DNA of 61,431 nt, counting the filler, from Sphacelaria rigidula (taxonomy: Eukaryota), in NCBI GenBank assembly GCA_964200075.2. It is 11 parts of 11 records of this genome, joined end to end, with 100 filler letters (N's around TTAATTAATTAA, not from the genome) between each part and the next. Parts side by side here need not be neighbours in the genome. Positions count along the whole stretch, not along the records: positions 27,972 to 33,465 come from CAXNAA020026872.1; 10 more parts are not named here. One strand, given 5' to 3'. How positions within the stretch are numbered: position 1 is the stretch's first letter; each line of letters starts with the position of its first letter. The position numbers and the translations under genes are program-made. Under the pieces are notes generated by a model. The model was not told the DNA's origin. It did not search any database and saw nothing but the letters and a program-made list of their open reading frames with translations. Positions 1-61,431 of this stretch are shown in pieces.

Positions 1-78
1 CTCCGTCCCGGCTTTGTAGGGATGCGAGGTCAATGGTCTTATGACTATGGCAAGCATGATCATGAGTACACCCCTCCC
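1..78 (+). repeat. Dispersed repeat / MITE type A interior (tttgtagggatgcgaggtcaatggtc..gagtacacccc)
   Basis: Near-identical to 33566-33635. Related copies at ~9040-9290 (-), 11190-11270, 13600-13740, 18665-18890 (-) and 37720-37805. Confidence 0.8.
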
Positions 79-857
79 GGAGGACAATTTCCCGAAACTT
101 GTCATGATTGTTTCGATTTGTTTTCGTGATTTTTTTGTCGAATTTGTTGTTGAAATTGGAGAAATAATTTGACCAACGGACACTGACTAGAATCCAAAAA
201 TCATGCGGGCTTTGCGAGGTTCGTATATTTGCTTCTGCTCCTCGCCCTCCCGGTTCGGATGACCTCGGATGCGGATGCCGGCAACGCGCGCACCAATCTA
301 TGTACGACACAAAAGCGCACGGTAGCAACAGTCTGTAGCGAAAGTCGCAATATTATATCACGTGTCGCCAAAGTTGACCGGACTACTAGTGGGTGGCAGT
401 CTAGACAAACGAGACGGAATCTGATGCCATAAAATGTGGTCATGGTCACCGATGACCTGGGAGGGGCGGTGTGTCCGTCACCTCAGCGCTCTCCATGCCA
501 ACGATCTATGTACAGGGCAGCTGACCGCATCCGCCAACGCCCCGGCGATACACGACGGAACAGGAGGCCGGGATCCCCCTCGACCCCCCCCTCAAAAACT
601 TGAAGTTTTCGATCTTGGGGCCTACGTATCCTGAAATTTTTGTTTGACAGACCCTTGGACGTACCCATATGCTCATGGTGACATTTTCCTGTCCAACAAT
701 GCGCGAATTCCTTCTGTCAGAATGCCGAGCCGTGCACGGTGATGTTCACAGGAATCACCTGTGATGCGCGCTCAAACCAATATCTTCTCCGGTCGAAACA
801 CGCCAAATGCTGAAATGTCGTCCTCCGTCGTGTGTTGTGCGTTCCCGGCTCGTGCAG

Positions 858-3800
858 TGGGACGCCGAGGGACGCTTCAAACGCCTCTTCGTCATGCTAG
901 GGCAGTCTGTGAACGTGGCCGTCAGAAGTCCTCAAGAGGTGAGTGACGTGTATTTTTTAAATTCGTGAGTAGTGCGCCAGCGCCCACAATATGGAGGTGG
1001 TGGCCGTCAAACGGTGACCCGCACCACGTAGGAAATCTCGCCGGGGCGCGGTGCTTTGTTTCGGACATGGTGGCACCTTGTTGAATACTTCTGGGGCGGT
1101 TGAAACCCCAGGCGATAACTTTGGTGGTCTTGAGAGGCCCCCACAGCGCAGGCATATGGTGCAAATGTCACGGTAGACCGGGTATGTTGGGGGCGCGGAG
1201 GTCGCGGGGAGTGAACCTGCGGCGTACCTTTTATGTGGTATCCGCGCCGTGACCTCTCTTGTGCGAAGTCGGGCACTGATAGTGGTACTACGTACCATGA
1301 CTAACGGATCAGATGAGTTCGCAAATAAGACGTGATTTGCAAATGTACGCAAGGCCTCCGGCCACGCGTAAGCAAGCGCGCCAATCCAAGGGGAGGTATT
1401 ATCGGAAACAAGTCACGACAAAGGTTCGGGCCGACGACCTGTCTCCGTGACTGTTTTCAGAGGAGTCAGTTATCAAAATCCCGCCTTACCGTCTATGGCA
1501 CAAACCCGAGGAATTTGGACACCAGAGGCCGTCATGTACGTCGCCCCACAGGCGGTAAACCGAAGGGTGGCGGGCGCGGTGGGCGAGGGGTGTGTGATGG
1601 AACTTCACTTTCCAGACAGTCTGATGTTACTAAGAACTCAAGGCTTTTCTCAGCGAATTTCGGAATTGTTTCGCTGTCTGCAAACGGCTCGCAGTTTCCC
1701 AAGCCTTTTTTAATGAAAAATATCCGCATAACATCGCGTCCTGAAAAAAGCATACGGAAACCGACCAAGCCGAACATCTTCAGTGTTTTTTTTTCACTCT
1801 TTCAAAAGCGGCCTTGCAGTCATAAAACAGAGTCGCTGAGAACTGCCGCTCTTGCACCTTTCATCGCGGACTTCCGGCGGGGTAAGGACCTCGGCGGATC
1901 GCGCCCTGTCGGGCTGAAGTCCCATGTCTTCCATGACGATTCTAGCGTACTTTTCAGCTTTTTCACCACGCCCCGTGTGTCTTGCGGCCGGGTTCCCATT
2001 TTTTAGCGTCCCGAATAATGTTCGAGGTGTCGAGAAGGAAATATGTGTTTTTTTCCCCCAAGAAAATCGCGACGAGAGTCTGAAGAGCGGCAATCCTCAG
2101 AGAGGCCGTTCTGTTACTACCCCAAACGGCGCTACCCTAACTCAGGTGTAATAGAGAGTTTTGGAAAACTATTTCTTGAGCCAAAAACTCGGGGATAATT
2201 CGCGTCTTCTTGCTTAAAGTCGAACAAACGACAGCTATCCCCGACAGTTTCCGGCCTATTCTTGTTTTCCGAAACTCTCGAACATGAAGGTCATATCCGC
2301 TCGGAACGTTTTGCCCCGTTTCGTAGAGAGTGCTCACCCACTACTTGGATCGAATATTTCAGGCCGCACTCCATCTACGGAACATTCTGGCAGAGTATCT
2401 AAGGCCATCCCCAAGCTACTGTAACCCCCCGTAGAGGAGTTTCCTGAATTAGACCCGAGTATTGAAAAGTGCATGCCCTTCCCGACCTGCCCTTGTACCC
2501 TTGCCCTTCCGTCTTTCCAACGGCAAAAATCGCAGGTCTTCTGCATGGATTGCGCCCACCTGAAGGGCAAATGGAACGGCGTTTTTTGTTCACTTACGGT
2601 CAAGGATGCCAATAACAAGGTGGTACTCGTGTGTCTGGTGGTGGCACCGAAAGAGAATCAGGACGTTTATCGCTATATGATGTCCAAGGCCAAGGAAAAT
2701 CTTCAAATGGCCGCATGGATGAACAAGCCATCTACCACCTATTTCGTCGACGGTCACAACCGGTCGGAAGCAGGCGTGCCGCCGGAGGTCCCCCTGGCGG
2801 AGCAAGGGCGGTGCTTACGGCACCTTGCGAACAACATCTCGCCGGCACTTGGGAACGTGCGTTGAGTACACAATACAGTTGTACTGATAGATTTTCATCT
2901 CTCAACCCCCTGTGTATCTTGAGGTGTTCTCCCCAGGCTTCATCGCATCTGAGCGTTTTGTCGTATGTGGTTTTCCCTCTGCACGCGGCGAATGATGCCG
3001 TCCTTTGACGTGGGCCACACAGAGCCACTTACTTCGCAATGGGGAGCGCTAGGTACATCCCCGCCGCTTTTGCGGGGGCATATCGTAGGCACGTCGCCCG
3101 CCCTATGACATCTTGTCTCGGGCTTGTTGTCGTGGTTTGCTGCAGTGTTGAAGGATATCGCGAGCTGCGGCGAGTGCGTTACTTGTGTAGTCGCCACTGC
3201 CGCGCATGAGCACCTCCCGCACCGGTGCGTCCCCCCGGTCTCATTTTTCATAGAGGACAGAGTGGGCGAACCGGTGCTCTGTCGTTGCCTATCGCGATGC
3301 ACTACCCATCTCGCGAAACCCGCCCGCCCGCATGTGCTTTCATTCTTACCAGGATAACTTCGAGCACATCTTCAACGCCGCGAGAGCCCCCACCGAGGCA
3401 TCTTGCCAGTACTTTCTGGACAAGGTGAAGGCCAACAGACCGGACTCGTACAAGAAATGGATGGAAATTGACCCGGAGTTGTGGGCGTACCACGCACGTC
3501 GTAACAACCGTGTGTGGGACCAGGTCACGACGAACATGGTGGAGAGCTGCAACAACATGATCGGAGCCACGGTGAGGATCCGAACAAAATATCAGCGCAC
3601 CACGCGCACACTACATCAAGTTGATGTGATGAAAAGGTCGATAGGCGTGAGATTATTGGGGCCGTGAATTTTTGAGTTCGTAGTACGCGCGTTGTAGGAG
3701 AAAATGATGGCGGCAGCCTGTTCGTGCGCGTGGGTGTGAATTCGCCAAGTGGCCTGGCGTGGCAGGGTTCGCGGTGTGCACGCATCCCTCGCCGGGCCTT

Positions 3801-5495
3801 CACGTTATTGTACGGTAGGTGTCACCGACACGTATCGCGTGTGGGGCGAAAGCAGGGACTCGCCCTCGTGATACATGGTCATGAATGCGCCAGCGCTCCG
3901 CCATCAGTCATCTTCGGGTGGTATACAATTTGCTAGGCCGCTCGCGAGCACACGGTGTGTGCCACATTAAGCAGTAAACACCCACAACGGTGCAGTGCGC
4001 ATGTTCCCGGTTAGCCGCAGCTGCTTTGGCTCCTTCACCTTGTAGGGTGGGAAGTGTCTGCGTCCCTTATGACTTTTGAAGCATGACTGTCGTTCCGACT
4101 TTGTCCTCTATGCGCGACGTCCAGCTGCGAGAGCGGCCAGTGTTCGATTTTACGAAGGGCGTGCTGGAGATGATGGCTGAGAAATTGCACGAGGCCGCCC
4201 AGCTTGGGAAGGGCACCCCCAATGTCTTCACTCCGCATGCAGAAGATGTCCGAAAGCAAGAGCTAAAATGGTCGAAAGGGTAAGTAACTCCAGTGTGTCT
4301 TGTACTAACCACCCCAGCACAGCACAAATGCACTTGTCCACTGCGCAGATTGTGGTGGCCCCGACCATGCCGCGGTCGTGCAGGATGGTCGCGTCGTGTT
4401 TTTTTGTCCATGTACCATGGGAACGTCCCACGGCGCCGGAGGAAATCCCTGCGATCAGAAATATTGCTGTGTGTACCCGTCAGCACAACCCACATCCTCG
4501 CCGCTGAACGAAGCTCTGGCTCTTCCATGTTGCGGAATGCAGGCTTGCGGTGAAGACGTCTTCTGAAGGCACGTACACGGTAACCCTCAAGACGAACGTC
4601 AAGATGGAAAACAAGGTGGACCTGGATTGGGGTTCCGGAGCCCAGCCAGCGACGATGAGGTGTTCCTGCGGGTTCGTGCGCAGATGGGAGTAACCATGCC
4701 GCCACGTGCTCGCAGTCTGTGAACGTGAGTGAAAATGTGTCGTCCGGAAATTGATGAAAAGGCTGCAAGAAATGATGCTGACCCCCCCGACTCTCGACCC
4801 CGACAACACTTTCCTCAGCGCTGTCGCGACACTTTCTACGATAGCCCCTCCCGACAAAGTCCATGGTTTTGGGAGGCAAAATCTTCACGTAAATCGAAGT
4901 GGGAAGAGCCGAGAACAACGAGAAGCTGGGGATTCCCAGGCTTGGGTTCGTTCTAGCCAATGACTCCAATATGAGGCGCTTTGTGCAGCCTGAACCCGAA
5001 CATCAGGCGCTGTATGGCCATTTTTTTGTCACACTTTTAGCTGGTTTTGGGGGGGGCTATCGTACAAAGTGTCTCACTCTCTGCACAGCTACCGTCGCCT
5101 TCATCACGTTGTGTACATTTCACATCTGTGTGGCGATGTCGTCGCGCTTTTGTCGGCGCCGCCATGCTGATCCACATATCTCACGTTCTCTTGATGTGTG
5201 GCAACTCCTCGACCATGCTTCCGATCGTGGTCGTCTGTGCCTTGGATTGCAGGTACAAACACTCTTGGCCGGTCGCTGCAGCTTGTACCGGACAGCTTCA
5301 TGCTGGCAAATTACCGCGCCGCGGCCTACACCCCAGCGTTCAAGATCGTTCTCCCAACCTGGGATCAGCTCGCCCATGACACCACTCGTCGGGACCCCCC
5401 AATGGTGAAGCAAGCTGGCGCACCCACGAAGGGCCGCCGGAGGAAAAAGCGCATCCCCGGGGTAGGTGACTACGCTTCTTCTTCCAAGTTCAACA
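858..5495 (+). pseudogene. Spliced Mutator/MULE (MuDR-type) DDE transposase with SWIM zinc finger; one in-frame stop; truncated by contig end
   Basis: AG/GT-bounded, phase-compatible exons: 858-938 (WDAEGRFKRLFV), 2536-2856 (VFCMDCAHLKGKWNG..KDANNKV..KENQDVY..YFVDG..RCLRHLANNI), 3353-3571 (..TTNMVESCNNMI), 4125-4279 (LRERPVFDF), 4543-4724 (CSCGFVRRWE*PCRHVLAVC; SWIM finger; TAA at 4691-4693) and 5253-5495 (..PTKGRRRKKRIP). The D-D-CxxH-E motif order is typical of MULE transposases. A more degenerate upstream coding remnant is probable near 430-630. Confidence 0.9.
4828..5073. mobile_element. 246-bp MITE (type C) in an intron of the MULE transposase
   Basis: TIRs GACACTTTCTACGATAGCCCC / GGGGCTATCGTACAAAGTGTC; flanks TCGC / TCAC (imperfect 4-bp TSD). 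The interior aligns along its length with 51599-51845. Confidence 0.88.
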
Positions 5496-5595
5496 NNNNN
5501 NNNNNNNNNNNNNNNNNNNNNNNNNNNNNNNNNNNNNNNTTAATTAATTAANNNNNNNNNNNNNNNNNNNNNNNNNNNNNNNNNNNNNNNNNNNN
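5496..5595. other. Artificial 100-nt contig spacer (N run + TTAATTAATTAA + N run); first of 10 identical spacers
   Basis: The same spacer occurs at 5496, 11090, 16684, 22278, 27872, 33466, 39060, 44653, 50246 and 55839. The intervening contigs are 5495, 5494 (x6) and 5493 (x4) bp, i.e. size-sorted. TTAATTAATTAA places stop codons in all six frames. Confidence 0.97.
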
Positions 5596-5789
5596 CCCCC
5601 CCCCCTCTCATCCTCTGGGAACCCCTTGACGTCCCTGGACTATCGGCCGGAGATATTTCTCTGGGGGGTAGCGACGCTGACAGTCAAAGGGTGAAGAGCC
5701 CAAGATTCAACAGAAGACGCATACAGGCTGGGCCGCCGAAGACGCGGAAAAAGATGTGAACACGCACTTTAGAAGCTCAATTTTGAGTC

Positions 5790-6352
5790 GTTTTCTATGA
5801 AATTTTGACACAATGTACAGGACGTATGTACAAAGACGCCACCCTCTACCCCCTCCTTATTTTCTTCTCGAGTTATTCACGATTCTGTTCCGAAATAAAA
5901 TGTTCCGAGATGTTTGGTCGCCGATGACTCACGGAGAATAAACAAAAAATGTACGAGGCAAACGGTTGCGTCTACGCACATACATCTTGTACACCGTGTC
6001 AAAATTTCATGGAAAACAACCCGAAATGAAGCTGCTGACCGCGTGTTCGTGTTCAAGACTGGTTCCTGTGTGAAGATGGACCAGCTGCGAAAAAATGAAA
6101 CGCGATTATGCTGTTCAATTTCAAGTATTTTATCACGAAATTCCAACACGATGAGCATGAGGTATGCCGTGAAGTCCCCATTGTACCCCTTGACATTTTT
6201 TCTTCAATGACTTGTCGACGCTTTCGTACCAGGAAGAACTGTTCCGAAATTCAGATCACCAATAACTCACGAGGGAAAAATAAAATAAAAGGGGGGAAGC
6301 GGTAGGGGCTTTGTATATACCTGATGTATATCGTGTCAAAGTTTCATGGAAT
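5790..6352. repeat. Cluster of inverted and direct subrepeats, probably the subterminal region of a DNA transposon
   Basis: 5791-5850 (ttctatgaaattttgacacaatgtacagg..) is an inverted copy of ~6291-6350. gtgtcaaaatttcatggaa recurs at ~5996 and, with one mismatch, at ~6333; tgttccgaaat..actcacg recurs at ~5885 and ~6240. Confidence 0.55.
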
Positions 6353-7964
6353 CGACTTGAAATTTACGAGTGAAATCGCGTATTTTCTGTCGAGAACCCG
6401 TTCATTTGCTTTTAGAGTATAACAACCTCAGCCGGAACTTTGAGGTTTTCTACAAGCCCGACGCCTTGGGGCGCTGGAGATCTCGTCTGCGTGCCACCTC
6501 AGACTCTGCGCGCGTACAGTACGACATGCATTGTTGTACAACCACAACTAGTGCAGCACCATCACTTTGCAGCCGCGGCATAACCGACTGTAACCGCAAG
6601 TGCGATTTCAGCCGTGTTTCCCCCCTGATTCCGCCGCACATGCCACCCTCAACTCTCTACACTTCGCAGCTGATTACAGTTTGGTATTTCGTCTGATGGA
6701 AACTTGTCAGATCGCAGTGCTACGTGAAGTGAAAGACGCGCGTTGATTTGCAGATTACCGCGATGTGTCATAGTAGGCACAACTCGCGATAGATCGTCAG
6801 TTAGACGCGGCTGAAGGAAAGTCCGCTTCTTAGGCAGCCCAGGCTGTGATGATACATATTGTAAACGACATTTGTTGAGTCGGATTTTGGCAGAGGATGT
6901 ATGATGGCGCAGGGGTCGAGACAACAGTCGTCCCCGCGGGGTGACTTTTTTCGTGAATTTAGGGGTGATTTCCGCCGTTTTGGCCTGTACCACGCGTATG
7001 GTCGTACCTTTGGACGATACAAAAGTGTTCCTAGGATAGTTCGAATACAAAAAATATTGAGAAAAAAACTAGTTCCTTACCCGGGGATTTGATGAACGCA
7101 TCCCCCGTTCCAAACATGATCAAAAGGGTAGTATCTATCGTTTTGGTCCGTTACACACGAATGGCGACGCACCTCAACACACAAACGCATCCATAGAACG
7201 TACTTTGGAGTCCTAATAAGGCCATTTCCTCGATTCGAGTCAGAACTGGACCCGCAAGATCTTGGCCTCAATTACCGCGGCAATGCCTAGCGATACGAGC
7301 ACCATAGATATCCGTATGTGTGTTGCATGCCTACTTTAGTGGATATGCAACAAGCAAAAGCGGCCTCCGTGACAGGGGAGGCCAGGGTTCCGCTTTCATC
7401 ATATTTTAGGGATTGGACGAGGAACGATCTACTTTCATGTATTGATCAAGTCTCTTGGAACCGATATTCTGAGCGTGGTGGCGGCGCCTTCGAAAACCTT
7501 TACATAGAAGTTGTATCAATAACAACTGTTTAAATATTCGTTTACTGCAGACGGGTTCACTTTTGCTGTATTTCTTCACTTGATTATAGAATACAAATCT
7601 TTCGTGGTCATTTCTTTGTATGAAGCTCTGAGAAGTCAGAACGTTTTTCTATACTTAATTTTGTAGTACACTTTTTCGCTGATACATCTTCGCTTGCCCT
7701 TCGCTGGACATTGGGATGTGTTCTGTTTCTGCTTGGGCGTGGACTACATTTGCGTTCTGCACTGTGTTCTGCATGGCCTTCGGGCTGTGTTCTACATGGC
7801 ATTAGGGCTTGGGTGGCCATGAGTTTCCTGTCTCCACGTCTTCGTGGACTCTTCGACCGTCAGGGGTACCGTCATGCATCTTGACCGCTCACCGGTGGAA
7901 TCGGCATCGTTTTCACTTGAGAGTGTAGAATCCGCATCATACTTATTTGACCATCGGAACACAC

Positions 7965-8060
7965 GACATCAATCATGATACCGCTCTGGATCGAACACCT
8001 CGAGCGGTTTTGACATCAATCATGATACCACTCTGGATCGAACACCTCGAGCGTGTTTTG
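7965..8060. repeat. Tandem duplication, 2 x 47 bp
   Basis: gacatcaatcatgataccRctctggatcgaacacctcgagcg starts at 7965 and 8012. A looser duplication relates ~7660-7810 to ~8080-8210. Confidence 0.85.
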
Positions 8061-9039
8061 ATGTGTCAGTCTGTGCTTGATTTTAGAGTACACACTTACG
8101 CTGATACCTCTTCACTCGCCTTTCGCTGTGGACATGAGGAACGCATTCTGCGTCTCCTTGGGCCTGGAGTACAATTATCTTCAACACTGTGTTCTGCATG
8201 GCGTTAGGGCGTTTTTCGGATCGTTTCTCATTTGATTCTGAAAAGATTGATGGGAGAATGATAAACAAGGAGCTCAGCTGGTGATCAGCTACGGCGTTTT
8301 CTTCTCAAGTACGAACTGTGCCACTATGCAACGCGTGCAATTTGTACCGATTCGTGCGCGTCTTACGCAAATCATCGTCCGTCATCGAATTCTGATCAGG
8401 TTCGTGTAAGGTCACGCACAGCTCAAGTGATGAGCAGCTACGACGCGAGCGGTGTGTTCCTTGTTTCTGCGATGGCAATGCGTTTTCTAGGTTCACCTGT
8501 GATGGATGATCATTTGTGGAACCGGCATCATTTTTACGGAACGCTCACAGCTACCACCGGTGCTCATGTATCTTGCCTGTCGAACCGCTGATCGTGGCGG
8601 CGAAGTCGCCAAAACTCTTGTATGTATACATATTTACATCAGGTACAGCGGCTCATGCCATGCATCATGACTATGCACGCGTTATTTTCTAGGGCATCCA
8701 TTAGTTGCTAGTGACAAGATCTGCTTGGGTGTGCACCGCGCACGCTTCGTCCGCACTTTAGGTGAGCTTGAGTTGTGGCCGTCGCTGTCCAAATCCAGCC
8801 ACGGTTGCAGAATGACGAAACAAATTCGTACCATCGGTACCCTTGCTTCTCCTTCACCTCTTCAATTTTCAGCATCGATTGTAAAACCCATGAAATCGAG
8901 TCAGAACTGAGGCACCACGTGGTCAGCCAGGAGCATGGATGGCCAATCCATACACAACGACCAGTATCATGACAGCCCCTCGGCCGATCTCGTACACTTC
9001 ACCACGCATCGCTTTCAAGGAGGGATGGTCGGGGAGGGA

Positions 9040-9290
9040 TAGTCGGGGAGGGGGGGGGTACTCATGGCCGTGCATGCCATGGTGATATGATCTTTGACCT
9101 CGAATCCCTTCAAAGCCGGGACGAGGCACGCCGGGTATTCGCCGGACCAGGCTCGTAAACGATCACCAAGCGCGAAGCGCCTTGATGTGTTCCACGAGTT
9201 GCATGAAGGGTGAGCTGCATGCTCCTAAGATTGCTCGGCCTGAAGCGTGCTGACTTCTTGCATTTGGATGACACCCTACAAAGAGATGAG
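9040..9290 (-). repeat. MITE type A-related dispersed repeat
   Basis: G-run + tactcat start. caagcgcgaagcgccttgatgtg..gctgcatgctcctaagattgctcggcctgaagc matches ~18790-18880. Confidence 0.7.
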
Positions 9291-9377
9291 TCCGGGGGAA
9301 GGGGGTGTTGTTGGAAGTAACACTGAGCAGTCCTCAACTACTGCTTTGGTAAGCTCTCGTGTTGTTTTAATAAATAC

Positions 9378-9533
9378 CTTCTCTCCTCTTCGGCGAGTTG
9401 TCCGGCGCACGCCTTGCACTGCTCCACGAACTCCTTGCACTCGTTCGGGTCGAAGTCGCCGTCTACACCTCTTTTTTCCACGAGCACTTGGTAAGCCACT
9501 TCGACCATGGACGCTTCTCTCGAAAATGATTCC
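9378..9533 (-). CDS. Probable internal exon of an unidentified minus-strand gene (possibly transposon-borne)
   Basis: Acceptor gtcgtcccag|, donor AAG|GTATTT, 156 nt, symmetric phase. Translates ESFSREASMVEVAYQVLVEKRGVDGDFDPNECKEFVEQCKACAGQLAEEERR. No recognisable domain. Confidence 0.35.
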
Positions 9534-11853
9534 CTGGGACGACACAAGATGCAGATGGAAAGCATTTAAAGAGCAAGCGCAGCGACCCGAAACGCAGGTC
9601 AGCGCACCTGAGATCAGAAAAACGAGAATTACACTCTGGTTTGCGGGGGTCTTTGCCCGGCAGGACGTGACACGTCTTCCGAAGCGCGTCATGTTAGGAC
9701 TTTAGCCGCGCAGGGTCCCGGAAACCTGGCTAGCCGCCCCCCCCGAACGCTGGAGCGACCGCCTCGAGGAGGAACGGCGTGCACTGGGGGTTCTCCCACG
9801 AAGGAGAACGACGGAAAGGGTTCGCCCACGGTATGGATGGAGGTCAAGGACCCACACGATTGGGTCATAACGACGAAGGCCATGGGCAAATGGCATCTAA
9901 GAGGCGAGGGAGGGGTGGGAGAGTTCGAGGTAATGTGGCGACGCGAAGATAAAACCCGCTTGGACCTTCGATACAAGTACTTGAGGCTGCTGCGTCGAGA
10001 GCAGTATATCGGGGTGCCGCCAACGCTGACGCAACAACAGCAACAGCTCGCGAGGAATCTAGGATGGAAATGGTCGACAGTGTCCCGCTTTGAATCCGAC
10101 AAGGGATGAGTGGGGGAAGCTGGGTAAACGCAGAAACTGAAGTAGCCTGGTCTTCTGTTATCGGCCACCGACTTCTTCTTTGGCTTGTGATCTTGCGGTG
10201 TTCCTAATTGTGCTCCTGTACATGCTCACTCGATGGTGCTGGAAAAAGTGAGGAGCGACTCTGAGCCGGCTCAGCAATCATTTACGGGCATACGAGTGGT
10301 ACCGGTCCACGACCAAGCCGCTGCGCTCCGATGGCCTAATGGTACAACTTACATCATTAGGTCGGGAAAATGTGAACTCGATTCCCGAAAAATGTGTTCG
10401 GATTTCTTTCGAATGATATCTAATTTCCGTCAGACCACGGACTCGTTTACAGGACGGGAAGGGGTTAAAAAGTGAGGGGAAAAAAATACAAGAACATGAC
10501 GTCAGTGGTCATTTCTCAAGGACAAAGTTGGAGAAACTCGGACAGACAGGGACGCCTCCGAGTCGAACTATAGCCCATCCTAACGGGATCAAATGATGAA
10601 GCCAAGAGCGAAGCAGACGTCCAACAGCATCATGTTGATTGGTCGCCATAACAGCGCGACATCGGCGCGGCGACCAACTAACATGCTGCTGTTTTTGAAC
10701 GATCGCTTCGCTATTCGCTTCTTCCTTTGGTCCCGTTAAACCTTTTGGGACTGAAGCGCAGTAACGGAGGGATTCACCTATAATGGTGAAATAATAATAA
10801 ACAAGTCTGGGGGCGACCTGCCCAATCAGGGCGAAGCAAAATCTATCGACCACATCCGAACGACCAGTGGAATGGGGCTATCGCCGGGAGTGACATCACT
10901 GCCAAGTTGGTGTACCCTGTCTGGCCCACAAAAAAGCCTTCGAAGCAAAAGAAAGCCCAAGTGGTCGGGGCTCGGTTTCCTGATTTTCCATCATTTACCT
11001 GCATTTTATATCTCAACCTCCTCCCCCCCCCCCCCCCCCCCACCTCATCTTCCTCATCCCTCTGTCTTATCACCTACCTCTTTCACAACNNNNNNNNNNN
11101 NNNNNNNNNNNNNNNNNNNNNNNNNNNNNNNNNTTAATTAATTAANNNNNNNNNNNNNNNNNNNNNNNNNNNNNNNNNNNNNNNNNNNNCGTCTCGAAAG
11201 GGATGCGTGGTCAATGGCCAAACGACTAAGGCAAACAACAAGTGAGTACCCCCTCCCCACTCCTCCCCCCTAACCTCTATCTCATCCTCGGGACAAGCTC
11301 GTACTTCCGAGTATTCAATCCATCTCTCCTTCCGTAGGTACCCGATATTTTTTTTGTATCGAGCATGGTAATAGGATCAGCAGTCTTCTAGCCTGCTGGC
11401 ATCCCTTCCATCCTTGTTCTGCTGCTCACGCTCTCACGCTTTCGATGGCGGCAACTAAGTCCTGGATCAGAAAGACCCTTCATGTCAAGACGCGTTCTCC
11501 CGAATTACCCCCAAACTGATCAGCGTCGTACCTCTTGGACCCGTGGCATGCGGCGGCGCCTGTACTTACATGAGACCCTTCCAACCGTCCCGAAGCCATG
11601 CCCGCCGCGCTGATGTTTCATGATCCATGAGTTTTTTTTTTCCCGTTTCCACGTGTCGGTTCCCCCTTGCCCGTCCCCAAATCTCGGCACTGCCGGCCTC
11701 AATCCACTCGGAGCAACTTTCTCACGCGCCGCAGCGGTTCATACAGGAATCAGCCGCCGGTGGTGTATATAATGCCGACGACGTTGCTTCCTGCGCGCAA
11801 GTATCTCACCATTTGCCACATCTGTTGTGCAACACAATGCTCTTCATTGTCAG

Positions 11854-14800
11854 GCTCGCAAGGAGCGGATGAAGGAGTTCCTTCGGGCTCACAGCCGGGA
11901 CCACACCCAAGCTCTGATAATCGAAGGGAAGCCTTGCAAGGTAACGTATTTCAGCGTCCCGGCGATCAATCTCTGGCGTTGATCGCTCTCCCGTTTTTAT
12001 TGTTCACGTGTGCTGCACGCGCACGGTGTCATGCCGCCAAGTGGCATGCGTAGATGATGACTACTAATGACCGCTACCCAACCCTTGCGCACGTGTCCCC
12101 AAGTATGTGCATGAAAGAAACGCGTCTTTCGGGGTTATTATGGTAACCCCTGGACCGCGAGAATAGTCTTTCTGGATCATGCATACTTTTTTCACTTGAA
12201 ATTGATGCCGTTTCAACAAAAGACTAACCTCGCGGTCTAAGGGTCAACCCCGGTGCTGCGAAGAGCGGAAACGCCCAGCACGCACATACGCACTCGGACA
12301 CACACATGCGTTGATTCCTAGGTGAGCTATGACGTGTGAATGTAGCGCTCGTTCTTCACCTCTTAGACAGTGTCGCCTAGAGGCCCCCCTCCCGACTATT
12401 CCACGTTCTTTTGCCACGCTCGTGTCTACTCTTTGCCGGTTTCTGTACGCATTTTTTTGTGCTCGAAATTTGTTCTCGAATCTCATGATTGGATCATCGT
12501 GACGGTTTGGTCGGGACGACACCGCAAAATGAAAAACAGCTGTACCGGGATTCTGCGGCGTCGGCTGTGGAGTCGGCCCTGATGCCGTGGAATGGCCGTC
12601 ACGACGTCCTCATTGACCGCTTCGATGCTCGGGCTGTGCTTGACATGGTCCCTCTCTCGCCCAAGGTACGTGGTGGATCGAGGAGTAGAAGTGGTGGGCT
12701 GTTGATATAGGAATATTTCACTGTCTTGAAGTACAATACAAGGTCACCGTTTCGCTTTCTTTTTCCTTGGATCCTAAAGGCTAGTGTTCTAGGTGCACAC
12801 ACACATATTCTCTTGGCGAAACAAGACAAACAACTGTTTTCTGCTGCTGACAGTGACCCATTGCCTCACCGGAAGACAGTCCACGGATCCCTTGCAGTCG
12901 TCGATTGTGGTACTCTCCACTAAGCCATGCTACCTTAACCCCTTATCCCCTACTGTGAAGATGTCTTGCTTTGAAAAGCATGATCGATCAGCATATCTGT
13001 CGAGTCTTGTAGCAGAGGACACCCAGCGGAGCCGTCCGACCCACTGTCCCAGAAGGTCCATGCATGAACGGGCCGGATTGCCCGACTTCCAACTTGGTCT
13101 TACCGGTGACGCGTGCAGACATCTCGCTCCTGACTTTGAGGGGATGCTTGTTTAGGGGTCCCGTGCACGTGTATTTGCGTCATGCTTGGGATCATCAGCG
13201 CTAATAATACAAGTCGTCGTGCTCTAAGGTAAAAACGTGGATTCCCCAGATATACGCAACATAATGCTGTCGTTGCTCCTGATATTCCCCCTGCGCCATT
13301 TTTTCTTTTCCATTTGAGGCACGGCACAGATTCATGCCATCCTGCATGGAAACACGTGCGTACCGTTCTTTCCCTCCCACCCTTCCCCCATACCAGACCA
13401 GAGGGGGGCAAATGTAGAAGTGACGGAGGTAAGATGAAATCGGTTGGGACATCCATATTGTAGCGAGAAGGTAACCGCTATACAAGGGGAACGGTGGTGG
13501 CCGCAGACAGCGAATCGGGAAGGTTTTTGTGTCATGTATGGAAAAAAAACGTTGAAACGTTGTGAATGCCCAAAAGTTGTAGATATCTAAGGCAACACAA
13601 ATGAGTACCCCCCTCCTCCCGCCCCCCCTCCCCCCATACCAGCGAAAACCCGACGTGCTCCGTCCCGGCTTTGTAGAGATGGAAGGTCAACGTTCTTATG
13701 ACTACGGCATGCAAGATCATTACTACAGCCCCTCCCCGCTCTCAACCACTGGGATCCCCTTCTGACCGTCGCCGCGGCTGCTATCCCCCACACCACGACC
13801 TCGATACCACAGGACACGGGGGATCTCCGTGAAAAAAAGGGGCTGGAAACGTTCTTGAGTTTCGAGCGGTACCGCGGCATTATTGATGCGCAGCGCGCCG
13901 GGCTCACGGAAAAGGAGCACTGGAGTGCCGTGGCGGACCAGGTACAGAGCAGTAGAACACGGTGGATACCACCCCTTGGGATGAGGAAGCTTGGCCGAGA
14001 CAAAATCACTGGGGGTGATCTTCAGGGGTGGGAGTGAACATGAATACAACATACGCCTGTGCAGTACTGTAGATGCCGATGTTGTGCCAAGATTAGCTGA
14101 CAGATGATCACTTGGGGGTGTCAATCGAAGGGCGGGGGGAGGGAGGCTACTCATTTGTTGCTTGCCTTGGTCGTGTGACCGTTGACCACGCATCCCTTTC
14201 GAGACGGAGCACCGTTCCTACTCCTAATAGAAACACCTTCAACATTGCGGCGCTCATTACGTTCCTTCCATAGTTCATCATGGCGGGGGATGGGGGGGGG
14301 TGATACTGTATGTACCATGTTCTACAACACTGCACTACACCGTGCATTGCTGTGTATTCGGCGTAGTATATAGTTTGCAGTATACTGTTCTGTCCCGATA
14401 TTTTCACCATTCGTTCACCATTCGTATTTCCGTGTATCCGACATGAAGAGATAGCGCGTAATGATGTGGGCTACCGCAACGGTGTTGGGGTAGAGACAGC
14501 AGCAGCAGCAGCTGCACAACGGAGTTTTGATATGTTGCACCGGTTTCGGTGTTGAGGTGTGGTTGTGGTGTAATGGCTGTTGGTGTTCGCAGCGGTACAT
14601 GTGTTTGCATCAATTTTCGGACTAGGTGCAGTGAAGAACGGCCCTGGAAGTCTTGATTGCTCCAGCGCAGCTTCTCGCATAATGCGGTGTGTGATGGCCC
14701 TTCCGAAACAGCTCCGTCAAGACATTTTACGCGTAACTTCAAACCAACCCCCGGAATTCACAAAAGCGCAAAAGGATGCGCAGACCGCATAGAGGGTAGG

Positions 14801-15243
14801 GCACCTGGCATACCTCCAGTGCAGTACTTATAATGTGCGTGCTCTTCATCCACATGCTGTTCCCAAGTGTCGTCAGAGAACGCCAGTCCTCGAAATACAG
14901 CACGCACAAATTTGCTTTGACTGTAATCCCTGCACTGTACTGTACCCGAACATGATGAAAATTCCAAGCCCTACAAGCAACGCGTGCACGGCGTATAATT
15001 GCTTTACAAGAACATATCTTCCGTTCGGGAAACGCGTGCACAGCGTATACTTGCTCAAGAAGAACACATCTTGCGTTGGGGGGCGCGGGCGGGCGGGCGG
15101 GGGGTGCATGTGTATGGTTCTGTCTTTTTGCGGATCCGCAGGTTCAAGAAAAGCTTGCAGAGCTCGCGAGGATCGAGCAGGGAGAGCCGGATGCGGGTGA
15201 GATAGCCGCCGCGAAGGAGGTCCAAAATCAACGCAACAAGAAG
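11854..15243 (+). CDS. CLASRP: CLASRP/SFRS16-like (SWAP-family DRY_EERY domain) splicing regulator; exons 11854-11940, 12540-12665, 13813-13941, 15142-15243; partial
   Basis: Phase-0 AG/GT exons join to ARKERMKEFLRAHSRDHTQALIIEGKPCK-LYRDSAASAVESALMPWNGRHDVLIDRFDARAVLDMVP..-..ETFLSFERYRGII.., matching the PWxG..IDRFDxRAxLD and (E/F)ERY motifs of the DRY_EERY domain. The first exon was not located, the last donor could be at 15255 instead, and the 3' part is absent from the contig. Confidence 0.85.
13600..13740 (+). repeat. MITE type A interior copy in a CLASRP intron
   Basis: ctccgtcccggctttgtagagatggaaggtcaacgttcttatgactacggc matches window positions 1-50. Confidence 0.75.
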
Positions 15244-15350
15244 GTGTGGGCAGAGGTTTGTTTTTCCGTCGTGAAAATAAAAAGGATGCCAGACTTTGTA
15301 AAGGATCGAAGTCGTGTTGTAAGCTCTCCGTTCTGATTGGCGTCGTCGAA

Positions 15351-15658
15351 ACCCAGCGTTCGAGCTTTGGCGCAGGAAGGCGCCGTGGTCGTCAACGCCA
15401 GCAGAAGGATCTCAGCTCCTGATATCGTGAGCACCCTCAAGAGCGCGTACGACGTGGAATTCGAATCTCACACTGCGAACCGTCGTGAGGGCAGTAAAAT
15501 TGACGCCAATTATACTGCGCTTAAGACGGTTTGCATTGTGAGATTTGACTTTCACGCCGTACGCGCCCTTTAGGGTGCTGACGAGACCAGGAGCTGAGAT
15601 TCATCTATTGGCGTTGACGACCACGGCGCCTTCCTGTGCCAAAGCTCGAACGCTGGGT
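15351..15658. repeat. Fold-back palindrome of MULE transposase coding sequence (~152-bp arms, essentially no loop)
   Basis: 15351-15502 aligns without gaps to the reverse complement of 15507-15658 with ~20 mismatches (~87%, counted by eye). Both arms encode PSVRALAQEGAVVVNA, on opposite strands. Confidence 0.93.
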
Positions 15659-15900
15659 CTCTTCTTGCCCCCGGCGCAATTTTCGTGGATGAGATGACAG
15701 TCGGTGATTACCCACTCTTGCGTCTTGCGCTCGTGGGCGCGCACGCGAACCTGGCAGCTAGGCACTCCTTTCTCGCCCGGCTTTATGATGCAGCCTGCGC
15801 ATCGATAACGCTCACTCCGGCTGCCTGTAACTCCTAAGTCGGCAATCATAGTGCGCCCCTGTGAGAGCATGACGCGTTCCAACGCCGTCCTTAAGTTGGT
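15505..15900 (-). mobile_element. MULE/MuDR transposase N-terminal fragment (WRKY/GCM1-like zinc-finger DNA-binding domain), decayed
   Basis: ORF 15601-15882: RYRCAGC..SCQVRVRAHERKTQEWVITDCHLIHENC resembles the C..C..W.I....H.C MuDR DBD. It continues past a stop as ISAPGLVSTLKGAYGVKVKSH, similar to the helix that follows the DBD in MULE transposases. Confidence 0.7.
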
Positions 15901-17408
15901 GACGTCAGAAAACTAGTCGTTCTTCTTGAGGAGTCAGGGTTGAATCGTGGAGCAGCCCGCGCCGGCGTCGCCTTGTGGCACAACGTCGCTTGAGCAATGC
16001 GATGACAGTGACGCGTCGGTCTCACAGCTTCGGGTACTCCGAGTCGTGGTCGGGAGGGTGCGTGTTTTGCGATCAGAGGAAGACAGCCGATTGTACAGTC
16101 TACGGCGTTGGATTCAGGCGTTCTTGCTCCAATCTTGAATCCGGTCGGTGTCCATCTCCGTTTCCGAGCGGCAAATTGCAGGTCCGGCAACGGTCTGATG
16201 TTGTCTCCGCATGATGCCGTGTTCGTTGGATCTTCGTGAGGCCTGGCACACAAGAGACCTGTATGCATCGTTGGATCTTCCGGGTCTTCGGGCCAACCAA
16301 CAGAGGGGCTACCCTCTTCTGGCCGTTGGGTTTCGGCCTTCTTTGGCTGGTAGTAGTTTTACCGAAAATGTTTATGGTTGTGACTGCTCGGCGTAACTGG
16401 TGCTGAGACGGCGGTATGATCACCATTTAACAAAAAAGGGTCACCACTTGACAGAAAAGGAACAACAGTAGAACAAAAAAAGGTTAACACAATTTTTTTT
16501 ATCAGAGGGCAGGGTGTACTCTCCTGTTATTCTGACAAAAAGGGTACTCTCACAGGCCCTCATTTTCGGCGCGGTAGTTCGGCCCAGTAACACTTGTGAA
16601 AGTGAAAAAAACCGGTCGGGTATGCTGCCCAGACACCTTGGGCGTGGGGCTGGGGCGCTGGAACGTGTTTTCGAGGTGTTCAGNNNNNNNNNNNNNNNNN
16701 NNNNNNNNNNNNNNNNNNNNNNNNNNNTTAATTAATTAANNNNNNNNNNNNNNNNNNNNNNNNNNNNNNNNNNNNNNNNNNNNCCCCCGCCCCTCTCCCC
16801 CCGCGCTCTATCCTGGGGTGGCTCACCGTTTCATTGGTGTGTACCCTTACTTCGCACCCCATCTCGATGAATATGCATGGAGTATTCGGGTGCCGTTGTA
16901 GACCATAGAACCAGCGCTGGCAGGTACACTAGCTGTAGATACCATCATTGTCCAATCGCTTTTACTAAGAACCTGACTCATGTAGTGTAATGTAGTGAAT
17001 GGTGCAATGCCTCGCTCGATTCAGGCCCATGTCTTCGGTGTTTTATGTAGAACTTACCAGGTGACCATGGCAAAGCGAGTGAGTGGTGGTGCGACTGACG
17101 TGTGGTGACCATGTCGCTGACACAACAGGAACAAGACTCTTGTGTGTGAAGGTGAAAAAATCAGCTTTGTTCTCCTGTACAGGACCGATCATCACACTGT
17201 GGAGCAATTATCTTTGTCAAACTTCCTGAGGTATACATCAAAATAAATGTTCCGAAATTTACGTCACAATCACCACCACCATCACCTCAGCAGCTTTGCT
17301 TGGTGAGGTTTAATTCAATATCCAGGCAATACTTTCGATGCAGGTGAGAGCATGCTCAAGATTGTAGCATCATCCACCGTCTGCGTTGTCTTCATCCGAC
17401 ATCCGCAG

Positions 17409-20400
17409 GTGACGTTCCGATCCTTCGCGAGGCTGCTTTTCCTCCTGGAGCCTAGTTCCCGCGACCGATTGCTGGTGCTTGGCTGCGGTACCGGAGCGGT
17501 TGTATTGGGCAGCGCTTTGCTTCGCTGCGTCCACCGAGTTCGGGGCATGGAGTTATCAAAGGCAAGAAACAGGCGTTTTTTTTCAACTTACGTACACTAT
17601 GCTTGATTGTCGCAAACGCCCCCGCGGCTGGACTGATATATGAAATCTAGTTCTTCTCTCTCATACTTCTCGTAACCCCTGTCCTTCCGCGGAACGGTCC
17701 GCGATCTCAAGGAACGAAGCCATCGCTCCTTCGGCTCACGCCTTACCTTTTGGTATCGCGGGTTGGATCATGACCAAGCGCTCTCGCATCACGTCCACTA
17801 GTGTCGAATACGTTTTCTCTACTACCCTAGTCTTCACGTTTTCAACGGCGGCAATCAGAAACTTCTCAAAAAAATCCGCTTGTAGCTGCCGAGATTCCAA
17901 CTCTCACTTTTCGTCGTAACATTTTTCAGTTGTACCATTAGACCGCCGGGACGCGGCGGGGTGACGACTGATTGGTTGATTGGTTGGTTGATTTATTGTC
18001 GCACTTTGGCTGCTCCCCCAGGGATCCAGCCATGGTCACATGATGAACCTTCACGAGACAAAACAAAATTGAAACTCCCGCTAAAGAAAAAGAAACACCC
18101 AGAGAAGGTAGAACCAAACAACAGAGTAGACGACGACAAAGACATACGACTAGTGTGAGAGAATCTTGGGCGTGCAAATCGCAACAGTACATATAAATGT
18201 ACATGTTTTATTGGTGCCGGAGTCCGAAACGTGAAAGAAAGAGTTGCTATGAAGTAAGTCGATTCACTGTCGTTATTTCCATCGGAAACGCCACTACTGA
18301 AATAAATCAATTACTCTACCTTGGCGGGTGTTGTTATGTTTCTTGTTGTCCAGCTGAGCCCGTTCTGTCTTTCTTTCATCTTCCCCCCTCGTAGGTTTTT
18401 CGTCTCTGTCGTAGTGCTTCCGATTTCTTCATCTTGGAAATATATGTTGTTGTTTCTTGTGGATAATGACCACAGCTGGATTCCTCGGGGATCAGTTGAT
18501 CTGCGACAACAGACCAACCACCCAGCCATCCTACCAATCAATTTGATGCAAGTCGACGGGCTGCGGGAGCGGTCATCATCCAATGCTCGATGGTGAAGTG
18601 AAAGGCAAGAACCGAGGGAGAAAATGATCGATTACTCTCGAGAAATGACGAATTCGTACCAACGAGCGGGGAGGGGGGGGGGAGGGGAATTACTCATGAT
18701 TTTGCATGCCATAGTCATAAGACCGTTGACCTCGCATCCCTACAAAGCCGGGACGGATCACACGGGGTTTTCGATGGACCAGGCTCCGAACATCAAGCGC
18801 GAAGCACCGTGATGTATTCGGCGAGTCGTACAAGGGTAAGCTGCATCCTGCTAACATTGTTCGGCCTGAAGCCTACTGATTATCTTTCGTATGGGTGGCA
18901 GCCTGGCATCAGTTTCATTTTATGGTACCACCCCTTCCAGAAACAGTCACGGGTTACACTGCCTCATGAGTGCCTCATCATTTATTTTGAACACTATAAT
19001 GTTTAGTACGATCATCAACTGTGCGCGGAGTTGAGGTTATTCACCCCGCACACTCTGATCTAACTCTACCACCATCATGGTTACCACCGAAAAACGCCAG
19101 GTAGAATAAAACGGTGACCTGGTTACCTAGCTCACGCAGTGAGAGGCGTATTTAACTGGCGTCGTTGCCAGCCGACGCTAACCCTTGAAGGGGGAGGGAC
19201 GAGGGGCGTTTGAACGTGAGCACACGTCGGACGGATCAGATCGTGATAGATCCGGGTCGGTTCATTTGGAGCATAGGTCGTGGTCTGTCCGAGGTGTGCT
19301 GTCACTCGTGCGCGTTTGTCCGGTGGAGATCTGTAGGGCCCGTTTGATCTGTACATATTTGCCGAGTGACGAATTGTATTATCCATTTCACACACACACA
19401 TTCATGTAGAACTGATTGCAGGTGTGTGGCTGGAAGAGGAAGAGTCGCGATAGCTCTATGCTCGATTGACACATCATGACGCTGTTCGGCCTGTGACAAA
19501 AAGTTCCGGGGGAAAATCCTTGACGTGTACATTGCCGGCGTTAACGAAGCACGGGTGGCTCACGCAAGCCCGCCCGATGATCAGATTTTATGACCTTCGC
19601 GATCTGCGAGTGATCTTATGTCCGTACGGCCCGTTGGACCCATACACATTCCTCAGCTGATGACCTAAAGAACCCGGTTGCTCTCTACACATGGCTTGAA
19701 CGATCTGTATGACCCATGTGATTTGTACAAGTCCGCTCGATGGTGATCTGTACCGGAGTTGCTTGTACCAGGGTTTCTGTAAGTGCTTTGTAAACTCCGT
19801 TGTATCCGCATATCGCCTCCTTAGATACACGTGTGTAATCCGAATCAGGTGTATACAAAACGCGGAGAACAATCTGCGATACCCTCATAACTCGTACAAG
19901 ATACCCTCCTCGTGATCGATGATACCCGGAACACGGGAACCGCTCCATCACTAGTTGCACTGCGTCATCCGAATCGTGTACACAAACGTGTCCACACCAC
20001 CTGTTTTCCCCGGGTGACACAGCTGATGATATGTCCGACATGCGGGGGTAAGGTAAAAAGGCAAACACGAATCGATGACGGTGGAAGAACAAATCGGGGA
20101 GATCGAAGAACTACAGTACAAGGACTTGATAAAATGCGCACGGATAACTATGACGCGTGGCATGTGCGTAGCAACAGTCCTTCTCGTGTACGCGTTGTCT
20201 TTCCACAAGAAGAAACTATTCCAACTGCCTCCTCTGCCAAAATCTTGCAGAGTAGCCGAGTTTTGTTTCGAAAATCAGCCTGGCGCCGGAAGGATTGACG
20301 CTTCCACTACGAAATAGTGCGTCTAAAAGCCAATGCCTGCTTATTTATGCGAACCTTTGGTGATTCGATGTTCATGCATGAATGCGCCTGAAGCAAACTT

Positions 20401-21215
20401 TCCGAAATCTTTACATTTCGAGGGTTCACTCCTCTAGGCACGAGATCTCATTTCGGAACGGTACGTGAAGCGGACGGACCCTCACGCCGAAATCTCCGAA
20501 GGCTAAAAATTCAGCATTTCCTCTTTCCTCTCGAGCACAACCCTGCAGAAACAAGTAACCCGTGTGTTCCGTGGTCGTTATCAAACAACACTGGTTGTTT
20601 TTTTCACCCGATCAAGTCATTTTCTACATATTCCCAGTGGTAGATCCGGGGTCGGTCGGCATTAAACTAGTACCGAAGAGGTTAGCGTGATCCCCGCCCA
20701 GCCCCAACTGTTGCTATCAAGTCGCATTTTTCATTTTTCCCTGCTGTCTCCAGTTTTGTCATCGAGTGTTTCCATTTTTCTTCCGCTCAGGTGTGTCTCA
20801 CTCATGACCACGGTTCGATGCGTGGCGGATCAGTTCAGCGTGCGACAATCGAATCGATTGGGTTATCCATGAGATCACCACGCTCTGGATGCGGTCTCCT
20901 TTCGTTGGACCATACCCCTGCCCTCCCCTTTGGTGTTTTTTTTTTTTTCTGTCGACGTCGATAAGAAATGTCCAACGCTACGTTCGAGTGTGGTTGCCTT
21001 CTCGCGAAGCCGCGGAGTGGGCCAACGAAGTTGTGTTCCTCGTGTTCACGCCGTTGTTTCTTTTTTTTTTCCTGGTGCTGTCCCCTTCCTCGAGTTTTCT
21101 TCACCGCGTGTTTCCGTTTTGTTTTCTTGGGAACATACGTCTGGTTTTGTGACCATGGCTAGATGCTTCGGGGATTCGTTGATGTGCGACACAATATCAA
21201 TATCAATTTATCGAT

Positions 21216-21246
<31 letters not shown>

Positions 21247-21840
21247 ACAAACAAACAAATAACAAAACAGGGCACCTTGGACGACGCTCAAGCACTCCTA
21301 AAAGCATACAGCGCCGCCGGCTATGGCAGCAAAAGTGACGGCACGAACGACAACGATGACGGCAGTGACAACACTACGGCCAGGGATGACGGCAATATCG
21401 ACATGAACAGCAAAAGCAAGGACAACAACAACAGCAGCACGATCAGCACCAATACGGCGGTAGAACAAACTAAACCCGAACCAACCATAGTTGACTTCAG
21501 GGCGGGCGACTTTTTGGCGCAGGATTGGGGCAGCCCAACCATCATATTCGCAGCCTCGGCATGCTTCGACGAAGAGCTGATGAACGACATATCAAAAGCT
21601 TGCCACGGCTTGCCATGGCGCCAAACGCACGTCCGAGTGGTGACTCTCGACAGACCATTGCCGAGGGTATGCTCGCCAGATTCGGAGAGCAGGTGCGTCA
21701 GTGAGTCAGCAGCCGTCTCGCCGGATGGTGCAGGCGGGGAGTACGAGGTGGCTTGGCAGTGCCAAGTGGAAGGGTGCTGGGGAGGTACAGCTGTGGCTTA
21801 TGTGCACGAGCGTGTCTTCGCGAGGAACACTGTGGCTTAG
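17409..21840 (+). CDS. DOT1-like class I SAM-dependent methyltransferase; exons 17409-17561 and 21271-21840 (terminal); 5' part missing
   Basis: Exon A: VTFRSFARLL..RLLVLGCGTGAVV..VRGMELSK (motif I GxGxG and post-I acidic residue). Exon B: VDFRAGDFLAQDW..TIIFAASACFDEELMNDI..VRVVTLDRPL..GCWGGTAVAYVHER*, matching the GDFL / FANSxCF / SW..Y pattern of DOT1-like proteins. A phase-0 join requires a GC donor (AAG|GCAAGA). Confidence 0.75.
17966..18060 (-). mobile_element. Retroposon (LINE/SINE) 3' end with (CAAT)n-type tail
   Basis: Reverse complement reads atgtgaccatggctggatccctggggg..gtgcgacaataaatcaaccaaccaatc. The same motif occurs at 18460-18545 (+), 21145-21270 (+), 26627-26690 (-) and 46990-47055 (-). 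Confidence 0.65.
18460..18545 (+). mobile_element. Retroposon 3' end, (CAAT)n-tail family
   Basis: atgaccacagctggattcctcggggatcagttgatctgcgacaac followed by a degenerate A/C tail. Confidence 0.6.
18665..18890 (-). repeat. MITE type A-related dispersed repeat
   Basis: gccatagtcataagaccgttgacctcgcatccctacaaagccgggacgga is the reverse complement of window positions 2-51 (one mismatch). The continuation matches 9160-9260. Confidence 0.8.
19115..19205. repeat. Dispersed ~90-bp repeat; second copy at ~24627-24718 in the opposite orientation
   Basis: acctggttacctagctcacgcagtgagaggcg..gcgtcgttgccagccgacgctaaccct versus the reverse complement of 24627-24718 (acctggttgcctagcttgcgcagtgagtggcg..gcgtcgctgccaaccgacgccaaccct). 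Confidence 0.75.
21145..21270 (+). mobile_element. Retroposon 3' end with (CAAT)n(CAAA)n tail abutting a splice acceptor
   Basis: gtgaccatggctagatgcttcggggattcgttgatgtgcgacacaat..(caat)n(caaa)n..aacag|G. Confidence 0.65.
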
Positions 21841-22235
21841 CGGCTCGTGCAATGTGTCAGCGATTGGTTGTGTCCCCATTATGCCATTAAGATCTCCGGG
21901 TGGGGGTGTGTGTATGAAGTAGTACACGTGGGAATGGGGAGGAAGGAGCGCCCGCCGATTACAAAAATACGGTTCTCATCACAATGTCAAGGTTAGGGTT
22001 AGGATCGAGTTTTTCGTGTCTGGCTCTTGTAGAGAGCTCATGGGTGACGGCTCGCACTCGCGTACTGTACGGTGGTCCCAAGATAGCTGAGTTGCAGCCT
22101 GCCGTGATGGCCTTGCTCGTTTAATGTTCGCTTTTGTACGATCTTTTAGGTGGCCTTCTTACCTAAAGTAGTGCGGCAGCGGCCTCGCGTGTTTTTGTAC
22201 CACGGGGGTGGTACATGAATATTTCTCCACCTTCC

Positions 22236-22277
<42 letters not shown>

Positions 22278-25200
22278 NNNNNNNNNNNNNNNNNNNNNNN
22301 NNNNNNNNNNNNNNNNNNNNNTTAATTAATTAANNNNNNNNNNNNNNNNNNNNNNNNNNNNNNNNNNNNNNNNNNNNCCCCAAACCCCCACACCCCACCC
22401 CCCCCCACACGCCCCCCCCACGCACCCCCCCCCCCCCCCCCCCCCCCCCCCTCCCTCCCTCCCCTCCCCCTCCCAAGGGAAAAATGAAACAAAAACAAAC
22501 TTATGCGAACAACAACAACAGCTCCAACATGTCATCAAGTCATCATCGCTCCCACCGTGCGAAACAAAATACACTATGTGGGCCTTGTCATCATCCACGA
22601 TCATGTGCGCTCGAAAAGGGTAAACGCAAATCGCCGGTTTTAGGGTGCCCAACGAAGCCACAACTGCAACAGCTTAGCCGGCGGCCGGCCGACCACAAGC
22701 GGGAACGACATGACAGGCAAACGGGACTAGAAGGGACTGGAAACGATCGCCATCATCAGGCGGCGAGATTCCATCACCGCCGTCACCGCTCCCCGCCCGA
22801 TGTTTCCTCGGATATTCCACCCGCTGTCCTTACAAATCACGGATAGCATCGAGCAACAGTCTACGGTCGCCTCTTCTCTCCCGCGCACCCTACGCTCCAC
22901 CCTCCATGACGGAGTTTAGCGCTCGAAGGTCTGAATTTCCCCCCCACCCTCTCCCCTCGGGTTGTCTGATGATGAAACGAAATGATCAGCAGCATGATTT
23001 TTGCATCCCATCCCAGACCCGAATATTTAGCCCACATAACTTTTAGCAGTTGGGAGGCGCACCCACCACGCACAGGTAGCTGTACCCGGCAAAACGCGCC
23101 ATACAGACCACCGCCGCCCCGGGTTCCGGCCGGTAGGGTAACGACCAGACGAATGCAAACCCGAAGCAAAACATGACAACACCAAACGGGCAGCCAGGAC
23201 CCCCAAACAATCATGAAACAGCTGCCACGACCCAAAACACCAGAACAACGTAACAGATAGACAGACAGACAAGTATTAGATGAGGAAAACAAAACCACAC
23301 GTCCTCCGAAAACAATCGATACCTACCACACATCACTCATACAACCATTTCTCGTACTATCGCAACAGCGCATTCAACCCCCCGCGGGATGGTTCCCCGC
23401 CACATTCCCCTCTCGTGAACCTCTCAGCCCGCGCGTCGAAATTGATAGTATTACATATTCGGGACATTGACGCGGCACAGCCATACTGGAACAAGCACAT
23501 CATGATCCCGCGATCGAAACAGTCGCCCCGTCCCCCACACCACCATCAGAAGGATCCCATAGGATCCATTACCGCCGTGTTTTCTCCGTACCGCCGGCAA
23601 ACAAGCAGCACCACCTGCAGCGCTGTACACGAACTAGGAGCAAAACAACCGTCGACAAAACCAGCGATCTAACCTCGACTATTTCCAAAAACACTCAGCC
23701 AAAGTCCTCCACGCCCGCCTACGCTCCGTGGCCCCACGTACGGCCCTGCCACACCGACGAATAATGCCTCCTCACGAACGCTCTCGCAGAGATCGCTCTC
23801 ATGAGCTACTTCCTATAGAGAGAAGTACGTCGGCCGTGCGGGGGTTCACACTTCAGCAGAACACGAGGCGGAGAAAAGTCATCCTCCAGGTGTATCAACG
23901 ATCCGCTACACGCGAGGGCGGAGTGTGAGTGTGTACCAAATCACTATCTCTGTGCTTGTGAGCCCCTGGAAGGCGACGTGCTTTCCTCCTTTGCACCAGT
24001 CCGAGATTTCTCCGCCTGGCTCACGAGATCCAAGACTTGTCGCAGCTTTCCTGTCTGCACCAACCACTCCTGGCATAAACAAAACAGGAACAGTTTGGAA
24101 GGGGGAATGAGACGGGACGTGGGTTCGTTATACTGATGACGAGATACCCTCACCCCTCCCCCCCCTAGAAAAATGGGTCACGACTCGACCGAGTCATCGC
24201 CGGTTCGAATCACCACATCCCCGATGTTTCAGGCCTGATTGCTCGAAAGAGAGAAAACGTTGACCGGGTCTTCCCTCGCCAAAAAGCGGTCCATGCTTCG
24301 GATACCTACACCCTCCACCCGGATCACAAAACGTGCCAAAGCACCGCCCAACAAGCCAGTTTCTTCCACCAGGCACTTGTCGGTTGGATTCCTCCTTGTA
24401 ATCATCCCCAAAGCGTTCCATTGGTGCGCTCGCATGATTACCTACTACTCGTCCACAGGAAAATACACCATGTCTTGACCAAGCACTGCCGGTGGAATGT
24501 GCCTCGAGTCACCTTGACATATCTTGTCCATGTCTTGCTGCATGAGGTAACCCTTTGATAGGCAAAACCTGGAACTAGTCGATTTTCACTGGAGAATGAC
24601 ATATTCCGCTGACTAACCCGAAGTGACCCCCCACCTTTCCCTCTTGAGGGTTGGCGTCGGTTGGCAGCGACGCTGTAAAACACGCCACTCACTGCGCAAG
24701 CTAGGCAACCAGGTTACCCTCGTCGTGCTCGCCGGCGGGCACAGCACACGTTCTTCACCAAACCATCGGCACTGGAGACGGTCGACTCAAGCTTTGCAAC
24801 AGAACACTCTCGCACAGGAAACACCTTGTGAACCGCCACCCACTCCCGAAAGACCTCGGGTCGGCCTTGGATTGAAGCTTGAGATGCGGCTTTGGGTTGA
24901 GGTTTCAGCAACAACAATTGTCGCGCTCCGCCACTCGAGCCCGTACAAACTGCAATCAGTCACTGTTATACTGTAGGGGAAAAGACTGCGTGTCGTTCAA
25001 AATCCAAAAGATATATACATGCGTTAAGCTTGATTTTTTTTCTTTTGTTCCGAGATGTATCTGAGTTGTGTCGATGAAAAGGTGAGAACGTGAGAACGTT
25101 AAGAGCATTTTTTTTCTTCTTCTTCTCTTTTTGCTGACGACAGGCGACATGGTACGAGGAGTATTGTAGTGAATTTCCTCCGCGACACTAATCAAGATGT

Positions 25201-25793
25201 ACTGAGGACCAACTCCCTCCCGAATGGGAAGGGTGACTCGTGTACAGAGTCGAGCTGAGGGACTTTGAAAAGAAGTTCCCACGGTGAGGAAGACCCTACC
25301 TAGTGGAGGATGAGGGATGCTTTCAAGTGCAACACTACCTGGGTGGGTGGGTGGGGGGGCAACCTCGATGTTTATCCGTACACCGGAGCACCTTGATAAC
25401 AACTCAGTTTTAGGGCTGGGTTCGAAATGGCGGTGAGGTGGAGTGTACTCGAATGGGCTGCACAAGACTAGAAATAGCCAAGTGCACGGTAAAGGTTCCT
25501 TCCTACCTGTCTCCTGGTGACGAAAAAAAAAAATGTAAGGTGTGTGTACACTAGTAGTTAACCCTTTGAAAATTAGACCCCGAAGAGGTGCTATTTTTTT
25601 TTCTGTGGATCGGCATCATTTTCGGTCATTTTTTCAAGTCAAAATGATGCTGATTCACAAAAGATTCGCAAAAACAAAATCAGCGCTTTAGTTCCAAAGG
25701 GAATAATATCAGAGGGGCAATATGGGTTGGTTGCACTCCTCGACAACATGGACTCCTTCCGAGGAAGGGGCGAGACGTGAAAAGTGTCCACGG

Positions 25794-26055
25794 GACTCAT
25801 GCTACGATAGGGGAAGGGGTGTTTGATTCCACGACAAAAGGGGCCCATAGGTTCGTCAGACGACCTGACACACTCGTGGTGCGCTTATTTTGAGTAAAAC
25901 ACGGTGTCAAGCAGTATGAATGACCGTTATCCATAGGTAACAAGCTCGTTCGAACAACTGTTGCTGCTTTCAACGACGATTTAAAGTGGAATTTTGTGGA
26001 AGAAATTGGCCAATATAGCCTCCCTCCCCCCTCCCCCCCCATCGTAACATGGCTC
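25794..26055 (-). mobile_element. MITE type B, degenerate copy
   Basis: Ends gactcatgctacgatagggg.. and ..cccccatcgtaacatggctc. The interior is the reverse complement of the 59085-59336 element (cggtgtcaa..gtatgaatga..aacaagctcgttc). No TSD seen. Confidence 0.75.
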
Positions 26056-26626
26056 GCAGAAATCATAATATAACATGTATCAACAACCATAGTTTCGAGG
26101 GCGCAAACTGGGGGAGAAACCCGCCCCCTCTACAATATCGTATGGATAGCAGAGAGGCACTGAAGTCCAACTGGTGTAATGGACAAGGCTTACCGTAAAT
26201 CGCCCGCGGATGCACTCCTCTAGCTCTCGATCTTGTCTTGGCGTCAGCCCCGCGTCTCGAATCGCGCGGTGTAAGCTTTCCACCACGGCCTCCCTGGAAA
26301 TAAATATATATATATGAGAACAAACAAGAACAATGAACTAAAATGGAGTCCACAGAAAGTAATGACATTATTCATCCTTGATGGCAAAAATAAAAAAACG
26401 GCGTATGAACAGGTATCGAAAGAAAAAGATTATATATCTAACATCCTCCTCCGTTATCTCTTTCAGAAACACCCTTCCCCGAGTCCCTCTCTGCCCGACC
26501 TCCACGATGTTGACCGCAGGCTAGAGACACGAAAAAAAAAAACGAAAAAATATTATGAGAAACTGAAGTAAAACAGCTCTGACTATCAAACGCACATAAG
26601 TAGCAACCAATATATATATATATATA

Positions 26627-26690
26627 TTGATTGATTGTCGCACTTTAACTGACCCCCCAGGGGTCCAGCGGTGGTCTCATGATAGACATA
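26627..26690 (-). mobile_element. Retroposon 3' end, (CAAT)n-tail family
   Basis: Reverse complement catgagaccaccgctggacccctggggggtcagttaaagtgcgacaatcaatcaat. Confidence 0.65.
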
Positions 26691-27809
26691 CCGAGGAAAA
26701 CGAAAGTTAAACACGCTCTGAAGGAAAGAAGGGACAGAAAAAAAAAGTCGAACAGAACGACATGGCAGACTAAGTCGGAATAAAAAAAATGAATGAAGGT
26801 AATAAAAAAGTAATAAAAAAAATCAACACAAGCAAAGCACAAAAATAATATATATATATATATATATATACATCGAAAAAACAAAACACACACACACACA
26901 CACATGAATCCAACATCGAAACACGATGAATGCGCGTACTTGTTTTTCCTCCACCACATCAAAACGGCTCAAGGGATTGAATGTTAAGGCCAACTCTTAT
27001 GGGAGCGTTGAAAAATTTATTTTGCAATAATTTTAAACGACTTTTTTTCTTCTCTTTACCGCAGTTGTGTATTTTGTGCCCATTCACCATGATGACAAAG
27101 AAAAAAAAAACTCCTCTGAAATTGTTGCACAATAAAAATTTCAAGCTCTCCCATTAGAGTTGGCCTAACACGAGGAAAAGCAAAATAAAATATGGCAACA
27201 TAACGACGATTAATCGACAAATAGAATGATGGACGCACTAGAGAGCAAAAAAAAAAAAACGACAGTGTCATACCTCTCCCGCCAGAACCCGGGATGCCCC
27301 GGGGGGGAACGGCACGGGGGAACAGGGAAGGGGGGGCCTGGTACATCAGGCGGAACTGGTACTGCCAGGGTGTAGAACTTCGCAGCGACATATGAAAGGG
27401 GGGAAGTATCATGGGGTAAGGTGCAATGAGGTCAGGACGACACACAGCAACAACAGCAGAAGCAACCACAATAAATAATGTAGACAGTTACACAAGCGGA
27501 AACATACCTTAAGATCCAGGTACCACCCGTAAATTTCGTGAGGGGGGGGAGGGGGGCGCGGGTACTCTCAATACACCTAGAGGCTACAGACGTCGTCAGG
27601 CTCCTGAAAATGAGTTGGTTCGCGTGTCGCAAGTATGCTGCTGCAGTCGGAGCGAGAAGGTATTATGCATGGTTTCCGAGATATTGGTGCGAGCTGACGG
27701 TGGGCCAGAAAAATAAAACAAATGTGGTTATTTCAAAGACAAAAAAAAAACATCAGTGGGGCGGCTAAGTTTTGGACTTCACTGGAGACCGCGCCGCCCC
27801 CTATATAGG

Positions 27810-27871
27810 TGTGTGTTGTGTTGTGTTGTGTTGTGTTGTCGTCCCATTTATTCTGGGCGCCAGTCTACCCC
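27810..27871 (-). mobile_element. Retroposon 3' end with (CAACA)n tail; second copy at ~58680-58725 (+)
   Basis: Reverse complement agactggcgcccagaataaatgggacga(caaca)n versus agaccggcgtccagaatacatggggcgacaacacccacaaca at ~58684. Confidence 0.6.
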
Positions 27872-28492
27872 NNNNNNNNNNNNNNNNNNNNNNNNNNNNN
27901 NNNNNNNNNNNNNNNTTAATTAATTAANNNNNNNNNNNNNNNNNNNNNNNNNNNNNNNNNNNNNNNNNNNNCCTATCAAAACGCTGCGACGGGTACAGAT
28001 TTTGCATTTCACTGTCAGGGTTTTTTCACAAAGACTGTGGAGGACCCTGTACGGACCCTGCACAGTGCGCCCCACAGGGTGCTATCTGTCCACGTGTGTA
28101 GAGTCATAGTGTGCACTCGAAATTGACGGCTGCGTCCCACCTGCGTTGGCAGGCGCTGGTACAGGTGATGAGGCTGATGCAGCTGGTTGGACGTTATCCG
28201 CAGTCACATGTACACTACTGTTGTCACTCGTGACGAGGTTCTGTTGTGCTTTGAGGTCCGGGGTGCATTGTGTTCGTATGGGGGGCGACTTCCCACATTG
28301 GGCACATCAAAACTTTGATTGCACAACTTGCACATAGATATGAAACGCTTCACACTGCCAGATGACAGTTTTGAAATCGGTTAAGAGGGTAAGGCAGGTA
28401 ACCGGTACCGGTATTTGGGACATGTAATACCCTACCGATACTGACCCAATCGGGTATTTCCTCATGCCATACCTACGATACCTGCGATACCG

Positions 28493-28662
28493 CGGTATTC
28501 CGAGATTTCAGTACCTACCGTACCCGCCGAACCCGATATTTTCGAATGTCACACCTACAATATCTACGACACCACGGTATTTCGAGATTTCAATACCTAT
28601 CGAACCGTCAAATCCGATATTTTCAAAACTCATACCTACAATACCTACGCATACCACGGTAT
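28493..28662. repeat. 82-bp tandem repeat (2 copies) inside a TACC-rich dispersed element (~28390-28740)
   Basis: cggtat occurs at 28493, 28575 and 28657, with conserved cgagatttcaRtaccta..ccgatattttc..acctacaata in both units. Confidence 0.8.
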
Positions 28663-28904
28663 GGGATACCCCGGTAAATACCGGGGGTACGCTCGGTATG
28701 GTACCTCACCTACGGTGCCTGCGGTGGGTGCGTATTCTCCAGAGTATGTGAACCATAACGCGGCCATTTATTCTTCAAAACGTTTCAACTGGCTTTCGCC
28801 TATGGCTCACGAGATGTTCCCGTTGTCTTGGTATATGTGCTATGATGAGCAGTACGGGTTTGGATCAGCGCCACCGAAGAAGCTGACGGCAGACGTCGCG
28901 AGGA

Positions 28905-31403
28905 AACGTGAATCAACAAGCGCTGCTCCAAGCCACCATCTCAAGGTTCACAGGGCTACAAGGCGGGGTTTCGCTCCGACTACGTCAGGACCGTCATGTT
29001 GAATGTGAAGAGACGGCTGTGTAATGACGGGGGCTGCTCGAAGAGGCCGTCGTATGGGGTTGCGGGAAGCACGAAAGCCGAGTTTTGCTTGAAGCATGCC
29101 ATGAGGGGAATGGTGAATGTGAAGAACAGGAAGTGCGGCTACGAGGGCTGCTCCACGCGGCCGTCGTATGGGGTAGCGGGAACGACGAATGCGGAGTTCT
29201 GTTCCAAGCATGCCAGGACGGAAATGGGGAATGTGATGAACAAGAAGTGCGGCCACGAGTGCTGCTCCACCCAGCCGACGTATGGAGAGTCGGGAAGCAA
29301 GAAGGCGGAGTTCTGTTTCGAGCATGCCAGGAAGGGAATGATGAATGTGAGGAGCAAGAAGTGCGGCCACGAGGGCTGCTCCACCCGGCCAAAGTATGGA
29401 GTGTCGGCGAACAAGATGGCGGAGTTCTGTTCCAAGCATGCCAGGACGGGAATGTTGAACGTGGTGGACAAGAAGTGCGGCTACCAGGGGTGCTCCATGT
29501 TGCCGTCCTTTGGTGTGACGGGAAGCAAAAAGGCGGAGTTTTTCTCCAAGTATGTCAGGACGGGAATGGTGAATGTTGTACACAAGAAGTGCGGCCACGA
29601 GGGCGCTGCTCCACGCAGCCGACGTATGGTGTGGCGGGAAGCACAAATGCGGAATTCTGCTCCAAGCATGCCAGGATAGAAATGGTGAACATGGTGATTA
29701 AGAAGTGCTGCTGCGAGGGCTGTTCCTCGAATCCGTTGTATGCTATAGCGGGAGGCAATACGGCAATGTTCTGCTTCAAGCATGCCGAGAATGGGATGGT
29801 GTACGTAGGGAAAAATAAGTGCGGCTACGAGGGGTGCTCCACGATGCCATCGTTTGGTGTGGCGGGAAGCACGAAGGCGGAGTTCTGCTCCAAGCATGCC
29901 AGGGCAGGAATGATGAATGTAAGGAAAACGCCGTGCAGCTACGAGGGCTGCTCCTCGCATCCGTCGTATGGGGTTGCGGCAAGCACGAAAGCCGAGTTTT
30001 GCTCGAAGCATGCCACGATGGGAATGGTAAATGTGAAGAACAAGAAGCGCGGCCACGAGGGCTGCTCCACATGGCCGTCGTATGGGGTAGCGGGAACGAC
30101 GAATGCGGGGTTCTGTTCCAAGCATGCCAGGACGGGAATGGGGAATGTGGTGAACAGGAAGTGCGGCCACGAGTGCTGCTCCACCCAGCCGACGTATGGA
30201 GAGTCAGGAAGCAAGAAGGTGGAGTTCTGATTCAAGCATGCCAGGACGAGAATGGTGAGAGTGAGGAAAAAGAAATGCGGCCACGAGGGCTGCTCCTTGC
30301 ATCCCTCGTATGGTGTAGCGGGAAGCAAAAAGGCGGAGTTCTGTTCCAAGCATGCCAGGACGGGAATGGTGAATTTGAAGAAGATGCCGTGCAGCTACGA
30401 GGTCTGCTCCTCGCATCCGACATATGGGTTAGCGGGAAGCACGAAGCCAGAGTTCTGTTTCAAGCATGCCAGCACGGGAATGGTGAATGTTGTACACAAA
30501 AAGTGCGGCCACGAGGGCTGCTCCACGCGCCCGTCGTGTGGGGAAGCGGGAGGGGGAAACGCGAAGTTCTGTTCCAACCATGCCAGGACGGGAATGGTGA
30601 ATGTGTTGAACACGAAGTGCGGCTCTGATAGCTGCCCCTCGCATACCTCGTATGGTGTGGCGGAGAGCAAAAAGGCGGAGTCCTGTTCCAAGCATGCCAG
30701 GACGGGAATGGTGAATTTGAAGAAGATGCCGTGCAGCTACGAGGGCTCCTCAACGCATCCGACATATGGGGTAGCGGGAAGCACGAAGCCAGAGTTCTGT
30801 TTCAAGCATGCAAGGATGCCAGCGATGTTCGACACCACGGAACCTAACACTGGAGAGGGCTCCGGCGACAGTAGCCCGACGGAGGGTGGTGGAGCAAGCG
30901 TTGCTAGTGTACGAGGGGCGAAGCGCAAGCAGCAAGCAACCGTTGCTTTGTTTGGATCCGTTGTGAACGATGTTGGCGCTCCCCGTAGTATGTGCATCGG
31001 TTCTAGGCAGGGTGCGAGAACGCCATTGCTTTCGGGGAGCTCACCTTTGCTTTCGGGATACTCACTTTCAAGGGCTGAGGGTGGGGCATCTTTGAGAGCA
31101 AGAGCAGGAGCAGGATTGAAAGTGGAGCTGGCAGCCCCTTCTCCTACACACGATGGCGATGGGGTGTGGGCGTGGCGCGGGCAGGCTGCCCGTTCAAGCG
31201 TTTGGAGCAGCGAACATGGTCGTGGCGGCTTCATTAGCAGTGGTGGTGGGAGAACGGGACGGCTCTGTGGCTCGCTTCAAGTGGTACCTGGAGACCTGGG
31301 CGCATGTGATGATGTTGCGTTTGAAGGGGCAAAGGAGGACTTGGACGTGAAGTTCGAGCTCGGGGTATCTAGTCCTTCTCTTCGGACGTCCGACACATGT
31401 TAG
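28905..31403 (+). pseudogene. EsV-1-7 cysteine-rich repeat protein: 16 tandem 38-aa C-x4-C-x16-C-x2-H repeats (plus one degenerate upstream repeat) and a low-complexity C-terminus; frameshift and nonsense codon
   Basis: 114-bp periodicity from ~29017 to 30820; consensus CGHEGCSTxPSYGVAGSKKAEFCSKHARTGMVNVxxKK. A 2-nt insertion at 29605-29606 (gagggcGCtgctcc) shifts the frame from ORF 28996 to ORF 29085. TGA replaces the conserved Cys at 30228-30230, and the same frame continues as ORF 30252-31403. Confidence 0.92.
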
Positions 31404-33565
31404 ATGGCACCATTCTTCCCACCGATGTCATTGCTCAGGTTAAGGGAGAGTGTGTTAATGTGTACTCGGTGATGTTGATAACGCAAACGGCAATTGGTCG
31501 GCTCGGCTTCCTCTTTTCTATTAATGCGAAGCAGTTTGTGAGATTTATGGAGTCCTGGTAACAGGGATTTCGTCAGATTGAGAGTCTGACGTTCGATTGA
31601 GATGAGAACCCAAGGAGTAGCAAATCTTATTCAACTCATCGACTGATGTTGGGGAATACGTTCTGCGCCGAGGCAGGCAAGACGTAGCTCGAATAATCGC
31701 TCCTGGCCCTAGCGTGTATTCTGATTTCATTAGCATCATCAACCAGCGGAAATCTGAAACTCTAGATTTCGGGCAATGGTTGATTTATACCAGAAACAGT
31801 TTCAGTTCTGAAATGCCCGTCCGGGCTGCATACGCTCTCTGTACTAGCTCGCAGCTGAAGCCTCTGATATCCTCGAAACGGATCGTATCGTGGAGCTACA
31901 AGCACACCATATTGTCACCAGCATAATGCGCACACGAGTATTGGTCACGTCGGAGCGAATGATAGGCTTGAACTTTGATCAGCGCTTGACCCGATCTGGC
32001 GAAACCCTGTTACATCCCAGCACCACATTCCACCGGAGACCGAGGCGCCGTTGTCGTACTTGTGTCAACCATGTCCTTCAACGGCAGGGTGCCAAGAGCT
32101 GGCCGAGAGTGATGCGCACAGTAGTAGTCGGCAACTCGACGAACTGTAAGCGCACTGTTTGACTTGTATTGTGTATTTGTTCCCAACCTTTTTTACTGAT
32201 GGTGCAATGTGTGTCCCAATATTTGTTTTTCTTCAGCATTTTTTGTACCCCGAACAGGAGCACTTGCCGCGTGTTTCATATCGTACGGAACCCCAAGACG
32301 GAGAGATGGGTTTGCCACAGTATGGGGGTGCCAGATGGTATACCAGTCCTCCTGCAGTATTTGAAGAGACACATGTTCTGAATGTGGGATATGGGAGGAC
32401 ATCATGATGCCACCTCACACCTGTGGTCCAACTGTTACACGTTATGAACCGACTATAGCAGGTTTGGGGATTCGAATCCATCTTCCTCCATCATAGATGA
32501 GTGGACGAGGAGACTTGAAGACAAGTGAGCACAGTTAGGGGTGCGAATCGGGGGGGGGGTGTTAGCCTCGAACTTTGTCAGGCTGTTCGACGGAATTCAA
32601 TCGACCATAGACAAGTCATCCTCGTTTCCTTTCTTCCATGTCCATACACTTGATTAAACACATCGTTGGAACGAGCAAAACGTGCGTTAAAGCGACTTCC
32701 TCCCTGTTCAGACGCTACATACACGTCCACACTCCTGACACACACTGTACGATGACCTCCTTCCTTCTCAACTCTTGTAGCGTTCGCTGAAACTCTGCAA
32801 AACAAATACTTTTACTTTTTTCCACCTGGTGTGCCGAGCGTGGGACATTCCCGGAAAGCGAAGTCATCACAACATGCACTGTGAGTTGAAGCACACAACC
32901 AAGCGTACATCAGGATTGGAAATGACGAATCCCAACGCCCTACGAACCTCCTTTTTGGGCCCGATTTTTCAAACAAAAACACGTAAATTTCTTTTGAATT
33001 TTTATGTTGCCGCCATGTGCCGCGTTCGTCTCGAGACTTGATCTTGATGTGCCAAACACGTTCGTGCGCTGGAAGGCGACATTAACAGTGTGTTTCCGCG
33101 ATGAATAAACGTGTAGGGGGACAGCGGGGTGGGCGGGTGGAGGGGTAGTATCGCGCTGACCCGAGTCACTTTCGACGAACGCAGTCGAACATTTTTCGCC
33201 GGGGATTCGTGCCACTTAATTGCAACCCATCTTGCACTCGCATTCATGTTTGAAGGCGCAAGCAGCAAGCGTGTTTCGCGACATATGCGTAGCAGTCTTC
33301 TTGTGCGGACCGCCGTGGAGGTTACGGTTGCTACAACCGAGCCGAAACTCGTCTGACCCGCGGTCACTTTCGAATGTAGTAATCGCAGTCGACATTGGTA
33401 TGGAGCGTGCGAGCCTCGGTGTAAACCGCTGCATAATTATGTTGATCATCAGGAGACGCTCATTGNNNNNNNNNNNNNNNNNNNNNNNNNNNNNNNNNNN
33501 NNNNNNNNNTTAATTAATTAANNNNNNNNNNNNNNNNNNNNNNNNNNNNNNNNNNNNNNNNNNNN

Positions 33566-33649
33566 GCTTTGTAGGGATGCGAGGTCAATGGTCTGATGAC
33601 TATGGCAAGCATGATCATGAGTACACCCCCCCCTATCGTAGGATGACTC
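33566..33649 (+). mobile_element. Right end of MITE type A with intact TIR
   Basis: Type A interior followed by a C run and CTATCGTAGGATGACTC, the exact reverse complement of the left TIR at 59085 (GAGTCATCCTACGATAG). Confidence 0.82.
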
Positions 33650-33809
33650 AGAAGAAATGATTGTCCATTCTTGCGCGTGGTGTTGGGATGCCCACGGGGG
33701 TCACGATGTGCAGAGCGGGGTAGCCGGTGCGATAGGTGAGCAAGAGCGAGTGGTGGTCAAGCAGGAGAGGGGGCGGGGGTGGGGGCCGGTTCGGACGGCA
33801 CGGCAAGAG

Positions 33810-34130
33810 CAATATATATATATTATATATATATATTATGGGTATTATCACCATCATCGTCATAGTTCTTCTTCATACTCTTCTCATCATTGTTATTTTC
33901 GATATCATTGTTGTTGTTGTGACGGTTACTATGATGATAGTTTTTGACATTATTATCGTTACATTGTTATCGTTATGATGGCTGTTATGAATATCTTCAC
34001 TGACATTGTTATTTGTTATCACCATAATCATCATGATCCTTATTGTTACTAACCTTACTTTAGGATTACTTTATTAAACTATTAATATTGTTATATTTGT
34101 TTTATATAATATTATCACTACCATTATTAT
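33810..34130. repeat. Low-complexity (AT)n/(ATT/ATC)n microsatellite-like tract
   Basis: Degenerate tattat/catcat/tgttgt trinucleotide runs. Confidence 0.8.
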
Positions 34131-37112
34131 AGTGTGCTTCGTACCCAGCTGACACGGACGCCAAAATAAGTTGCTCAAAAACGAACAACATATACACGCG
34201 GGTGACCATATTGAGTCCGAAACTCTGGGCCAATGTAGGCTGTCGACGGATGTTTCTCCATGCTATCGAGGAACTACTGCGGAGCCTGATCGAAGGCGCG
34301 CGTAGAGAATCTGACTCCCTCGATTCTTGCGCGCTTTTTTCATGCGCTGTTGAGTTTAGTTACCTTGAGGTGGCTACCTATGCATCCTGCGCTAACCAAG
34401 GCGAATCAACTCTGCCACCATGCTCTGAACATTTGTGCCATGCCCTCCAAGCCGTGTAACAGCAATTCATTAAACCCCGCCAGACTGTCAATATCTCGGT
34501 TTTCCGCCCCTCAACCTCCGATAAAATCCTCGGCTCCAGGATATGCAGACTTGTAGGATGCAACTGGGAGGTGAATGCCCGTCCTTGAACGTCACCTCTT
34601 GACTTCGTTGTAATTTTCGGCAAAATTTCCCCCCAAACCATAAAAAACTCCACACTGCTTCCAGTCCGGTTCCCTTCGGAAGAGACCAAAACGTTTCTCC
34701 TCGGCATTTTCCCAGGCTAGCTGTGCCTATTAGGACCCGGCATCGGGAGAGTAGGGAAAAGTTATAGGGTCGAAAATATAGCTAGGGCTACCTCTGGTTT
34801 TGTTTTCCGTATCGAGCCTTAGGCAAGCTCCATTTTCCATAATATCAGGGATACAGATTCGCTGAAATCTGCTGTAGCCAGACGTCAACGGCCGCCGATG
34901 CCGTCGAGTTCTGGGTGCGTCTACCTCCTCAGAAGCTCACATTCTAATGTTTGGAACCCCGAGCAAGAAACCCAGTATGATTACGTTTGTGCGGTCCTCT
35001 GAAATTACACACTTTCATCGCTGTGCGTGTGCTCCCTGCATTGGTGTTCGCCACAGCGTTGGAATTGCAACGCGCCTACAGTCGGAATGGGTGGAACTGT
35101 GCTAGTCTTGTTGTCAGCAAGGCGCCGCGAAGTTTCCGGCCAGTAAGAGATAGGAACCTAGTCATGTTGTTTTTTGAACGAAATAAACCAAGTTGTCTCT
35201 GACCTGCTGCCAGCAGGGTTTATTCTGTGTGTACTAGAAGGATGTGAAAAAAAACATGGTGTTATCCGCAAGACCGACCAGAGCGTGGTGCACTCCGGAG
35301 TGTTGGAGGCTTGCCGTGAACCCAGTGTTTTGTGTCAAGGTTTTTGCTGTTGATGATAACTTCGCCCGTGATATGCGTTTTTGTTTATTTTGCTCGGGCC
35401 AGTTTGCAGTTGGGGCACGTGTCAAATTAACCCCCCGTAGTTATATATCGACTACATCAACGTTCCGTTCCCCGTCCTCCAGCGAAGGCCATGACCGGTC
35501 ATGTCGGTACAGCGTGGGGAGGGTCTTTTCGGCGGGTGTAGGGCCGGAATCGACTTCAAGGAGTGATTCCTTTTCACTACTGCCCTTGGCCAAGGCTACC
35601 GTGTGGTGGTAGAGTTGGGTCAGCACGGTGCTCATCAGGCACACCCACCCTTGTTGTAATGCAGCAGTATAATATGTCAACACCCTGAGCGCGGGCATGT
35701 TGGGATTTGGTGTTTGCGCGGCGGTAGATGACACCGCTGTCGAAAGCTGGCACGCACACCTTTGATACAAGTGAGCATGTGCGGGTGCATAGACTGGCTT
35801 CGGCGACACGGATGGAGGAGGAGCGGTCATCGATGGACGGGTTAGGCCTGCTTGAACCCCCTGGACGAGACACTTACTACAGACCAGAACCAGGGTGCAT
35901 AACGAAGGAGGAAGTGTTTCATCACGAGAGGAACCGGAGGGAGCACTGTTTGGGATCACGGATACCAGCCAGGATGGGCGGTTGGGTTGGCCATGGACTC
36001 TGGTGAGGATAGATGAGAGCGTCAGGAGGTCAACTTCGAAGAGGACCTTGCGCGGAGAGGAGCAGAGCAGGCGGCTAATTTCGTTGAGGACGGAATATTA
36101 TTTTCCTGTCTGTTTTTGATATAGCTCTTTGTTGTGGCTATTACATACAGATGTTATCCCATGTTTTCATGGTTGAATATAGGACACTCTGAACAGATTA
36201 TGTTGTTAGCTCATAGCGCTATGCCTTGTGTAGGCTAGACACGCCCTGTCTGTTGTGTTTCCATAACGATGCTACTTGACCAGAACCCGAAGGAGATCGT
36301 AGTTCCTGGCTTTCCCTCCTCGTTGCCATGGGCTCTTTCATTTTGTTCTTCTTGTCTTTTTTTTATCTTCCTATCTGACGTTGTTCAGTCTCCGGTGCGC
36401 AGGCTCTGTAGAGGATCTCTTTGAACAGCACTCTAGACAGTAGATCTATTTCAGGATTGGTCTCTGTTTCACGCGACAGTTTCGATTATCGGCTCACTCG
36501 CTGTTGCTACTCTGTGTGTACACCGGTACGTGGCAAGGCAGTCGGAGAGATCGCACGTGGGGACTTTTTATACTTCAGTAGGCCTCCTGTAGTTCAATCG
36601 ATATTATACCGATCTATCGCAGTGTAGGTGCCCTTTTTCGTGTAGGTGCTTTGTTTTTTGCCTTCCTCTGCGGGCTGTTTGGTTTATGGATATGGGTGGT
36701 ATGCTCCTTGCAATCTGTGATCACGGGTTCGAGAGATCGAGCTAATGTGACGATCATAATAGAAATATAATATAAGTTTAAAATACAGCGCGTTTTTTCT
36801 CGCATTATCGCAGAAACTCTCTAAAAAGGAACCCCTACAAAAACACACCCGTCAGTCACCTATTGCATATTTCGTCCTGGGAGCGGCATCGCACTGGTTT
36901 CAGCGATTTCGCCCTTGGGTAAACGTATGGTGTAACTAACCACACACAAACACAAACCCATGATGGGTTCCAACAAGTGGACGTGGACGAATCAAGTCAT
37001 TGCCCACGAAGGAGATCGGTTCATCTTGTCAAGGTACCTACGATGCGATAGAGGTTGACCGAAAACCTAACCCTCATTCCGAAGCACATCCTCCGCCTTG
37101 TTCTCATGTTAC

Positions 37113-38726
37113 CTGCATCATGGTAGCTCCGACACGGGCGCGCGCTCGCAGCACCAAGAACTTGCTCCGCTGAGTGGTCATCCTCCAGCCCGCCGACATC
37201 CTCGTCGCCGCGAGACACGAAACCACCCTCCAAGCCTCAGCATACCGCCGACCGAGCAAGCCCCTGAAACACCGCTGTAAAGCAAGTGCCGAACGCTGGC
37301 GGCGCCGCAGGCGCCGCGCCGCGCGCGGCAACGCCCGTAACCTCCTTACCCTTTGCATCCTTAACGCGGCTTCTGCCACCCGCGCCAACAAAGATCCGTG
37401 GCGGTCCAATATTGCGGCATCCAGGTCTATGAATAATTCAACGATACGGGCGGGGGGGGGGGGGGAAGAGAGGAGGGGCATAACAGGGGCATTTTCTATT
37501 TTTTCCTGAAGACTGTGAACCTGGTGGTGGTGGTCCATGCCGCCATCCCCGGCCGGTTCATATCATGATAGTGATCTCAGCCTAGTTCGCGGCACGGTGC
37601 AAGCGGTCGTTTACCACACAACATCATTGGATCGGAACGAGAGCAACAGAGCTGCGTGAGGGAAACAATGAAAAACGGTTTTGTGTCTTTCCGAGGAAAG
37701 CTTAAGCGTTACATCTGCCCCCCCCCCCCCGTCTCGCAAGGGATGCGTGGTCAGTGGTCAACGACGAAGACAAGCGACAAATGAGTACACCACCTCCCCC
37801 CCCCAACCCGCATCCCACGGCTCAAGGGCACCTGTTGGCACGGCGGCAGCAGCAAACGCGTTTGCCGCGTGGCGGACATTTTCTCGAAGCCTCCGTCTGC
37901 TTTTTCCTAGGCTTCCCGAATCGTTGCCGGTGGTGGTGGAGGGGGAGGCTCTGCTCCCAACGCTGGGTGCAGCGGTGGATCGAGGCGTTCCAGGCGGGGG
38001 AGGGGAATCGTGGAACGCTCCCGACGGGGTTCGCTTCTGGGGGGTGGTATCACCGGTGATGATAGAGGCCGGTAGAAGGGGTAGGGACGAGCCGTCTGAC
38101 GGTGCTGTCGATGCTGTTTTTGTCGTTGAGGTCGTGAGAGAGGTCGTTTCCGGGCTGTGGGGGCCCCGCCGGAGAAGGCGCGAACGGTTTTCCGTGTACG
38201 TCTCCATGAACAGTTGGCGGGCGTTCGGGGCGAGCCCGTAGAAGAAGTGGGGATACTTGTCGCGAGTACGTTGGACGGTTATATTTTCCCCATTACCGCC
38301 ACCATTGTTTCCGCTCATGCCTCCTACTCCAACTCCACCACCGGCAGGATTTGCTGTATGTTTTGTTCCCGTACCGCTTTTTCTTAGTCTGTCTTTTAGT
38401 GATAACCTTCCCGTGGGATGGTGGCTCCCATGCTCAGGAACCGGCTCGCAAGATGTCTCGATGGCAGAGGCCTTCCTCGTGTTGCCGCCGCTGCTACCCG
38501 CTGATTCTGCGAAGCGATCGAAGTGCTCGAAATCTGAGCTGGCTATCCTGTGGGGAGTCGTAATGTGGCGAACAACCCGGGGCATGCATAGATGATGCAA
38601 GCCGGACGGACTGGGGGTGTGAAAATAGGAGGAGGGTAGCCTGAGCTTCGGTGCCACAGCAACGGCATTTTTGCCCTCACTGACGGCACATGGAGTAGGA
38701 CAAACGGGGCGTGCTACATTGCTCAA
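37113..38726 (-). CDS. IQ calmodulin-binding motif protein, partial; exons ~38726-37808 and 37426-37113
   Basis: A 322-aa open frame with an ordered segment (RDKYPHFFYGLAPNARQLFMETY) joins in phase 1 (G|GTTGGG .. ATAG|AC) to an exon encoding AALRMQRVRR, SALALQRCFRGLLGRR (IQ motif), AATRMSAGWR and GATMMQ|GTAACA. The true 5' boundary is uncertain. Confidence 0.65.
37720..37805 (+). repeat. MITE type A-related fragment at the 5' end of an IQ-gene intron
   Basis: cgtctcgcaagggatgcgtggtca..tgagtacacc matches 11190-11255. Confidence 0.75.
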
Positions 38727-38783
38727 CCATTCGATTTAAGGGGAAAAGGGATTGGGGTGTCTTACCGCGGAATGACTACCGCG

Positions 38784-39015
38784 GAGTCAGGCTACGATAG
38801 GGGGGGGGGGGGGATTTTGGGCCGTTTTCTTCCACGAAATGCTACGTACAATCGTCGTTGATAGCAGCAAAGATTGTTCGAACGCGCTTGCTCCCAATGT
38901 ACAACGCTCATTCATATTGATTGACACCGTTTAAACCCAAATAGAAGCGCACCGCGAGTATGTTAGGTCGTGTGAAGCACCTAGGAGCCCGTTTTCTCGC
39001 TGGTTAGACACCCAT
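38784..39015 (+). mobile_element. MITE type B, right end missing or eroded
   Basis: Left TIR gagtcaggctacgatag + G run. Interior acgctcattcata..gattgacaccgttt..gcgca.cgcgagt is shared with 59085-59336. Confidence 0.78.
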
Positions 39016-39644
39016 GAGGCAGTGTATAAGCCGTGGCTGTCTCTGGAAGCGGCGATACCNNNNNNNNNNNNNNNNNNNNNNNNNNNNNNNNNNNNNNNNN
39101 NNNTTAATTAATTAANNNNNNNNNNNNNNNNNNNNNNNNNNNNNNNNNNNNNNNNNNNNTTGATGAGATGATGTAACTGACGCAATTTTGGATATTTCCC
39201 CATATTTTCCCTGTGTCATGTCGAGCCTCAATTCTCGGTGAGGCTCGATATTTGAAATTGTTCCGCGATAGGTGCGAGCTGAAGTTGGATGGCGCAGCGA
39301 ACCGGCAACGAGCGCATCCCCCGTTGCATGGACCTCTCGGTGGACATCGGTGGAAAGAGCAAATAATACTCCACGATGCCGACGCCCCCTCATAGCCGTA
39401 GCCCGAAACGAGGGGGGCAGGAGAGAGACGCAAACCGTTTGAAAGCAAAACAATGAGGGGGGGGGACGCAGGATGTGTTGTCATGTTGTGCTTTGACTGC
39501 GCGTGTTAAAACCAGTTGAGCAAAAACTTTCGCTCTGCCGGTTCGCTGTGCGCTAAGTAGAATTCTGGTTGATTGACAGTAGTGTCGAGAATTTTTGCTA
39601 CGCCGGATCACGATGTAAGAGTTGCATGGTGTTTGACCGAAATA

Positions 39645-39955
39645 CATTCCCTGTTTTTCTGTTCGGAAGATTCATCTTTCGAATATTTGAAAATGAGGCA
39701 TGTGCACCTGATGATGCGCACGCTGTACTTCGAAAAGTGAGCGTGAGGGTTTCTCTGTTTTTCTGTTTGAAAGGTTGATATCTCGGAGTTTGGAAATAGG
39801 GCGGGTGCACTTGATGATGCGAACGCTGTACTTCGAAAGATGAGCGTGAGGATTTCTCTGTTCTTCCGTTTGAAAGGTTGATATCTCGGAGTTTTGAAAA
39901 ATAGGGTATGTGCACTTGATGATGCGCACGCTGTACTGGAAGATATGCGTGAGGG
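39645..39955. repeat. Tandem repeat, 3 x ~104 bp
   Basis: gcacYtgatgatgcgMacgctgtact at 39704, 39807 and 39912; tttgaaaggttgatatctcggagttt occurs twice. Confidence 0.9.
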
Positions 39956-42424
39956 TCTTGGCTTTGTACTGTGCTGCAGGTTTGGGTACATATCTGAACT
40001 GATACTCGGTGGGCACTGTATTGCTCGCACCATGGGGAAGCGCAAAACATGAAGAATTTGTTTGAAAATTTCCAGGTCCGGATATATAAGATTATTCTTG
40101 GAACGGGGATCGGGATCTTGAGCGCAAGAATTTGAATGAGGTACAGAGGGTTTTGAAGTACTGTAACTGTTCGAAAAAAAGGGCGCATATGTGATTCTGG
40201 TATATATTGTCTAATGGGGGGCAGGTGCGAATTTTCCCCGACAGTACGTGTCCAGTGACGTGAGTATTCTTGAGAGACATACCCGCTCACAGGATGACTT
40301 GTTGTTGTTTCCCGTGTGCCTACTACTGAAACGACTGTCCAAGGGGGGTGTTGCTGTGAACAGCCTTTTAGTGTAGTCTGCAGTACTGACAAACCACGGT
40401 ACAAAGGTATCTGTCTTTACTCGACAGTGTCAGTTACATTCGGTGGGATTTGATACCATAGTAGGCGTATATCTTGTACTTACGTACGCAATGTCTGGTT
40501 GGGAAGTTCTACCTGTCATGGTATTTTGGTAGCCACACTCAATCACTTCCTTCTCTTCATTCTCTTTCTTCTCTTTCCTTCCTTGACTTGCTTAGTCAAG
40601 CTATGTAATACTACTCTTCTACATCAACATGATCGGCTCAGCCGTGTCCTTTGATCGACTTCATCAGTCGTGTCCAGCTGTCCCTGTTTATGGATCATGT
40701 GTCAAGGAACAGTGCGTTCATGCTGCAATCTGGCGCACGCGCTGGCTGCGCGAACACCTCGGTCAGTAGCTTTCGATAAATAATTCCGATGTGACGAGGT
40801 CACGCGTTACCATATGAACCCACGAAGAACAAGGGTGCTCTATAATCAACCACTTGTCGTTGCATTTGACACCCAGGCCATCAACCGCCAACCTCAAAGG
40901 TCTTGTGGCTTTCAAGCAATGCTGGCGGTAGTACTACAGTCAAACCCGATCATAGCTACCTTTCGTCGCTCTGCTGGACTGACCGGCGTATTTCGCGATC
41001 TCTGTAAAAACGAAACAGTTCGCTTTTTTTAACTACACAACCATGATTAAAATGACTCCAGCGGTCTGAGGAACTGCGTCTTCCCTGTCCTCCCGCCAGG
41101 TAAACAAGAAGGCCGGCAGAGATTTTCCAATCGCAGGTACCACTCGCGGGGAAACATAGAGGTTTTCGTCTATGAAATTCCGCGTTTTCCAAGCTGCAAA
41201 CCGTTTGATGGCCGTCGTTTTTTAATAAGAATGTTTAACCGCGAATTTCTGTTCCGGTCTGTATTTTTTGCGGTATTCGCATCTCAGGAAATTTTTGTAT
41301 TGTTTTTTTCAGTATCTTCGAACGTGTTGTGGACGGACCCAAAGCGGCCACTTTCCCTCAGACCACATAGCCGTGCAGTATCCTCCAGCGTGTGAATTTA
41401 CGCTTGTTGTGCACTCGTGTCCTAACTGCTTCACCTTTGGCGCCCCAGTAATCTTGTGGTATGGACCATCACGCCAGATATATATATATATATGTATCAC
41501 CCGCCGTTCACAGATTGAATCATGCAAACCCGACAACACTCATTCCCAACTACCACCACAACCCTGCAGCAAAGAGCACGAGTTGGGCACAGGGATATAG
41601 ATACACACTGCCGTAGTTGGGTATGATGTATTTCTTGTTGGTGGAAGTATAAACTTGAGCATCTTCTTACATGGTCGCGGTGTCGCGCGGTGCCGGAGCC
41701 ACGCGGGGTAGGGTACGGGCAATAACCGGCGACTTACTGCATACACACTCATGGACAGTGCAGGTAGACAAAGCTGCGCATATTGTTCAAGTCCTTTTCA
41801 CGTCGCACTGTAAGCAGAAAACATACATGTACTTCGTATAGTCCTGCGCTGTCTGTACTGTACTTTGCCCGTTTCCCTTTCACGTCCTACTGACTGCAGT
41901 TGTGCGCCGGCGTCGTGATGTATACTCAGTAGCTGACGGTATATAACACCCCCATGCACTCATAGGCATTCATTTTGTTAAGCCGTACGTAGCGCATATG
42001 CCGCGCTAACTCTGCAGTATATTACACCAGACGTATATAAGCACGATATTGGTATTGTCCTGTACGGTATCGTACAGTTCAGGACAGCATCAAACCGTGC
42101 TTATTGTTGTGCTCGTCAGATCGTCATTAACGTGCGGAATAAACCGTGATCAGAATTTTTCGCGTGTTCAATCGAAAAAATGCTTTTGGTGTTGATATGG
42201 TAGACTAGGGACTACGGCGTTTCAGGACGTGTATGTATACATGTGTTAGGTTCATACAGATCTTATCCCACAACTACCACCTCAAGCTACACAGCACGGC
42301 CGTGTGGACGCACACTCGCAATCAGTGTCTGAGATTTGTGTATACAGCCGAGGCCGTTGAAGTATTCTATCCCCTTGCCCAATTGATACAGGAGTGGGCG
42401 GTCTAACTATTCATTTTTGTTATC

Positions 42425-43179
42425 AAGCTCAGAGGCGTTGCAATATATACGCTGTGCGGGTCTGCTGGTAGACCCTGGATTCCGTGACGCATTGTTACTG
42501 CGTTTGCTACTGTCCTTAGTTAGGGTTGTTCAGCCCCGGCCGCAGGCCGCGTTGCCCCATCTAAATCAGTTACCGGCTTGCCTTGGTCTCTACCCGGGGC
42601 CATCACTACGCTCTGCTCCTATGGCTGCTCTGCGGCTGTACTGAGTAAGAGAGCTGCTTGTAGATGAAACATGAGGCTATGAAACACGTGAGTTCTTAAC
42701 CAACAGTCTAACAGTGATGAACCTACTCTATAGGACAATTGGCATAAAGAGGGAGTAGCTAATGCACTGGCTGGGGTCTCTCAGTATGAGTGCCAGGAGA
42801 TACCATGGTGCCAACCCACCAAGCTCCCACGTGGGCAACTTCACACAGACCTCCAGCTATCCATCAAGAACAATCACAAGTAGGTTCATCCATGTTAGAC
42901 TGTTGATTAAGAACTCACGTGTTTTATAGCCTCATGTTTCATCTACAAGCAGCTCTCTTACTCAGTACAGCCACAGGGCAGCCATAGGAGCAGAGCGTAG
43001 CGATGGCCCGGGGTAGACCATGACAAGGGCAGTAACTGATCAAGATGGGGCGACGCGGCCTGCGGCCGTGCTGAACAACCCTAACTAATAACAGTAGCAG
43101 ACGCGATAACAACGCGTCACGGAATCCAGGGTCTACGAGCAGACCCGCACAGCGTATATCTTGCAACGCCTCTGAGCTT
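42425..43179. repeat. Long inverted repeat: ~300-bp arms (42425-42727 / 42879-43179), 151-nt spacer
   Basis: The arms align end to end at roughly 90% by eye, including a perfect ~47-nt stretch (ggctgtactgagtaagagagctgcttgtagatgaaacatgaggctat). No TSD in the flanks. Confidence 0.95.
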
Positions 43180-44752
43180 CACCACACTAGCCCATCCTAG
43201 ACGAGTCCTTATGCAGTTGAATTACATCACCTCGGCACAATATAATTGCGCCGAGGAATTTCATAATTCAACGAGAAAGGATTATTCTACACTACACTTG
43301 TACAAAAGAATGAAGCGAAGAAAAAGTGATCACTCTCCCACACCTCTAAGAGGCGAGTATCGCTGCGATCCCACAGCATTAAACGTTCAATCCACAAAAG
43401 AGAAAATGTATCTACGTGACACTCACGCATCTATGTTGAAGAAGACAACAAACACGCAAGTCCATCTACAAAGTTAAGCACCAAATGGTACGCACGCGTA
43501 GACTTCATCTACAAACGGAACAAGGATGGAATGCCAGACAATCCGGGAAGAGGGGAGGGAAAACGCAGTTGCGGCATAGCATCGCGGCAACTGCTCTGGT
43601 CGGACGCAGATCCAAGTGAGCTCCACGTCTTTGTTCGACTCCGTCCCGACACATCCGTCGCGTATAGCGAGAGTGGCACCCCGCTCGTTTCCGTGGCAGG
43701 GCGTTTGAAGTATCAAACCTGCCTTGCAAAAGGCGTGCAGCGTGAAGTACAATGCGATGGGGGGGGGGATACTACGCAGCAACAGGGAGATAAAGTTGGG
43801 GGTGCAGCCGAAGTTCACGGTCGGTGTGCACGAAGTGCGGAGTCAAAATCCTGCGGGGGTGGGCACTAGTCCATCCAAGACGACACTCGGGGTAAAAAGC
43901 CAAATGTCGTCGGTCAGAACTTTTCGTTCAGCGCGGCGGATCAACTATCGCGTGTGATGAGCAAGACTTGGTGTCAATTTAAAAAAAACAATTCGTTAGG
44001 ACGCAATACCCAACTCAAAGCAATCGTCCGGCGGAAATACGGCCTACAACAAGGGCGGTAAGATTGATCATTCCCAGGGGAACACTGGACCACGAGCAAC
44101 GGAACGACACAAGAGAACACACCCGTGTCGCCAGCTGACCAGGCTGCGCCACGGGATAGGGGTAGAACAAACAAACGAACACGTCCAGATGAGTTGTCGA
44201 AATGCAGTAGCTCACTTCAACCTGAAACAGTCGTCGGGCATAAATACAGCCTACAACAAGGGCGGTATCATTAGCAGTACACGGTGTAACCAAGGACCCG
44301 TGCAACAAGACGATGTTAGGGAATACTCCCGTGCAGCGAACTCTCTTGGCTGGTGGCAGGGGGTTGAGCAGTGACAACAAAAAACACACCCAGAGAACTA
44401 GTCATCAAAGTTCCAAACATGCGGGGGGTGGACTAAATTTATCTACAGTCCTCTCATCGCGTAAAGAAACCTCGAAGGCAAGAAAAAAACACTAGATGCT
44501 CAGGGGACACGGACAAAGATGCCACAGCGACAAGAAAGGCGACTACGGGTACTAGAAACAGTCACCAAGAAGGCGAACTCAGCACAAAGAAACACGGCAC
44601 CAAAACCTGTGGGGGGGCTACAATGCGGCAAAGGGGAGGGGGGGGGGGCTATNNNNNNNNNNNNNNNNNNNNNNNNNNNNNNNNNNNNNNNNNNNNTTAA
44701 TTAATTAANNNNNNNNNNNNNNNNNNNNNNNNNNNNNNNNNNNNNNNNNNNN

Positions 44753-47700
44753 GAAAGTGAACAATCCGTGGGCCAAAAATCTGTTTGACATAACATCCGG
44801 CCTGACTACTAAAACATCAGCATATTACGAGCAGTGGCAGTGGATTAAATAAATCTGGATATCTCGTCTCAGTTTTCAAGAGTTATGCCATGAAATTTCG
44901 TACGGAGAACCGCTGGTGCATAATAAAGCTTGTAGAAACAGTTTTTTTTTTCTATTTTTCCGTTTTTTTCCCCCATTTGTTTCGGGTTTTTGGGGCAGTT
45001 TAGAGGAGACATGAACACTGATTTTGGACCTTATCTCAATTTTTCAGCTCAATTTCAGAATTGTGATTCGAAAGTCAGGATAAAGAACCACAGAGGTACG
45101 CTAAATAAAAAAAGGGCCCTCAAATTTTGTTTTGGGAGAGGTTCGGGCGTTCCCGTAAAAAAACGGATGTTTCCGTACTCGAACGCCCTACAACACCAGT
45201 GAGAAAAAAAAAAAACTGACTCACTTTGTTTCGTCGATTATGCCCTAGCCACCGCCCACACAAAGTTTCAACACACAAACACCACACGTACGTGCGCCGG
45301 TAAGGGGCCTGCAAAATACTGTTCCGAGTTTATTCTGACCCCGTCACTAAACGTCCCATTAACCGGCCAATATTTAGAGATGGAATCTAAAATTTCGTAT
45401 GAACAATAAATAGGGCATAATAAAAATAAATACCAGTGCACACAAGGTTTTTTTTCTCATGAGTTGAGGGCAACAATCAGTTTTCAGGTATCAGTGAAAT
45501 GCCCTTTCCTCGTTAAGAAAAAAAAAACTTGTATATGTTTTTATTTCGCCCTTTTCATTGACCATAACAAATTTCAGGGTCCAGCTCTAAACATTGGCCG
45601 GTTAATGGGCCTGCAAACTACAAATTCGCTTCTCGGCCGGCCCAGCTCGTACGATTTCCCCTTTCTCCCCCTAGGCCAGAAAACAGGTCAATTTCCGTCT
45701 ACATATTTTTCTCTCTGTATTTCTCATCTCACTTCGTGTGTTCGCCGCATGCTTCATCCCTGAGAGTTGTTGGGGTCGTATGAACGGTTCTTCTTATCGA
45801 AGGGGATTTTCACTTTTTTCAAAATCCCCTGTCTGAAAAACGACCGCTGATTGGTGGCTGCGATACCAATCCCCCGCATAAATGCACAGAGATCTCCTTT
45901 GGGGGGGCGATGATATCAGGAAATGAAAAATCAATTCCTGATATCCTCTTTTGAAGAATTTCTGGACACCTCGGAAGGGGAACATACATGCTCGTTGACT
46001 CACGCACAGGCAAAGGCTTACCACCACATAATCCAACACGATCAGAGCTGAACCTGAGGGATTTGGTGCCCTAGCTAGCCATCGCTGTCCAAAAACGTAC
46101 AGCTTGAGTCGTAGCCGCTATATCATCAGCTGAGCACGTTGTGCGTGAACTTGCTCAAATCTGCTCAGATTTCGTGAAGAAATGATGATTGTGTAAGACC
46201 CGCGTACAGCACACGCTTACAAACGTTCAGCAACGAAACGTTTCGGTTGTTCTTGACACGCACGCAGTCGCCACTCGTTTCATGCGGAACGGATTTACAT
46301 CAAAGACTGCTGTTTGTAGCTAATCAAGAGCTAGTGCTGGAACTAATACGTGTGAGTGGTGACTGTCCTGACGTGTTTTTTCAGGGCTACCTCGGTGTGT
46401 GGGTGTCATGTTGCCTTGTTGCGTCTTGTCTGTAACATTACAGGACCTTGGGCTGTTGATAACGACCATTTCCACACCAGCCGCATTTCTCAACCTGTGT
46501 CAAGATCTGGGGGTTCGATGTGTGCGAAATTGCTTCTCGAAAAGGCTCAAAACTGGTCGTTGTTTGGCCAATCTCCTTTCGAAAGGAGATTTTCAAAAAC
46601 GGGATTACCTCCCTCAGAGGAGAACCGCCTAGCTAAAGGTCGCCTCCCTTACCCTTTGACAGCGAGCGTCGCCTCGGAACAGTTTTACAGGTTGGCAGTC
46701 CAGATACATCCGGGAGCTGCGAGGGGCGGGGCAGTGGTTTTTGAGGAGGGGGTTGAGGCCTGTTCGCAGAACTGCCGAAAAGTTCACCAATTCAACCATT
46801 GATAGAGGTATCTCAAACTCAGGTCCCGGTATCCTGGCTTGTTATTATTATTTTTTCAACTCAAAGTGATGGTGATTCATCAGATGAAGAGACCCTTCAC
46901 CCTTTGACCGCCAGGTCAGGTCCTCCTATGAATCGCGATCATTTTCACTCGAAAATAAGTGCACAACTCAGAGCCAGTGAAAAAATCAGGATTGATTGAT
47001 TGATTGATTGATTATCTCACATTTATTATTGCAACAGTCCAGCCCGTGGTCAGGAGCAGCAAAAAAAAAGAGAATAATAAAAGGATACCGGGAGCCGAGT
47101 TTGAGACACCTCTCATGTTCCAACAAAACAGGAAAATGATATGTGCATCAGTTGGCTGCGGGGAAAGGATTTCGGGACACGGAAGACCACTTTGTATGAC
47201 AGGCAATCCCGAATCTCGTGGGACCCGGATGTGTGCCAAATCGGGGGGACCTAGCTTCGGGAAACTCAGATTCATGTGTAATTCTGTATGGCTTCATGGA
47301 TTTGTTAAAATTGTGCTGTACACGAACGGTCATTTTCTCGGCGGGTGTTGTATCACAGTGAAGCCTAAGAACAGGCAGGCACGGAATCATCCTTCAAGAG
47401 CAGCGTCGTACCGTGGTACCCTAGGGTATGATGCAGTGCAGAACACTGCATAATCACAGTACACGATAATGCCGTGTGGTCATACATGATGTTACAGTCG
47501 GTATTGCGAGAACAGTGCACAGTGTGCGACAAGAGTTCACGAGTGCAGTGCCAATCATCACCCTGCAACAACCGCGACAGCAGAGTGTAGGATAGTACAC
47601 TACCGTTCCTTTTGATGATACCTACAGCAGCACAGTGCAGCATGAAATTTTGCTATCACCGCAGGGTAGGGCGTCAACACTTCTTATCCGCTTGTCAAAC

Positions 47701-50245
47701 CCCGTGCGGAGTTGCTCCAGTAGCCGGCGCTCGCAGGCACTGTCTGTGCTGTCACGAGACTTTCTGCTGCTATTGTTGCAAAAATACCACACCTTGGACA
47801 ATATATGGTCAATAATTGCATTAGACAAGAAGCGTACTGCATAGAGTATAAGCCTATTGATCATATATTGCCCAAGGTGTGAAAAATACCAAACGCCTGT
47901 TGCCTCATCACTGTACGTCGACATACGTACGTTAGTTGCTACAGATTCGGGGAACCTCCATTTTCCACCGATTTGCGCTCAGATTCATGTAAAACCGTTC
48001 TCAGATCGTGACAAACGAATCTGAGCTCCCCCGATTTGGGCGAAATCGGGGTACATACGATGCATTTCCGGATATGAGGCCCCCTGATCTGCGTTCAGAT
48101 CCGTTTTTTCTTTTTTCGACTGCCATACAAAGTGGTGTAAGAAGCCCAAGATCGAAATATTGAAAATTCGAGTTCTTGAGGGGGGGACCCAGCCTGCTGT
48201 CCCCTAGTATATTGCCGAGGCGTTGGCGGATGCGGTCAGCTCCAGTGTACACAGATTCTTGGCGTGGAGACCGATGAAATGACGAACACACCGCCCTCCC
48301 CAAGTTCATCACCTACCATGATTGCATTCACGGGATCATGTTCCGTGTCGTGTGCCTCGAGTACCCACCAGTAGTCCGGACAAGTTCGGCGAGGCGTGAA
48401 AATATTGTTGCTACTTCGGCTACAGGCTGTTGCTCAAGTGCGCTCGTGTACACAGACTGTGTGAACGTGGCCGGCATCTGAGGTCATCGGGACAGAGCGG
48501 GCGGGGAGTAGAAGCAAATACACGAATCCCGCGAAGCCCACCAGATTTTCCGGTTTCGGTCAGTGCTTTTTTATACATTTCTTGCAAAAACATTCTATGA
48601 GGAAAAAATCATGACAATTTCAAAAAAATGCCCTCCGCGTCCGAAACTCTTCCCCCCGTAGCCCCCTGTGTGCACCCGGCTGCACCATCGACATGCATGT
48701 GCACCCTAGGATAATAGCAATGGCACTTGCGTCTGGTGAGTGCCGCATGACTACCCCGACCGTGGTGGCTTGAGTCACACTTTCAAATTTTCGATCTGAG
48801 TCAGCACAACCAACGCAGAGTACAGTAGCACTGTTCAACAGGAGCATGATGTTGTACTCTCTCCTTCTCATCACTCACTGCTCGTCGCGTGGCCGACTTA
48901 TTAATTCCGTCTCCGTGTCTCCCCACTGCCAACTCTAAAATGAAAAAGTGTTCTGTGGATATTTCAATTCTCAGAATTCTATGCTCGCTGATGTCCTTGC
49001 CATGCACGACAGTAGTGGTGCACGCCGACAAATTCTGAAGGAAACAGAGCTGCCGCTTTGTGCGTTGTACCCAGCGGCACAGAGAACCCGAGATAGAGAG
49101 CGTGGTGTGCACCGGAGAAGTAGCATCATGACGATTGTATCGTGCTGTTCTGTTTGCTGGCTGTGTTGAGTCTATCGATACCGCCATGTTCGCCGCGCTG
49201 TGTCTTACGCAAAATGAGTGATGACCTACACGCAGAACGGTACACACGTGACGATGCAGGTAGACGGGAGTCCAACTGAGACACACAGGGTAGTACAATG
49301 CCGTAAAGTACAGTGAAACGTCTTATTATCTTCCCCCCTCCTCCGCTGCTTTCATTCCTTTTGTCTTTGAGTATCATCAAAGGATCAGATTCCATCACAT
49401 CTCCGGAGATCATGACCCCTTTCTGCCGCCACTTCTGAAATGTATCACTGTATCAATGTATCCCTTTGACCGCCAGGGGGTCACTTGAGTCTTGTATTGA
49501 TGTTTTGAGTGAAAGTTATGACGGAACAGAGCACTCACCCGGGGGTGACACGTGCTCCATGCTCTTCCAAGCGGAGGATGAGTGCTGTAGACACGGCGCG
49601 GCGAACATGATGGTATCGATAGACTCAACACGACCAAGGAACGGAAAAGTATGATACAACCACGATGTCTGTTCCGGTACAGACCACACTCTCTGCCTTG
49701 GATTCTCTGTGTTGCTGTAGCACAAAGCGATAGCTGTTTTCCCTTCATAATTTGTCGGCGTGCACTACGAGCTGGATCACCGGCTGGGTCGGCCTAGACG
49801 CGAATTTGTGGTTTGCAGATCGTCTCACCTCAATTTTGCGAGTTGGACTTTGAAATTCGGTACGGAGGAAGAATAGGGTAAGCTCAAAAGCTGTCGATCG
49901 GGACGTGCCGTTTCTTTTTGTGTGAGATAGGCCGGATGTTATGGCGCACAGATTTTTGGCCCACGGATTCTTCACTTTTGGGACGTTTGACCCACCTTTT
50001 GACCTCCGAACAGGGAAAACCGCCAACGCACGTCTCGGACACTTCGCATCACCCCACAGAGAGAAGCCTAGTCTGCTCTTCATATTCGCTTGGCTCCGAG
50101 GTTTCGAGAGCGGCAAACTGGCGGGGGTCGGCGAGCACAGATTTTCGCGCACGAATTTTTGTTCAGCGGCCGCTCTTAAAACCTCGGAGCCAAGCGAATC
50201 TGAAAATCAGACGAGGCTCCTCTCTGTGCGGTGATGCAAGGTGTC
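44753..50245. mobile_element. Probable large non-autonomous TIR/foldback element with nested inverted repeats
   Basis: 44754-44803 is an inverted copy of 49929-49978. Internal inverted pairs: ~45356-45435/45527-45610, ~49040-49206/49587-49745 and ~50037-50105/50178-50245. No recognisable transposase. Confidence 0.5.
46990..47055 (-). mobile_element. Retroposon 3' end, (CAAT)n-tail family (diverged)
   Basis: Reverse complement tgaccacgggctggactg..aatgtgagat followed by (aatc)n. Confidence 0.5.
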
Positions 50246-50345
50246 NNNNNNNNNNNNNNNNNNNNNNNNNNNNNNNNNNNNNNNNNNNNTTAATTAATTA
50301 ANNNNNNNNNNNNNNNNNNNNNNNNNNNNNNNNNNNNNNNNNNNN

Positions 50346-50405
50346 ACACTTATGAGCCTCGTTTTTCGCGCAACGAAATACCCCCCCCCAATCGTAGGAT
50401 GACTC
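50346..50405 (+). mobile_element. Right end of MITE type B, adjoining copia gag-like sequence
   Basis: acacttatgagcct..aaatacccccccc.aatcgtaggatgactc matches 59275-59336. Confidence 0.75.
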
Positions 50406-51598
50406 AGACAGTTTTGGAGGTCATGGGGGTAGCGGACGCGGTAGAATGCACACCCAATCACCGCAGCTCATTCAGCAACAACAACAGCAGCAACAACGCC
50501 AGCAACCCCAGCAGCAGCAGCAGCAGCAAGCGAGATGTGGAAGACGGTGCGCAAGACGTGGATTTGGTCACAGGTACGGTGGTTGGGGGCGCGGCAGCGG
50601 GAATGCCCACCCAGGCAGCCAGCTACCGCGTTATGACCCACCGCAAGATGCGTATGACTACTCAGGTTATCCTGATGGTTTATACCGCCCCGTAGGCAAC
50701 GAACCCACAATTCACCACGCAGACCCCCGTAAACGATGCATCACATGCGATGAACTAGATCACATGCATACTTTTTGCCCATGGCGTAGAGTAGTGGGGC
50801 CGCAAGTCGATTCGGGGATACGTCATGTGAATCCTACCCAGAATCAATCTCGTCACGGAGGACACCAGCCCCCCTGGACCCATTTCTACGGATCGGTCAA
50901 CACCGCGCAACTTTACGGTGACCAAGGGGGATAAGAAGAGAGTAGTCACGTCAAACAACAGTGGAACGGGACGGAAGGAGACGGGTGGGTGTTGGAAGAT
51001 AGCAGCGACTTCAGCGGTGCAGGTTACGCGCACTGTATCCAGTTTCCGCTCAATCCCCCGCAATTCTCCGCAGCTGCCACCAACAACCAGATCCAGTCAT
51101 CACCGCAGCAAGGTGAACTTCAACTGCAATACCCTCACCAACTACACCAGAAACAACAACCTCATCATGCCCAGCCTGATTCCAATCTGTCTTCCTCCGG
51201 TTCAGCTACATCCTCTGCGTCGTTTCACCTGTGCGTGGGATACACTGTGTCACAAGACGAGTCACGTTTTGAGTTGGGTGATTTTACTTTGGGGGTTGCT
51301 TGCTTAACCAGAGTGGGTCGGGGTTTGATGTGGATGCTGGTACAGAGGAGTGGATAGCTGATAATGGTGCTTCACACCATACCACTGGTTCAATGGTTGG
51401 TATGTTTTATTTTCGCCCCCCCCCCCGGAAAGAAAATGAACACGTGATCGTGGGGAATGGAACAATTCTCCCTGTCAGAGCAGTAGGGAGTTTGAAGCTC
51501 AAATTTCACATGGGAAACTTCCCCGCCCCAAAATCCGTCGGTACGTCCTCAGAATTTTGCATGCAACTGACTGATGTTTACGTTCTTGAAGGTATACA

Positions 51599-51845
51599 GA
51601 CAATTTCTAAGATAGCCCCCCCCCCCACAATGCATGGTTGTGGGAGGCAAAATCTTCACGTAAATCGAAATGGGAAAAGCCGAGCATAACGAGCAGCTGG
51701 GAATTCCCACGCTTGGGTTCGTTCTAGCCAATGTCACCAATATGAGGCGCTTCATACAACCTGAACCCGAACCTCAGGCGCTGTATAGCCATTTTCTCGC
51801 GACACGTTTAGCTGGTTCTGGGGGGGGGCTATCGTAGAAAGTGTC
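51599..51845. mobile_element. 247-bp MITE (type C) inserted into copia pol with a perfect 4-bp TSD (TACA)
   Basis: TACA-GACAATTTCTAAGATAGCCCC..GGGGCTATCGTAGAAAGTGTC-TACA. Removing the element and one TSD copy restores copia VYVLEGIHFNLFSLH. Confidence 0.93.
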
Positions 51846-52038
51846 TACATTTCAACCTCTTTTCTCTGCACCGAGTGCAGAAGAAGCAGGATATACTTTT
51901 GACTGAAACAGAAGTAAACATGCTTGACGGTCGGCTTCGCTTCGATCACCATGAGCTGTCTTTATCACAAAGGGCCATTCGATAACCGTCAACATACCGA
52001 AACCCCCCACTTGCCGTGTCAGCTGTAGATCTTACTTT

Positions 52039-52330
52039 CCCTCCCCCAAGCATTCTATTCCAGTCCGTTCCTCCGGTGAACGTTGTGAATTCAAGTGTTG
52101 GCGTCCAGTCCGCTTCACCCGCAAGCGTTGTTAGTGCCCCTCCCCCAAGCGTTCGATTCCAGTCCGTTCCTCCGGTGAACGTCGTGACTTCAAGTGTTGG
52201 CGTACAGTCCGCTTCACCCGCAAGCGTTGTTACTTCCCCTCCCCCAAGCGTTCGATTCCAGCCCGTTCCACCAGCGAACGTAGTGACTTCAAGTGTTGGC
52301 GTACAGTCCGCTTCCCCTGGAAGCGTTGTA
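52039..52330 (+). repeat. 3 x 99-bp tandem repeat (33 aa, PPPSVRFQSVPPVNVVTSSVGVQSASPASVV) between copia protease and integrase
   Basis: tcccccaagc at 52042, 52141 and 52240. Confidence 0.92.
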
Positions 52331-55300
52331 CCTGCTCAACGGTGTTGGTTCCCTCTGTGCAGTCCAAGGGCTCCGCTGGCCAGACTTGAGTGTGTTCAAG
52401 GATGAAGTTCTGATGGCTGGATTTGACGTGAACCCTCCCCAAGATTTTTTTCTGCGTTTTTCTGAGTGAAGAAATGGGAGTTGTGGCTGAAAACGGGACG
52501 GCCCTTACTGTTCTTGCCCCCAGCTCTCACCCATTTTCAGTTGAAAAACCGAAACAAGAAGTCGACAATTTGTTTTTCACGTTTTCCTTCCCCACATCCA
52601 TGAGACGTTATTGCAAGAAACTGCGAAACAACAGGGCATTACTTTGACGGGGGTAATGGCGCCATGTGCGGGATGTTTGGAAGCGACGGGACAGAGGGCA
52701 GGTATTCCGCGAGCACTGGGCACGAGGGCAAAGCCTTTACTTGGCAGGGTGCATCTCGACCTCACAGGCCCCCACCCTCGTACTCTGGGTGCATCAACTC
52801 ATATGCTGGGCTGCGTCGACAGCAAGTCGCGCTTCATGATGTTTTATGGCCTCGCACGTAAGTCTGACACGCTGGCGAAGGTGAAGCGTTTCATCGCCGA
52901 CGTCAGCGCCATCGGTACCCTCCGGTTGTTTTCGCATGGACAACGGGAGCGAGTTCACCTCCAACGACTTCGGCGCCTCATGCGACGATGCAACGATTCG
53001 TTGTGAGTACACTACCCCCGACACCCCGAAGCACAACGCTGTGGTGGAAAATGCAATTTGGAGGGTCATGAAGCGGGGCCACGCAGCCCGTCTCGAAGCG
53101 CGACGTCTGTTCCCGGAGTGCCGCTTTGACGACATAACTTACCTGGGGGAGAACATGTAGCGTCTGTGGCTGGAGGCCGCGGTGTGGGCAGCGGACGGGT
53201 TTATTCGTTCCGCCACTACGGCGAGCCCGGGGAGGCTGTCGCGGTATGAAGTGTTCATCGGCAAGCGCCCGCCGCTACAGATTGTGCCGTTTCTGCAACC
53301 CGCCATGATGCGGATCAACCGCCGAGGAAAGATGGATGTTCAATCCGTGGCCTGCCATTACCTCAATATTGGAAGTAACCATTCTTCATCGACGGTGAAG
53401 GTCCTGAAGGCTGCTACCGGCGCAGTCTGCTACACCAACAACGTTGTCTGGACGGTACCACGTGTGCCACTACAATCGTTGGCAACGCCGCTTGTCGGGG
53501 GGGAGGAGGCCCATTGCAGTACCGTCGCCGCCGCCGCCGCGCCGTCAGCAGAGCAGCACCACGGGACGCCGCTCGTCGGAGGGGGGAGGACCAGACGCCG
53601 CTCGTCGGGGGGAAGGAGGTTCATGGCAACACCGCCGCCGCTGTCGCCACACCGCTGCTCCCGCCGACATATCACACAGTGGAGTTCGAGCCGCCGCCGC
53701 TGCCGCGTCAACGGACTCCGCCGACTCAGCCGATACTGCCGCTGCCGCCGCGACGGACGTTTCCACCGGTGCAGCACACGCCGCCGCGCCCGTCGACTCC
53801 GCCGATGCATTGATGGCCGCCGACATCCCCGCCGATCTTCTCCCGCTCTTCGGCCCCGATCCCATCCCCGATACCATCAGCATCTTCCTCGACTGCGTCG
53901 CGCGATGCATCATCCGCCTCTGAAGTGATGGACCATTCTTTCTCGCCGCTCCCAATCAACGTGAGGAAGGAGCTGGATCTGGAAAAAGACCCCCGGCAGC
54001 CAGGGCGGACGCGGTCAGGGTCGACGCAATACAAGACAGATAAGGCTGCACTCTTGCACCACAGCTGGGGACTCACGCAGCAGTTGGATAAGCGATCTTT
54101 GCTGTCTGCTCTCCTCACGCGCGGCGTACTTAATGCCGGGCGTCAGGGCAAGGATGGTGAGAAAGGGGGGCGCAGGATGATACCGATGTGACTCGCGACG
54201 AGGCTGGCGACGCGTGAAGATATAGATGCTGCTTTGCGCGAGCAGCGCCCGCCTCACATCCCACCGGAACTCCCACAATGTCCAGCAAAGGACCTCAAGG
54301 TCCTCAACGGATACACGTAGGCGGTGCGCTCGGAGTACGGTGGTTTATGGAGGGACTCGATGGGGCGGGAATGACGGGGAATTCTGGGGGCGGGGACGAT
54401 AGACTCAGCGGGAAAGCAACTCGTTGACAACTATATCCATGCAAAGTGGGTATATAACTGGAAGGCGGACGAGTTTGGATGGCCCACGAAGATGAAGTCA
54501 AGACTAGTAGCAAGAGGAGATATACAGAGGGAGAACATAGATTTTGGAGAGTTGTATGCCCCCACTGTGGCAGTTTCTAGCGTACGTTTGTTGGCGACTC
54601 TGGCTTGTGAACAAAATCTTGCGTTGCGTCATTTTGATATCGAACAGGCTTTTGTACAGTCTGAGTTGGACGAGGACGTTTTCATGCGGTTACCACTTGG
54701 TTGTGGAAGCTTATCTGGTAATATAGTAAGACTCAACAAATTTTTGTACGGATTGAAACAGACAAGTAGGCAGTGGCATAATCACCTGGCGGAGTGTTTA
54801 TTTGTTTTGGGATTTGTTCAATGCTTGGCGGATTCATGCGTGGTTCGGTTGATTGAGGATGACAGGGTGATTATCACCGTCGTAGAACATGTAGATGATA
54901 TATTCGCAGTGGGAGAGAAAGACAGATGTGACGAGTTTGGTGGGGATCTCAACACGATAGTTCCAGTCAAGAACCTCGGGGATTGGCGTTGATATTCTGA
55001 ACTGTACTATGAGAGAAATATTGCAAGGGGTACTCTGAAAATTTCACAACAAACATACGCAGAGGAGTTGGCGAAGGAATACGGAGTAGAGTCGGGAAAG
55101 AGTATCCCCATCGCTGTTGGTGCCAAGCTTAAAGAGTTCAGTGTAGAAGAGCAGGCAACGGGATTTCCGTTTCGGGAGTTGATAGGGTCACTGATGTGGC
55201 TGGCAACCCAAACAAGGCCAGACGTATCTAACGCAGTACGTGCAGCAGCGAGGTACTGTGCCTCACCAAAACACCTTCATTGGCGTACTGCGCTTGGTAT

Positions 55301-56263
55301 TTTGGGGTATGTTAGGCGAACAAGTTCGCTGGGGATTTCTTTTCGCAGAGGAAGTATGCAGGGGCTGAGCTTTCATGTGTTTGCATATGCCGACTACGCA
55401 AGTAAGACAGCTGATAGGCGGTCGGTATCAGGAGGGCTAGTGATGTGTGGAGATGGATGTGTGTCTTGGTTTTCAAGGACGCAGAAGTGTGTGACGCTGT
55501 CCACAACGGAAGCTGAGTACGTTTCCATGACAGATATTCTGATGGAGGTATTGTTTGTGAGACAGGTTTGGCGTTTCATGTTGCCGCAGGTGGGAATGCC
55601 ATGCATCCCGGTGTTTGAGGATAATCAGGGAGCTATTCAGCAGGCAAAGAACCCAATCACGAACTCCAACTCCGAGTACATCGACGTACGGCATCATTTT
55701 ATCAGAGAGTTGGTTGGGAGGAATGAGGTTTCGGTTATTCACGTGAGATCGGAGTATCAACATAACAACAAATTGTGCGAATTGAGGTTTAACTTTGAGA
55801 TGAGGTTCAAGCATAAAACAGTGCTTTCCTCACACTTTNNNNNNNNNNNNNNNNNNNNNNNNNNNNNNNNNNNNNNNNNNNNTTAATTAATTAANNNNNN
55901 NNNNNNNNNNNNNNNNNNNNNNNNNNNNNNNNNNNNNNGACACAATCCCGGGGAGCGGTTGATTCTCATTTCAAAACACGTTCTCATTTTTCTGGCAACC
56001 CTGTTCTTTGCGTTTTCCGTAGGTCACAATTTCGTTTTTTGCCAAACATTCATTTTCAATAGCAAACGGGCAGTTGAGTTATCAAAAACCTAACTTGTTT
56101 TAAAGTGCTTTTTCGACCCTTCTCCGTCGTTTTTGCCCCGAAAAGAACACCCGCCGTATTCACGCCAGCGCTGGCCACAAACAAGAATCTGCCAGCAGTC
56201 TAAAACCAGTGCCACATCAAATTTGTGCAGACCCGCCGGTCCTACCAACACCATTTTCCAATC

Positions 56264-57345
56264 CGCCCGTGCACAACAGAGCCGACACACCATTTTTGAA
56301 CCTACCCACCCGAAACAGAGCAGGCACATAGGGCATGCCACAGAACGCACACCCACAACACAGCTCACACGCACACATGCACTGACGAACCACCACTAGC
56401 TAGCCGCAAAAGCAACAGCAGCAGCAGTACTGTAGTAGTATGAATTGCCGTTGAACTTATCGCACACGCTTCACGCGCCTAGCAGGCGACTGAACCATCA
56501 CGTACTCTTGTATGTTTGGATCAATTGTTGTGTGTTCGGATCAAATGTTTGTAGTGAAGGTATATTCCAGAGACAATACAGGCAACTGAAGTACGCACTC
56601 TTGTGTGTCAAGATCAAATGTTGTGTGCTTGGATCAATTGGTTTCAGTATTTAGTACAGAGAGTGCCGCGTGGCATTGCCCCTAACCGTAGACAGTAAGT
56701 AGTAGTAGACAGTACCGTGCGCTATACAGACAATAGTGCCGTGAGCACAAGTAACCTCTACCATCAGGACGACAGCAGATGGTTTGCTGATGTCGCCATC
56801 GAAAGGGTTTCCGAGACTGCTCGTATTGTTCCCGACCACGAACACACCACCACAATTAACGCGGCGATGGACAGAGAGATAACGGCGAACACACCCGGAA
56901 AATAAAAATGTATCTTCACTACAAACATTTGGTCCAAACACGAAACAATTGATCCAAACACACAAGAGTACGTGATGGTTCGGGTGCTTGCTAGGCACGT
57001 AAAGCGTGTGCAATAAGTTCGACGGCGGTCTCCGCACTACAGTACTGCTGCTGCTGTTGCTTTTGCGGCTGGGTAGTGGTGGTTCGTAAGTGTATGCGTG
57101 CGTGTTAGCTGTGTTGTGGGTATGCGCGCTGTGGCATGCCGCCTGCTCTGTTTTGGGTGGGTAGGTTCAAAAATGGTGTGCCAGCTCTGTTGTGCGCGGG
57201 CGTAAAGCGTGTGCAATAAGTTCAACGGCGGTCCCCGTACTACAGTACTGCTGCTGCTCCTGCTTTGGCGGCTAGCTAGTGGTGGTTCTTCAGTGTATGT
57301 GTGCGTGTGAGCTGTGTTGTGGGTGTGCGCGCTGCGGCATGCCTT
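56264..57345. repeat. Long inverted repeat: ~300-bp arms (56264-56566 / 56907-57202), ~340-bp spacer, plus a partial tandem copy of the right arm (~57200-57345)
   Basis: Opposite-strand ORFs 56133 (+) and 57037 (-) share RAQQSxHTIFEPTHPKQSR..PTTQLTRTH; ORFs 56445 (+) and 56651 (-) share NHHVLLxVWINCxVFGxNVCSE. Confidence 0.9.
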
Positions 57346-59084
57346 ATCTCGAGGACGTGTTTTTCCGCAAACAAGGTTTTCGTGAGATTGAGAGTTGGGT
57401 GCGGATTGAGTTGGCTGTGATCATTCGCTTTAACTCGGCCATTTTTTTACTGTGTGTGCTTTTCGTCGTCTCATCACTGCCGTGTACTTACAGCTACACG
57501 TTGACATCCTACTTAGGGGTATCGAGGGCCTCAGTGGCAAGCTACTACAGAGAGAATATTGGGCCTGGTGGAGGTGCATTCCGAAACTGAAACGGCTTAT
57601 CCACTAATTGACCGCTTTTCACTCTCAATCGTACCTTCAACTCTCAATTCCACAAAACCTTTGTTCGTAGTAGTACAGCAGCAGCAGCAACTGGACACTA
57701 TCAATCTTGCAACAAGAGCGTGTCCAGGTTCTAAAAAACACTGCAGAACTGCTGTGTTATTGTCTTGTGTTCAGAGTAGTACTCCGGACTCCATTTACCA
57801 CTGCAGAATTATGTTGTGTTCAGTGTAGAACCCTGTCCTCCAGATAATGGGGTCACGTTTTGAGCAGGTCTTGGAAAATTCTGTTTGTTATACCACTGCA
57901 GAAATCCAAAACCGAATCTGGAAAAGCCTGAGACAACAACCAATTTTGAAAATTGGAATACTATTTGGTATAGCACCGAGCATGCGGCAGTACTAGATTA
58001 AAAAAAAACTGGATCACCACACCTCCAAGTGCAACAACGATGGACGCGCTGGCATCTCTTCTGCGTGTTTTCGAATAAAGCGCGATGGAACGTCAGGAGC
58101 AATACCGTGACGGGCTGCCACAGGGGAGTACAACGCTCTAGTGCACAAGCGCGCTGGCACGATGTCGGCAACACGGAAAATCGCGCAAGCGCTAGCGTGC
58201 GTGCTGCTCGAAAATAACGATGTAATATAAATCAGTGCATTTAATTTAATTCAATGCAGAGGTTGGTGGAGCCAACACTGCGCACTAACCGCAGCGTGAC
58301 GCCTGCGGCGGTACTACCTGCTCACTGCGCAGCGGTAGGGTGCAGGGCGACAAAGCACACCGCTGGACGTGACATCGCTAGTCCATCCCTGTCCTGCATC
58401 GATTTTCACGTCGTCCCATGCAGTTCGCCACATCATGAATGCAGCCGCTTGTATGGCGGCCAACGTGTACGCAGAATACCACCCCTCGCTACGCGCTACG
58501 GTATACCGCTGCGTCATATTTTGAAGAGCTGTCCGTGTTGCAGCTACAGCGTGTGTTTGCCCCAGGTGGCGCACATAGAAGTGAAATGCTGCCTCCGCCG
58601 CTGTAATGTTTGCCTGTATATCTAGGGCGAAGCTCTATGGTAACACAGCCGCGGCTTGTACGCCCACATATACCGAAAGGGGGAGACCGGCGTCCAGAAT
58701 ACATGGGGCGACAACACCCACAACATAATGACTCTGAGCAGCACACTTTCAACATCGTGTTCGTACTGACTGTAGGAATCTTTTGTGGGTATATTTCCAT
58801 ATATGATGCAGGGTTTGGTACATCTCCACTTATAATGTAACCGATGGTCTGGCCCATTTCTATATGTAAATTCATGTAATGTTACTCGGTGATATCGTGC
58901 AAAAACTACGCAACATCCAGGCGAATTGCACTTACTTGGCGCAATCGCCGAGATTTTCACTGGCAACCTCTGCTCCAGTGCAATGTAGGTTGATATCGCT
59001 ACAAGGACCATACCATAACCACCTTGCTGGCTGCCAGACTGTCAGGACGTAGGATCCGCTAGCACTGCTACTGTCTGTACCGAC

Positions 59085-59336
59085 GAGTCATCCTACGATA
59101 GGGGGGGGGGGGTATTTTGCACCACTTCTTGCACGAAAGTCCAAGGCAAATCGTCGCTGAAATCAGGAACGGTTGCTTGAACGAGCTTGTTACAGATACA
59201 TGACGCTCATTCATACCGATTGACACCGTTTTGAACCAAATACGAGCGCATCGCGAGTGTTGCAGGTCATCTGACACACTTATCAGCCTTTTTCTTTGTG
59301 CGACCAAATACCCCCCCGCCTATCAAAGGATGACTC
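59085..59336 (+). mobile_element. 252-bp MITE type B, full length
   Basis: TIRs GAGTCATCCTACGATAG(G)n / (C)n..CTATCAAAGGATGACTC. Flanks CGAC / GGGG do not form a TSD. Confidence 0.85.
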
Positions 59337-59714
59337 GGGGATGTTGCCCCCTTGTCGGGTACGTTTGGGAGCATGATACTAGATGTAGATCATCCTTGAA
59401 TATGGGCACCAAACGCTGGGGGTTCTCACTCGAGCCTTTGATTTGGAGGATGATACTAGTTGGGCAGCAGCAACTGCTGTGTGTCCAGGTGCCCTTGGAG
59501 CAGGATGCGCTTGGTTTCTGGTTGACGAAGTTATCCCCCAAAATCCGAAATCGATAGGGGTTCTAGAGTGGAAAAATACAGCAAAAAAAAAGGCAAGAAC
59601 CGGATCGAAGAAATCAAGTCGCAAAAACGAAGTCGCAAAAACCAGTTTGTGGAATTTCTACCCGCAGCAGACACCAACTTCACTTTGTCAAATTGGAACT
59701 CAGCGTTTGCGGCA

Positions 59715-60000
59715 TTCGGGTACTCCAGAAGGATCACACTGAGTACTGTGAAGGAGCGAGTACTCCAGATACTCGGGAATACTCACGATTTCGGCAATCG
59801 AGTATTCAAGTTACGACTCTCGAATACTCGGTATTTCCGGGAGTTGAGTACTCCAGATACTCTGAAACTAGCCAGTATTTGCGGCAGTCCCCTAGGAATT
59901 CTGGGAGAAACAAAGTATATCGGCAGTCGATACTACAGGTACGGTCGAACGTGGTGTTTTTGGGATTCGGCCGTCGAATCCGTCAGGTACTCTGGACTGC
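59715..60000. repeat. Dispersed element built from GAGTACTC/GAATACTC subrepeats
   Basis: gagtactccagatactc at ~59758 and ~59847, with many gagtac/gaatac/tactc variants in both orientations. Confidence 0.55.
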
Positions 60001-60554
60001 GGAGTTCCGAAAATGGTCCACACCTTGGACGACATATGGTCAATACTCGCAATAAACCTATACTCTACGCGGTACGTTTTTTCGTCTGTTGCACCTGTTG
60101 ACGATGTATTGTCCAAGGTGTGAGATTTTCTAGAAATCCAAAGTACGCTGTGCATACCACTCTATTCTAAGCACCTGTGCAATGTTGAATCATCAGTTTG
60201 CAACGCATTCCTTCATGAAGGCACACCAAACCACACTACACGTGTGACACATGTGCAAAGAGGGCATCAAGGTGTTTCTACTAAAAGCCTCAATACTGGA
60301 TACAGCATAACCCACACATGATGGGCGGTTATACGCAAACGAGATAGATAAACGCTAGATACAACGATTATCAACAGGCGATCCTGAAAAATGGAAACGA
60401 AATTCTCTTGTGAGAACAAGCTGAGGTCGGCGTTGTATATGATATTGAACCTAGTGCCCGTCTAAGGTTGCCCTGAATCCACGTATGATGGGTACTACAT
60501 TCAATGTCATATACCATTTCGGCCCCAGCTCGTTCCCGTAGAGAAAATCACTGA

Positions 60555-60748
60555 TGCCGCGATAGCCCCCCCTTAAAAGTGGCTGATTTGAAGAGTAAAA
60601 ATCTAAGCCCACGCTTTGGATCGTTTTCGCCAATGTCGCCCGTATGAGGCGCTTCATACAGTCTGAAACCAGCGATCATGCGCCGCATCACCACTTTCTT
60701 CGTGACAATTTTGGGGCCTGTTTACGGGGGGGGGGGGGGGGGGGCTTT
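60555..60748 (+). mobile_element. Diverged MITE type C copy
   Basis: cgatagccccccc start; ccaatgtcgcccgtatgaggcgcttcataca..ctgaa matches ~51729-51765; ends in a G run + ct. Confidence 0.7.
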
Positions 60749-60888
60749 CCCGTTCCCATTTTTCGGGGCCCCCCCCCCATTTTGGGCCGGCGTTTTTTTT
60801 TGCCAACCCCCCAAGCGCGGGGANNNNNNNNNNCCTAAGCAGACGCCAGCGCCCGCCCTCCCTGCCGCGTCCGGTTTTGGGGGGGGGG

Positions 60889-60928
<40 letters not shown>

Positions 60929-61431
60929 CTATCTCGTTCCCATATTTCAGGACCGCCTGCCCATTATGGGCCGACGATTATTCTGTCCAATCCACCAAGC
61001 GACGGTAAGACACGCCACCTTCAACACGATGCGGTGAGTCCCACCGATGAACAACTTTTGTACTGTTCCAAGAGGTCAAAACAAAACTCTCGAACGTGAT
61101 GTTTCGTTGATAATAATGTTGCTGCCATGACGGGCGTGTGTTTCGGCCGGCGCGTAGAAGACACTGCGTCGGTCACACACACACACACACACAGCTACAA
61201 AAATCAGGTACTACTGTGCTTCGCAAGAAGTTTGAATATCCTTCATTGCTGACCTTCGCTTCTCGTGGAGTGTGCGCGGGGAGCGGGGAGCGGGGAGCGG
61301 GCAGGGGACAGGGGACAGGCGACAGGGGACAGGGGACAGGGGGGGGGGGGGGGGGGGGGGACGACGATTTTTTTTTCTTTTTCTTTTCCACCAGCACAAA
61401 CCCACAACAGAAAAAAAAAAAAAAAAACCCC

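Follow-up and report, generated by a model that had tools for sequence, protein, structure and literature searches.

The window, that is, the whole stretch of 61,431 nucleotides of Sphacelaria rigidula DNA that was analysed, consists of concatenated contigs of about 5.5 kb with joints of the form N44-TTAATTAATTAA-N44. The gene considered here is confined to a single contig (27972-33465). One such artificial joint (27872..27971) marks the left limit of real context and another spacer (33466..33565) the right limit, and since the gene sits on one concatenated contig, nothing beyond 27972-33465 is its genomic context. An array of 16 EsV-1-7 repeats (PF19114) of 38 amino acids each, with the pattern C-x4-C-x16-C-x2-H-x12, lies on the plus strand at 29017..30809. 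Its 16 contiguous units of 114 nt start at 29017, 29131, 29245, 29359, 29473, 29587, 29703 and 29817 (repeats 1-8) and at 29931, 30045, 30159, 30273, 30387, 30501, 30615 and 30729 (repeats 9-16), the final one terminating at its own His. The C-x4-C-x16-C-x2-H spacing recurs in tandem 38-residue units, with 16/16 repeats in register. The number and contiguity of the repeats, as given by an earlier note on this DNA, are borne out by TRF (29027-30816, period 114, 15.7 copies, 76% match) and by Pfam, where PF19114 matches the array's three frame segments with E-values of 6e-65, 3e-71 and 6e-63 (209-235 bits per segment against a gathering cut-off of 25). Repeats 2-3 and 10-11 are 94% identical in DNA, the result of a block duplication within the array.

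Immediately upstream, a degenerate 'repeat 0' (28912..29016, plus strand) contains an ATG at 28996-28998, the Met of which is probably the gene start, with a further upstream exon possible. A high-copy repeated element (28402..28721), recognised by TRF and contig depth, lies 5' of the gene and includes 82-bp tandem units at 28464-28662. Contig depth over it is 7e4-4e5 compared with about 26 for single-copy sequence, with loose ends at 28402 and 28721, and an 87% match is found at L032, the locus of an intact paralogue, and at three other loci. The element is older than the duplication, since the closest paralogue has one upstream too. It was considered as a cause of inactivation and ruled out, because an intact paralogue has the same element. 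Four other long ORFs in the window have no Pfam match. In run X6, guessed to be RNA and coming from one study only, exact low-depth contigs cover the gene and none covers its unique flanks at 28733-28843 and 31508-31700.

A premature TGA (30228..30230, plus strand) takes the place of the third Cys zinc ligand in repeat 11. It is spanned without other letters by contigs of runs X1 (30176-30328) and X6 (30158-30326), from two studies. Two extra bases in repeat 6 (29603..29604, plus strand) change the frame, and the first frame stops at TAG 29677-29679. These two bases are missing from all contigs across the site, in 4/4 runs at depths of 72-240; as such depths exceed single copy, the contigs may be derived from paralogues, and the frame change itself may be an assembly error. 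A Cys or His ligand is lost in repeats 5, 10 and 16, and 11 of the 16 repeats are canonical; for 52 intact paralogues among the matches listed, the figure is 788 of 833 internal slots. The array is not one open frame, a break at which the earlier note only hints. The Sphacelaria copy is not an intact protein-coding gene (TGA confirmed, frame change uncertain): no full-length protein can come from it, and the locus is an ordinary decaying member of a brown-algal subfamily that has probably expanded recently.

The TGA separates the array from a low-complexity C-terminal tail common to the subfamily (30810..31403, plus strand, with TAG at 31401-31403), in which 153 of 190 amino acids are identical to the L032 tail. 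Motif patterns in it, all on the plus strand, comprise a basic, NLS-like KRKQ cluster (30921..30932) and two matches to the psi-K-x-E consensus, LKVE (31116..31127) and VKFE (31347..31358). We take the KRKR/KRKQ cluster to belong to the NLS-like class and psi-K-x-E to be the SUMO-acceptor consensus. Among the matches listed, KR[KNTD][RHQL] occurs in 47 of 49 tails (shuffled mean 1.5), and 40 of 49 have at least two psi-K-x-E motifs in their last 150 residues (shuffled mean 0.04, maximum 1). On the strength of these motifs, the algal proteins would be localised to the nucleus and SUMOylated. A search with the tail alone gave no match among proteins of 594-1890 amino acids.

The Sphacelaria repeat has the same 38-residue C-x4-C-x16-C-x2-H unit as the EsV-1-7 family, which includes Ectocarpus IMMEDIATE UPRIGHT (IMM) and the phaeovirus proteins EsV-1-7 and EsV-1-115, and at least 251 matches are present in the Sphacelaria genome. 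According to published work, there are 95-335 such genes per genome, in tandem clusters; they form the largest orthogroup in brown algae, which includes the developmental regulator IMM. A zinc finger is named there only as a possibility or hypothesis for the domain, whose function is given as unknown, and it has been hypothesised that the proteins are zinc-finger transcription factors (PMC12629598). The same literature recognises IMM orthologues by a unique IMM N-terminal domain plus five repeats. The Sphacelaria gene has 16 repeats in an N-terminal array, and its N-terminus is short; relative to the family at large it is a disabled copy from a subfamily of long arrays that end in the KRKR/psi-K-x-E tail, the relatives named for it being Sphacelaria, Pylaiella and Cladosiphon proteins. 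The fingerprint columns, selection and nuclease link described below are absent from those portions of the EsV-1-7 literature that were examined; Macaisne et al. 2017 or preprint supplements could mention fusions.

The residue pairs at columns 9 and 10, just before Pro, are KR, TR, TQ, TR, ML, TQ, SN, TM, SH, TW, TQ, LH, SH, TR, SH and TH in repeats 1-16, exactly as listed by the earlier note, and entropy within the array peaks at column 10 (2.48 bits). The comparison was extended to 56 algal loci from 150 listed of 251 matches, and to the best 80 of 550 viral loci; both samples are biased to similarity because they were drawn from the top or listed matches. In 836 repeats of 55 other loci among the matches listed, the entropy is 3.16 bits at column 10, 3.20 and 2.49 bits at linker columns 37 and 36, and 2.02 bits at column 9 (T 55%, K 26%), where pN/pS is 0.71 among the matches listed. 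In 49 intact paralogues among those matches, codon position 2 of column 10 differs at 0.497 versus 0.243 for four-fold sites, an excess that holds in 45 of them; bootstrapping places the difference between 0.20 and 0.31. Linker columns 36 and 37 likewise exceed four-fold sites, an excess that must be considered modest since four-fold rates vary across columns (0.13-0.37), while the interval of column 9 spans 0. NG86 and disjoint close pairs leave the column ranking unchanged, again among the matches listed. These statistics are counts-based, and the pairs and genes are non-independent. The hypervariable pair proposed earlier is thereby reduced to column 10, and the per-column comparison suggested along with it speaks against a single variable site per repeat, columns 36-37 varying about as much.

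Among the matches listed, column 10 is R, Q, H, N or K in 471 of 652 paralogue repeats, hydrophobic in 147 and acidic in 4, and the mean net charge of these repeats is +3.2, in keeping with the basic linkers noted earlier. At column 10 the usual codons lie mostly one step from CAG, and Pro and Glu, likewise a single step away, are avoided. Columns 10, 12, 36 and 37 covary only weakly and inconsistently (APC z <=2.7). Array length among the matches listed has a median of 14 and a maximum of 37 canonical repeats, and many of these arrays are runs of one residue type (TL, TR, TK).

A C-terminal domain with the signature KE..DK..C..RPD..ExDExQH..RyNPD is present in 114 of 191 relatives. Its model (pLDDT 89) has as best fold match Vsr (1cw0; Z 9.6, rmsd 5.0, 125 aligned). 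The next matches are I-Bth0305I (3r3p; Z 8.6, rmsd 3.3, 95 aligned) and, less than one Z unit lower and hence tied, the RNA-associated RAP domain of FASTKD4 (Z 8.0), with 3hrl at Z 7.9. I-Bth0305I is described as binding DNA through repeats at its N-terminus and ending in a Vsr-like nuclease (PMC3239194). Repeats and Vsr-like catalytic domain follow in the same order in the viral relatives, but there the repeats are 2-13 EsV-1-7 zinc modules rather than two NUMODs. PD..ExDExxH, a putative acidic/His catalytic motif to be compared with D196/H213/D222 of I-Bth0305I, is kept, as scored by pattern, in 62 of 64 distinct IMG/VR genes (best 80 of 550 loci). Within these best 80 of 550 loci the genes are free-standing beside giant-virus core genes, outside introns and inteins: the major capsid gene adjoins 22/64 and PolB, RPB2, RPB3/11 or poly(A) polymerase 7 more, and capsid genes make up 21/108 ORFs at offset 1 and 0/100 at offset 2. 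The array-nuclease gene is present at 12 of 73 related capsid loci, with 7 parsimony changes versus a shuffled mean of 11.3. Of 61 empty loci, 35 have a small ORF <500 nt away from the capsid gene; in the filled loci where it was found (5/12), the distance is 1.5-2.65 kb. The capsid gene was searched for a carrier-specific immune or co-converted tract, and none was found. The patchy pattern at the capsid locus could also arise if a gene inherited vertically was lost several times. Patchy and free-standing, the viral genes resemble homing endonucleases, and judging from sequence their products would be active nucleases that promote homing. The algal gene lacks a nuclease domain, unlike its viral relatives, and one viral query did not find that domain in the algal genome. 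An Ectocarpus Tc1/mariner transposase carries an EsV-1-7 domain at its N-terminus (PMC12477816).

Among orthologous viral nucleases, each repeat position keeps its residues at columns 10, 12 and 37, while these differ from one repeat to the next. Repeat position is reflected most strongly in columns 12, 37 and 10 among 13 orthologues linked to the capsid gene (57% identity), with mutual information of 1.72, 1.68 and 1.53, and 1.09 for column 9; in a further clade of 5 proteins the leading columns are 10, 37, 25 and 12. The signal is absent from a third cluster (6 proteins, 4-9 repeats) and from a pooled cluster of 43 (2-12 repeats), which may differ in register and targets because their repeat numbers differ. 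Thus, few columns differ between repeats, are conserved in orthologues (two clades positive, two mixed clusters without signal) and diversify in paralogues. This suggests that they behave like a DNA-recognition fingerprint.

A four-repeat model, predicted from the protein alone, has strands at 13-15 and 32-34 and no helix of four or more residues; the strands within the repeat are modelled, but with a pTM of 0.35 the arrangement between repeats is not confident. One relative shows the same strand pattern with a pLDDT of about 95, and a predicted-structure match links the array to phaeovirus Q8QNQ2 and Q8QNG4. As modelled, the repeat is a small zinc/beta module around the C3H site, without a confident superhelix. 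Structure searches with the four-repeat model gave nothing significant (best Z 2.2, best Foldseek E 2.1), which does not imply a novel fold; by sequence the repeats have no match in the PDB, and a profile of the nuclease-bearing relatives has one chance match only.

C2H2 arrays such as those of KRAB-ZFP and PRDM9 are zinc modules strung like beads, with a fixed linker and several variable residues per module; they undergo coding-minisatellite turnover and lineage-specific expansion and carry an effector tail. With a probability of about 60%, we consider that the EsV-1-7 array binds DNA sequence-specifically and in a modular way, through a fingerprint of several residues (columns 10, 12, 36 and 37), and that it works like these in its bead-on-string form, turnover and effector tail. 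Modular nucleic-acid recognition, as put forward by the earlier note, would be retained on the column-10 excess, tail motifs, Vsr-like fusion and position-specific conservation, but not in its TALE/PPR form. A protein of the subfamily would consist of a long array and a disordered tail with putative nuclear-localisation and SUMO-type motifs. Each C3H module would be a bead on a flexible basic string along double-stranded DNA, and the sequence read would be set jointly by the residues on either side of Pro (column 10 before, column 12 after) and by the linker (columns 36-37). Zinc binding, DNA binding and the number of bases per repeat are what we infer. Retargeting might proceed by block-duplication shuffling of repeats and by substitution at the fingerprint columns. 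In giant viruses the module would be the targeting part of free-standing Vsr/EDxHD-type homing-endonuclease-like genes, and in the alga it would be paired with a regulatory tail in place of the nuclease. No homology to C2H2 arrays was detected by any test, and there is no zf-C2H2 or KRAB Pfam match. The EsV-1-7 module differs in its C3H rather than C2H2 ligands (a C2H2 finger being spaced C-x2-4-C-x12-H-x3-5-H), in its length (38 rather than 28 residues), in the N-terminal position of the array, and in having no predicted recognition helix and no KRAB or SET domain.

These features suggest that seaweeds possess arrays of their own that correspond to the zinc-finger arrays of animals. A broader picture, which we offer tentatively and would not bet on as a whole, makes EsV-1-7 an independent zinc module that can be programmed to read DNA and whose fingerprint can be decoded: a natural zinc-finger-nuclease in giant viruses, homing beside core genes, which brown algae would have domesticated into hundreds of nuclear regulators with the role of vertebrate KRAB-zinc-finger proteins, possibly directed at transposons or integrated viruses, in a lineage where DNA methylation is scarce. 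If true, modular arrays for recognising DNA would have been invented independently once more, in a form that giant viruses and algae share, and the array would be a candidate scaffold for targeting by protein alone. Because four residues can be named for mutation and natural nuclease fusions exist, whose cut sites would report array targets, EsV-1-7 function is directly testable.

Several other readings must be weighed. The array may read RNA or single-stranded DNA like PPR, PUF and OPR-RAP proteins or CCCH fingers, the viral domain being a RAP-like RNA-processing nuclease and the algal proteins nuclear RNA regulators. The C3H ligand set, the FASTKD4 score tied with that of I-Bth0305I and the long arrays (among the matches listed), suited to long RNA targets, are consistent with this, as is the joint variation of the distant columns 10 and 37, which resembles PPR logic. 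However, the top fold match is to a DNA nickase, patchy free-standing genes beside conserved core genes fit DNA homing, and the transposase fusion (PMC12477816) also involves DNA; we regard this reading as unlikely. Alternatively, the diversifying columns might form a protein-contact surface, in pathogen-sensing repeats akin to LRR/TPR immune receptors or in decoys against viral EsV-1-7 proteins. Expanded tandem repeat families under diversifying selection are indeed typical of immune receptors, EsV-1-7 repeats also occur in viruses that infect brown algae, and the hydrophobic share of column 10 (147/652, among the matches listed) would suit protein contacts. Yet the basic charge and the exclusion of acids, like the nuclease and transposase fusions and the NLS/psi-K-x-E tail, point to nucleic acid in the nucleus. 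Neither Pfam nor the available text of Lotharukpong et al. gives a signalling domain in these genes, and a protein-binding role appears improbable.

A coding minisatellite that evolves under relaxed constraint, codon bias and unequal crossing-over, with non-specific electrostatic binding and no per-repeat code, could account for column-10 codons clustering around CAG, arrays built by block duplication, single-residue runs among the matches listed and the decay of the Sphacelaria copy itself. Under relaxation alone, however, replacement change is capped at the neutral rate, and column 10 (0.497) lies above all measured four-fold columns (<=0.37); Pro and Glu are avoided despite their one-step distance, and the same columns, unlike other surface columns, are conserved per position in viral orthologues. 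This reading is about as improbable as protein binding. TAL effectors and PPR proteins, lastly, are helical-hairpin solenoids that read one nucleotide per repeat, and the array shares with them contiguous, near-identical repeats of equal length, in which polar residues vary at set columns. A superhelix of the TALE kind, each repeat reading one base through its residues at columns 9 and 10, would fit the variability of column 10, its R/Q/H/N/K content (among the matches listed) and its apparent diversifying selection. It is very unlikely, however: column 9 is neither diversifying nor position-specific, and columns 12, 36 and 37 are specificity-like instead, giving at least four candidate columns in place of an adjacent pair. 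No Pfam match to the PPR family was found in the array at E <=0.1, nor helices comparable to the 35-residue helix-turn-helix repeat of PPR. In contrast to the helical hairpins of 33-35 residues and rigid superhelix of TALE, the EsV-1-7 unit is a 38-residue zinc/beta module without a confident superhelix, which is why we do not class the array as TALE or PPR. Moreover, the four-repeat model deviates from predicted viral relatives by an rmsd of 5-11 Å, the geometry between repeats differing among them.

The window joins unlinked contigs of about 5.5 kb through an artificial N44-TTAATTAATTAA-N44 spacer (5496-5595, 11090-11189, 16684-16783, 22278-22377, 27872-27971, 33466-33565, 39060-39159, 44653-44752, 50246-50345 and 55839-55938), so that features on either side of a spacer are not true neighbours. 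The array gene is confined to one contig (27972-33465, identical to G000:C26872), where 16 contiguous units of 114 nt match Pfam PF19114 (EsV_1_7_cys). A ligand Cys of repeat 11 is replaced by TGA (30228-30230); since public contigs of two studies span this codon without differences, the stop is real. Two extra bases near 29603 shift the frame in repeat 6. They are absent from all contigs across the site, in 4 of 4 runs, so the shift may have arisen in assembly, though depth there is above single copy. The predicted product has 227 or 410 amino acids, and the low-complexity C-terminal tail is lost either way. Cys or His is lost by substitution in three further repeats; the array has 11 canonical repeats of 16, and 52 intact paralogues fill 788 of their 833 slots with canonical ones. 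The locus is a broken copy of a known family. Upstream, at 28402-28721, lies a very high-copy, MITE- or satellite-like element with 82-bp tandem units and a contig depth thousands-fold that of single copy; it is also present beside 4 of 55 paralogue loci. Other contigs carry tandem repeats at 39647-39937 (103 bp x 2.8) and 52032-52329 (99 bp x 3.0), and the overlapping long ORFs that were examined have no Pfam match.

A genome search for paralogues gave 251 matches, 150 of them listed, from which 56 contigs were fetched. All 56 contain canonical repeats, 848 in total, and 52 uninterrupted arrays have a median of 14 (range 3-37). The closest paralogue among the listed matches, L032, is intact and 88% identical to the window copy in DNA, the two arrays being related through block duplications and deletions of repeats. 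Among tails of at least 150 residues, a KRKR-type cluster is present in 47 of 49 (shuffled mean, 1.5), and two or more psi-K-x-E motifs fall within the last 150 residues in 40 of 49 (shuffled mean, 0.04); we take these to be a putative nuclear localization signal and putative SUMO sites, respectively. Such a motif also occurs in 30 of 57 non-nuclease relatives from elsewhere (shuffled mean 6.7, maximum 14), the named ones being Sphacelaria, Pylaiella and Cladosiphon proteins.

The earlier note had proposed one hypervariable residue pair per repeat. Its 16 pairs are exact and correspond to columns 9 and 10 of the 38-residue repeat (first Cys, column 2; Pro follows column 10). Columns 37, 10, 36 and 9 have entropies of 3.20, 3.16, 2.49 and 2.02 bits, calculated over 836 repeats. 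Comparisons within arrays, using 652 repeats that align in register, from 49 intact genes, give pN/pS of 1.64 at column 10 (above 1 in 45 of 49 genes), 1.42 at column 37, 1.17 at column 36 and 0.71 at column 9, with all other columns at most 0.88; these are counting statistics rather than a likelihood model, on related genes with non-independent pairs and gene conversion. Disjoint close pairs with a held-out synonymous rate give 1.59, 1.54, 1.34 and 0.77 for columns 10, 37, 36 and 9. At column 10, the rate of difference is 0.497 for the second codon position; four-fold sites have 0.243 (0.13 to 0.37 over 18 columns), and for column 9 the per-nucleotide value is 0.294, with an interval against four-fold sites that spans zero. 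Entropy, pN/pS and per-nucleotide differences thus indicate a variable site of one residue, column 10, partnered by linker columns 36 and 37 and not by column 9.

If the arrays do read sequence, orthologues that share a target should hold the residues responsible constant at a given repeat position, even though the repeats differ from one another. In a viral clade found beside capsid genes (13 non-redundant orthologues with seven repeats and 57% identity, left from 17 once four near-duplicate or truncated ones were removed), the columns most tied to repeat position are 12, 37 and 10. Column 10 is R in 13 of 13 at repeat 2, column 12 is Q in 12 of 13 at repeat 4 and column 37 is H in 13 of 13 at repeats 4-6, with column 9 at background. 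The algal test had already singled out two columns; both would fall among the top three of 21 variable columns with a chance of 0.014. A second clade (five orthologues) ranks columns 10, 37, 25 and 12 highest; two clusters with mixed repeat numbers gave no position-specific signal. Algal and nuclease-bearing repeats agree in residues, R and Q coming first at column 10 and N, S, H or D at column 37. Covariation among columns 10, 12, 36 and 37 gave no clear signal either way.

AlphaFold2, given four window repeats and 125 paralogue segments, returned a model (pLDDT 70, pTM 0.35) in which columns 13-15, 23 and 32-34 form short strands and no helix is as long as four residues; this pattern recurs at pLDDT about 95 in a relative whose alignment was more diverse. 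Sequence and structure searches with the repeats found no PDB match. Predicted viral relatives, among them EsV-1-7, EsV-1-115 and 'Endonuclease'-named proteins of Faunusvirus, cedratvirus and pithovirus, match the model at an rmsd of 5-11 A over four repeats. These predictions suit repeats that fold as separate zinc modules, strung like beads, better than a TALE/PPR solenoid, the form that the earlier note had suggested and that strands without helices, the low pTM and these rmsd values speak against.

A whole-library search with an E cut-off of 0.001 gave 5934 proteins, and 191 were retrieved; in 114 of these the repeats are followed by a Cys ribbon together with a conserved domain, RPD..ExDExQH..RyNPD. 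The best structural match of the domain model is Vsr (Z 9.6), with the I-Bth0305I catalytic domain at Z 8.6 (rmsd 3.3, 95 aligned) and a RAP domain (Z 8.0) and a DUF559-type protein (Z 7.9) next. Foldseek matches are PD-(D/E)XK nucleases, and PvuRts1I-like and DUF559 entries lead the Atlas matches, under 0.9. UniProt already calls some viral members endonucleases. The order of DNA-binding repeats and then nuclease is that described for the homing endonuclease I-Bth0305I (PMC3239194). Other repeat fusions appear in precomputed Pfam assignments: PF03457 with PF10967 (P0159/P0160), PF14223 (P0175), PF05183 (P0191) and PF02536 (P0192), presumably helicase-associated, retrotransposon gag, RNA-dependent RNA polymerase and mTERF domains; some may be gene-model fusions.

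Of 607 pattern hits in IMG/VR, 550 proved to encode a relative, and the best 80 of the 550 comprise 64 distinct free-standing genes, 62 with an intact nuclease motif. A giant-virus major capsid gene adjoins 22 of the 64, spread over several separate nuclease clades; seven adjoin PolB, RPB2, RPB3/11 or poly(A) polymerase. Related capsid loci whose flanks were long enough number 73; the gene is present in 12 of them, at scattered places in the tree (7 changes, compared with a mean of 11.3 after shuffling). In filled loci it has a small ORF on one side and the capsid gene on the other; in empty loci these two lie near each other. Free-standing homing endonucleases show such scattered placement, and by analogy the viral genes look like them, repeated loss being an alternative; no co-conversion tract was seen at the capsid gene in these loci. 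The IMG/VR loci (L087-L166, L167-L245) form a large giant-virus family of free-standing array and Vsr-like nuclease genes that prefer sites beside major capsid, PolB and RNA polymerase genes, filled and empty sites both occurring, and it merits separate study as natural zinc-finger nucleases. Intein/Hint domains lie in two genes beside viral nucleases, PolB (L108:294-3842) and an RCC1-repeat protein (L158:5602-8184).

The earlier lead, that the array reads nucleic acid, holds in amended form: selection, orthologue conservation and nuclease fusion favour reading columns in each repeat, without the residue pair or the TALE/PPR form. We propose, with a probability of about 0.6, that the array would recognise specific dsDNA sequences much as C2H2 arrays do, by means of columns 10, 12, 36 and 37, that it would be paired with a nuclease in viruses and with a nuclear regulatory tail in the alga, and that the window copy would be a disabled product of birth-and-death turnover. 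Binding of RNA is unlikely; the domain that follows the viral arrays resembles Vsr most. Quite unlikely is relaxed minisatellite variation with no code: block duplication of repeats speaks for it, pN/pS above 1 at column 10 against it. We give as little credence to the sensing of proteins or pathogens; the nuclease fusion and the tail motifs favour nucleic acid as the target. A strict TALE-like di-residue code is very improbable, column 10 diversifying as it requires and column 9 not.

Published texts describe EsV-1-7 as the largest orthogroup, with viral affinity and no other Pfam domain (10.64898/2026.04.27.720984), hypothesise zinc-finger transcription factors (PMC12629598), and report a transposase with an N-terminal EsV-1-7 domain (PMC12477816) and VSR-like homing endonucleases in mirusvirus introns (PMC12768974); further prior literature is PMC7457493, PMC12993054 and 10.64898/2026.06.18.732790. 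A literature search, with thin coverage of subscription papers, found no repeat ligand, fingerprint or nuclease fusion for EsV-1-7. The amended lead opens a direct test of the role of the largest brown-algal gene family. Five paralogues (L044, L057, L054, L040 and L041) have near-homopolymeric arrays, in which TR, TL or TK recurs from repeat to repeat at columns 9-10; such arrays could target simple repeats and are ideally suited to deciphering a per-repeat code. Another, L064 (G000:C5360), has at least 37 canonical repeats in a 1474-residue open frame that runs off the contig end.
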